NCBI RefSeq assembly: GCF_036365525.1 | Contig: NC_090404.1 | Coordinates: forward strand, 10,044,001 to 10,108,000 | Source of the DNA: Heterodontus francisci | Lineage: Eukaryota | Direction of reading: 5' to 3' | Length of the DNA: 64,000 bases | The notes under the pieces: model-generated | The model's input: the letters and a program-made list of their open reading frames with translations, nothing else | Databases searched by the model: none | What the model was told of the DNA's origin: nothing | Shown: positions 1-64,000 of the stretch, one piece after another | Position numbering within the stretch: the first letter of the stretch is position 1 | Layout of the letters: every line of letters begins with the position of its first letter | Position numbers and translations under genes: made by a program

Positions 1-630
1 CATCGCTGCATTTTTCCAGTCCTGACAACATCCTCGTAAATCACCTGTATACCCTCTCTCGTGCAATTACGAACTTTCTGTAATATGGTGACCAGAACTG
101 CACACAGTACTCAAGTTGTGGCCTAACCAATGAGTTATGCAGTTCCAGCATAACCTCCCTACTCTTATATTCTATAGCTCGGTAATAAAGGAAAGGATTC
201 CATATGCCTTCTTAACCACCTTATCGACCTGTCCTGCTACCTTCAGGGATCTATGGACATTCGCTCCAAGGTCCTTCACTTCCTCTACACCTCTCAGTAT
301 TTTCCCATTTTCCCCAAATGCATCACCTCACACTTCTCCAGGTTGAATTCCATTTGCCACTTTTCTGCCCATCTGACCAGACCATCAATATCTTCCTGCA
401 GCCTACAGCTATCCTCCTCACTATCTACCACATGGCCAATCTTTGTTTTGTCTGCAAATTTCTTGATCATGTCCCCTACATTTACGTCCAATCGTTCATC
501 TATACGACAAAAAGCAGAGAACCCAGTACTGAGCCCTGCGGAGCACCACTGGAAATAACCCTCCAGTCGCTGAAACAGCCGTCAACAATTACCCTTTGAT
601 TCCTGCCACTGAGTCAATTTTGTATCCTCC
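1..630 (-). mobile_element. CR1/HER1-type LINE ORF2 (RT) fragment
   Basis: ORF 294-491 reads KFADKTKIG...WQMEFNLEKCEVMHLG, typical of the CR1 RT C-terminal part. Confidence 0.9.
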
Positions 631-631
631 T

Positions 632-1800
632 TTTTCCACATGCTGTAGCTTCACCAGGTTGGCACCTCATTTTGAGGTATGCCTGGTGCTGGCATGGCCT
701 GGTCTCCTGCACTGATCATTGACCAGGGTTGATCCCCTGGCTTGGTAGTAATCCTGGAGTGTGGGAAATGCCGGGCCATGAGGTTACAAATTGTGGTTTA
801 ATACAATTCTGCTGCCGCTGATGGCCCACAGCATCTCATGGATGCCGAGGGTTGAGCTGCTAGATCTGTTCTAAATCTATCCCATTTAGCACGGTAGTGA
901 TGCCACACAACATGATTGAGGGTATCCTCAGTGTGAAGATGGGACTTCATTTCCACAAGAACTGTGCAGTGGTCAATCCTACCAGTACCATGATGGACAT
1001 ATGCATCTGAGACAGGTAGATTAGTGACTGCGAGGTCAAGTAGGCTTTTTCCCTCTTGTTGGTTCCCTCACCATCTGACACATCCCAGTCTGGCAAATAT
1101 GTCCTTCATGATTCGGCCAGTTTGTTTGGAAGTGGTGCTACTGAACCACTCTTGGTGATAGAAATTGGAGTCCCCCACCCAGACTGCATTCAGTGCCCTT
1201 GCCACCCTCAGTGCTGCTCTATGCAGAGTTCAATCTGGTGGAGTAATGATTCATCAGCTGAGGGAGGGCGGTAGGTGATAATCAGCAGGTGGTTTCCTTG
1301 CCAATTTCTGACCTGATGCCAAGAGACTTAAATGGATCCAGAGCCAACGTTGAGGGCAAGTCCCTCCCGATGGTATAACACTGTGCAGCCACCACTCGTG
1401 GCCGATGGGACAGGACATATCCAGGGATGGTGATAGAGGAATCTGGGACATTGACTGCAAGCAATGATTATGGGTGAGTATGACTATATCAAGATACTGC
1501 TTTATTAGTCTGTGGGAAAGTTCCCCCAATTTTGGCACAGGTCCCCAGATGTTCGTAAAGAAGACTTTGCAGGGTCGACAGGGCAGGATATGTCGGTGTT
1601 GGTTCCGGTGTCTACGTCGATGCTGTGTGGTCCAACTATGTGTTTATTTTTTACTTTTTTGTAGTAGTTTAATACAACTGAGTAGCTAGGCCCGGTCAGA
1701 GGGCAGTTAAGCATCAAGCATATTGCTGTGGGTCTGGCGTCACATGTAGGCCAGACCAGGTAAGTACGGCAGATTTCCTTCCCTGAAGGACATTAGTGAG
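632..1800 (-). mobile_element. Decayed APE-RT LINE of a second family ('family X'), 5' and endonuclease part
   Basis: ORF 1254-1538 PKLGELSHRLIKQYLDIVILT is an APE endonuclease start; homologous to 23480-25890. Confidence 0.75.
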
Positions 1801-1979
1801 CCTCTCTCAGTTATTATTGCACTAGACCATGCCCCTGGATGACATCATGGCTGATCCATATCTTAAATCTATCGACCCACATGTGGTCCGTAGCCTTGAA
1901 TACTCTGTCTAAACAAAGATCTGACAATCACTGTCGCAAATCAATCAGTAACAATGCCTTACCTTTTGAAGCTTTCTCT

Positions 1980-2895
1980 TTTTGAAGGGATTTGCTAGAG
2001 TTGATACCGAGACGCTGTTTCCGCTGGCATGACTGTCAGCAGCCAGACGACATAGATTTGGGAATATTGGCAAAAGAAGACAGGGGAGAGTACTTATCAG
2101 TCCAATTTTAAGAAAACAATTATCTTTAAAACAATCTGAAACAGAAATAAATAAATAATTAATAATGAAAATTGAATTTAGCTTAATCCACACTTTAGGA
2201 CGGATGTTAAGTTAAGACCGGTGGAGGCACGGTCAGTGAATGCTTTTAAGGCAGAGGTGGACAGATTCTTGACAAACAATTAAGTCAAAGAATGTCGGGG
2301 GTCGGCAGGAAAGTGGAGTTAGGTCCATAAACAGATTAGCCATGATCTTATAGAATGGTGGAGCAGGCGCAAGGGCCCGAATAGCCGACTCCTGCTCCTT
2401 GTTCATATTTAAGTCCTTAGAGATGGTGAAGTAGAGATTTACTGGAATTCGACCACGGGTGAGGGTGAGCTTTGTGCAGACTGGAGAAGCTGAGCATGTT
2501 CTCCTCAGAGCAGGAAAAGTAACAGGGTAATTTAAGACATGTTTTCCAAATTATGAAGGAGTTTGATATAGTTGATAGTGAGGTATTAATCACACTGACA
2601 GGGATGTCAGTAACCAGATGATACAGATTTAAGGTAATTAGCAAAATAAATGCAGAGGGGAGATAAGGAGATTATTTTAATATAACAAATTGTTATGATC
2701 TGGAATGCACAGGTTGGTGAAGCAGATTCAATAGTAACTTTCAAAAGGAACATGGATATACACATGGCAATGAAAAATTTTCAAGGCTTTAGAAAATCTC
2801 AGGAGGGGTGGCATGAATTAGATAGCTCTTTCAAAGAGACGGCATAGGCACGAATGGCTGAATGGTCTCCCTCAGTACCTTTTGATTTCATGATC
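1980..2895 (+). mobile_element. Two adjacent CR1-type LINE 3'-end fragments
   Basis: LFPL..RGH-type coding remnants and 3' tails gggcccgaatagccgactcctgctcct and ggctgaatggtctccctcagt. Confidence 0.75.
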
Positions 2896-3049
2896 CTATT
2901 CATCTATATTAAACTAAACGCATTCTTTGTAGCTTCAGCTACCCTTGAAGTTGCTATTTGTAATATTAATATGTGGACGTTGAATGGCAACCGTATATTC
3001 CAATGCAATTGTAACATAGTGGATTAAAAATGTCACCTGAACCCATTAG

Positions 3050-3470
3050 TCATTTTAATAGCAGCTTGGCTAAAGTGACTGGGCTTTGGTTTCAGAATCA
3101 GTAGATTGTGGATTTTACCTCCCTTTCAGAACCTGAGCATATTAACAGGTTTCCAATCGATGCAATGCTGAAAAGATATTATGTTTCCAGGGACATTGTT
3201 AGCAAGTGATCACTCCACCATCTCTTGTCTGGTGAGGTGGGCATTAAAACTCCCAAAGCCTCACACTATTTCCTGGTAAATATTCCTCTCTTCAACCAAG
3301 ATCTACAAAAACACATTAAGAGAGAGGATGCCAATTTGCTCCTTAACCGCCATTTCTGCCCTCAAATCGGCCACATTCATCTGAAATTGTTTGGACTTTA
3401 AATTCTTTGGGGGGCACAAAGTAGGCGATGAAGTGGGTCAGCAATGTAAGTTGCTTGGTGATGCATTAAT
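3050..3470 (+). mobile_element. Old DeuSINE/SacSINE1-like SINE, part of the duplicated module
   Basis: tRNA-like head gcagcttggctaaagtg...tcagaatcagtagattgtggattt; central block aggtgggcattaaaactccc...cctggtaaatattcctctc; paralogues at 37900-38310, 52110-52420 and (minus) 26340-26600, 36400-36570, 59320-59770. Confidence 0.6.
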
Positions 3471-3550
3471 ATGAGAAATAATAACTGACTTCGTCATTTT
3501 CACACTGGGTAACTGGCAATCTTTGACTCTGATGTTATGGCAAACTACGG

Positions 3551-3564
3551 CCACAAGGTGGCAG
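3551..3564 (+). promoter_or_regulatory. CTCF core motif (module copy)
   Basis: CCACAAGGTGGCAG resembles the consensus CCASYAGRKGGCRS; same position in five module copies. Confidence 0.55.
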
Positions 3565-3619
3565 TGCAAGCCGGACTGTTTATAGTCAGAGAGATTAATT
3601 ACGACGCAGGAATTTATGC

Positions 3620-5520
3620 CGGTTCTCTGTGGAACACTCCAGTCAGTCTTATTCCCCTGCTCTATTCTCGTAGCCATGCAATTTTATTTCCCGCAAGTGC
3701 CTCTCCAATTTCCTGTTGAAATCATTGACCGTCTCCACATCTATCACCCTCGTGGGCAGTGAGTTCTATGGCTTAATACGCGATGTGTAAAAAAAGTCGT
3801 CTTCACATCCTCTCGGTATCTCTTGCCCAGATCCTTCAATCGGTACCCCCTAGTCCTTGTACCATCAGCTAATGGTAACAGTTTTTTTTTCTTGTCTACC
3901 TTATCCAAACCTGTCAAAATCTTGTACACCTCTATTAAATCTAGATTCAATCTCTTACGCCAAGAGAACCACTCCAGCTTCTTCAAACTAGCCTTGTAAC
4001 CAAAATCCCCCATCCCTGGAACCATTGTGATAAATCTCTCCTGCACCCTCTCACGGCCGTTTCCATCCTTCTTAAAGTATGGTGACCAGAACCATACGCA
4101 ATAATGTAGTTGTGGCCTAACCGCAGCTTTATAAGGGTTCAACATAACGTCCCCTTTGTATTCACTACCTCTATTAATGAAGCCCCAAATCCTATATGTT
4201 TTACTAATGAATCTCCAAATAAGTCCTGCCACTTTAAAGATGTATGAGCATGTCCCCAGGTTCCATCTGTTCATGCACACCCTTTAGAACCAATATAGAG
4301 GAATTAACTTTACATTGCCTCTCCACATCCCTTCTGCCAAATTCAAAACCTCATACTTCTATGCTTTAAATTCCATTTGTCTGCCCATTCTGGTAGCCTA
4401 TCTAAGTCCAGTTGTATTCGATTTGTATCATCCTCTCGTTTAACACACCTCCATGTTTGGTACCATCAGCAAATTTTGAAATTTTAATCTTTATTCCAAT
4501 ATCCTTTATAAATGCATCAAAACAGCAGTCGTCCTTGCACTGACCCTTGGGGAACACCGCTCTCTGCCATCCTCCAGTCTGAAAAACATCATTTACCACG
4601 CCTCGTTATTTTCTGTCCTTAATCCAATTTTTCATCCAAACTGGCACTCACTTTCCTATTCCATGAGACTCAATTTGGTTAACCAGCCTTTTTTTGTAGC
4701 ACCCGAGGGCCTGTCTGATTATTATGCACTACACATTTATCTATTTACCTCGCACAGAATCATGCCTCTGCTTGAATTGCGCTAGACCCAGGAATAACAA
4801 ATTAAATAGTAATAACATAAAGACCTAGGGAAGTATGTACACCTGTCTATGTGGGTGGCAGGAAAATTTGATAACGCTGTTCAGACGGCATACATGATTC
4901 TTTTTTAAACTACATACATAGATTACAAATGCTAGGAATTTATTCCAAAAACTTTTTAGGCGCCAGCTGATGCATTGCATCCAATTCCAAGCACTACACT
5001 TTAGGGAAGACATTCACTCCTTAGAAGGGTACAGAGGGGATTCACTAGAATTCTACCAGGGACGAAACACTTCTGTTACATACAGAAGCTTGGAAAACTG
5101 GGATTTCTATATTTAGAGCAGTAATAGTTGAAGGGTGGTTTGATCGACGTGTTCAATATCATCAAGGGTATAGATGGAGAAAATGAGAAAAAGTTATTTC
5201 CTGTTTCCGAAGTGTTTGTATCCAAAGAGTACAGATGTAAGGCAAATGGCAAAAGAACAGTAGGAGACATGAGAAAAGTATGCAGCGAATTGTTGTGATC
5301 TGGAATGCACTGCCTCACATGTTGGTGGAAGCAGATTCAAAATAAGTGTTCAAAAGGGAATTGAATAACTAATTTAATAGGAAGAAATGCAAGACTATGA
5401 GTAAAGGGGGTAGGTAGTGGATCCGGGTTAATTGGATAGTTCTTACAAATTAGTGCCAGCACAAGCAATAATGGGCTGAATTGCCTCCTTCTGCACTGCA
5501 TCATTATTTGATTCTCTAAT
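3620..5520. mobile_element. CR1-type LINE fragments (3620-4700 minus; 4830-5520 plus)
   Basis: ORF 3744-4280 RPQLHYCVWFWSPY..ERVQERF; KFADGTKHGG; plus-strand 3' end with gggctgaattgcctccttctgcactg tail. Confidence 0.85.
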
Positions 5521-5529
5521 TCTATAATA

Positions 5530-5950
5530 CACAATGCCTGTGTTTATATTAGACTAGACCCTGTCTCAGTTATTATTGTATTGGACCATGACCCTGTTTA
5601 TATTATGTGAGACGCTGTCTCCGTTTATAGTACATTCGAACTTTCTCAATTATTGCTGCACTTGCCTCTGACTCAGTTTATATTAACCTGGGCCTTGTAT
5701 CAGTTATCATTGCACTAGAGAATGCCCCTGTTTATACTACACCAGACCATGACTTTGCTTATTTTACATTACTTCGTGCCTTAGGTGTTGCTGCACTAGA
5801 CAATGTCTCCCTTTGTATTACAATGGCCCACATTTTTGTTTATATTATACTAGATCCTATCTCAGTTATTACTGCACAAGATTTTTCAGTTAATATTGCA
5901 CTAAGACTTTTTTGATTACACTAGACCCAGGCACTGGTCACTAGAACCTG
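5530..5950 (+). repeat. Degenerate 27-bp satellite (CTAGACCCTGTCTCTGTTTATATTACA / CTAGACCCTGTCTCAGTTATTACTGCA)
   Basis: Repeated ctagaccctgtctc..ttatatta units at about 27-bp spacing. Confidence 0.85.
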
Positions 5951-6319
5951 GCGCTGCTGAGACTGCACCTTCTTTGTACAGTTTTGGTCACCTTATTTAA
6001 GGAGGGACATACTTACATTGGAAGCAATTCAGAGAAGGTTCACTAGGTTGATTCCTGGGACGTGGGGTTGCCTTTTGAAGAAAGATTGAGCATGTTGGAG
6101 TTTAGAAGATTAAGAGGTGATCTTATGAAACATATATGATTCGGAGGGTGCTTGACAGGATAGATTCTGAGAGGATGTTTCCCCTCGTGGGGGAATCCAA
6201 AACAAGTGGGCAAAGTTTCAAATATTAAGGTGTCTCCAATATGAGACGGAAAAGAGGAAGAATTTCTTCTCTCAGAGGGTGGTTAGTGTTTGGAATTCTC
6301 TTTTCCGACGAGCAGTGGG

Positions 6320-6654
6320 TATGAACTAGGATTAAGGAACAGGACGAAAGGTGAGCAATAGTGCACTGCACCTTACACTACTTAGTTGCAAATTCTGTTG
6401 TGTTAAAGTCTACTAATTCACCCTTGCATTGTACTGTGCCGATTGTTCAGGCTTGTTTTTCCTGCAGGATTTCTATTTGCTTTTGGCGTGGCCACTGATC
6501 ATATCAGACAGCATCTGGAACCGTGACCTCGGCCGAATGGGCTGCTGCAGGGTCCTAATCCCCCTCTGGTTATCATCCCACATACGATTAAGTGTGATCT
6601 TATTTGGGTATCTGTGTGCGTGTCTGTGTATATGGATTGTGCGTGTGCCTGTGA

Positions 6655-6721
<67 letters not shown>

Positions 6722-7040
6722 CGTGTTTGCGGGTGTCCTGGTGTGTGTGTGTTCAAGTGCACATGTGTGTCTGTGTGTGCGTGTGTGTGTGGTAGAAGGG
6801 GTTTGGGGGTGGGGGGTGGTGGGGTGACGTTGGTTTGCTGGTGGTGTGCCTAAAACACATCGTTCTTAATCCCTGCAATGCATCGCATCAAGATAAGCGA
6901 TTATCCCCACCAAGTATTTTTCAATCTAATCGCGTTGCAAACCGTTTTATACTGTTAACACTTATTGATAATCCGTTTTCTTGTGTGCTCTTTTTTTGAA
7001 AGCGATGTCACACTGACCATTCCATTGCTAAGGCAACTAC
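6320..7040 (+). other. Exon-like blocks of the duplicated module (A end, B 6468-6568, start of C)
   Basis: AAG|GTGAGC donor at 6351; ttttcctgcag| acceptor at 6467; homologous to minus-strand copies at 12430-13530, 16800-17600 and 21750-22290. Confidence 0.55.
6612..6790. repeat. (GT)n microsatellite
   Basis: Long perfect tg run at 6656-6717 with degenerate flanks. Confidence 0.97.
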
Positions 7041-8444
7041 GTCAGTCACTGAACTCACTGAACCTCTCTCCACTATCTCAAAGTCACTTAACTCGTTTAA
7101 CTCCCACCTCTCTCTGTCTCAAGGAGCAGCTGTCTTTATTAACCTCTCTCAGCTCTCTGTCAGAAAATACCTAATTGACTTAACCTCACTCGTCTCTCTG
7201 ACTGAGACAGCACCTATCTCACTTAATTTCTCTCCTCTCTGTCTGCCTCACATNNNNNNNNNNNNNNNNNNNNNNNNNNNNNNNNNNNNNNNNNNNNNNN
7301 NNNNNNNNNNNNNNNNNNNNNNNNNNNNNNNNNNNNNNNNNNNNNNNNNNNNNNNNNNNNNNNNNNNNNNNNNNNNNNNNNNNTATCTAAGAGATATTTT
7401 ACAGTGCAGCAGTGAATAAGATAGGACCTTGTGTAATATAAAAAGTGATAGGANNNNNNNNNNNNNNNNNNNNNNNNNNNNNNNNNNNNNNNNNNNNNNN
7501 NNNNNNNNNNNNNNNNNNNNNNNNNNNNNNNNNNNNNNNNNNNNNNNNNNNNNNNNNNNNNNNNNNNNNNNNNNNNNNNNNNNNNNNNNNNNNNNNNNNN
7601 NNNNNNNNNNNNNNNNNNNNNNNNNNNNNNNNNNNNNNNNNNNNNNNNNNNNNNNNNNNNNNNNNNNNNNNNNNNNNNNNNNNNNNNNNNNNNNNNNNNN
7701 NNNNNNNNNNNNNNNNNNNNNNNNNNNNNNNNNNNNNAATTCATGTTTTAACTTTTTTCCTAATTTCTCCCAGCTATAACCCTCAGTTCATCTTCCTCTT
7801 CAGTAATTACGTTAAAACTCAAATAAGCTCATGTGCTTTATTCTTTAAAATGTGAATGGAGGTAAATGTAATGTTGAGGCCAGAAGTATTCTGTGTGCTG
7901 GTTCTTGGTGCTGTTAAGAGTGAATCCACCCTCACAGGCAGGAAGACTGTTCATGTTGATAACATGAAACTGATGCCTGCTATTTCATTCTCAGGCAACA
8001 CAACTTCCTGTTTCATGCTGTCGGTTCCAAACCGCACATCTCACTTCTGAGCAGAAATTAAATCCAGGGGCCACAATCTGGTGGAAACATCTGCCAAGGC
8101 GGCCTATATCTGTCCACAGAGTCGTTGCAGAGTCACACAGATCACATTGTGGTGACATTTACAAAAGAACCTGTTGTTTCTATTTCGAGTCTCCATTCCC
8201 GGACATAACTGACGGTGTCTGTGGATCAGTCACTGAGCTCCCTCTGTACCCTGAAGCCAGGGCGTGGGGGTATTAGTTTGCTCCCCTTCATTTTATATCA
8301 TTCCACCTGCGTGCTCCCTTTTCCACTTTTTCTCAGTTATTATCTCTTATCGCCTCATGGCTTTTCACCTTTATTGAGATCTCCCTCTCGCATTAGTTTT
8401 TTGCAGTCTGTCGTTTGTTCTCCCTGAACCTTTCACCATCTCTG

Positions 8445-10570
8445 TGTTTGATAGAGGTGTTCAAAACCATGAACGTTTTTGATAGACCAATTAGGACAAA
8501 CCGTTTCCAATGGCAGAAGGAGCAGAAAGCAGAGGGCACAGATCTAAGGCATAAGAACATGAGGGAGATGAGGAGTAATCCTTTTATAAAGCGAGTTGTT
8601 ATGAGCTGAATACACTGCCTGAAAGGGCGGTGGAAGCAGGTTCAATATTATCTTCCAAAAATCAATGGATAAATATCTACAGGGCTTAAAATTTGCAGGG
8701 CAACGAGAATTGTGACTAATTTGATAACTTGTTGAAAGAACCAGCACAGCACAATGGGCTGAATGGACTTTCTCTGTGCTGCATGATTCTAAGACACTCT
8801 GATGCTCTGTCTCCCTCGGTATTTATATACTTCCTTGTCTCAGCACCATTTCTGTATCGACGTTTGTCCCTCCTTGATCCTGAATAAAATATGATAATTA
8901 GATTTCCTCATCAGCTAATCATGTCCTTTGAAAGTACTTGTTTGTGTGGAGAGGGTTGATGCAGACATTGTAGTTAAAGAGGAGGAGTGTGAAATATTAG
9001 ATACAATAAGCATAATGAGAGAGGAAGTACTAGAGGGTCTGGCATCCTTGAAAGTGGATTAATCGACAGGGCCAAATGGATTGTATCCCAGGTTGTTACA
9101 GGAAGCCAGGGAGGAAATAGCGGATGTGCTGAGAATCATCTTCAAATCCACACTAGATACAGCAGAGGTCTGGGAACGTTGTACCATTGATTAAAATGGG
9201 TACAGGAATAGGCCAAATAATCAGACCGACCCTGGTGGTGGGTAAATTGTTAGAATCGATTCTGAGGGATAGGATAAACTGCCACTTAGAATGGCACGGA
9301 TTAATCAGCGATAGTCAGCATGGATTTCTTAGGGAAGATCGTGTCTTACTCAGTTAATTGAGTTTTTTGAGGAAGTGACAAGGAGGATTGATGAGAGTAG
9401 TGCAGTGGTTGTGGTCTACATGGATCTTGGTCAGGCATTTGACAAGGTTCCACATGGCAGACTGGTCAGTAAAGTGAAAGCCCATGGGATACAGGGGAGT
9501 GTTGATTATTATACAAAGACATCTTGCATCTAGTTTTACCTTAGATCCTGCATCTGTTATTACTGAACGAGTCCATATGTCTGATTATATCACATTAGGT
9601 CCTGTCTCTGTTATGCCTGCACGAGCCCATGTTTCTGTTGGTTATGGCAGCTTGGATCCAGAGTTGGCTCAGGGACAGGAAACAAAGTGTAGCAGTCGAC
9701 GTATTTTTTTTTTTTGTGAATGGAAGGCTGTTTCCAGTGGCGTTCCATAGGCGTCAGTAGTGGGTCCGTTGCTGTTTGTGGTATATATCAATGATTTTGA
9801 CTTAAATATAGGAGGCATGATTGGGAAATTTGCTAATGACACAAAATTTAGCCGTGTAGTTAATAGTGAAGAGGGTAGCCGACGCCGTAGACTCCAGAAT
9901 GATATCAATGGTTTGGTTGAGTGGGCGGAGAAGTGGCAAATGGAATTCAATCCCGAGAAGTGTGAGGTAATGCATTTGGGGAGGGCAAATCAAACGAGGG
10001 AATGCACAAAAATGGGAGGATATTGAGAGGGGTAGAAGAAGTGATAGACCTTGGAGTGCATGTCCACAGATCCCTAAAAATGGCAAGACAGGTAGATAGA
10101 GTGGTGAAGAAGGCATGTGGAATGCTTTCCTTCATTGACTGAGATACAGAATACAAAATCAGGGATGCAATGCTGGAACTGTTTAAAACGCTGGTTAGGC
10201 CACAGTTGGAGCACTGCGTACAGTTCTGGTCACTACATTACAGAAAGGACATAATTGTCCTGGAGAGAGTACAGAGGAGATTTACAAGAATGTTGCTAGG
10301 GCTTGAACGTTGAGGAAAGATTGGATAGGCTAGGGTCGTTTTCCCTAAAAGAGAGGGGGCTGAAGGGTGACTTAATTGAGGTGTAAAAAATTATAAGGGG
10401 CCTAGATAGAGTAGACAGGAAGGACCTGTTTCCCCTCGCGGAGAGGTCAGTTACCAGGAGGCACAGATTTAAGGTGATTGGTAGAAGGATTAGAGGAAAT
10501 ATGAGGAAAAACGTTTTCGCCCAAAGGGTGGTGGGTGTCTGGAATTCACTGCCAGGAACGGTGGTGAATT
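8445..10570 (+). mobile_element. CR1/HER1-type LINE fragments (3' piece 8445-8800; RT to 3' piece 8960-10570)
   Basis: GPLLFVVYINDFD..KFANDTK..WQMEFNPEKCEVMHLG (ORF 9760-10026). Confidence 0.9.
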
Positions 10571-11269
10571 GCCAGGGTCTTTCAGAAGTTCATTAATATT
10601 TACAGATCAGCACTTTAAAGAAAATATCACGAAATATAATTTTGATCAGAGAATCACCACATTCCTTAATCTTTGAGACACTGAATTTTCTTCTGGTAAA
10701 TTTTAGAATGTTGATATTTTCAGACATAATGGGCCTCAAACAGAAGATTTAGAACAAGCTGTCAGATCCAGCTCAAGTGTGACTGTATAACTGGAGAACT
10801 GCAGGCAAGGATGAGAAGGAACAGATTACTTTCCATTCCTTTGACAAATTCACTATTGCCGCCTCAGATATCAGAAATCTCTAGAGTCTGCCATGTCCTC
10901 ATTGCCCCCCGCACCCTCGGTTATAACAGCTCTTAGTCAGGTGCAGTCAGTCACACGTGCCTCTGTCGTGATTTTTCCACTCTGATTTATCACACAACTC
11001 CCTGCATCACTCACCATAACATAGAAACCTGTACTAGACCCAAACCATCATTGCTTCCCTGCACCTTGTCTTCCTATTGCAATCGGGTGTTTATTAGTTC
11101 CCATGCATCCCTCAACGTAAGACTACCTGCAGTAAAACCAACCTCTGTCATTGATACACTGGAGTCGGCCTCTGTGATTATGATTATACCAGGCCCCAGT
11201 CTGCTCCGGACCCCGCAGTCATAACTTCCTTCACAAATCCAAGGGGGAAGAGTTTGTTTTTTTGAGGAG

Positions 11270-11530
11270 TGGGTGGGCACGTCAAAGTTGCAATGATATC
11301 CCAGGAACCCCTGCCTCTCTGGATGGAGAAACTGCCCAGAAGTGCTCCGTCTGTCATTACCCTCATTCCTGAGTCTAAGAAAACAGTAGGCAAGAGCATA
11401 GAAAAACTTGTATGTACACTGGCACTGGGAGCACTGGTCTCGGTTATGTGGTCGAGTCTCTGGAGTGGGGCTTGAACCACAACCTCCTGATTCGGGGTGA
11501 GAGTGTTACCAATTAGTCAATGCTGACATG
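11270..11530 (-). mobile_element. DeuSINE-like tRNA-derived SINE (5' part)
   Basis: Reverse complement reads ggtaacactctcaccccgaatcaggaggttgtggttcaagccccactccagagactcg (A/B box head). Confidence 0.75.
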
Positions 11531-11539
11531 ATCTGTTCC

Positions 11540-12400
11540 CAGTTCCCATTACACGAGACCATGCCTGTGTTATTACACTAACCCGAGCCCAGTCACACTG
11601 CAGTGGTCCTTAACTCTGATATTAGGAATTAGACAAACGCATGTTCTGTTATATCGATAGGCCCTGCCTCACACGTACTATTGTTTAAGACCCAAACATT
11701 GGTTTTGATGCACTAATCACTGACTGTATTACCATTACATTGGAACCGGTGATGTGCTCAGTACTTCAGCCTTCCTCTGTTATTATTCGATCAAACACTG
11801 TCTTTGTTACACTCAAAGGAAGCCATGCTTTTGCTGTTACCACTCTAGGCCCTGTCTCCACTCTGACTGTATTAGTCTGTGCCCCTGTAATTGCTAAACT
11901 GAGACCCTGCCACCTTTATTATTAGAAAATAACCTGCCTGTTATTCCAGTTCGAGTGCCCGGCTCTATTATTATTAATACTGGATGCATTTTCCCTGTCA
12001 GTGTTCAATATGATCCTACTTCTGGTATTGTTAAAGTTGACCCTGCTTCTGTTACTGGTTCACTGCGACCACTTTCACTTACATTTTTAACCAATTATTA
12101 TTTCAATTATTATTATACAAAGACATGTTTCATGTAGTTTGACCTTAGATCCTGCTTCTATTTTTGCTGAACTAGTCCATATATCTGATTATATCACACT
12201 AGTTCCTGTCTCTGTTATTCCTACACTAGCCCATGTTTCTGTTGGTTGTCGCAGATCCTGTCTCTGTTATTACAGCACTAGACCATAGCTCTGTTTATAT
12301 TCACCAGTAGTATCTCTGTTATACTGCACTAGCCCATGTCTGTTCATATTACACCAGGTCCTGTATTTGTCTCATTTTACATTGGACTATATAAGCTATA
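11540..12400 (+). repeat. Degenerate 27-bp satellite array
   Basis: ctagaccat/ccctgtctctgttattaca units. Confidence 0.8.
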
Positions 12401-12429
12401 CAGTACACAAAAAGACAATTCCGCCCAAA

Positions 12430-13530
12430 AATATTGAGAGAGCTTGGGTTGGAAATAATGAAGGTAACAGTCAGAAAAGAAACTATGGAAACAGAAGCAA
12501 TGCAAAGTTCTCTGGAGAGAAGCACGTGTTTCATTCCTTTGCAAACAAAAGGAATGATAAGTCAGAATTTTACAGGGTTATTAACTGCACGTCAGGTATA
12601 GATACAGCTTCTTTTTTTACCATCACTTGCACAAATCATCATACGCTCAAGGTATATATTAGGAGTTTCTGTGTGATGCTGAGATGATTGCTTGACAATA
12701 AAACACAGACTGTTGGCGCATTATCCCCCGTCTGATTTAATCCATTTTCCAACTGAATAGTGGGGACAGGCAGGGTTGCCTTGGTCAAGGAATAGTCAGT
12801 GTGTCATCGCTTTCTAAACAAGATCAAATAATCTGTTATCAATAAATGTTGATGGTAGTAAAAGATTTGCAATTACAGTATTAATAAATGAACATTATAT
12901 GCCGAAACAAAATTTTGGAAGATAATCATTCATCTTTTTGTGNNNNNNNNNNNNNNNNNNNNNNNNNNNNNNNNNNNNNNNNNNNNNNNNNNNNNNNNNN
13001 NNNNNNNNNNNNNNNNNNNNNNNNNNNNNNNNNNNNNNNNNNNNNNNNNNNNNNNNNNNNNNNNNNNNNNNNNNNNNNNNNNCTGTTGTTCCTCTTTACC
13101 AGATGAGAGAGTTGGTGATGGGCTTTAGGACCCTGCGGCAATCCATATGGCAGTGCTGTGTCGTTCCTGTTCTCGGCTCTGCTTAACAAAATCAATGGGT
13201 CAGATGAGAGCTAAATAGAAAGTCTTGCAGGAAAAAAAGCTCCTTATCATTAAAAAAGTGAGCAATGAGCACAGTACAACATAAGTGTTAATTAATAAAT
13301 TTTAACACAACTGAGTTTTTCACTCAGTAGCGTAAAGTGTATTGCACTATTGCTCACCTGTGTTCCTATCCCTCAATCTCAGTTCATCTCTTGGAGATTG
13401 TTACAAGATTCACCTCATCATTTAAACACAAATATTACCCACAAAATAACAGAGAAATTAGAAATTGTGCACGGTTGTTGATATTTATTAACATGATTGA
13501 ACATATTCTTACAACCAAAAAATAATTGCA
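12430..13530 (-). other. Module exon-like blocks A-B-C (with an N gap in the B-C interval)
   Basis: A ends CAG|GTGAGC (13357); B about 13100-13223 ends CTG|GTAAAG; C starts cttgtttag|aaagcg at about 12813. Confidence 0.6.
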
Positions 13531-13599
13531 TCCTTCAGCCTAGTCAAAAAAACTTTACTGATAATACTATCTATCTATCCAACAGTGTAATTGTACAGT

Positions 13600-13985
13600 G
13601 GTGTATAAGCAAACACAGGGTCTAGTGTACTATAAACAGAGACAGCACCTGGTTTAATATAAATACAGACAGAGTCTATTTTAATATAAATAGAGATAGG
13701 GTCTATTACAGTATTAACTGAGACACGATCCAGAGTAATATAAAAAGAGGCAGGGTCTAGTTTAATATAAAAAGAGACATGGCAAGTGTTATATAAATAG
13801 AATCAGGATCTGGTTAAATACAAACAGAGACATAGGATAGTTTAATATAAATAGGGACATGATCAAGTGTCATATAAACAGATACATGGTCTAGTGGAAG
13901 ATAAACAGACAAAGGGTCTAGTGTAATATAAATAGAGGCATGATCTGGTGTAATATAATCAAAGGGTGGTTTAGTGCATTAATAC
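13600..13985 (-). repeat. 27-bp satellite array (reverse orientation)
   Basis: tctagtgtaatataaacagagacagggt units. Confidence 0.85.
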
Positions 13986-14414
13986 ATAAAAAACTATGTC
14001 CCCTGCTCCTCCTCCCAGTGGAAACATTTTCTCTCTGATTACTCGAACAAAACCATTTATAACTTTGAACAGTTCTACTAAATCTCCCCTTAACATTTTC
14101 GGCTCTATGGAGAACGATCCCAGCTTCCAGCTGCCCTGATAGTGCACCTCCTGCAGTGTAATACTCATGTTCCATGTGTCCTTCTGCTTCGAGTGCTTCC
14201 AGATATTCCTTTAGGAACCACTCACACTTTTATATGAACCCGGGTAAGTTCCCTGCACTGTTACAAAAATATCGGAATAACATCCTCGGCTCTTAAAAGA
14301 ACTAACCCCTGACAAGTAAACTAATTCATGTAAGACTGGACTCAATTCTTGAACTATAGATACATTCAGCTAAATTTTAGCACTTCAAAATACAAACTGT
14401 GATGGGTTATAGGT

Positions 14415-14830
14415 ATTTTCTTAGTGGTATCATTCTTGACTCGGAGTGAGAAAGTCATAGGTTCAATTCTCACTCTAGAGACTTGAGCCCATGATCCAGG
14501 CCAACAACTCAGTGCTGAAGGAGTGTTGTGTGATCAGTAACGCCAGCTCCGTCGGATATACAATTTCCCCAACGCTATTTTACAGAGTAGGTGAGTTTTC
14601 CCCCAGAATGCCAGGTTAGCACTTATCCCTCATCCAGCTTCACTGGTAAATAGGTGATCTGGTCATTTATCACATCTCTGTTCGTGGGATCTTGCTGTGC
14701 AAATATTGCCCGCTGTGTTTCCAACTTTACAATAGTAATTACACTTCAACACAAATACTTCTATGTATGTAAAGTGTTTTGGGACATTCTGAGAATGTGA
14801 ACGACGTTACATAAATGTGTTGTTTTTCTA
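14415..14830 (+). mobile_element. DeuSINE/SacSINE1-like SINE, near full length
   Basis: tRNA head ggttcaattctcactctagagacttgagc; Deu-like domain gatctggtcatttatcacat..gtgggatcttgctgtgcaaa; L2-like tail gtgttttgggacattctgagaatgtgaacgacgttacataaatg. Confidence 0.8.
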
Positions 14831-15924
14831 AATGTGAACATGTTAAAATACAAGTTGCGATATGTTGAAAGCTCTGAGATTAATATGATTGTTGGTCACT
14901 CCTCTGGTCACTGTTTAGTTCAAATCGGTTAACACTTCCATTAAATTCAGTGGAATACTAGCCTGTTCAGAGATGTTTCATTGATTTCAGCAGCAGAACT
15001 TTCAGAATTGTATTCTTCATTTTATTTTTTTCCTGCTTGAAATAAATAACATCTGTACCAACTGATGTTCGAGATTGTTCTGTTCCTTTTGTAACAGTTA
15101 ATATTCTGAAAATAAACCCTTGTTTTGAGTTGAAACTAATCTATAAGTGACTTTGTTGATCTGGTTTTGATGCCATGAAAATTTCATTGAAACCGATGAG
15201 GTATTTATGTAAATAAACACTTAAATAGAAGTTTCGGATTAGAACACTGAGCAACAGAAACACAAGAAATATTTTCCAGCCAACAGAGCATGAAATAGAG
15301 AGAGAGCAAAATGCAAATGTCAACGGATTCCAGCGACAATTGATTTTTTGTGAAATTTCCATCAGTTACACGAGAATAAAGATATCTATGTTCATAATTG
15401 GTAAAGATTCCCTCTCGTCGCCAGATATAGTGACATTGCGCATGTTTTTTTTCCCAGGAGATTTTCTGTATCTTCTATCTCTCTCCAATCGTGACCTGTG
15501 TCTTGCCTCTCAGGAACGGGTCATTATCTTTACCTCACAACATGAATTCAACATCTTACCAACGTTTTGTCTCAACCCTATTCATCGTCCTCTAACCAAA
15601 TAAATGGGAGTCTGAAGATGGAGCTTTCCTCTAAAATGTGTCATGTGCATTTAACAACCTGGGAGTACAGAGGGAGCTTTACTCGATATCTAACCCGGGT
15701 TTTTTTTCGGTATCAAACCCGTTTTTTTTCTTATTTATGAAGGTGGCCTTTTTACCCCAGGACCCTTTTATATATTTTGGCCGAGGGGGCCTTTATTCCT
15801 CAGGCCCCCTTTATATACACTTTATTTAAAAATAACTTTATTTAAGCAGATAAATAAGCAAAAACTCAAATTAAAAGGAAATTCACTGCATGTATCTAAC
15901 CTGCTTTTTAAAAGCAATCTATCT

Positions 15925-16705
15925 CCCGTACTGCACCTGCTCTTGGAGTGTTTGATGGGACAGTGTAGAGGGAGCTTTACTCTGTATCTAACCTGTGCTG
16001 TACCTGCTCTTGGAGTGTTTGATGGGACAGTGTAGAGGGAGCTTTACTCTGTATCTAACCTGTGCTGCACCTGCTCTTGGAGTGTTTGATGGGACAGTGT
16101 AGAGGGAGCTTTACTCTGTATCTAACCTGTGCTGTACCTGCTCTTGGAGTGTTTGATGGGACAGTGTAGAGGGAGCTTTACTCTGTATCTAACCTGTACT
16201 GCACCTGCTCTTGGAGTGTTTGATGGGACAGTGTAGAGGGAGCTTTACTCTGTATCTAACCTGTACTGCACCTGCTCTTGGAGTGTTTGATGGGACAGTG
16301 TAGAGGGAGCTTTACTCTGTATCTAACCTGTGCTGTACCTGCTCTGGGAGTGTTTGATGGGACAGTGTAGAGGGAGCTTTACTCTGTATCTAACCTGTGC
16401 TGTACCTGCCCTGGGAGTGTTTGATAGAATAGTGTAAATGAAAGTTTACTCTGTATTTAACCCGTGATAGACCTGCCTTGGTAGTGTTTGATGGGATATT
16501 GTAGAAGGAGATTTACTCTGTATCTTTCCCTGCTATACCTGCTTGGGAGTGTTTGATGGGAAAGTGTAGAGTGAGATGTACTCTGTATGTAACCCATGCT
16601 GTACCTGCGCTGGTAGTGTTCGTTGGGAAAGTTTAGAGGGAGCTTTACTTTGTATCTAACCTGCAGTGTTGCCTTTGGTTTGTTTGATGACAATATAGAG
16701 GGACA
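15925..16705. repeat. 67-bp minisatellite, about 11 copies
   Basis: Unit tcttggagtgtttgatgggacagtgtagagggagctttactctgtatctaacctgtgctgtacctgc starts at 15941, 16008, 16075...; left copies near-identical, right copies decayed. Confidence 0.95.
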
Positions 16706-16799
16706 TTGGAGAATGATTTTCCATTTAGTGGAAGCTTGAACCATTTGACATCGGGTCAGACTCGATGTGCTAAATGATTTATTCCTGTTCATCTGTTCC

Positions 16800-17600
16800 T
16801 ATGTACAGATGCATTTTCAAAAAATTGAACAAATTATCACACACTCGAGGATTATCAGGAGCTTCTGTATGATACTGAACTGATTACTTAACACTATAAT
16901 GCAGAGACTGGTGGCTAGCTGCTCATTACCCACGGTATGATTTAATCCACTTTCGAATACTAGGGATATGCAGGGTCGCCTTGGTAACGGAATGTGCAGG
17001 GCAACATCACTTTGTAAACAAGAACTCGCAACAGAATGGGTTATCGATAAATATTAAAGCATTAAACGATCTGCAATTATAACTAAATAAAATTAAAAGC
17101 TGAAACAGCAAACACTTTGTCTGTGATCCAGTCGTTGTTCCTCTTAACCAGACTTTTGTCATCTTAGATGGGTATTAGGACCCTGTGGCAGCCCATACGG
17201 CGATGCTGTGAGGTCACCGTTCCAGACTCTGTCGAACAGAATGTTAGTCAGGCGAAATTTAAATAGAAAATCCCGCAGGAAAAACAATCCTTAACATTAA
17301 AAAAACGCTATGAAAAGTTGTCACAATGCAACACAAGTGTGAAATAGTAATCATGAACATACAGAGTTTGTCACTAAGTGGTGTAAAGTGCAGAGCACTA
17401 TTCTTCAACTTTAGACCTGCCCTTCATTCCCAGTCCATCTCAGAGAGATTGTTATAAGATACATCCCATCCTTTCAACACAGCTATTACCCACATAATAC
17501 CAGACCAATTAGAAATTGCAGACAGCTGCTGATAGATATTCACAAGGTTAAACGTATTCTTCCAACCAAAAAATACTGCATCAATCAACCCATACAAATA
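16800..17600 (-). other. Module exon-like blocks A-B-C
   Basis: Collinear with 12430-13530; splice signals partly mutated (cctgcgg, tgtttac). Confidence 0.55.
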
Positions 17601-17914
17601 TATAACTTTATTCATTCCNNNNNNNNNNNNNNNNNNNNNNNNNNNNNNNNNNNNNNNNNNNNNNNNNNNNNNNNNNNNNNNNNNNNNNNNNNNNNNNNNN
17701 NNNNNNNNNNNNNNNNNNNNNNNNNNNNNNNNNNNNNNNNNNNNNNNNNNNNNNNNNNNNNNNNNNNNNNNNNNNNNNNNNNNNNNNNNNNNNNNNNNNN
17801 NNNNNNNNNNNNNNNNNNNNNNNNNNNNNNNNNNNNNNNNNNNNNNNNNNNNNNNNNNNNNNNNTAGTGCGACAATAACTGAGATACGCTCTAAGTCAAT
17901 ATTAGCAAAGAATG

Positions 17915-19545
17915 ATCCAGAATGATACAGAACAGAAGGAGGCCATTCAGCCCATCTCGCCTGTACCAGCTCTTTGAAAGAGCTATGCATTGAATCGCAC
18001 TCCCCTACTCTTCCTTATTGTTCAGAAAACATTTGCACTTTAGGCATCGCACATCATGGTGTCCTTGTGACTAGAGTGTGTTTCTGCAGGGATCAGCACT
18101 GGGTTCCTTGATTTTCCTGGTACATATAAACAATTTAGATTTAAATGTAGGGGGCATGACTAGGAAGTTTGCAGATAATGCAAACATTAGCCTATGTTGA
18201 ACAGTGAGGAAGAAAGCTGTTACCTGCAGGAAGATATCAATGGACTGGTCAGGTGGTCAATGGTAAATGGAATTCAATCCACTGACACGCTTGGGAAGGG
18301 CAAACAAGGCAAGCAATAGACAATAAATGATAGGATAGTGAGAAGTGTAAAGGAGCAGAGGCACGTTAAAGTGCATGCCCAGTGATCCCTCAATGTAGAA
18401 GGACAGGTAGATAACGTGTTCAAAAAGAGGCATAGGGTATAGAAGCAGGGAGGTTCTTCGAGAACTTTGTAAATACTCTTTAGAGTGCAGCTAGAGTATT
18501 ACTTACAGTTCTGGCCACCGCATTACAGGAAGGATGTGATCACACTAGAGAGGGTACAAAGGAGATTTACAGAGGATATTGCCAGGAATGGAGAATTTTA
18601 TCTACGAAGAAAGATCAGATTGGCTAGGTTGTTTTCTTTGGAGCAGAGAAGGCTGGGTGGAGATTTAATTGAGGTGTATAAAATTATAAGGGGCCTGGTT
18701 AGAGTGGACACAAAAAACCTGCTTCTGCTATCAGTGAGTTCAGTGACAGGGGGCATATATTTAGTGTAATTGACAGAAGGATTAGAGGGGAGTTGAGGAG
18801 AAATCTTTTCACCCAGAGGATGGTGGTGGTCTAGAACTCACGGCCTGAAAGGTGGTAGAGGCAGAAAACCTCATCACATTTAAAACAAAAAAGCATGGGT
18901 ACACACTTGAAATGTCGTAACCTAGAGGGCTACAGACTAAGAAATGGAACATGGGATCTGCTCATTTTCTGCTGACACAGATACGATCGGCAGCATAGCC
19001 TCATTCTGTGCCGTAAATATCTATGATACTGTGCTTATGAAAGTTGTTAAGACCTTAGGAAGGCTACAGAGAAGGCTTGTGAGGATGTTACCAACGATGA
19101 GGGAATTCAGTTATGAGGACAGGCTGGAAAAGTTAGGACCGTTACCCTTGGGACAAAGAAGATTAAGAGATGATATAATATAGATTTTCACGATGATGAG
19201 TGGTTTGAAAGAGTAGATAGAGAAAACAATATTCCCTCTGTCGATTGGGTCAATAACCTGAGGGCATAGGTTCAACATCATTGGCAAAAGATGTAGACAG
19301 GAGATGAGGAGAATTTTTTCGCTTACAATTGGCGGGATCTGGAATACTCACCTGAAAAGATGCTGGAAGCTGAATCCATAAATAAGCTGAAAATAGATTG
19401 GACAAGAACGTGAGGATGAAGAAGGGTTAAATGTTTTGAGCATAAAGCATAGCTGTGGGACGAAGCATGACTGCTCTTTCAAAGAAGCAGCATAGGCACG
19501 ATAGGCCAAATGGCCTCCTTTTGTGCTGTAACTTTGGATGATTCA
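17915..19545 (+). mobile_element. CR1-type LINE fragments (short minus 3' end, then two plus 3' pieces)
   Basis: QLEYYLQFWPPHYRKDVITLERVQRRF; FSYEDRLEKLG. Confidence 0.85.
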
Positions 19546-19619
19546 AGGATAACGGCCGAATTCGCTGAAATCTATGTGTTGAACGCAACCCTGGGTCAAT
19601 TAACACAGCGATAGAAACT

Positions 19620-20260
19620 GAGTCTGTTTATATTTTATATATTACTAAATGCTGTCTCTGTTATTCCTGAATTAGCTCAAACAACTGTAGCTGTTTTGCT
19701 GGACCCTGTCAAATTTATTATTGCAAAATGTACTATTTCTGTATATATTGCAAGACATACTGTTTCCCTTATCATTGCACTAGATCATTTCACTGTTTAT
19801 ATTACACTAGATCCTGTCTCAGATATTACTGCACTAAGTCATGCCTCTGTTTATATTACACTTGATCCTGTCTCAGTTAATATTGCAACAGACCACGTAT
19901 TTGTTTACATTATACTAGACCCTGTCTCAGTTATTACTGCACTAGGCCATGTCTCTGTTTATCTTACACTAGGCCCTATCTCATTACTGCACCAGGCCCT
20001 GTCTCTGTTTATATTAGACTTGACCCTGTTTCAGTTATTACTGCACTAGGCCATGCCTCTGTTTATATTACACTGAGCTTGATCTCAGTACTGCACCAGA
20101 CCCTGTCTCTGCTTGTATTACACTAGACCCTGTCTCAGTTAGCTCTACAATTGACCATGTCACTCTTTATATTACTGTACACCCGGTATCAGTTATTATT
20201 GCAGACGAATCGGTCTCTGTTTATAATGTACTATACTCTGTCTCAGTTATTACTGCACTA
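19620..20260 (+). repeat. 27-bp satellite with alternating A/B units (54-bp higher order)
   Basis: ...ctctgtttatattaca alternates with ...ctcagttattactgca. Confidence 0.9.
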
Positions 20261-20264
20261 AACA

Positions 20265-21650
20265 TAGAGCCATCAACAGTACAAAAGGGGGCCATTCGGC
20301 CCATTGCGCCCATGCCAGATCTCCAAAGAACAATCCAGTCAGCCCCATTCCCTGCTGTATCCACCTAGCCCTGCAAGTGTATTTCCTTCAAGTGGCCATC
20401 CAATTTCTTTGTGAAATCATTGATTGTTGTCACTTCCACCACCTCCATAGGCAGCGAGTTCCAGGTCATTACCACTCGCTGTGTAAAAAGGTTCGTCCTC
20501 ACATCGCCTCTGTAGCTTTTTCCCAAAACCTTCAATCTCTGTCCCCTAGTCCTTTGTGGAAAACGTTTCTTTTTGTCTACCTTTTTCCAAACCTGTCATA
20601 ATTTTGTACACCTATATCAAATTTCCCCACAATCTCCTTTGTTCTTGGGAGAACAACCTCAGCTTCTCCAACCTAACCTTGTAGCTAAAATCCCTGGAAC
20701 CATTTTGGTATATTTTCTTTTCATCGTCTCAAGAACCCTTAAATCCTTCCTAAAGTGCGGTAGCCAGATCTCTAGTTGGCGCCTAACCAGAGCTTTATAA
20801 AGGTTCAGCATAACTTTCCTGCTTTTGTATGCAATACTTCTACTTCATCCCCTATGCCAGACTAAACATTCTCTCAAGATGTCCTGCCACCTTCAATGAT
20901 CTATACATATGCACCCCAAGGTCCCTCTGTTCCTGCATGCTCTTTAGAACTGTGCCATTAAGTCTAGATTGCCTCACTCTATCTCTTCAGCCAAAATACG
21001 TCGCCTCACACTTGTCGATTAAATTCCATTTTCCACTTGTCGGCCCATTATGCTAGCTTATCAATGTCCTGTTGCAGTCCATTTGTATCATCCTCACTGT
21101 TTGCCATTCCTCCAAGTTTGATATCATCAGCATGTTTTGAAATGTTACTGTCGATTCCAATATCCAATTCATTATATATATAATGAATATATATATATAT
21201 ATATAAAATGAATATATATACATATATATATTTATTGCGACTCACTGTTTTCTGTCCTTAAGCTATTTTTTTATTCAAACTAACACTGATCCTCCTATTC
21301 CATGAGCCTCAGTTTGGTTACCCAAACTTTTCTGTGGTACATTTGTCAAAGTTTTCCTTACAATTTAACTAAACAACATCCATTGCATTATCGTCATCAA
21401 CTTTCTCTGTTATCTCATCAAAAACAATCAATTAGTCAAGCAGGAGCGGCCTTTCACAAATCTGTGTTGGCTTTGCTTAATTAGATGAAACCTCTCCAAG
21501 TATCTGTTGATGTTGTTCCTGATTATTGTTGATAAAGACTTACCAATCACTGATGTTAGGCTGACTGGCCTGCAGTTACTAGTATTCACTTTGCACCCTT
21601 TCGTGAATAAGGGGTCGCATTTGCCACTTTCCAATCTTCTGGCACCTCCT
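20265..21650 (-). mobile_element. CR1-type LINE fragment containing an (AT)n run at about 21172-21230
   Basis: NCRPVSLTSVIGK..FVKGRSCLTN; SKHADDIKLGG. Confidence 0.85.
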
Positions 21651-21749
21651 TGCATTTCTTCATATTAAACCAGACCCTGCTTCAGTTATTACTGCACTGG
21701 ACCTTGCATCTGCTTATATTCAATATCCCATGTGTCAGTTATTATTGGA

Positions 21750-22500
21750 ATAGAAAATGCAGAAAAATATTTAAAGTGGCTGAGGTGGAAATAGCGAAAA
21801 TAATAGGCAATAAAAGACTGTGGAAACATAAATAATGCAAACTGCTTTGGAGAGCAGCAAGTGTTTCATTCCTTTCCAAGCGAAAGAAATAACTCAGAGA
21901 ATTACAAATTTATTATCCTTATGTCAGGTAGGTTCAGTTTCATTCTGTCTGTCACTTTCACAAACCATCACACCCTCGAGGTATTTATCAGGAAATTCTG
22001 TGTGATGGTGAGGTGATCACTGAACAATAAAGTGCAGAGACTGGTAACTGACTTTTCCTCAGTGTCATTTAATCCACTTTCTAACTGAACACTGAGATCA
22101 GGCAGGATCACCTTGGTAATAGACTGGTCAGTGAGACCTCATTTTCTCAACAAGAGCTCGCAAGAGAATGGGTTATAAATAAATGTAAACGGCATTTTAA
22201 AAATCATTAATTGCAGTTTAAAAGTGGTGAGAGTTAATATAGGTGGTCTTTAGGACCCCGAGGCAGCCCTCAAGCAGTGCTGTTAGGTCACAGAGACATG
22301 GTCTTGAGGAGTAATAACTGAGACAGGGTCTTGTGCAATATAAAAAGACACAATGTTTAGTGCAGTAATAACTCAGAAAAGGCTTAGTGAAATATAAACA
22401 GAGACATGGCATTAAAAAAGATACATGGTCTAGTGTAATATAAAGAGAGACAGTGTCTATTATAATATAAAGAGAAATGCTCCAATATAATATAAACATA
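21750..22500 (-). other. Module copy: satellite (22270-22500), partial B, then C
   Basis: C frame TDQSITKVILPDLSVQLESGLNDTEEKSVTSLCTLLFSDHLTITQNFLINTS; AATAAA downstream on the minus strand. Confidence 0.55.
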
Positions 22501-23470
22501 TATATTAATGACTTAGACGTGAATTATAAGATGTATGATCAGTAAGTTCGCAAATGACACGAAAATTGGTTGTGTTGCAAATAGTGAGGAGGAAAGCCTT
22601 AGATTACAGGACGATATAGATGGGCTGGTAAGATGGGCAGAGCAGTGGCAAATGGAATATATTCCTGAGTAGTGTGAGGTGATGCATTTTGGGAGGACTA
22701 AAAAGGCAAAGGAATATACAGTGGATGGTAGGACCCTAGGAAGTACAGAAGGTCAGAGGGACTTTGGTGTACTTGTTCATAGATCACTGAAGATCACAGG
22801 TAGATAAGATGGTTAGGAAGGCATATGGGATACTTGCCTTTATTAACCGAGGCATAAAATATAAGAGCAGGGAGGTTATGATGGAACTATATAAAATGCT
22901 AGTTAAGCCACAGCTGGAGCACTGTGTACAGTTCTGGTCACCACACTATAGGAAGGGTGTGATTGCACTGGAGAGGGTGCAGAGGGGATTCACCAGGATG
23001 CTGCCTGGGCTGGAGCATTTCAGCTATGAAGAGAGACTGGACAGGCTAGGGTTGTTTTCCTTAGAGCAGAGAGGGTTGAGGTGAGACCTGATTGAGGCAT
23101 ACAAAATAATGAGGGGCGTTGATAGGATAGATAGGAAGAAACTTTTCCCCTTAGCGGAAGAGTCAATAGCCAGGGGGCATAGATTTAAGGTAAGGGTCAG
23201 GAGATTTAGAGGGGATCTGAGGAAACATTTTTTTCACCCAGCGGGTGGTTGGAATCTGGAACACACTGCCTGAAGGTGTGGTAGAGGCAGGAACCCTCAT
23301 AACATTTAAGAGGTATTTGGATGAGCACTTGAAACGCCATAGCATACAAGGCTACGGGCCAAGTGCTGGAAATTGGATTAGAATGATGATTGGTGCTTGA
23401 TGATTGGCACGGACACGATGGCCCGAACAGCCTGTTTCTGTGCTGTATAACTCTCTGACTGTATGGCTCT
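22500..23470 (+). mobile_element. HER1/CR1 LINE 3' part
   Basis: KAYGILAFINRGIKYKSREVMMELYKMLVKPQLEHCVQFWSPHY; tail cctgtttctgtgctgtataactct. Confidence 0.93.
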
Positions 23471-23479
23471 ATATAAATC

Positions 23480-25890
23480 TAGTGGAATTTTACACGAGTT
23501 TAATTCCCACCACGGCATCTTTGGAATTTAAGTTCAGTTAATCGGATGCACCGGAACTAAAACTCTAGAATCAGGAATGGTGTACATAAATCTTTCAGAT
23601 TGTTCTAAAAACATCTTCTTCATAAATGCCCTTTAAGGAAAGAAATCTGCCGCCCTTACCGACTCTGGCTTGTATGTGACCCCAGATAAACAGCAATGTG
23701 GTTGACTTTTAACAGCCCTTTCAAATGACCCAGCATGCCACTCAGTTGTTTCAAACCACCACGTAAACTGATAATGTGAATACAGTCGAACAGGCATTGG
23801 CATCAACCCAGGCACATGCAAAGGCATATACAGCCCAATTAACTCTGCAAAATCCTCCTCAAAGACATCTGAGGACTTCTGCCACATTTGGGAGAGCAGT
23901 CTCACAGACCAGTCAAGAAACAGATTGACATAATCAGACTCACCAAATCATACCTTACATCCAAATTTCTAGACTCCTGATCTACCCACCAGAGGTGGTG
24001 ACACTGTGGTTCGGCTGGAGTGGCAGCATTGACTCCGGAAGTCATGAAGTCTCACAGCAACAGATCAGACATAAGCGGCGAAACCTGCTAATTACCAACT
24101 ACTCCCCTCCCTCAGCTCATAAACAGTACTCTACCATGTTGAACACCACTCGGAAGAATTACTGAGGGTAGCAAAGACACAGAATGTACTCCGAGTGGAG
24201 GACTTCAACATCTTATCACCAAAAGTGGCTTGGGAGAAACATACTGACCGAGTTGGCAGAGTCCTGATGGCCAAAGCTGTCAGACTGGCCCTGTAGCAGG
24301 TGGCAAGACAGCCAACACGATTGACCCCATTTGACCCGGTCCTGATCACTCTACCTGCCGCAGATGCATCCGTCCATGTAAATATTGGTCGGAGTGACCA
24401 CCGCACAGTCCTTGTGCAGACAAAGTCCCGCCTTCACATTGAGGATACCCTCCAACGTGTTGTGTGGCACAACGACCATGTAAATTAGAATAGATTCAGC
24501 AAAAATCTAACAGCTCAGATTGGGCATTCATAAGGCTCTGTGGGCCATGGACAGCAGCAGAATTGTATTGAACCACCGTCTGTATCCTCATGACCCGCTA
24601 TATCCATCACTCTGCCATTACCATCAAGCTAGGGGTCCAACCCTGTTTCAATAAAGAATGTGGAAGAGCAGGCCAGAAGCAGAAACAGGTGTCGCTAAAA
24701 ATGAGGAGCCAGCCTGGTGAACCTACAGCACAGTGCAGAATGCAGAACAAATCCAATCCGTCCCATTGACGTCTAATCGGTCTCATCAGTCTATTCTCAA
24801 TCATCAGCAAAGTGATAGAAGTTGTCATCGACAGTGTTATTAAGTAACACTGACTTAGAATAACCTGCTCAATGATGCTCAGTTTGTGGTCCGCCAGAGG
24901 CACTCGGTTTCAGCCCTCATTAAAGCCTTAGTCCAAACATAGACAAAGTAGCTGAATTCCAAAAGTGAGCTGAGAGTGACTACACATGATATCACAGCAG
25001 AATTTGACTGAGTGTGGCATCAAGGAGACCGAGAAAATTTGAAGTAAATGGGAAACAGGGGGAAAAGTCTCCACTGTTTGGAGTCATACCTAGCACAAGA
25101 CCTGGGCAACATGCAGTCTTGGGTTGATAAGTGCAAGTAAAATTCGTTTCCAACAAGTGCCAGACAATGGCCATCCACAACAAGAGAGAATCTAACCATC
25201 TCCCCTTGACATTTAACGGCATTACCATCGCTGAATCCCCCCACCATCAACAGCCAGGGGGTTACTATTGATCAGAAACTTAACTGGTTCGGCCATACAA
25301 GAGCTGGTCACAGGGTGGGAATCCTGCCGTGAGTAACTCACCTGCTCGCTCCAAAAAGCCTGTCCACCATCTTTAAGACACACGTCAGGACGGTGATCAA
25401 ATAATCTCCACTTGTCTGGATGTGTCCAGTTCCAACAGCACTAAAGATGCTCTGCACCATCCAAGGCAAAGCAACCCACTTCACTGGTAACTCATCTTAA
25501 ACATTCATTCCATCTACCATAGTGGCAGCAATTTGTCACATTTACACAATGCACTGCAGCAACTCGTCAAGGCTCCTTGGATACAACCCTTCCAAATCCG
25601 CGAACTCCACCACCTGGAAGTGCAAAGAGAGCAAAAGCATGGGATCACCATCACCTGCAATTTCCATTCCAAGTCACACATCTTCCTGACTTGTAACTAT
25701 ATCGCAGTTCCATCACTGTGGCTGGATCATTAACTGGAACTCCCTCCCTACGTGTACTGTGGGTGCACCTACATTACACTGAATGTTGCAGTTCAAGACG
25801 ATGGCTCACACACCACCATCTCAAGGATACTTAGGTTGGCCAATAAATACTGACCATGCCAGTGATGCTCACATCACCTGAATGGAAATA
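23480..25890 (+). mobile_element. Family X APE-RT LINE, internally deleted and decayed
   Basis: IGRSDHRTVLV endonuclease motif, RT remnants, 3' end ctcaaggatacttaggttggccaataaatactg. Confidence 0.75.
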
Positions 25891-25899
25891 AATAACACC

Positions 25900-26600
25900 T
25901 GAGACAGTGCCTAAGGTAATATAAACAGAGACATGGCCTAGTGCAGTAATAACTCAGACAAGGCTTAGTGTAATATAAAGAGATACATGGTCTGGTGCAG
26001 CAATAACTGAGACAGGGCCTTGTGTATTATCAAACGAGCCATGGTCGAGTGCAATAATAACTGAGACAGGGTCGAATATAATATAAACAGAGACAGGGTC
26101 AACTGTAGTAATAACTGAGACACAGTCTAGTGTAATATAAACTGAGACATTGCCTCATGCAGTAATAACTGAGACAGTGGCTAAGGTACAATATGCAGAG
26201 ACATGGTCTAGTGTAGCACTAATTGAGGTAATGCCTGTTTCGTGAAGTGTACACCATGTTTCACTGCCACCTGCTGTACAAACATTGCGAATGCAGTTAC
26301 TGTGAAAATGTCGATGTCAGTTACTGTTTCTAATATTACTGTATCAAGAAACAACGTGTACTGCTCTCCCAGCTTATCACCTTCTGCGGAAAGTCCCAAA
26401 GGGTTTAAAATGTAACTAGTTACAGATGAATGTGGGCAATCTGTGCCCAGAAACATCGCAAAGCGGGTCAATTCCTGTTATTGTATTTTTATTGATCTTG
26501 GTTGAAGGGTGGAATGCTGACCAGGACACAGTGTGGGAGCCATGGAACCTTTGACTCCACCTGGGCGGGGGGAGGGATAATGGGTCCATGATATCACCTG
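25900..26600 (-). repeat. Module copy: 27-bp satellite, CTCF motif (26264-26277), old SINE
   Basis: Reverse complement ACAGCAGGTGGCAG; flanks homologous to 36070-36570 and 59030-59770. Confidence 0.7.
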
Positions 26601-26869
26601 GGCCATGTTGAAGTTTTAGTGCATTCAGCCATGCTTTTATTTATATTAAACAAGGCCCTGTCTCTGTTCACATCACACTGGATCCTATATCTCTATAGGG
26701 GACGACACAATGCCTCTATTTCTATTATACTATGCCCTGACTCAGTGAAATTGAACCAGACACTGCCTCCCTTTATATTACATTAGAATATGCTACCCAT
26801 GATATTACAACTTACAAGGACAGTAAGCACAGGTGTGATGATTGAACTGGACAAAGTGCATTTTTTTTT

Positions 26870-27230
26870 CACGAGCTGTGGGCAACACTGGCAGGCCAGC
26901 ATTTGTTACCCATCCTGAATTGCCCTTGAACTGAGTGGCTTGTTATGTAATTTCAGAGGGCAGTTAAGAGTCAACAAATTGCTGTGGGCCTGGAGTCACA
27001 TGTAGACCAGACCAGGTAAGGACAGCGGATTTCCTTCCCTACGGGATATTAGCGAACCAAATAGAACTTTTTTTCATGACACGATTGCTAGCTAGCATTC
27101 AATTCCAGATTTTAATTATTTGAATTTACATTGCACTAGCTGCTGTGGTGGAATTAGAAGTCCCACAGCATTAACCGCACCCTCTGGATTACTAGTCCAG
27201 TGACATTACCACCACGCTACCGTCGCCCAA
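26870..27230 (-). mobile_element. tRNA-headed SINE sharing body and tail with LINE family X
   Basis: Reverse-complement head ggcgacggtagcgtggtggtaatgtcactggactagtaatccagagg; body ggaaatccgctgtccttacctggtctgg matches 23640-23750; tail matches the family X 3' end. Confidence 0.75.
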
Positions 27231-27234
27231 CAGC

Positions 27235-27745
27235 GGAGATGCAGGTGAGCTCATTTTTATGGAAGGTTGAAGATGGGAGGACAATCAGGGCAACATTGAA
27301 ATAGTCAAGTCAAGAGATACCAAAGATATTGATGAAGGTTTCAGTAGCAGATGTACTGAGACATTGATGGAGATGGGCAAAGTTATGGAAGAGAAAGCAG
27401 GCAATCTTGGTCATGGAGTGTTTAAGGGGGTCAGAAGGTCATCCCAGGGTCAGATATGATTTAAAGGTTGTGTCTGGTCTTGTTCAGCCACATAGAGAGA
27501 CCAGGAGAAGGAGTCAAGGGCCATGGAATGTAGTTTGTGGTGGAAACCGAAGGCAATAGCTTCAGTTTTCCAAATATTTAGTTGCAGGAAATTGCAGCTC
27601 GTGCAGGACAGGAAGCCAGACAGTCAGCGTGATAAATCAAAGGGAATGGTGGAGAGAGATGATGGTGAGGTAAGCTGGGTGTCATCGTGGTACATGTGGA
27701 ACCTGACGTGTTTTCAGAAGATGTCAATAAGGGACAGCATATAGT
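27235..27745 (-). mobile_element. L2-like LINE RT fragment
   Basis: Reverse complement resembles L2 RT (FHMYHDDTQL-like motif, LGMTFDP, then SRLDY-like). Confidence 0.6.
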
Positions 27746-28211
27746 TGAGCAGTTGTGGAGATGAGGTGCTGTCTTCACACTGAGGGCACCGTCCATCGTA
27801 TTGTATCCACTACCACCGTACTAAATGTGACATATTCAGAACATGTCCAGCAACTCAAAATGGTGTTTCAGTGAAGAACTGCGGGCCATCTGCAGCAACA
27901 GAATTGTATTCCATTACAATCTGCAACCTCGTGGCCCCGCATCCCTGACTCTATCATTAACATCGAGCCAGGGGACCAACCCTAGTCCAATTGGGAATGA
28001 CAGAGAGCATGCTCGGAGCTGAACCAAGTGAACATAAAGATGAGATGTTAGCCCAGCGAAACTACAAGACAGGACTACATGCAGGCTAAACTGTGGAACC
28101 TGCATACTATAGACTGAACTAAGTGATAACAAATGCAATTGATTGGATCAAAACTCTGCAGTTTGTCATATCCAGTCGTGAATAGTGTTGGACAATTACA
28201 CAACTAAAGGA

Positions 28212-31200
28212 AGGCGGGGACAGGCAATATTAGATTTAGTTATGAGTAATGAGCCAAATTTAATTAGCAGCCTAACTGTGCGTGAACATTTATCAAATAG
28301 TGATCACAACATGATCGAATTCAAGGTAGCGTTTGAATCAGCTACTAGAATTTTAGACTTGGGTAAGGCTGACTTTACCAGGATGAGACAGAGACTGACC
28401 ATGGTAAACTGGGCAGATCTGTTAATGGGTCAAATGACTGAAGAACAATGGAGAATATTTAACGAAACATTTAAGGAAATACAGAGCGAGTATATACCCC
28501 TGAGAGGAAAAAGCTCCACTTCACTGAAAAAACAGCCATGGACAACTAAAGAGATTAGGGATAGCATAAAACAAAAAGAAATGGCTTACAAAAATGCAAA
28601 ACGCAGCAAAGATCCGGCCGAATGGGATCAATGCAAAGACCAGCAAAGGGTCACAAAGCAGCTTATAAGAGCTACTAAAAGAGATTATGAAAGGAAACTT
28701 GCAAGGGACATCAAAATCAATAAGAAGAAATGTTATAGTTACATAAAGGGAAAACGGGTGGTCAAGAGCAATGTAGGCCCACTAAAAGCTGAAACTGGAG
28801 ATATTGTCATTGATAATGGGGAAATGGCAGACATGTTGAACAATTACTTTGCCTCAGTTGAAAAGGAGGATAACTTGCTGGAAGTCCAGAAAAAATTAAT
28901 AGCTGATAGGGGACAGGGACTTAATACAATTAACGTAAGTAAAACATCAGTAACAAGGAAATTAATGGAGTGAGAAATCCCCAGGACCTGGCGGTTTCCA
29001 TCCGAGGGTGTTGAAGGAAGTAGGGGAGCACATTATAGATGCCCTAACTATAGTCTTTGAGTTCCCTAGATTCAGGAGTGGTCCCTCTGGATTGGAAAGT
29101 TGCACATGTCACTCCACTTTTTAAGAAGGGTGAAAGGGGGAACCAAGGAAATTACAGACCAGTTAGCCTGACATCTGTGGTGGGCAAGTTGTTGGAGTCT
29201 ATAATCAAGGATAGGGTGACTGAACACCTAGAAACATTTTCAGTTAATCAGGAGCAGCCAGCATGGATTCATGACGGGAAGGTCATTCCTGACAAATCGC
29301 ATTGAATTTTGTGAAGAGGTGACTAAGGTAGTGGACAGCGGAGTGTCGATGGATGTTATTTATATGGAATTCCAGAAGGCATTTGACAAAGTCCCACATA
29401 AGATACTGTTAACTAAGGCAGAAGCCCATGGACTTGAGGGCAAATTATTGACATGGTTAGGAAGTTGGTTGAGTGGTAGGACGCAGACCGTGGGAATAAT
29501 GGGTACGTCCGTGACGCTTCCAGCGTTCCGGGAAACTACATCTGCAGGAAGTGTACCCAGTTGCAGCTCCTCACAGACCGCATGGATCGGTTGGAGCGGC
29601 AACTGGATGCACTTAGGAGCATGCAGGTGGCGGAAAGCGTCATAGACAGGAATTTTAGAGAAGTGGTTACACCCAAGGTGCAGGCAGATAGATGGGTGAC
29701 CGCTAGAAGGGGCAGGCAGTCGGTGCAGGAATCCCCTGTGGCTATCCACCTCTCTAACAAGTATACCGTTTTGGATACTGTTGGGGGGGATGGCCTATCA
29801 TGGGAAAACAGCAGCAGCCAGACCAGTGGCACCACGGCTGGCACTGTTGTTCAGCAGGGAGGGACAAAGCGCTGAAGAGCAATAGTTATAGGGGACTCTA
29901 TAGTCAGGGGCACAGATAGGCGCTTATGTGGACGTGAAAGAGACTCCAGGAAGGTATGTTGTCTCCCTGGTGCCAGGGTCAAGGATGTCTCTGAACGGAC
30001 ACAGGGCATTCTGAAGGGGGAGGGTGAACAGCCAGAGGTTGTGGTACACATCGGTACCAATGACATAGGCAGGAAGAGTGATGAGGTCCTGCAGGGGGAG
30101 TTTAGGGAGTTAGGTAGTAAGTTAGAAAACAGGACCTCTAGGGTTGCAATCTCTGGATTACTCCCTGTGCCACGTGCCAGTGAGGCTAGAAATAGGAAGA
30201 TAGTGGAGCTAAACACGTGGCTGAGCAGCTGGTGTAGAAGGGAGGATTTCAGATAGCTGGACCATTGGGCTCTCTTCAGGGACAGATGGGACCTGTACAA
30301 GAAGGACGGGTTGCATCTAAACTGGAAGGGCACTAATATCCTGGCTGCAAGGTTTGCTAGCGTCACTCGGGAGGGTTTAAACTAGTGTGGCAGGGGGGTG
30401 AGAACCAGAGCAGCAGGACAGCTGGTGAAGTAAGTGAGGAGGACATAGTAAATAAGGCCAGTAGGACTAAGAGGAAGAGCAGGCAGGGAGATGTTGCTGA
30501 GCACAGCGGGACTGGTGGTCTGAAGTGCATTTGTTTCAATGCGAGAAGTATAACAGGTAAGGCAGATGAACTTAGAGCTTGGATTAGTACTTGGAAATAT
30601 GATGTTGTTGCTATTACAGAGACTTGGTTGAGGGAAGGGCAGGATTGGCAGCTAAATGTTCCAGGCTTTAGAAGCTTCAGGCGGGATAGAGGGGGGTGTA
30701 AAAGGGGTGGGGGAGTTGCATTACTGGTTAAGGAGAATATCACAGCTGTACTGCGGGAGGACACCTGAGAGAGGTCATGCAGCGAGGCAATATGGGTGGA
30801 GCTCAGGAATAGGAAGGGTGCAGTCACGATGTTGGGGGTTTACTACAGGCCTCCCAATAGCCAGCGGGAGGTAGAGGAGCAGATATGTAGACAGATTTTG
30901 GAAAGATGTAAAGATAACAGGGTTGTAGTGGTGGGTGATTTTAACTTCCCCAATATTGACTGGGACTCACTTAGTGCCAGGGGCTTGGATGGGGCAGAAT
31001 TTGTGAGGAGTATCCAGGAGGGCTTCTTGAAACAGTATGTAGATAGTCCAACTAGGGATGGGGCCATTCTGGACCTGGTATTGGGGAATGAGCCCGGCCA
31101 GGTGGTCGAAGTTTCAGTGGGGGAGCATTTCGGGAGCAGTGACCATAATTCCATAAGTTTTAAGGTACTTGTGGATAAGGATAAGAGTAGTCCTCGGGTG

Positions 31201-34200
31201 AAGGTGCTAAATTGGGGGAAGGCTAATTATAACAATATTAGGCAGGAACTGAAGAATTTAGATTGGGGGCGGCTGTTTGAGGGTAAATCAACATCTGACA
31301 TGTGGGAGTCTTTCAAACGTCAGCTGATTAGAATCCAGGACCAGCATGTACCTGTGAGGAAGAAAGACAAGTTTGACAAGTTTCGGGAAGCTTGGATAAC
31401 ACGGGATATTGTGAGCCTAGTCAAAAAGAAAAAGGAAGCATTTGTAAGGGCTGGAAGGCTAGGAGCAGACGAAGCACTTGAGGAATATAAAGACAATAGG
31501 AATGAACTTAAGCAAGGAGTTAGGAGGGCTAAATGGGGTCATGAAAAGCCATTGGCAAACACGATTAAGGAAAATCCCAAGGCTTTTTATACATATATAA
31601 AGAGTAAGAGGGTAACCAGGGAAAGGGTTGGCCCACTCAAGGACAGAGATGGGAATATATGCGTGGAGCCAGAGGAAATCGTTGAGGTGCTAAATGAGTA
31701 CTTTGTATCAGTATTCACCAGAGAGAAGGACTTGGTGGATGATGAATCCAGGGAAGGGACTGTAGATAGTCTGGGTCATGTCGTTATCAAAAAGGAGGAG
31801 GTGTTGGGTGTCTTGCAAAGCATTAAGGTGGATAAGTCCCCAGGGCCTGATGGGATCTACCCTAGAATACTGAGGGAGGCAAGGAAAGAAATTGCTGGGG
31901 CCTTGACAGAAATCTTTTCATCCTCATTGGCTACAGGTGAGGTCCCAGAGGACTGGAGAATAGCCAATGTTGTTCCTTTGTTTCAGAAGGGTCGTAAGGA
32001 TAATCCATGAAATTATAGGCCGGTGAGCCTTACGTCAGTGGTAGGGAAACCATTAGAGAGGATTCTTCGGGACAGGATTTACTCCCATTTGGAAAAAACG
32101 AACTTATTAGCGAGAGACAGCATGGTTTTATGAAGGGGAGGTCATATCTCACTAATTTGATTGAATTTTTTGAGGAAGTGATAAAGATGATTGATGAAGG
32201 AAGGGCAGTGGATGATATCCATATGGACTTCAGTAAAGCCTTTGACAAGGTCCCTCATGGCAGACTGGTACAAAAGGTGAAGTCACACGGGATTAGAGGT
32301 GAGCTGGCAACATGGATACAGAAGTGGCTCAGTCATAGAAGACAGAGGGTAGCAGTGGAAGGGTGCTTTTCTGAATGGAGGGATGTGACTAGTGGTGTTC
32401 CACAGGGATCAGTGCTGGGGCCTTTGCTGTTTGTAGTATATATAAATGATTTGGAGGAAAATGTAGCTGGTCTGATTAGTAAGTTTGCGGACGACACAAA
32501 GGTTGGTGGAGTTGCGGATAATGATGAGGATTGTCAGAGGATACAGCAGGATATAGATCGGTTGGAGACTTGGGCGGTGAAATGGCAGATGGAGTTTAAT
32601 CCGGACAAATCTGAGCTAATGCATTTTGGAAGGTCTAATGCAGGTGGGAGGTATACAATAAATGGCAGAACCCTTAGGAGTATTGACAGGCAGAGAGATC
32701 TGGGCGTACAGGTCCACAGGTCACTGAAAGTGGCAACGCAGGTGGATAAGGTAGTCAAGAAGGCATACGGCATGCTTGCCTTCATCGGTCGGGGCATTGA
32801 GTATAAAAATTGACAAGTCATGTTGCAGCTGTACGGAACCTTAGTTAGGCTACACTTAGAATATTGCGTGCAATTCTGGTGGCCACACTGCCAGAAGGAC
32901 GTGGAGGCTTTGGAGAGGGTACAGAGGAGGTTTACCAGGATGTTGCCTGGTCTGGAGGGCATTAGCTATGAGGAGAGGTTGGAAAAACTCGGATTGTTTT
33001 CACTGGAACGACGGAGGTGGAGGGGCGACATGATAGAGGTTTACAAAGTTATGAGCGGCATGGACAGAGTGGATAGTCAGAAGCTTTTTCCCAGGGTGGA
33101 GGAGTCAGTTACTAGGGGACATAGGTTTAAGGTGCGAGGGGCAACGTTTAGAGGGGATGTGCGAGGCAAGTTTTTTACACGGAGGGTGGTGAGTTCCTGT
33201 AACTTGCTGCCAGAGGAGGTGGTGGAAGCAGATACGATAGCGACGTTTAAGAGACATCTTGACAAATATATGAATAGGAAGGGAATAGAGGGATATGGGC
33301 CCCGGAAGTGCACAAGGTGTTAGTTTCGGCAGGCATCAAGATCGGGGCAGGCTTGGAGGGCCGAATGTCCTGTTCCTGTGCTGTACTGTTCTTTGTTCTT
33401 TGTACTCCGATTGGCAGGATGTAACCAGTGGTGTCCCGCAGGGGTTGGGGCCTCAATGATTCACATTATTCATTAACGACTTTGATGATGGCATAGTAAG
33501 TCATATATCCAAATTTGCTGATGATACCAAGTTAGGCGACATTGTAGACAGTCCAGATGATAGCATAAAATTGCAAAGAGATATTGACAGACTAGGTGAG
33601 TGGGCAAAACTGTGGCAGGTGGATTTCAATGCGGGCAAGTGTGAGATTATCCATTTTGGACCAAAAAAGGATAGAGCAGGGTAATTTCTAAATGGGAAGA
33701 GGTTAAGTACAGTGGATGTCCAAAGAGACTTGAGGGTTCAGGTGCATAGATCTTTAAAATGCCACGAGTAAGTGCAGAAAATAATCAAAAAGGCTAATGG
33801 AATGCTAGCCTTTATTTCCAGGGGATTGGAGTATAAAGACACAGAGGTTATGCTGCAGCTGTACAAAACCCTGGTTAGACCTCACTTGGAGTACTGTGAG
33901 CAGTTCTGGGCACCACACCTTAGGAAGGATATATTGGCCTTGGAGGGAGTGTAACGTAGGTTTACAAGAATGATACCTGGACAACAGGGGTTAAATAACG
34001 AGGAGAGATTGCACAAATTAGGCCTGTTTTCGTTCGAATTTAGAAGTTTAAAGGGTGATCTGATCGAAGTCTTCAAGATATTAACAGGAAAAGACAGGCT
34101 AGATAAAGATAAACTATTTCCACTGGTTGGAGATTCTAAAACTAGGGGGCATAGTCTAAAAATTAGGACCAAACCGTTCAGGAGAGATGTTAGGAAGCAC

Positions 34201-34440
34201 TTCTTCACGCATAGGGTGGTAAAGGTTTGGAACTGTCTCCCACAGACAGTAGTTGAAGCTAGAACAGTTGTTAATTTTAAATCTGAGATAGATAATATTT
34301 TGTTAAGCAAAGATATTAAAGGATATGGGCCAAAGGCAGGTATATGGAGTATAGGCCGCGGATCAGTCATGATCTCATTGAATGGCGGGACAGGCTCGAG
34401 GGGCTGAATGGCCTACTCCTGTTCCTATCTTCCTATGTTC
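28212..34440 (+). mobile_element. CR1 LINE (5'-truncated) split by a younger LINE (host parts 28212-29508 and 33402-34440)
   Basis: ILDLVMSN..SDHNMI endonuclease end; RT reads ..GIMGT|YSDWQDVTSGVPQG.. across the insertion; tail cctgttcctatcttcctatgttcc. Confidence 0.9.
29509..33401 (+). mobile_element. Near full-length young CR1/HER1 LINE: ORF1 (Zn finger, coiled coil, SGNH esterase) and ORF2 (APE plus RT), few lesions
   Basis: ORF1 motifs CRKC, VIGDSIVRG, VVHIGTND, DGLHLN; ORF2 motifs [39 protein letters not shown]; (tgttctt)n tail. Confidence 0.95.
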
Positions 34441-36069
34441 CTAAGGAGGAGGCTCCGTGAACATTCCCATCCTCAATGATGGTGGAACCCAGCATGTGAG
34501 TGCTAAAGCCAAAGCTGAAGCATTTGCAGCAAACTCAGCCTGAATTGTCGAGTGGAAGGTCCATCGTGGCTTCATTCCGATGTTCCCACCATCAAATAAA
34601 CCAGGCTTCAACGAATTTGATTCACTCCACGTGATGTCGAGAAACCGCTGAGCTGAATACATCAAATGCTATGGGACATCCTGGATGTCGTGCTGGATTG
34701 CTACCGAATTGGCTGCCGCCTTAGACAAGCTGTTCCAATACAGCTACAACATGACCATCTACCCGACAAGATGGAAAATTGTCTAGGTATGTCCAGTCCA
34801 CAAAAAACCATGAAAAATCCAATCCGGCCAATTACTGCTGCACCAGTCTACTCTCGATCATCGACAAAGTGAGGGAAGGTGTTGTTGACAGTGCTATCAA
34901 GCGGCACTGACTCAGCAATAACCTACTCACCCATACTCGGTCTGCATTGCTCCAGGGCCACTCAGCTCCAGGCATCATTGCACCCTTTGTCCAAACGTGG
35001 ACAAAATAACTGAACAACAGGTGAAGTGAGAATGGCTGCGGTTGACCAAGTGTGATATAAAGGAGCCCAAGCAAAATTGAAGTCAAAGGGAAGAAAGGGA
35101 AAACACTCAACTGGTTGGAGTCATACCGAGCACAAACTTTGTGGCTTTTGGAGGCCGATCATCTCAGCTACAGGACATCGCTGCAGGAGTTCCTCAGGGT
35201 AGAGTTCTAGACACAACCATCTTCAGCTGCTTCATCAATGACATTTCCTCTATGATATGGTCCGAAGTAGGGATGTTCACTGATGATTGCAGATACTGAA
35301 GCAGTCCATGCCCTCATGCAGAAAGACATGGGAAACAATCAGAGTTGGACTATTAAGTGAAAAGTAACATTTGTGCCACACAAATGCTCGGCAATGACCA
35401 TCTCAACAACGGGGCACCTAATCAACTTCCCTTGGCATTGACATCTGACGGCATTAACATCACTTAAATCTCCCACCATCAACATCAACACGTCAGAGGC
35501 TGTGAATTCTGTAGCGAGTAACCCATCTCCTGAGTCCCCAAAGCCTGTCCTCCATCTGTAAGGCGGAAGTCAGGAATGTGATGGAATACTCTCCACTTGC
35601 CTAGATGAGTGCTTCTCGAAAAACACTCAAGAAGCTCAACACCGTGCAGGCCAAAGCAACCTGCTTTATTGGCACCCCATTCACAGGCTTAACCACTTCC
35701 TCGCTCCAACACTGGCGCACAGTTGCTGCAGTGTGTACCATCTACAAGACGCATTGCAGCAACTCACCAAGCCTCCTTCGACAGCATCTTCCAACCCCAT
35801 GGCCTCAACCACCTACAAGAACAAGGGCAACAGGAGCATAGGAACACCGCCACCTCCAAGTTCTCTTCCAAGTCACACACTATCCTAACTTGGAAATATA
35901 TTACCGGCCCTTCACTGCCACTGGGTCAAAATCCTGGAACTGCCTCCCTAACAGCACCTTTGGCGTACCTACCCCACACGGAAGTAACTGTTCAAGGTGA
36001 CTCACCATCACATTTTCAAGGGAAGTTAGACATGGGCAATAACTACTCGCCTTGCTATCAACGAATGAG

Positions 36070-36570
36070 GAGAAATTAATAACTGCGATAGGGCCCAGTG
36101 GATTATCAACAGTGGCATGTTCTAGTGCATTATTAACTGAGACAGGGCCTAGCGTTTCAAACAGAGACATGTTTCTAGTGTAGTAATAACTGAGACAGGA
36201 CTTGCTGCAGTATAAACAGAGACATGGCTTAGTACAGTAATAACTGAGATAGGGCCTACTGTAATATAAACAGAGACATGCTATATTGTAGTAATAATTG
36301 AGGCAGTGTCTGTTTCTTGCTATGTAAACATTCAGACTTTCACTGCCACCTGGTGACCAATGCTTGCCATTGCTCCAATTGTGAAAATGTCAGTGTGAGT
36401 TACTGTTTCTGACATTTCTGCTATTAATGTATCTAAAAATAACTTGCACTCATGTTCCAACTCATTATCTTCTCCAGGATTTCCAAAGGATTGAAAATAC
36501 AGCTAATTGCAGATGAACACGGCTGATTTGCGCACAGAAACATCAGCAGGGTCCTAATGTCCACCATTAA
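36070..36570 (-). repeat. Module copy: satellite, CTCF motif (36343-36356), old SINE
   Basis: Reverse complement TCACCAGGTGGCAG; same flanks as the other copies. Confidence 0.7.
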
Positions 36571-36624
36571 AAAAAAAATCATCTGGTTAAGAGCAATAAC
36601 TGAAAATAGCACACACAACCTGTA

Positions 36625-37125
36625 CTCTGTGTGTGTGTGTATGTGTACGTGTGTGTGCGCGCGTGCGTCCGCGTGTGTGTATACTAAACATCATTCTTAA
36701 TATTTGCTGATTAATTCTGCAAAGAGAAATATCTTTCCCAGTTATGCCTCAATATTTTATTTTCTTTCATTCAAAATGTAATTGCAAATCGTTTAATACT
36801 GTTAACGTTTATTGCTACCTCAGTCCTTTTCATGCTCTTGTTTAGAAAGCGATCTCACACTGATCATTCTGTTACCAAGATGGGTTTGTCTGCTCCCAGT
36901 TTTCAGTCAGACAGAGAATTAAATCAGACCGGGAATAATGAGCAACTTCCGACCAGTCTCTGTGCTTTATTGTCTCGTGATCACCTCAGCATCACACAGA
37001 AGCTCCTGACAAATACTTCTGCAAGTCACCGTAAAAATGAAAATGTACCTTTACCTGACTTGAGGTTAATAAATCTATAATTTTCTTACTTATTATTTCC
37101 TTCGACTGGAAATGAATGAAACTCT
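36625..37125 (+). other. Module block C preceded by (GT)n
   Basis: cttgtttag|aaagcg acceptor at about 36845; open frame KRSHTDHSVTK...TSLCALLSRDHLSITQKLLTNTS; AATAAA at about 37068. Confidence 0.55.
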
Positions 37126-37129
37126 ATCC

Positions 37130-37812
37130 AATAACAACTTGCATTTATATAGCGCCTTTAAAGTAGTAAGCGGCCCCAGGAGTTTCACAGGAGCGTTAGC
37201 GCAACAATTTGACAGGGAGCCACATAAGAAGATGTTTGGACAGATGATCATAAACATGTCATGCAGCTTTTACTTTCCCACCTATATTTGTGTCATCTGC
37301 AAAATTAGCTACCATGCCATTGCTCCCCTCATCTAAGTCATTGATATAAATTGTAAAAAGTTGAGGCCCCAGCACAGACCCCTGTGGGACTCTCGTGACA
37401 TCCTGTCAATCAGAAAAGGATCCATTTATGCATACTCTCTGTTTTCTGCCAGCCAGCCAATCTTCTATCCATGCTAATATGTTACCCTTACACAACGAGC
37501 TCCTACTTTGCACAATAACCTTTTATGTGGCATCTTGTCAAATGTCTTCTGGAAATTCAAGTACAGTAGGTCAACGGGCTCCCCTTTATCCACAGCACAT
37601 GTTACTCCTTCAAAGAAATCCAATCAATTAGTTAAACATGATTTCCCTTTCACAAAAACATGCTGACTATCCCGCACTACCTTGAGTTTTTCTAAGTGCC
37701 CAGCTATAACCTCCTTAATGATCGATTGCAACACCTTCCCCACGACAGACGTCAAGCTAATTGGCCTGTAGTTATACCTGGGGCCGCTTACTACTTTAAA
37801 GGCGCTATATAA
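37130..37812 (-). mobile_element. L2-type 3' end plus CR1 RT fragment, bracketed by a 36-bp perfect inverted repeat
   Basis: aacaacttgcatttatatagcgccttt tail; NYRPISLTSVVGK..VKGKSCLTN. Confidence 0.75.
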
Positions 37813-38719
37813 TTGTGATATTAGCATATGGAATCTTAACAATAATGACCATTTACAATTCTATGGTAAAATTATAGATATAAAATGCCATCTGAACACA
37901 TTAAGCATTTTAGTAGCAGCTTGGATAAAGTGACTTAAATCTGATTTCAGAGTCAGCAGATTGTGGATTTCACCTCAGCCTCAGAACCTGAACAGATGAA
38001 CTAGGTTTCCAATCGGTGCAATGCTGAAAAGGCATTAACTTTCCGGCGACAATCTGAAACAATTATCCCTCCCCCACCCCTTGTCACTTCAGGTGAGCAT
38101 TAAAACTCCCATAGTTCCACACTGCGTCCTGGTCAACATTCCTTCCTGCAACCAAGATTAACAAAATTACATTAACAGGAATTGACAACTATGCTGTATT
38201 GTTGATGTTTATGTGCACAAATTGACCACGTTCATCTGTAATTAGTTGCACTGTAAATAAGTTTGGAACTCCCGCAGAGGGTGATGAGCTGGTAGGTACA
38301 TCAGTGCAAGTTGCATCACTCTACTTCGTCTCACCTTTACCTGTCTCGCCATTGTATGATGCAAAAAGATGTCAAAAGCGCGGGTTCAATCCCCGTACCG
38401 GCTGTGACAGTTCATGGAGTCCTGCCTCCTCACCTTACCCCACGTTTGAGCAGTGGTGACTCTCAAGCTATACATCAGCAACTGTCTCTCTCGTGGGGAG
38501 AGATGACTATCGTCCTTTGGGCCTATGGCGAGAGCAAACGTCTACCTCACTGTACTCACTCTCAGCTTTATCTATCACCCTCTGCTGGTGTCTCTCTGTA
38601 TCACGGTATTCAGTCGCAGCTTTATCTATCTCCCTCTGTTGGTGTCTCTCTTTATCGTTGTATTCTGTCTCATCTTTACCCATGTTTCTCATTTAGCAGC
38701 TCTCTCAAGACAGACAGAG

Positions 38720-39420
38720 GGTGGGTCTATGGAGGAGGCATTCACTCAGCAGCGCAGCTCCATTGATCAAATATTTAACTACTGAGAGCAGACAGTCATT
38801 GAGATGATGCGCCTTGGGGTGCCTCACTCATTCATCTGCTGAGGAAACTGCTCAGGTTTTCAATCATTGACGATCACTGGAATATGGCTGATCCACTGAG
38901 GGGAGCTTCACTCACCTCCACGGGCAAAAATCCCAAGTCGCTAACCACTGAGACCAGGCAGGTGCTGAACTGACCATCATACGGTGCCTCACTCAACTGC
39001 AAAGGTACATTGCTCAGGTCGTAAACCGTGGTGTATAGAGCACTGAGTTGACACACCTTGTGGATCTTCATTCATTTGCACAGGGACATTGATCAAAACT
39101 TTAAAAAATTAGAATATACATTCAAGGAACTGCCGCACAGAGGGGGCCTTTCTCACTTGCACAGATACATTGCTTACAGCGTTGACCATTGAACATAGAG
39201 AGACTCTGAACTGATCTACCGTGGGGAGACTCACTCACATTGTTAAGATTTGTAACCATTGAATACAGACAATATCTGGGTTGATGCACAGAGGGAGCCT
39301 TACTCACCTGCACAAGCAAGTTGCTCGAATTTCAGAAGTTGAAGACGTGCAAATATAGGACTGATTCCCCCATGGGGGGCCTTACTCACTTACACTCGTA
39401 CATTGCTCAGATCTTCCTTT
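38720..39420. repeat. Degenerate tandem repeat of about 81 bp, about 9 units
   Basis: ggggccttactcacctgcaca..tacattgctcag motif recurs at about 38911, 38992, 39071, 39152, 39230, 39303, 39385. Confidence 0.7.
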
Positions 39421-40109
39421 CATTGTACTATTTCAGACTTTTAACCCGCTGTTTATTTTTCTGCTCCCTGTCAGGAGATTTTTCTAACCTCTGTTTATCC
39501 CATCTTTCTGATTTTTCCTTTTGCCTCTTTCTCCGCATCTCCCAATTCCCTTCATAATTCCCTGGTACGGCCATTGTCATAAACAAATGGGTAAAATCAT
39601 TGAAAGGGATGTTGGAAAAACGGAGAGGTAACCAAAAAAAAAAGATTAAAATAAAACAATTATTCTTAAGAAATAGTATAATGCAAATGGTTGAATGAAA
39701 GGAAGATCTGATCAAAGTACCTGTAGAGGTGAATGCAAGTTCCGTTGGTGAATCATCTGTACGCAATGGTTAAAAAATGATCTCCGTATATCTGCCCTTG
39801 GACTCAGTTCCCAGTGGCAGAAGCCTCACAGAAGCCCAGGAAGGAATCATTCGGGAGACTGGAACATGGCATAAGCTGTCGCACGCCCCATCGCCACCAC
39901 CATCACCCTGGGTGCAGACAACTCCCCATGGACTCTACCACACCTGGGGGACGGGGTCTGTGACGCAGAAAGCTATTCCTTGGTAGATTAAAGGAAAGCA
40001 GAATCACTGTACTGCAGTCAGGTTAATAAATGTCTCTGTATTTTTAAACTTCCAGATTCACTGAACAGGTATTGAAAATATATTATTGGATAATGGATTG
40101 TTAAGAGAC

Positions 40110-40440
40110 GTTTGGTCTGGTGAAGTAATAACTGAGATAGGGCCTACTGTGTAAAGAGAAAGGGTCTAGTGTACCATAAACAGAGACATGGTCCAGTATA
40201 ATTTAAACAGAGACAGGGTGGAATTTATTTTTGCGATGTTGATAGTGTAATATTAACAGAGACAGGGTCTAGTGTAATATAAATAGCGACATGGTCAGTG
40301 TAATATCAACAGAGGCATAACCGAGTGCCGTTATAACTGAGATAGGGGCTAGTGTAATATAAACAGGGACATATTATGGTGCAGTAATAGTCTTCAGTAA
40401 AATAAACAAACATCGTGTCTATTGACTTTATAACTGAGGC
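40110..40440 (-). repeat. 27-bp satellite array
   Basis: tctagtgtaatataaacagagacagggt units. Confidence 0.85.
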
Positions 40441-40499
40441 TGACCCAAGGGTGAAATATAACTCGGCTAAAGATTCTTCATATGGTGCGAATAGATTTC

Positions 40500-42060
40500 A
40501 CACTACTCACTAGATCATCTAAAACCTGATTCCGACAGCATTGACAGGGGAGTGAGATTGGACATTACGGAGGCACTGGCCATAATTTTGCAGGTTTCCT
40601 GAGATTCCGGTCTGATGCTGGAGGACAGGAGAATTACAAATGTTTCACCCTTGTTCAAAAAAGGGTGTAAAGTTAAGCCCAGCACTACAGGCCAGTCAGT
40701 TTAACCTCTGTGGTGGGGAAACGTCTAGAAACGATAATTCAGGACAAAATTAATAGTAACTTGAGACAATGCGTGTTAATTAGGGAAAACCAGCACGGAT
40801 TTGTGAAGGTCAAATCGTGTTTATTCAACTTGATGAAGTTACTTTTTTTTAGTGAGGTAACAGAGAAGGTTGATGAGGGCAATGTTGTTGCTGTGATGTA
40901 CATGGACCTCCAAAACACATTTGATTAAATGCTGCACAACAGACATGTCAGCAAACGTTTTGCTCATGGAATAAAAGGGACAGTAGCAACATGGATACAA
41001 AATTGACTGAATGATTGGAAACAGAGATTAGTGGTAAATGATTTTTTTTCTGACTGGAGGGAGGTTTGTACTGGAGTTCCCCAAGAGTCGGTGTTGAACC
41101 CTTGCTGTTCCTGATATATATTAGTGACCTCGACATTGGTGTACAGAGCATAATTTCAAAATTTGCGGATGATACAAAACTTGGGAGAATTGTGAACTGT
41201 GAGAAGGATACTGTAGAACTTCAAAAGGACATGGACAGGTTGGTAAAATGGGCTGACACGTGACAGATGAAATGTAATGCAGAGAAGTGTGAAGTGGTTC
41301 ATTTTGGTAGGAAGAACACGGAGAGACAATTTAAAATAAAGGGTGCAACTCCAAATGGGTGCAGGATCTGAGCGACCTGGATATATATGTGCATAAGTTA
41401 TTGAAGGTGGCAGGACAGGTTGAGAGCGCGGTTAATAGAGCATACAGTATCCTGAGCTTTATTAATATGGGCATAGGGTACAAAAGCCATGAAGTTATGT
41501 TAAGCTTACATAGAACACTAGTTCGGCCTCAATTTGGGGGATTGTGCGAGTTGTGGACGCCACATTCTAGGAATGATGTGAAGGCATTGGAGAGAGTGCA
41601 GAAAAGGCCCACGTGAATGGTTCCAGGGACAAGGAACTTCAGGTACGTGGATAGGTTGGAGAATTTGGGACTGGTTTCCTTGGAGAAGCCAAGGTTCCGA
41701 GGAGTTATTCAAATTATGAGGAGTCTGGACAGAGTAGTTAGAGAGAAACTGTTCCCATTGGTGGAAGGGTCGAGAACAAGAGGGCATAGAATTAAGGTAA
41801 TTGACAAAAGAAACAATGGCGACATGAGGAAAAACTTTTTCATGCAGCGAGTGGTTAAGGTCTGGAATACACTGCCTGACAGTGTGGTGGAGGCAGACTT
41901 CATCGAGACATTCAAAAGGGAATTAGACTGTTACCTGAAAAGGAAAAATGTGCAGGGATCGGGGGAGAAGGCGGGGCAGTGGCACTAGGTAAATTGCTCT
42001 TTCGGAGAACTAGCGCAGGCACGACAGGCCGAATAGCCTCCTTCTGTGATGCTCTGACAG
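40500..42060 (+). mobile_element. CR1-type LINE RT to 3' fragment
   Basis: LIYISDLD..SKFADDTKLG; LFPLVEGSRTRGH. Confidence 0.9.
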
Positions 42061-42176
42061 AATGGATGTTAGAATTTGCAGAAGTGACCAGAATCTGCAT
42101 TTATTTTTGTTGCAGACTATCGAGTGTTACAGAGACAGGCCGGAGAATCCGCTCCACTCAGTGCAGTTGAACTCAC

Positions 42177-42224
42177 CAATTTTATTCAAGTGGGTTGTAG
42201 GAGCGCAATAAAACTTGAAACCAT
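42177..42224 (-). pseudogene. Possible orphan V leader exon
   Basis: ATG GTT TCA AGT TTT ATT GCG CTC CTA CAA CCC ACT TGA ATA AAA TTG|GTGAGT; strong donor, in-frame stop, no V exon downstream. Confidence 0.35.
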
Positions 42225-42374
42225 GGAGTTTCTGATGGACCAGTCCCGGATCTGCCGGTGAAGCTATTTGCAGGAACCTTGGCTCAGCAGTTAATGACTG
42301 ACTCTGTGTGTGACCTGTTTAATGCTGGCAGAGATCAGCTTTTCCAGATGCTGCAGGGTGATTACTGCGGGTTT

Positions 42375-42389
42375 GCTGCCATCTGGTGG
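42375..42389 (-). promoter_or_regulatory. CTCF core motif
   Basis: Reverse complement CCACCAGATGGCAGC, an essentially consensus match. Confidence 0.65.
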
Positions 42390-42999
42390 ACGAAATCAGA
42401 ATCTCTCCCCAGAAATTATTTCTTCAATCGGAGAACTATTGTTTAGGAATTCATTTTGTAAGACATTGAGAAGGAGACTGCACCAAAACGGTCATGATAA
42501 TCCAATAAATAGTACAGGACCAAAGCACAGTTAACAGTCAGATTGCTACGAATCTTCCCTGCGAAGGCAATAGATACAGCAGAACTGACATTCCCGTTCC
42601 CATTAGGAACAGAGTTGATCTCTTGTTCTGCACTGACTCAAACTAGTATCTTTCACGATTTTTTTGAACTTTTATATGTTGTATATTTTCTATTCTTAGT
42701 CACATCTTGCTAACGTGATAACATTTCAATGTATTCACTTTATTATTAATTAATACTAAATTATGCCAATGCCTGCGTGCCGTTTGGTGGGCTTTGTACA
42801 ATGTTCTTTTCACGGTTTGTGCCTCATTATCGCAACCTTTCTGATACTTTTTCTTTTAGCATTTGAATTCAATCGGTCTTCTGACCATCTGGACCGGTGC
42901 CTAGAACACACCACACCTGTCCTTACAGATTATTTGTCCCTTAATCACTGTTCATCAGCTTCTAATACTGTCCTAAAAACGACCTCTTATAAACAGATT

Positions 43000-44680
43000 A
43001 TATTAGAGTCATACAGCACAGAAACAGACCCTTCGGCCCATCGTGTCTGTGCAGGCCATCAAGCGCCTAACTGTTCTAATCCCATTTTCCAGCACTTGGC
43101 CCGTGGCCTTCTATGCTATGGCGTTTCAAGTGCTCATCTAATACTTCTTAACTGTTGTGATGGTTCCTGCCTCTACCACCCCTTCAGGCAGTGCGTTCCA
43201 GATTCCAACCACCCTCTGGGTGAAATAATTTTTCCTCTAAACCTCCTGCACCTTACCTTAAATCTATGCCCCCTGGTTATTGGTCCCTCCGCTAAGGGAA
43301 AACGTCTCTTCCTATCTAATCTATCAATGCCCCTCATAATTTTGTACACCTCAATCAGGTCTCCCCTCAGCCTTCTCTGCTCGAAGGAAAACAACCCTGG
43401 CCTTTTCAGTCTCTCTTCATAGCTGAAATGCTCCAGCCCAGACAACATCCTGGTGAATCTCCTCTGCACCCTCTCCAGTGCAATCATATCCTTCCTATAG
43501 TGTGGTGACCAGAACTGTACACAGTACACCAGCTGTGGCCTAACTAGCATTTTATACAGCTCCATCATAACCTCCCTGCTCTTATATTTTGTGCCTTGGC
43601 TAATAAAGGCAAGTATCCCATATGCCTTCCTAACCATCTTATCTACCTGTGCTGCTGCCTTAAGTGATCTATGGACAAGTACACCAAGGTCCTCTGACCC
43701 CCTGTACTTCTAGGGTCCTATCATGCATTGTATATTCCCTTGCCTTGTTAGTCCTCCCAAAATGCATCACCTCACACTTCTCAGGATTAAATTCCATTTG
43801 CCACTGCTCCGCTCATCTTACCAGCCCATCTATATTGTCCTGTAATCTAAGGCTTTCCTCCTCACTATTTACGACACCACCAATTTTAGTGTCATTTGCG
43901 AACTTACTAATCATACCTCTTATATTCACGTCTAAATCATTAATGTACGCTACAAACAGCAAGAGTCCCAGCACCGATCCCTGTCGTACACCACTGGTCA
44001 CAGGCTTCCATTCGCAAAAACAACCTTCGACCATCACCCTCTGCCTCCTGCCACTAAGCCTGTTTTGGATCCAATTTGCCAAATTGCCCTGGATCCCATG
44101 GGCTCTTACTTTCTTAACCAATCTCCCATGTGGGACCTTATCAAAAGCCTTACTGAAGTCCATGTAGACTACATCAACTGCTTTACCCTCATCTACACAT
44201 CTAGTCACCTCCTCGAAACATTCAAACAAGTTTGTTAGACATGATCTCCTCCTGACAAAGCCATGCTGACTATCCTTGATTAATCCCTGCCTCTCAAGTG
44301 GAGATTAATTCTGTCCCTCTGAATTTTTTCCAATAGATTCCCAACCACTGATGTTAGACTCACCGGCCTGTAATTACCTGGTTTATCCCTGCTACCCTTC
44401 TTGAATAATGGTACCACATTCACTGTCCTCCAGTCCTCTGGTACCTTTCCTGTGGCCAGAGAGGATTTGAAATTTTGTGACAGAGCCCCTGCTACCTCCT
44501 CCCTTGCCTCATATAACAGCCTGGGATACATCTAATCGGGGCCTGGGGATTTTTCCACTTTTAAGCCCGCTAAAACAACTAATACTTCCTCCCTTTCAAT
44601 ACTAATATGTTGAAGTATATCATAATCCCTCTCCATTCCTGATCTCTACACCTACATTGTCCATCTCCAGAGTGAACATA
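43000..44680 (-). mobile_element. HER1/CR1 LINE RT to 3' part
   Basis: DFSKAFDKVPHGRL..YINDLD..KFANDTK; same subfamily as 22500-23470. Confidence 0.95.
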
Positions 44681-45136
44681 TTGTGGATTCTTATTTTAAT
44701 ATGGGTAAGTGTCTTTAACGTTGAGAAATGTTTAAGCAAATTACTTTAGTTATTCGGATCTTTCCCACCTGGCGTGTCTCTATCTACACTGAGACTGACG
44801 TTTTAAATGAAACATTATTTGCCCGTTTGCAGTGAGTTATATCGGAAGTAGCGGTACACGGATATAACTAGTTTCAGGTCACCTGCTGGAGTTTGTATTC
44901 TCAATGTGAATGGTGAATTCCCAGAGATACACAAATAAACAGCAGCCAATTTTACCCTCACACAGTTAATGTGATAATCAGACTGAATCAGTGTTCGATG
45001 TGAATGATTTTAGATGGTGTTTATGTGGATTGTGCTCGGGTTCTGCCCGCACAGGAATGTATTCACGTGTCAGTGTGTGATCCGCTGTTAGAAACAGCCC
45101 TCAGCAGACAGCAGCTGTGACCCAGAAACCTGCGGC

Positions 45137-45175
45137 TGTTATTGTACGAGGCTGTAGCTCATTCTCATCACTCAG
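45137..45175 (-). promoter_or_regulatory. 23-RSS of V1 with defective heptamer
   Basis: CTGAGTG + 23 nt + ACAATAACA; the critical CAC is lost. Confidence 0.8.
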
Positions 45176-46302
45176 ACTCAATGCACAGTAATAGACCGCG
45201 GTGTCAGACAGCCGCAGTTCCGTGATGATCAATCAGTACAACTTGTCTGACTGCTGGACTGTATCAGAAAACCGGTTCTGAGCGAAATCCGCCTTAAATT
45301 CAGCACCGCCGCTCGTTTGCCTCCGGACTGCAAACTCGAGCTGTCTGCCTGGGTATTGGCGGTACCAGAATAAGTAATAACCATCGCCAGTATAGGTGCT
45401 GGTTAAAGTGACATCTGATCCCACTGTCAGTGTGAGCGAGGACTCCCGCTGAGTAACAGAATCTCCATCGTTCAGATCTGGAACACACGGTTAAAAAAAC
45501 AGGAAATCACCGATTAAGACTTCAACTCAACCGAACTGAAAATTCACAGTTAATGTTTCATAAAATTAAATAGAATTTGAGCACAGAAAAGGTCATTCGG
45601 CCCAACTGAAACATGCCAGGGTTCACATCTCCCCAGAAGCATCCTCCCCTCCCCCCGTCCACCGCCCACGCCCCCCCCCCCACCCCCCCGCCCCACCCCC
45701 GTCATCTCATGCTATTAGCAGATCCTTCCATCCCTTTCTCCCTCATCTGTTTATCCAGCTTCCATTTAAATGCATCTATACTATTCACCTCAACCCCTCC
45801 TTGTGGTAGCAAGTTCCAAATTCTCGCCACTCTCTGGGTAAAGAGGTTTCTTCCGAATTCCCTATTCGATCTTTTTGTGACTTTTATGTGTATGGCCTAT
45901 AGACTTGGAATTCTCCACAAGTGGAAACGTCATCACCACGTCTACCCTAACGAAATCCTGTAAAATTTTAAAGACCTCTATCCATCTTCAGTCTTCTCTT
46001 TACTAGAGAAAGGGGCCTCGGTGTGTACAACGGTTTCTAATAGAATATCTCGCAATTCTGGTATTATGCTTGTAATTCACTTTTGCATTTTCATCTGGGT
46101 CCCTATATCTTGTTGTAATATGGAGGCCAGAACTGCTCACAATAACCCAAGTATGGTGTAAACTAAGGTTCGATGCAAGTTTAAAATGAACTTCCCGTTT
46201 TTCAAATTTATATTCCTTCAGAAATTAATCCCTCTCAAAAATTCTAAATTTCTTACCGAGGAAGAATGTCGCCCAGACCACAGCGAGAACTGGGAGTCGC
46301 AT
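45176..46302 (-). pseudogene. TCR alpha/delta-type V pseudogene V1 (leader 46302-46257; V exon 45477-45176)
   Basis: Leader MRLPVLAVVWATFFL|gtaaga; V exon GDSVTQ..VTLTSTY..LFWYRQYPG..NRFS..LY*LIITELRLSDTAVYYCALS; Cys23>Ser and a TGA stop; CR1 fragment (about 45570-46200) in the intron. Confidence 0.9.
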
Positions 46303-46384
46303 TGCTGCTGCTCAGGAAGGCGAGGGACCTTTTTGTGTCTCAGTAACCTGCAGAACATCGAACAGGAAAGACCTGGTGCTGGTC

Positions 46385-46457
46385 TGATGTCACTTCCTGC
46401 AACAGCAAATAGAAAAAGCTGAGAGACTTGGCTCGGACTGGTCTGACGTCATTTCCG
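46385..46457 (-). promoter_or_regulatory. V1 promoter: two ETS-CRE composite elements
   Basis: Reverse complement CAGGAAGTGACATCA (TCR V decamer AGTGACATCA at 46385-46394) and CGGAAATGACGTCA (perfect CRE at 46444-46451), 80-150 bp upstream of the ATG. Confidence 0.7.
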
Positions 46458-47455
46458 TAACCGCAGCTATGTGTTTTTTCCAGAGAACCGAGACATAAAC
46501 ATCGCATCCTGCTGATCAGAGAAAGGAAAACTCGTGAAATAGTCACCTGGATTGCAAATTGATCTGAGAGCCAGTTAAATCTCTAACTGAACTAAGAGAC
46601 AGTGTGATCTCTAATGACTTTGAGAGACATTTTGATCTCTAACTCACCTGAAAGACAGCTTGTTCTTTAACTGATCTGTGCAACAGCTTTATCTTTGTTT
46701 GTCCTGGCGGAAGTCGTCTCAAAGAATGTAGATGGAGATTTTCAGTTTATTTCACTCACTCGCACTCATCGGACTGAGCTGGTTGACGCGGGGAGGGGCG
46801 GGTTGTGCGGGGCTCGGGTTTCACCAGCCTTCCACTGGGGACACACAAGGGGATGATTTCCTCTGGTCTCCCTGTATTAGCGACATCCGAAACTGAATGG
46901 AAAATGTCATCTGCTGGCTGGTTTAGAGGAACAGTTGCTCATTATCCTGGAATGTGTTCACTCTGTCTCTAGCTATAGCGACCAGAAGAAATCTAGCCGG
47001 CCGAGTGGATTGTTCAATGTAAACTCCAATGTTGCTGGAGATTGAAATTAATGCTATCAGTGAGCTGTCAGCCACCCACAGAAATCAAACAAACATTCAG
47101 TAAAGGGACAGTTTACAGCCCTTTGACTATAATCACAACCCTCAGCAAAGCTGTACATTTCTGCACTGGTTTAAGTGTGAAAGAGAAAGATTATACATCG
47201 GCAGTGAAGAGAAGAAACTGGAACACACACTATACACGGTCAGTTGGCCTCTTAAACCTGCGCGGGTTTCTCCTGTTCATCCCTCAATATAGAATGAATG
47301 AAATCTACAATCTGTACTCAGAGCTATTGGGACCTGTCCTGCAGGAATATTCTATCCGAGTAGTATTTGTCCTATTCAGTCATTTACAGGGCAGGTAGTC
47401 TGGACACACATTGTTCTATTTACACATAATTTGGACACAGAACTGTGCAGCTGTG

Positions 47456-47735
47456 GGTTTCGGAGCACAGTAATGCACGGTGCTGTCTGACAGCTCCGCC
47501 CCACAAACTCTCAACTGAACCGTGCTCTCCTCTGTGTTCAGCTCTGCTGTAAAACGGTGCTTGGCGAAGTCGGCTGAGAACGTGCCTTACTCTGTGAGAA
47601 GCAACACGTTTTCCTGAGCCCGATGGGGAACCTGCCGGCACCAGAATTGATCAGCGACAGTATCTGTTGCTGTAAAACTTCAGCGTCACCGTTTCTACTT
47701 CCTGCACATTCTCTTCTTTTCGCTCCCACTCTATT
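47456..47735 (-). pseudogene. TCR alpha/delta-type V pseudogene V2 (decayed)
   Basis: VQEVETVTLK/frameshift/DQFWCRQVP..*GTFSADFAKHRFTAELNTEESTVQLRVCGAELSDSTVHYCAPKP, followed by CACAGCT; no good nonamer or clear leader. Confidence 0.8.
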
Positions 47736-48519
47736 TGTTGCAGTCACTTGATCAGTGAGCAGTAGCAGTTTGTCCAGAGGCATCCAGAGATGGAACCATC
47801 GCCATTTCCGCTCCATCAGCTCCCAGAGCAGCTGAGCGGCGCTGCGCGCTTTCTGCCCTTACACAGAGTTTTCAATTCACTCCATTTGTTTCTGTGGTGT
47901 CCCCGCCCACAGCTTCCGTTTGCTGTTCTCCCTCTGACCCACCTTGCCTGCCCTGTGTTACTGGAGAGATTGCTGCTGCTGTTCCCTGTTTGGTATTGGT
48001 CGTATCAGTAGTGCAGTGGGGCGGGGATCTGTATTTATGCTCGGACAGAGCTCCCACACTGCGGAGTTACATCGGGTGGAACCGTCTCACACCGCTCATC
48101 ATCATAATATCACTTCTCAGGAAATATTCTCAACAAGTACAGTCAGCAACCCCGGACTTCCGCCACAGATTAGGACCTGAGTCTCACGGCGTCATAGTTC
48201 AGAGGAGATTTCATTGTTCTGAAGTTTTTCCTCAATGACCTGTTAATTAGTTATTAAATGTAATCCCTCCTTTCAGTTCATTTCCAGCCAATTGCGACTC
48301 TGGCACAGAATGAGAACTAGTTTTATATTTGATTCACGAAGGTTGAAATTTAAGGAGCCCGGGAAATAAACAGAGATTTGAAGATTATCGCATTAATAAT
48401 AATGTGCTTTACTGTTAGTTGGACAGCTGTTGATTTGGCTATTTTTATACCAACACAGGCACTCCACGTTTTACCCCCACACAGCCCGCTGCTCCGTTCA
48501 CCTTGTCACATTGAGGCAG

Positions 48520-48558
48520 TGTTTTTGTACGAGGCCCCCTCTGGTTCCTGTCACTGTG
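48520..48558 (-). promoter_or_regulatory. Canonical 23-RSS of V3
   Basis: CACAGTG + ACAGGAACCAGAGGGGGCCTCGT (23 nt) + ACAAAAACA. Confidence 0.95.
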
Positions 48559-49073
48559 TCTCTCAGCCCGCAGTAATACATCGCGCTGTCAGACAGCCGC
48601 AGGTCGCTGATGGTGAAATTCCCCTCACTTTTCGAAGTGTTGAGAGATGCAGAAAATCGATCCTCCACGCCCTCTGCTCTGAAAACCTCTCCGTATTTAG
48701 GAATGTAGATGAGGAATGTGGGGGCTTTATCCCGGTCCTGGCGGTACAGTTGTAAGGAATAGGAAGTTACAGTGGTTGAATAGTTGTACTTAATTGTCAC
48801 CGAGTCTCCTTCAAACTTCATCGCTATAACCGGCCTCTGTAAGACCGAGTCTGCACCACTAACACCTGCAGAAATTAGAAACACAGAACTTTAAGCTTTT
48901 ATTGTCACTTTATTCTAAGTAATATCATCAGGAGACGGAGCACATTGTAAATAGAGAGAAAGCGCAATTAAAATATCAATGACGTTTGCAAGAGGAAGAT
49001 TGTGTAACTTGTAAACTTTACCAGTTAAGAGAGCTGCAGCTGTGAGGAATGAATACAAAGTAGCAAGCAACAT
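48559..49073 (-). CDS. TCR alpha/delta-type V segment V3, open frame but non-canonical (leader 49073-49022; V exon 48865-48559)
   Basis: Leader MLLATLYSFLTAAALLT|gtaaag; acceptor ctgcag|; GVSGADSVLQ..VTIKYNY..LQLYRQ..DRFSASL..FTISDLRLSDSAMYYCGLRD; no stops; Cys23>Tyr and Trp41>Leu. Confidence 0.85.
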
Positions 49074-49169
49074 GTTTGCAGAGAGTTGGTGGCGGATTTG
49101 AACAGAGCGGGCTGAATCTGTAATAATTTCAGTCCAGAGTTGGGAGGATGTTCAATAATATCCGGTCTC

Positions 49170-49310
49170 TCTACCGATTGGTCCATTCCTGCAAGAGTCA
49201 ACAGGCAACGTCCAATCAGCTCAAAGTCTTTGGTTTTCCAATTCATCCAATCAGCTCACAGGTACTTTGTTGTCCAATTCATTACGTCAGAGCGGGAAGC
49301 AGGAAATGAG
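49170..49310 (-). promoter_or_regulatory. V3 promoter: CCAAT cluster, CRE-like and ETS-like sites
   Basis: About five CCAAT/ATTGG including tccaatcagctca twice; TTACGTCA at 49282-49289; caggaa. Confidence 0.5.
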
Positions 49311-49685
49311 TGCAATTGTTCTCTCGACAGCAGGGAACTGGACAAGGATTAAATCCAATGTTAGCCCTTAACAGGGACAATGTGTGAGGTGGAGCATTGA
49401 GGGGAAATAATTAATGTTGTTCTATTATCAAGGCCAGAGGTTCCTATTAAAAAAGGCTGCTCACTGACCATGGGAACCACCCACAGCCGATATTACGAGG
49501 GATATTACACAGAATGACATAGCGTCTGCAACACAGAAATGTGTCGTTTGGCCAAATTTGTCTTTATTTTAGTTCCCGTCCTACTATCTGCGAACAAACC
49601 AGAACCCAGGTCTGATCCAGTGAGAAGAGGTGGGAGTCCTTTGCTGATTTCGGTATGGATTGGCTGGGGGCCCTGTAACAGTGTG

Positions 49686-50125
49686 CGGCTCAGCGCACAG
49701 TGATACAGGGCAGGATCAGAGAGAAAAAACCCTGGAGACTTTTAAAGAGCAGTTTTCTTGCCTTGGTCCAAGACAGCAGAGAAACGACGCAGAAAATCTG
49801 GAGACTTATTCCCGGTTTCCCTTGCCGTATCTCTTCAGTAAATATCTTTGAGCTTTCCCAGGATACGGGATACACCAGTAGAGGTAGGGAAAGCGCTCTG
49901 ATGTGCAGTAACTGCGGTTCAGTATTATGATCTGTCCTTCTTGAACCGTTAATTCAGGCGGCTCCTGGGACACTGAGTCTTTGCCATTCGTTCGTGTAAC
50001 ATAAACACAAGAATTTGTCAAAATTTTAGGAGTAAATATAACCCATGGAACACACACTGACAATTTAACAGAGGCTCACAGAGCAGCACGACCATTATTA
50101 TCAGTAAGGAACATGGGGAGCACAT
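49686..50125 (-). pseudogene. TCR alpha/delta-type V pseudogene V4 (leader 50125-50080; V exon about 49993-49686)
   Basis: Leader MCSPCSLLIIMVVLL|gtgagc; acceptor AG>AC; GKDSVSQEP..ILNRSY..YLYWC..PGKAQRYLL, frameshifts, ..DPALYHCALSR; heptamer CACACTG at 49679-49685 with a decayed nonamer. Confidence 0.85.
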
Positions 50126-50949
50126 GGTGTAGGGTTTAGGATTCCACAGAAAATAACACAATGCTTTGAATATGTAGACACTTGCAGTCTGATATTAAAC
50201 AATAAACTCAGATGAGGGGGAGATTGCACTTGTTGTGAGAATGTGGGGAGATTCCCCATTGACAGGATTGGTTGGTCTCTCAGAACTGACAACAGGTGTG
50301 CATCAATCAGTGCGAGCTGTGCACCAATTACTGATGTCTCCCAACAAATCCTTTCTTTGCTTAGGTGTGCGAGTGAGTCTTTCTGTCTCTGTCTGTCTAT
50401 CTGTCTGTCTAACTCTCTCTCTCTCACACACACACTGTCTATCTGTCTGCCCCTCTCTCTGTATATCTGTGTCTCTCTTTCACCCTGTCTCGGTATCAAT
50501 CATTCTGTCTAACTCGGCCTCTGTCTCACTTTACCCCTCTGTCTGCGTGTCCCTCTGTCTCTCTTTGGCTGTCCAGGTCTCGCTCGCTTTGTTTAACTCA
50601 GCGTCTTCATCTGTCGCCATTTCTCTCTTTTGGTATCTCTCGTTTTACCTCGGCCCCACTTTGTCTTTTTAACTCGCTATCTTTCTCACTCCCTCGTTCT
50701 CCCAATCTCTATATCGCCCCGCCCCCCCGCCCCACCTCATGACTGGATATTAAAAATAATCAAAATGAATCACCAGGATTTAAAATGAAGTTGGCATTAA
50801 CGTCAAGTATATGTTTTCCTTGATTAAATTGTTTTGATATATTAATAATAGCAAGAACATGAATAATGTGGCATAATCATGTAACAACTTCCTTCAGCAA
50901 TTTGAGAATTCACTAATTTTCCAGGCAGAACGTCATTTACTTCACATTG

Positions 50950-50963
50950 CCACCAGAGGGAGC
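50950..50963 (+). promoter_or_regulatory. CTCF core motif
   Basis: CCACCAGAGGGAGC. Confidence 0.55.
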
Positions 50964-51159
50964 TCCATCATCGTGTTTTCAGGTCCACTCCAACTGGTCA
51001 CAAAGCACTGGGGAATTAGGAAGGACATTCTTCCATCTTAATTCATTCTTCTAGCAAACCCCCACACGCCCGACAATTGATTCTAGTTACTAGTCTAATA
51101 CCTTGGTTTTAGAATCTGTTACTTTACCCAGATTCCAAAAACAGTCGGAAAAACTCTGA

Positions 51160-52110
51160 ATTAAGGGCTTTGTATCTGAAATCCCGCAGCATTTGCAATA
51201 AAACGGATGAATTGTCAGCTCAAATTGAACTTCATAACTATGACCTAATAGCCATTACAGAGACGTGCCTACAAGGAAGCCAAAGCTGGGACCTGAATAT
51301 CCAAAGCGTACGTGTCACTCAGGCAGGACATGAAGCTGGGAAAATGTGGTGGGGTAGCTCTATTAATTAAATAGGGCATTAGTACTGTCGAGCGAGATGA
51401 CCATAGTTCTAAAGATCAAGATGTAGAATCAGTTTTTCTGGAACTAATAAGCAGCAAAAGGCTGAAAACATTGATGGGAGTTGTTTATAGGCCACCAAAC
51501 AGCAGTGGTAATGCAAATCACAGTATGAATCAGGAAATTAGAGGTGCTTGCCACAAGGGTAATACAGTAATCGTTGGGGCTTTTAATCTACATATAGACT
51601 GGGTAAACCTGATTAGTACTAATATTCTGGAGGACGAATTCTTAGAATTAATGTGAGATCGTTTTCTAGAGCAGTACGTCGAGAAACCAACTAGGGAACG
51701 GAAAATTTTAGATGTGGTACTGTGCAATGAAAAGGTGTTCATGGATAATCTTGTTGTAAAGTAACCTTTAGGAAAGAGTGACCATTATATGATAAAATCT
51801 TACATTCAGGTTGAAAGTGATGTAATTCAATCAGAAACTAGGGTTTAAATCTATGCAAAGGAAACTATGAAGGAATGAGGGGAAATTTGGCTATGGTGGA
51901 TTCGGAAACTGCGTTGAAAGGCATGATGGTAGAGAAACGATGGCTAACATTTAAAGAACGAATCCATAGTTTACAACAAAAAATATATTCCTTTCATGCA
52001 CAAAAATCCATCCAGGAAAATGTTCCAACTGTGGCTAACGAAAGAAATCAAGGATTGTATTAGATCATAGGAAGAAGCTTATAAAGTTGCGAAAAAATGG
52101 TAAGCCTGAG
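51160..52110 (+). mobile_element. CR1-type LINE endonuclease fragment
   Basis: YLKSRSICNK..IAITET; VVYRPPNS..VGAFN. Confidence 0.85.
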
Positions 52111-52920
52111 GATCGGGAGTGCAGTGCTGAAAGGGCACTATCTTTCCAGGGATAATCTGAAACAAATGATCTCGCACCCACCCCTTTTCTGTTGAGGTGG
52201 TCATTAAAGCTCCCATGTTTCCACACTGTGTTCTGGTCAACTTTCCTCCCTTGAACCAAGGTGAACAGAAATACATTAACAGGAAGTGAACCACTTTGCT
52301 CTATTTCTGATGTATCTGTGCACAAATCGACCACGTTCATCGAGAATTAGTTAGACTTTAAATTTTATGGTACCTCCCACAGAAGGTGATGAGCTGGTAC
52401 ATCCGCGCAAGTTGTTTCTTGATTCATTACGATCACAAACAGTAACTGACATCGACATTTTCACAATAGGAGCAATGGCAATGTCTGGCCAGCGGATGGC
52501 AGTGAAAGCGTAATTCTTGACGAAACAGGCGCAGCCTCACCGCACTGGAGCCTCTGTTTATATTAAATTAGATACTGTCTCTGTTTACATTAAGCTCGAC
52601 CATGTCTCTGTTTATATTATACTAAATCCCGGCCCCGTTTACATTGTCTATGCTTATATTACTCTAGATCATTTTTCTCTTTACAGTACTCTGGATCATT
52701 TCTCGGTTTGTATTACACTAGACCCCGTCTCTGCTTACATTGCACTGGATCCCGTCTCTATGTACCTGCACTCCAAGGACTGCAGCGGTTCAAGAAGGCA
52801 GCTCACCACCACTTTCTCAAGGGCGAATAGGGATGAGCATTAAATTCTGCACTAGCCAGCAAAGCACACATGCCACGAAAGAATTTTTAAAAAAACTAGA
52901 TCCTGTCTCTGTTGATATTG
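52110..52920 (+). repeat. Module copy: old SINE, CTCF motif (52489-52502), satellite containing a family X 3' tail at about 52762-52895
   Basis: CCAGCGGATGGCAG; ITLDPVSVY-type 27-bp units. Confidence 0.7.
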
Positions 52921-52924
52921 ATCT

Positions 52925-55705
52925 GACAATGTGCAATCTGTCTGGATAGAGCTGAGAAACACTAAGGGGAAAAACGTTACTGAGGGTTGTATATAGACCC
53001 CCAAACTGTGGTGTTGTTGGGAATGGCATTAAACAGGAAATTAGAGATGCATGCGAATGGAACACCTGTGATTATGTGTGACATTAATCAGCATTTAGAT
53101 TGGGCAAATCAAATTCGTCACAATACTGTAGAGGAGGAATTCTTGGAGTGTATACGGGACGGTTTTGTGGACCAATACGTTGATGATGCAACTAGAGAAC
53201 AGGTCATCCTAGACTGGGTGTTGTGTAATGAGAGAAGAATAATTGACAATCTAGTGGTGCGAGACCCCTTGGGGATGAGCGACCATAATATGATAGAATT
53301 CTTAATCAAGACGGAGAGTGACGTCGTTGATTCTGAGACTAGGGTCCTGAATCTTAGTGAAGGAAACTACTATTATTGCCATTTCTTTGTAATCTATGAG
53401 ATTTTAAAGCACTAAGTCCTTGAAATGTAAGGCTATCCACTTCTTTAATCTTGTTGCGACTGAGTTCTAAGTACTGAAGATGTGACAGCTTAAACATCTT
53501 GGAAGGAATAGTCGATATTTTGAGGCGCGAGTTGGCTATAACAGATTGCGAAACGTTACTTAAAGGGATGACGGTGGATAGGCAATGGCAAACATTCAAA
53601 CAGCGCATGGATGAACAGCAACAATTGTTTATTCCTGTCTGGCGCAAAAGTAAAATGGGAAAGGTAGCCAAACCATGGCTTACAAGGGAAATTAGAGATA
53701 GCATTAGATCGAAGGAAGAGGCATATAAATTCGCCAGAAAAAAAACAATAGACCTGAGGATTGGGAGCAGTTTAGAATTCAGCAAAGGAGGACCAAAAGA
53801 TTGATTAAGAAGGGGAAAATAGAGTATGAGAGCAAGCTTGCGGGGAACGTAAAAACTGACTGTAAAGGTTTCTATAAGTATGTGAAGAGCAAAGAGATTG
53901 GTGAAGACAAATGTAGGTCCCTTACAGTCAGAAACAGAGGAATTTATTATGGGGAACAAAAAAATGGCTGACCAACTAAATGCATATTTTTGTTCTATCT
54001 TCACAAAGAAGGACGCAAATATAATACCAGAAATGTTGGAGAACACAGGGCTTAGTGAGAGAGAGGAACTGAAGGAAATCAGTATTGGTAGAGAAATGGT
54101 GTTGGGGAAATTGATGGGATTGAAGGCCGATAAATCTCCAGGGCCTGATAATCTATATCCCAGAGTACTTAAGGAAGTGGCCCTAGAAATAGTGGATGCA
54201 TTGGTGGTCATCTTCCAAGATTCTATAGACTCTGGAACAGTTCCTACAGATTGGAGGGTAGCTAATGTAACCCCACTATTTAAAAAGGGAGGTAGAGAGA
54301 AAGCAGGGAATTACAGACCAGTCAGCCTGACGTCGGTAGTGGGGAAAATTCTAGAGTCGATTATCAAAGATTTTATAGCAGAGCACTTTGTGAACAGTGG
54401 TAGAATCCGGCAGAGTCAGCATGGATTTACAAAAGGGAAATCATGCTTGACAAATCTACGAGAATTCTTCGAGGGTGTAACTCCTAGAGTTGATGAGGGG
54501 GAGCCAGTGGATGTGGTTTATTTGGACTTTCAGAAGGCTTTCAACAAAGTCCCACATAAGAGATTAGTGTGTAAAATTAAACCGTATGGGATTGGGGGGT
54601 AGTGTATTGCGATGGATAGAAAATTGGTTGGCAGACAGGAAACAAATAGTAGATATAAATGGGTCTTTTTCTGAATGGCAGGCAGTGACTAGTGGGGTAC
54701 CGCAGGATCGGTGCTCGGACCCCAGCTATTCACAATACATATTAATGATTTAGATGAGGGAACTAAATGTAATATCTCCAAATTGGCAGATGGTACAAAA
54801 CTGGGTGAGAGTGTGAGATGTGAGGAGGATGAAGAGAGGCTTCAGGGAGATTTGGACAAGTTGAGTGAGTGGGCTAATGCATGGCAGATGCAGTATAATG
54901 TGGATAAATGTGAGGTTATCCACTTTGGTAGCAAAAACAGGAAGGCGGATCATTATCTGAACGGCTATAAACTGAGAGAGGGGAATATGCAACGAGACCT
55001 GGGTGTTCTCGTACACCAGTCGCATGCAGGTAAGCATGCAGGTGCAACAGGCAGTAAAAAAGGCAAATGGTATGTTGGCCTTCACGGCGAGAGGATTCGA
55101 GTACAGGAGCAGGGACATCTTGCTGCAATTATACAGGGCCTTGGTGAGGCCACACCTGGAATATTGCGTGCAGTTTTGGTCTCCTTATCTGAGGAAGGAT
55201 GTTCTTGTTATAGAGGGAGTGCAGCAAAGGTTTACCAGACTGATACCTGGGATGGTGGGACTGATGTATGAGGAGAGATTAAGTCGGTAAGGATTATATT
55301 CGCTGGAGTTCAGAAGAGCGAGGGGGATCTCATAGAAACCTATAAAATTCTAACAGGACTTGTCAGGGTAGATGCAGGAAGGATGTTCCCGATGGTGGGG
55401 AGTCCAGAACCAGGGGTCATAGTCTAAGGATACGGGGTAAACCTTTCAGGACTGAGATGAGGAGAGATTTCTTAACCAGAGAGTGGTGAGCCTGTGGAAT
55501 TCGCTACCACAGAAAGCAGTTGAAGCGAAAATGTTGTATGTTTTCAAGAAGGAGTTAGATATAGATCTTGAGCCTAAAGGGATCAAAGGGTATGGGGCGA
55601 AAGCGGGAATAGGTTACTGAGTTGGATGATCGTCCATGATCATAATGAATGGTGGAGCAGGCTCAAAGGGCCGAATGGCCTACTCCTGTTCCTATTTTTA
55701 TGTTT
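52925..55705 (+). mobile_element. CR1-type LINE (endonuclease, RT, 3' end) inserted in the satellite
   Basis: SDHNMIEF; NYRPVSLTSVVGK; IHINDLD..KLADGTK; tail gggccgaatggcctactcctgttcc. Confidence 0.95.
53371..53520 (-). pseudogene. LRIG3: 150-bp fragment of LRIG-family (most like LRIG3) LRR coding sequence
   Basis: Translates KISTIPSKMFKLSHLQYLELSRNKIKEVDSLTFQGLSALKSHRLQRNG, close to recalled LRIG3 ISAIPPKMFKLPQLQHLELNRNKIKNVDGLTFQGLGALKSLKMQRNG; LINE sequence resumes on both sides. Confidence 0.8.
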
Positions 55706-55709
55706 CTAT

Positions 55710-56685
55710 GATCTAGACCCCCATCCCTATTTATATTACACTGGACCGTGTTTATACATTGGACTCTGTTTATATTGCGTTAGACCGTGTCTCTTTTTAT
55801 ATTATACTATGCCCTGTCTCTGTTTATATTACACTAGACTCCATTCTCTTTGTATTACACTGGACTCTGTCTCTGTTGATTTTAACTTAGACCCTATCTC
55901 TGTTTATATTAAATTAGCGACTGTCTCCGTCTTATTAAACAAGACCCTGCCTCTATTTCTATTGCTCTAGACCCTGTCTCTGTTTATATTAAAGCAGGCC
56001 CCGTCCCTGTTTATATTACACTGGACCCTGACTCTATTTATATTACACTAGACACTCTCTCTGTTTATATTATACTAGACCATGTCTCTGTTTATATTCC
56101 ACTTAGATCCTGTCTCTGTTTATATTATACTAGACCCTTTCTCTGCTTCTATTACAGTAGACCCCATCTCTGTTTATATTACACTGGACCCTGCCTCTGT
56201 TTATATTAAACTAGACCCAGTCTCTGTTTATATTATACTAGACCCCTTCCCTGTTTATATTGTCTGTTTATATTACTGTACATCATTTTTCTGTTTATAG
56301 TACTCTAGATCATGTCTCTGTTTGTATTACACGAGACACTGTCGATGTTTAAATTGCACTGGATCCTCCCTCGGTTTATATTTCACTGGACCATGTCTCT
56401 GCATATAATACACTCGGCCCTCGCTCACTTCATATTGACATGAGCATGTTTCTTTTTATGTCCCACTAGGCCACCCCGAAACCTAGTTTATATTACACTA
56501 GAGCATGTCTGGATTATTACTGGACGAGACCAGGTCTCTGTTTCTTTTACACTTGGAATTGTCTCAGTTATTACTGCACAAAGCCCAGTCTCACGGTATA
56601 TTACACGCAGTCCTGTCTCAATCAACAATGCACTTTATCCTGTCGCTTTTAATATTACACTAGGTCATATCTTATTCATTGCTGC
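55710..56685 (+). repeat. 27-bp satellite array, largest in the window (about 35 units)
   Basis: ctagaccctgtctctgtttatattaca units running into an N gap. Confidence 0.92.
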
Positions 56686-57135
56686 NNNNNNNNNNNNNNN
56701 NNNNNNNNNNNNNNNNNNNNNNNNNNNNNNNNNNNNNNNNNNNNNNNNNNNNNNNNNNNNNNNNNNNNNNNNNNNNNNNNNNNNNNNNNNNNNNNNNNNN
56801 NNNNNNNNNNNNNNNNNNNNNNNNNNGAACACTGCTATTCAAGAAAGGAGGTGACAGAAAGTAGGAAACGACTTTTTTTTTTGCATTTTGGTGGCAGTAG
56901 ACCAGTTTGCCTAATATTTGTAATTTGGAAAATTTTCGAATCCATTATTAAGGAAGAAGTTGCAGGGCATTTAGAAAATAATTTGGCAGGCACCGATGAT
57001 GATACCAATGAACTGCAAAAGGGCAAAGAAAGGGTAGCAGAATGGGCGGACAAGTGGCAGATGGAAGTTCATACAGAGAAATGTGAGGTTGTGCATTTTG
57101 CCAAAAAGGGGAAGAAGAGGCAATATAAATTATAA

Positions 57136-58200
57136 GCCCACCGATTCCCACAGCTACCTCGACGACACTTCTTCACACTCTGCCTCCTGAGGACTCCATT
57201 CCATTCTCCCAGTTTCTCCATCTCCGACGCATCTGCTCTGATGATGAAACATTCCACGACAGCGCTTCTGATATGTCTTCCTTTTTCCTCAACCGAGATT
57301 CCACCGCCACCACCTCCGCCCCCCCCCCGCCCCCATCTCCCGCACTGTGATTGACAGGGCCCTCAACCGTATTCGGCCCATTTCCCGCACCTCTACCCTC
57401 ACCCCTTCCCCTCCCTCCCAGAACTGCGACAGGGTTCCTCTTGTCCTCACTTTCCACCCCACCAGCCTCCACATACAAACAATCATCCTCCACCATTTCC
57501 TCCACCATCTTCCCACCCACCCCGCGCCCCGCCCCCCCACCCCGCCGTCAGCATTCCGAAGGGATCGTTCCCTTCGTGCCACCCTGGTCCACTCTTCCAT
57601 TACCCCCAACACCTCGTCCCCATCCCACAGCACCTTCCCGTGCAATTTCAGGAGGTGTAATACCTCTTCTCTCCTCACTAACCAAGGCCCCAAACACTCT
57701 TTTCAGGTGAAGCAGCGATTTACTTGTACTTCTTTCAATTTAATATACAGTATTCGCTGCTCACAATGTGGTCTCCTCTACGCTGGGGAGACCAAACGCA
57801 GATTGGGTGACCACTTTGCGGAACACCTCCGCTTAGTCCGAAAGCATGACCCCAATCTTCTGGTTGCTTGCCATTTCAACACATACCCCTGCTGTCATGC
57901 CCACATATCTGTCCGAGGTTTGCTGCAGTGTTCCAGTGAACATCAACACAAGCTTGATGAACAGCATCTCATTTACAGATTAGGCACACTACAGCCTGCC
58001 AGCCGGAACATTGAGTTCAATAATTTCAGAGCATGACAGGCCCCCCATTTTATTTTCATTTTTTTATTTTTTATTTTTCTCTTTTATTTTAATGTTAGTT
58101 TCTTTCATCATTCTTTTTTTTTGCCATGTGCCTACCCACTGTTTCATTCATGTTTGTGCTTTGGGCCAGGCTGTTCATTTTTCTGTCCATTAACACCCTC
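57136..58200 (+). mobile_element. Penelope-like element (GIY-YIG endonuclease region) between CR1 fragments
   Basis: RVPLVLTFHP..FTCTSFNLIYSIRCSQCGLLYAGETKRRLGDHFAEH..LGTLQP. Confidence 0.92.
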
Positions 58201-58399
58201 TGCCAACTCATTAAATATATTCAAGAAGGAGATAAATATATTTCTTCATGCCAAAGAGATCAAAGGATATGGGGAGAAAGCGGGAAAAGGGTACTGAATT
58301 AGAATACAAGCCAATGATCTTTTTTGAAGGTCGGATCAGGCTCGAAGGGCCGAATGGCCTACTCCGGATCCTATTTTCTATCTTTCTATGTGTGTGAAG

Positions 58400-58670
58400 A
58401 TTTAATCATTTCTGGTTGGAAGAAAAGGTTTAGTCTTGGGAATAGCTATCAGCAGCTGTGTGCAATTTATAATCGCTCCAGTATTATGTGGGTATTATTT
58501 GTGTTGAAAGGATGGGGTGAATTTTGTAACAATCTCCCAGAGATGAACTGGGATTGAAGCACAGCACTAAAGGTGAACAATAGTGCACTGCACTTTACAC
58601 TAATTAGTGACAAACTCTGTTATGTTAAAGTTTACTAATTCATATTTGTGTTGTGCTGTGTCCACTGCTG
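58400..58670 (+). other. Module block A and following intron-like sequence
   Basis: Homologous to 13250-13530 and 17330-17600; AAG|GTGAAC at about 58573. Confidence 0.55.
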
Positions 58671-59029
58671 ACAAAAGGGGCAATCACACTGCTGGGAGTG
58701 CATTATAGACCCCCAAAAAGTCAGAGGGAGATTGAAGAGCAGATATGTAGGCAAATCTTTGAGAAGTGCAAGAACAATAGGCAGTAATAGTAAGGGATTT
58801 TAACATCCACAATATTAACTGTGATAGTTCTGGTGTGAAAGGAAAAGAGGGAGCAGAATTCTTGAGGTGCATTCAGGAGAACTTTTTGGCCAGTATGCAG
58901 CAAGTCCAACAAGAGAGAGAGCCGTTTTTGACTTAGTTTTAGGAAATGAAGATGTGCAAGTGGAAGGAGTGTCAGTGGGAGAGCATTTTGGTGGCAGTAA
59001 TCATAATTATGGAAAAGGACAGTAACAGC

Positions 59030-59770
59030 CGGGCCAATGTATACATAACTGAGGCATGGACTGCTTTAATATGATCAGAGGCAGTATTTGTTGTAATACA
59101 AATAGGAAAATGACTAGTGCAATCTAAACAGAGATAGGGTCTAGCGTAATATAAACTAAAGGGTATAGTATAATATCAACAGAGACAGGATCTGGAGCAG
59201 TAATAACTGAGGCAGGGCTTGCTTCATGTAATGTAGACAATCGGACTTTCACTGACACCTGGTGGTTGTCTTTGCCCATTGTTCCTATTGTGAAAGCGTC
59301 GATGTCAGTTACTACTTCGGATATTAATACAGCAAGAAACAACTTGCATTGATGTACCCGCCCATCACCTTCTCTAGGAGATCCCAAAATTTGAGGTGCA
59401 ACTAATTCCAGATGGAAGTGGCCAATTTGTGCACAGAAACATCAGTAATAGAGAAAAATGGCTGAACTCCTGTTAATGTATTTTTGCTGATCTTGGTTGA
59501 AGGGGTTCTGGCACTTGTGGCAGAAGCTGCCTCACAAGGATTGGCCTTCACAGCCATCAGCAAAGGTAAACCAAGAGACGACGCCCACCTGAATGGATTG
59601 TTTGATGCGTGCCCATCATCTTTCGGAGATGGAAGGATGTCATATCATGGCTGAAGGCAGGAATGTTGACCAGGACACAGGGTGGGGAAAGTAGGCGCTT
59701 TAATGTCCACACCAACAGACAAGGGGAAGGGGAGAGATTGTTGGTTCACGATGTCACCTGAAAGACAGAG
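59030..59770 (-). repeat. Module copy: satellite, CTCF-like motif (59252-59265), old SINE
   Basis: Reverse complement CCACCAGGTGTCAG; flanks match the other copies. Confidence 0.65.
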
Positions 59771-60209
59771 GGGGCGAATTCGCTGATACTTTGACCATAG
59801 TAACATCAGCAGAAATAGGGTCGAGTGTAATGTAAACAGGCTCGAGCATAATGTAATGTAATGTGTACTATAGGACCATTTGCATGTTTATATTACCTAT
59901 TATGACCATGATCTTATTGAATGGTTGAGCATGCTCGAGAGGTCGAATGGCCTACTCCTGCTCCGATTTTTTTATGCTCTTAACACAGTTACCTTCTACC
60001 ATCAACCTGAGCACATCTCACTAATGTACTGAACTCACACGTCCAATTCGTGAACAATTCATTCAGCGCATGAAGGGACTGAATAGAGAGGCTCTGGGGA
60101 GTGTGGTTAAAGGTATTCAGGACATTTGAATTTGAGGACACAATATGTAATACACACATGATATATTTTGCTGTGACATTGACTTACAATTACTATATAT
60201 ATATATACG

Positions 60210-60700
60210 TGAGGGCATTGGAGAGAGTACAGAAAAGATTCACGAGAACGGTTCCAGGGATGAGGAATTTCAGTCATGAAGATAGATTGGAGAAGTTAGG
60301 ACTGTTTTCCTTGGAGAAAAGAGCTGGGGGCAATTTGATAGAGGTATTCAAAATCATAAGGGGTCTGGACAGAGTTGATGGAGAGAAACTGTTCCCACTC
60401 GTGAAAGGGTCGACAACGAGAGGACACAGATTTGAAGTATTTGGTAAGAGAAACAAAAATGACATGAAGAAAAACGTGTTCGCATAGCGAGTGATTAAGG
60501 CCTGGAATGCGCTGCCTGAGAATGTGGTGGAGGCAGGTTCAATTGAAGCATTCAAAAGGGTATTAGACAATTATATTAAAAGGGATAATGTTCAGGGTTA
60601 TGCAGAGACGTCAGGGGAATGGAACTGAGGGAATTGCTCTTTCGAAGAGCCAGTGGGTCGAATGACCTCCTTCTGCACTGTAACGATTCTGTGAATCTGT
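60210..60700 (+). mobile_element. CR1-type LINE 3' end
   Basis: ALERVQKRFTRTVPG..LFPLVKGSTTRGHRF. Confidence 0.9.
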
Positions 60701-62664
60701 GAGATGACGGTAAATAAAGTTACAGTTCATGCTCCTTTTATGTGGAAATGTACTAACCTCACAGAGGAACAAGTATTTATGTAGGGAAGTGGAAAAATGT
60801 ATCCAATGGTTTGATATATTTCTGCAGCAATTGAGGTAATTCGGGTGAGGATCTATCGAGTGCTTTGTTGTACATGAAAGGACCACATGTTCAGAAATGT
60901 TACAATCGTCCTTCCTCAATCCAGTCGTATTCTCCCTTTGAGCCAAAAAATTGTCAGCAGCAGAAAAAGTTCGTCAGTGCCGCTGGGATATCTCCAGGTT
61001 TCTCTTGGTTAATTGAGCTCGTTAGTTCTAGATATCCTAGCGATTGAAATGATCCAGAAAATCAGGAAGGGCTGAAGGCGTCAGGCTGATACAAATTAAA
61101 TAAACGGACTGCTTCGTGTTAGGAATAGTCAATCACAGAGAAAGTAAAACAGCACCTTTCTGGCCTATCTACCCATCCATCCATCAATCCATTCATGGGT
61201 CCTTTCAACAAAACATTCAGACATCCAACTATCCATTCATTCCTGCATCGCTGCATCTGTCCCTCCATTCACGCAAATAAGCATGTTTATCTATTTCAGA
61301 ATGTATCCTTTCTCTGAGGTCCTCTCTGTTTGTCTGTCTGTCTTCCTATATGTCTGTTTGTCTGTCTATCTATTTACCTGTCTATCGATTGCAATGTTAT
61401 GATGTGCTGGACAGATCCTCCAATGGACTTTTGCTGCTAACAAGGTATCTGAGACGCTGGATGTATTTCCTTTCCTGAGAAATGGGAACAGTTCACATAG
61501 CTCCACAACTGAAAAATTAAAATTGACTCCAGTACTGTTGCTGGGTCGATTTGCTTATGAATAGGCCTCGTTGACAATGTGAAGAGTTTGAAGCTGGCTT
61601 GCAGCCAAGCGGTCAGTACTGAGGACACAGATCTTTGATTTGCTGCACAGAACCCCCAGATGCTTCCTGTAAATGACATTGGGTGTTCGAGCCTCTGTGG
61701 CGGCAGTCGGCTGGGTTGCTGCCATATCCTGTGTGTGGCAGATGTTCGTGGAAATGAATGGACGAAGATGGGATTTAGCCATTTTTTCATCAACTTATTC
61801 AGCAGCGCCCTTACAACAACAAAGATAAATAGCTTACGCAGTATCACATTTAAAGAATGAGTTTTGGTAAATTTAGCGCTCATGTCATGATAAAATGGGA
61901 TGGCGAAATAATAAATTAACCCACGTGACAATTAAATGTAACTCTAGGTAATTAAGACCAATTATTTTGCACTGCATAAAATTCTAAACAGAGATTTTAA
62001 TGACCCCCATACCCACATAGTAATGAGCTAAGTGGGAATTGTGAAGTAAATAAATAAACAGGTGGAATTGCCTTGAACCCGTTGCATTTCCTTGACTTTT
62101 CTCCCTGAGCTGTGAATCACATTCAGAATAAAGACTCCTTTGTTATTGATAACAGCTGCGTATGGACAGTTTAATTTATGATGATTTCGATTGTTTGACA
62201 AGCCCTTACATCGCCAGCTACCAATGGGTAGAGAAATCCCCAGTTTGCGATCCGTTTCCACAGCAGATGAAGCGTTTATTCTTGTGATATTCTCTCGCAT
62301 TGCGTTAAGTCCTGATATACTGAGTTCCTAATACCAGTGCATGTCACACAGTCTGTCGCTATTAGAGTTAGCCGCAATGATCTGGGAGCCGGGGATAGAT
62401 TTGCTGATCACCATATCGGTTCTAATTCACTAACTCCTAATTTTCAAAAGCTGATCTGAATTTTACGTGGCACTCCTTAATTATCAGGCAAGCGGATTTT
62501 TAGAACTAATTTTCAGAGGGCTGGCTTAGGGTCACTAGCAATTCGAGAAATACACAGAAATAGAGAGAGAGAGAGACAGTAACAGGGCGGCAGAGAGTTA
62601 CAGAGAGAGAGAGAGACATAGAGATTTTGAGAGTTACAGAGAGACAAAGAGAATGAAAGACAAA

Positions 62665-62895
62665 GCCAGGAGTGGTGCAGTGGTTAGCACTGCAACCTCA
62701 CAACTCCAGCGACTTGGGTTCAGTTCTGGGTGCTGCCCGTGCGGCGTTTGCACCGGCTGCTCCACTTCCATCGTAAATTTCCCCTAGTGTAGGTAGGTAG
62801 TAAGGAATGTGGGATTAATGTAGGGTTAGTATAAATGGGTGGCTGTTGGTCGGCGCAGACTCGAAGGGCCTGTTTCCGTGCTGTATGATTCTACA
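62665..62895 (+). mobile_element. HE1-like V-SINE
   Basis: gtggtgcagtggttagcactgc A box, gggttcagttct B box, HER1-type tail gaagggcctgtttccgtgctgtatgattct. Confidence 0.8.
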
Positions 62896-63505
62896 GCATG
62901 TATAATGTAAATCGTACAACTGCAGCCATTCACACTGGAAATAGATACACTTTACTAATGTCCCGCATTTAGTTGCATAAATTAATTTTGAAAAATCATA
63001 TTATCAGGGATATTTTATTGGTATAGATTAATGGGATGGATAGCGAGAGACAGAGCAAATAGCAATGATTTTTGACCCTGATAACATCATTTAATCCCAG
63101 GCGTTGGCATCCTCCGTGTAGTGTTGAGGAAATAGAGGGGTTTAATTTTCAGTACACAACTATTTGCTATTGAACACGTTCTCAACTGCAACATCTCCAT
63201 TTATTACCAAGTAGCATGTTGCACTGAAACCATACAGTCAAATAACTATACCTGGATACAGATAAAAAGTTCACATTTAATAATAACCTGGTGTAATGAC
63301 ATGACTCCATTCTGTTGGTGATGTGGAAGATGGGACGTGGATCCAGTCACCGCCTCTATCAGGGAATCAATAGGCGGCGCCTGTAACCTCGCCCCCTTCT
63401 GCCGGGTATTTAAATGCCGGTCACTGGGACCGCAAGACAACAGTCCGGGAGCGGGTTTGCTCAGTGAGTTCTTGCCAGAACCATTTCCCCCGAATTACCA
63501 GAAGG

Positions 63506-63551
63506 ATGAGGTCGGCGATTTCTCTCAGTCTGTTACTGGTTTTCTTATCCA
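63506..63551 (+). CDS. Immunoglobulin heavy-chain (IgM VH-type) leader exon
   Basis: ATG AGG TCG GCG ATT TCT CTC AGT CTG TTA CTG GTT TTC TTA TCC A|GTGAGT = MRSAISLSLLLVFLS; 46 nt, phase 1; matches recalled shark VH leaders; TATTTAAAT at 63407-63415. Confidence 0.75.
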
Positions 63552-63569
63552 GTGAGTAGTTTTTATTAT

Positions 63570-64000
63570 ATAAAAACAAGAAATGCTGGAATCACTCAGC
63601 AGGTCTGGCAGCATCTGTGGAAAGAGAAGCAGAGTTAACGTTTCGGGTCAGTGACCCTTCTTCGGAACTGACAAATATTAGAAGAGATAACAAAGGAGAA
63701 GGTGTAGATTGGACCAGACCACATAGCTGACCAAAAGGTCACGGAGCAAAGGCAAACAATATGTTAATGGTGTGTTGAAAGACAAAGAATTACTACAGAT
63801 TAGGTGTAAATACACAGAATATTGAACAGCAGCAAGTGCAAACCTGAAAAAAAACAGTGGGTAAGCAAACTGAACAAACTAAGATGAAATGAAATAAATG
63901 CAAAAAAAAGATTGTAAAAAATGTAAAAAAGAATGTAAAAACAAGGAAGAAAAAATAACTAAAAATGAAAGTAAAATGGGGGGCTGTCATGCTCTGAAAT
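63570..64000 (-). mobile_element. Penelope-like element 3' end (pLTR) in the leader-V intron
   Basis: Reverse complement begins atttcagagcatgacagcccccc, matching the end of the ORF at about 58022; continues past the window edge. Confidence 0.85.
63633..63669 (-). ncRNA. Minimal hammerhead ribozyme motif (variant core)
   Basis: AGUU-CCGAAGA-A-GGGUC(ACU)GACCC-GAAAC-GUU-AACU. Confidence 0.65.

Follow-up and report, generated by a model that had tools for sequence, protein, structure and literature searches.

A VDD-joined IgM minicluster among the TCR alpha/delta-type V segments of Heterodontus francisci

Promoter and leader at the window edge

The stretch analysed here, called the window, comprises 64,000 nucleotides of Heterodontus francisci (contig NC_090404.1, hereafter C34, positions 10,044,001 to 10,108,000 of the forward strand). 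At its right-hand end lie a promoter and a leader exon, followed by an intron that runs out of the window. The features are given below in window positions.

63293..63302 (+), upstream promoter element GTAATGACAT; its position is conserved among IgM clusters, its CRE-like spelling is private to the focal copy
63407..63415 (+), TATA box TATTTAAAT, 99 bp 5' of the ATG; seen in all 10 loci displayed
63506..63551 (+), IgM VH leader exon of 46 nt, with the ATG at 63506 and a phase-1 donor GTGAGT at 63552
63552..64000 (+), leader intron, 666 nt in total, 217 bases of it beyond the window end
63568..64000 (-), 5'-truncated end of a Penelope-like retroelement in antisense, 529 bp, 96 of them beyond the window end

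The coding sequence of the leader exon is MRSAISLSLLLVFLS plus one nucleotide. The initial annotation, made from the window alone, had described a 46-nt leader with a GTGAGT donor and a TATA box about 100 bp upstream, and all three were confirmed at 63506, 63552 and 63407. It had also pointed to a CRE-like element further upstream. Such an element is present at 63293, and the same position is occupied in 16 of the 24 cluster promoter rows; however, the TGAC spelling is found in one of these 16 rows, that of the focal copy, so the element is no conserved CRE and the label is weak. The absence of an octamer holds as well. None lies within 400 bp upstream of the leader, where the best match has two mismatches, and none was found in the 24 cluster promoters read out. 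As an 8-mer is expected by chance to be missing from a few hundred bases, this result simply agrees with the available part of PMC2435157, where shark IgH genes are stated to lack the octamer.

When the promoter and leader were used as a query (40 of 45 candidates scored), at least 40 matches of 86-100% identity were obtained, every one of them on C34, where they occupy both strands from 3.59 to 13.6 Mb. This pattern is not due to chance.

Once the insert is subtracted, the leader intron measures about 125 nt, like that of the sister clusters. The insert is bounded by 12-bp target-site duplications, the first copy of which starts at 63556, and it belongs to a dispersed repeat, the best 40 of 2627 candidates being 91-100% identical and spread over many contigs. 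Longer copies of the repeat hold a reverse transcriptase (RT) reading frame with the same terminal peptide as the insert; the Pfam RVT_1 match is weak (E 1.4e-4, under the cut-off), and Pfam GIY-YIG has no match in these copies. The intronic element of the initial annotation stands as an antisense, dispersed insert, and its naming after a putative Penelope/GIY-YIG endonuclease motif is tentative.

The IgM minicluster beyond the window end

The promoter and leader at the window edge open a whole IgM minicluster, which extends over the next 16 kb. Its further parts, all on the plus strand, are as follows.

C34:10108218-10108537 (+), VH exon with a joined V-D1-D2 end, open, starting 218 bp beyond the window end
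ending at C34:10108565 (+), 12-RSS behind the VH
C34:10108892-10108977 (+), 23-RSS and JH, 393 bp behind the V
C34:10117138-10120573 (+), Cmu1-4 and secretory tail, open and in phase
about C34:10123213-10123340 (+), TM exon, open and in phase

The VH is 72-73% identical to the IgM chains of Triakis and Chiloscyllium; thus, the exon following the leader is VH-like, and the suspected IgH minicluster could be read through JH, Cmu1-4 and the TM exon. The gene combines a split leader, an IgM-type VH, a single JH with a 23-RSS and its own Cmu1-4, secretory tail and TM exon. From leader to TM exon, every exon is open, the splice sites are in phase and the CAC starts of both heptamers are intact.

Against a sister cluster 138 kb away, pN is lower than pS in all five exons (V 0.105/0.184; Cmu2 0.025/0.141); these are crude pairwise counts, and such values do not indicate which branch is under selection. 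In the tree, the focal V branch is longer than those of its sisters (0.18 vs 0.06 and 0.01), and the D2 RSS has one nonamer mismatch more than in most sisters. Contigs from sequencing runs cover the region from the promoter to the middle of the VH, and the leader-VH joints in the 15 rows displayed, out of 28, carry sister-type letters. These contigs come from four runs with at most one sample and two studies, the RNA nature of X5/X6 is a guess, and they are unable to show absence.

Joining of V, D1 and D2

In split sister clusters, the order is V(23)-(12)D1(22)-(12)D2(12)-(23)J across about 1.27 kb. The focal V instead continues into 18 extra bases, eight of which match the D1 of a sister, and then into a D2-type 12-RSS. 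The 23-RSS of the V is lost and there is no free D between V and J, which gives a VDD-J structure. The possibility that the junction hides a cryptic 23-RSS was rejected, since 27 bp, and not 22-23, separate the nonamer from the heptamer-like 7-mer upstream. Joined VD-J and VDD clusters and rearrangement within the cluster are described in the accessible portions of PMC2193156, PMC4279169 and PMC5192425, which ascribe the joined shark genes to RAG activity in germ cells.

The D2-J part was searched for with 40 of 82 candidates scored, and it was continuous with a V at 9 of 39 scored places. The cluster read-out gave 24 rows from 31 loci (seven loci gave no row); since joined loci were chosen on purpose, the 10 joined rows among the 24 are not a frequency. 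These 10 rows have seven distinct junctions, thus joining occurred several times. One junction is common to four near-identical copies, so that joint, at least, is older than the duplication. Of the nine further joined Vs read out, six (L064-L068 and L023) contain stop codons. As the focal VH clusters in the tree with two split clusters (97/86), the joined state is likely the derived one.

Several neighbours on C34 were also recorded. Adjoining the window upstream, another joined IgM cluster, with a VH from a different family, is seen on the minus strand (L023-L025, 10019000-10038540); its VH is 46% identical to the focal VH, its V has a stop, and its Cmu1 and Cmu4 likely have frame breaks. 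The VH most closely related to the focal one lies 138 kb off, in an intact-looking split V-D1-D2-J-Cmu-TM cluster (L005, L030-L028; 9970202-9988300). Paralogous minus-strand TCR Vs (10003360 and 10136971) lie 14-15 kb behind the TM exons of this cluster and of the focal one, which suggests a duplication that took in the IgM cluster and the TCR V together. A truncated minus-strand IgM remnant (L014-L015, 10145900-10152400) retains a D2/J region along with part of Cmu1 and Cmu2, with no V and no Cmu3-4 in the stretch fetched. At L074 (7905000-7907700) and L080 (7377900-7380400), the V 23-RSS is kept and the V-J distance is shortened; these are likely V-DDJ and V-DD-J joining states. L065-L068 (7.0-7.3 Mb) are one joined pseudogene in four tandem copies.

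TCR-type V segments and the interleaved array

Four V-like segments occupy the minus strand of the window at 45.2-50.0 kb, about 13 kb from the focal leader, and one of them is intact.

45176..45466 (-), TCR alpha/delta-type V pseudogene with an FR3 stop and the heptamer lost
47458..47715 (-), decayed TCR-type V with several stops and no nonamer
48520..49073 (-), intact TCR alpha/delta-type V: leader 49022-49073, V exon, and a perfect heptamer with a 23-bp spacer at 48558
49688..49982 (-), decayed TCR-type V with stops, a frameshift and no nonamer

Two of these were placed in a tree, where they fall into the TCR V group (99/99) with the sawshark TCR chain P0136, several branches being long. 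The TCR type proposed for the segments is borne out by this grouping, by the 23-RSS of the 48.5 kb V and by the presence of TCR C genes on C34. When the 48.5 kb V was compared with PDB entries, the best 60 of 217 hits were antibody fragments that left it unclassified, and its class was taken from the tree instead; a protein search for its longer relatives returned no matches, a weak blank.

With the intact V as query (150 of 850 candidates scored), 124 of the 150 fall on C34, where they occupy both strands from 3.68 to 13.88 Mb; they were not classified singly, and 16 of the 124 are open and 75-85% identical to the query. Thus, from 3.6 to 13.9 Mb, at least 40 IgM promoters are interleaved with more than 100 TCR-V-like matches in both orientations. 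The opposite orientation of IgH and TCR Vs that had been highlighted is a local feature, whereas across the array both kinds of gene stand on both strands.

Behind the focal TM exon, a short, weak V-like open frame was seen on the minus strand (L012, C34:10127018-10127269), and no RSS was found for it. A C1-set search (150 of 626 candidates scored) showed further C1 exons on C34 (1.48-2.01, 15.4 and 27.8-43.6 Mb) and large tandem arrays on C8 (115-125 Mb), C23 (54.6-55.9 Mb) and C46 (15.0-16.9 Mb). The C46 array has a period of roughly 16 kb and V matches; it is likely, as are those of C8 and C23, to be a set of light-chain clusters.

D, J and C genes of TCR alpha/delta

The C part of a sawshark TCR chain matched C34 at 3.30 Mb (-) and 3.46 Mb (+), with a TM match alone at 3.18 Mb (-). 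In the stretches read (3.176-3.216, 3.24-3.25, 3.256-3.266 and 3.276-3.616 Mb), a C-alpha is accompanied by a J array and a C-delta1 by J segments and a single D, and D-J-C-delta2 is inverted; the assignment to delta or alpha rests on the presence of a D. Each D-delta carries a 12-RSS on its 5' side and a 23-RSS on its 3' side; the J segments identified in these stretches all have a 12-RSS.

These genes lie on the same contig as the focal gene, at a distance of 6.66-6.92 Mb. C-delta and C-alpha are thus linked to it but, at 6.7-6.9 Mb, not adjacent. The worry that the 45-50 kb Vs might be orphons is likewise half right, for they are far (6.6-6.9 Mb) from any such C gene but stand within a continuous V array. 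The sawshark-C search found no other TCR alpha/delta C locus besides a TM match on the small contig C1869 (L041, 27423-27521), which scores equal to the C-alpha of C34 and is likely an unplaced duplicate. A genome-wide search with Pfam DUF1968 (TCR alpha C) gave nothing meaningful (best E 0.27).

The two TCR-delta cassettes are divergent and stand head to head (C34:3301755-3461947; L049-L061, L090-L094). The first consists of Ig-like Vs (-), D, J array and C-delta1 (-), and the second of Ig-like Vs (+), D, J array and C-delta2 (+). As the C-delta1 and C-delta2 domains are 57% identical and the C and TM stretches are open in both, the pair is not a duplicated haplotype. A literature search found nothing specific on duplicated shark C-delta, which does not imply that it is unpublished, and a protein search for relatives of C-delta2 gave no matches, another weak blank.

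Between the two D-delta (C34:3363750-3426111; L090-L093, L055-L057), about 15 stand-alone IgH-like Vs or fragments are present, most with a 23-RSS and all without Cmu. Of seven open ones placed in the tree, six form a clade of their own (99/95), while that at 3376847 is of a divergent type. The stand-alone Vs (3.36-3.43 Mb) are 41-55% identical to the focal VH and may be regarded as TAILV-like candidates. The segments positioned to feed TCR-delta are these stand-alone 23-RSS Ig-like Vs directly before both D-delta.

Recombination signals and Ig-TCR joining

In V(D)J recombination, a 12-RSS joins a 23-RSS. The initial annotation had proposed that the focal V could be joined to TCR segments by inversion. 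The geometry towards the minus-strand D-delta1 or J-alpha is indeed inversional, but the joint would be 12-to-12; by the 12/23 rule, the 12-RSS of the focal V and the 12-RSS of the D-delta 5' side and of the J segments identified give no productive TCR chain, by inversion or otherwise. In the TCR locus, 23-RSS partners would be V ends and D-delta 3' ends only, and the resulting joints would be head-to-head or dead ends. The VDD end pairs productively with a JH 23-RSS only, most simply its own. Conversely, a neighbouring TCR V is barred from the focal cluster, since its spacer and that of the JH are both of the 23 type and the cluster has no remaining free D. The mismatch makes an ordinary antibody likely and a hybrid not. 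The split sisters with a 23-RSS VH are still compatible with D-delta. Rearrangements of IgM/IgW V to TCR-delta are reported for sharks in the portions of PMC12227049 and PMC5931798 at hand.

Interpretation

The focal feature is probably the promoter and leader of a complete germline VDD-fused IgM minicluster, which likely serves as an ordinary IgM gene and would be barred from TCR D-delta and J by the 12/23 rule. RAG action in germ cells may have fused V, D1 and D2 after duplication from a split sister. In B cells, a single RAG cut-and-join of the VDD to its own JH would then likely yield an ordinary IgM chain, with splicing presumably removing the antisense insert and CDR3 diversity restricted to one junction.

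The same structure might belong to a silent cluster in early decay, which is open but neither rearranged nor expressed. We consider this rather unlikely, though it fits a number of observations: the insert sits 16 nt behind the splice donor, the D2 nonamer has drifted, the V branch is longer, most of the other joined Vs have stops, and joined heavy-chain transcripts went undetected in the horn shark in the literature available. Against it speak the intact exons, splice sites and heptamer starts and the lower pN in all exons, along with early-life expression reported for joined genes in the literature at hand.

A broader reading is quite improbable. It holds that the IgM clusters lie inside a working TCR alpha/delta V array, so that T cells would reach Vs 3-10 Mb off across dozens of IgM clusters and split 23-RSS VHs would supply, in cis and through deletional or inversional joining, the V of IgM-V/TCR-delta chains; germline VDD joining would be retained because the V thereby acquires a 12-RSS and the cluster is confined to B cells.

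It is very doubtful that the focal VH itself undergoes inversional joining to TCR D-delta or J and gives rise to an expressed Ig-TCR hybrid. The shark rearrangements cited above (PMC12227049, PMC5931798, as far as available) give the idea some ground, as does the presence of TCR alpha/delta C genes on the same contig, with C-delta1 and C-alpha on the opposite strand. The spacer lengths contradict it, the segments are 6.7 Mb apart, and a separate clade of stand-alone 23-RSS Ig-like Vs adjoins both D-delta.

That the VDD joint arose somatically in a lymphocyte and entered the assembly from there is scarcely credible, because nine other clusters are joined, several of them with stops, four tandem copies with one junction need germline joining before duplication, and a bulk assembly rarely fixes one lymphocyte clone. 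All the same, the available text of PMC2435157 describes VDD-J as an intermediate commonly formed by somatic rearrangement in the B cells and thymocytes of sharks.

Read as a germline-joined IgM gene, the feature has little significance as it stands, being another partly joined IgM cluster within a published layout. It may serve as an internal control for Ig-TCR hybrids, for split sisters would be expected on C-delta transcripts and joined ones not. C34 also permits a full RSS-level map of the shark TCR alpha/delta-IgM complex, and the head-to-head TCR-delta cassettes (3.30-3.46 Mb) are more interesting than the focal gene and merit a study of their own.

Comparison with known systems

Joined IgM clusters have long been known, and the focal gene is a real, ordinary further one. 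Like the joined elasmobranch miniclusters (VD-J and VDD-J; horn shark and skate) in the accessible parts of PMC2193156, PMC4279169 and PMC5192425, it has one V, one J, Cmu1-4 and TM, a V and D fused in the genome, split V-D1-D2-J neighbours and no octamer. As far as these sources go, there is no difference of kind, the Penelope-like insert in the leader intron being a peculiarity of the focal copy. It differs from the nurse shark IgM1gj, in what is available on that gene, as it is not fully VDJ-joined and has kept Cmu2. With the TAILV or Ig-TCR-delta Vs, named in the available text of PMC12227049, it has in common a V domain of IgH type located within the TCR alpha/delta region. However, it carries no 23-RSS and does not stand alone; it has a 12-RSS and a J and Cmu of its own, and it groups with IgM VHs (68-87% identity to its own family).

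The layout closely resembles the elasmobranch antigen-receptor complex (AgRC) of Flajnik et al. 2025 (PMC12227049), in the portions available, where IgM clusters in both orientations are likewise interleaved with TCR alpha/delta Vs over megabases. In Table S1 of that paper, which gives NCBI gene models without RSS types, IgM genes on great white shark chr27 (8.6-17.1 Mb) are interleaved with TCR Vs, both orientations occurring; an interleaved layout is also tabulated for the stingray, with Ig-like Vs before C-delta and C-alpha, and the catshark has a joined IgM. Since the interleaving is already in the text and Table S1 seen, the locus is no new evidence of Ig-TCR mixing, and the direct genomic evidence hoped for in the initial annotation is not forthcoming, the hybrid also failing for the focal V. 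By the same available portions of PMC12227049, the gene order (TCR V/IgM, Ig-like delta Vs, C-delta, C-alpha) is that of stingray and catshark, while the H. francisci array, with at least 40 clusters over 10 Mb, is larger than the AgRC examples and has two divergent C-delta cassettes where Table S1 gives one each for stingray and catshark.
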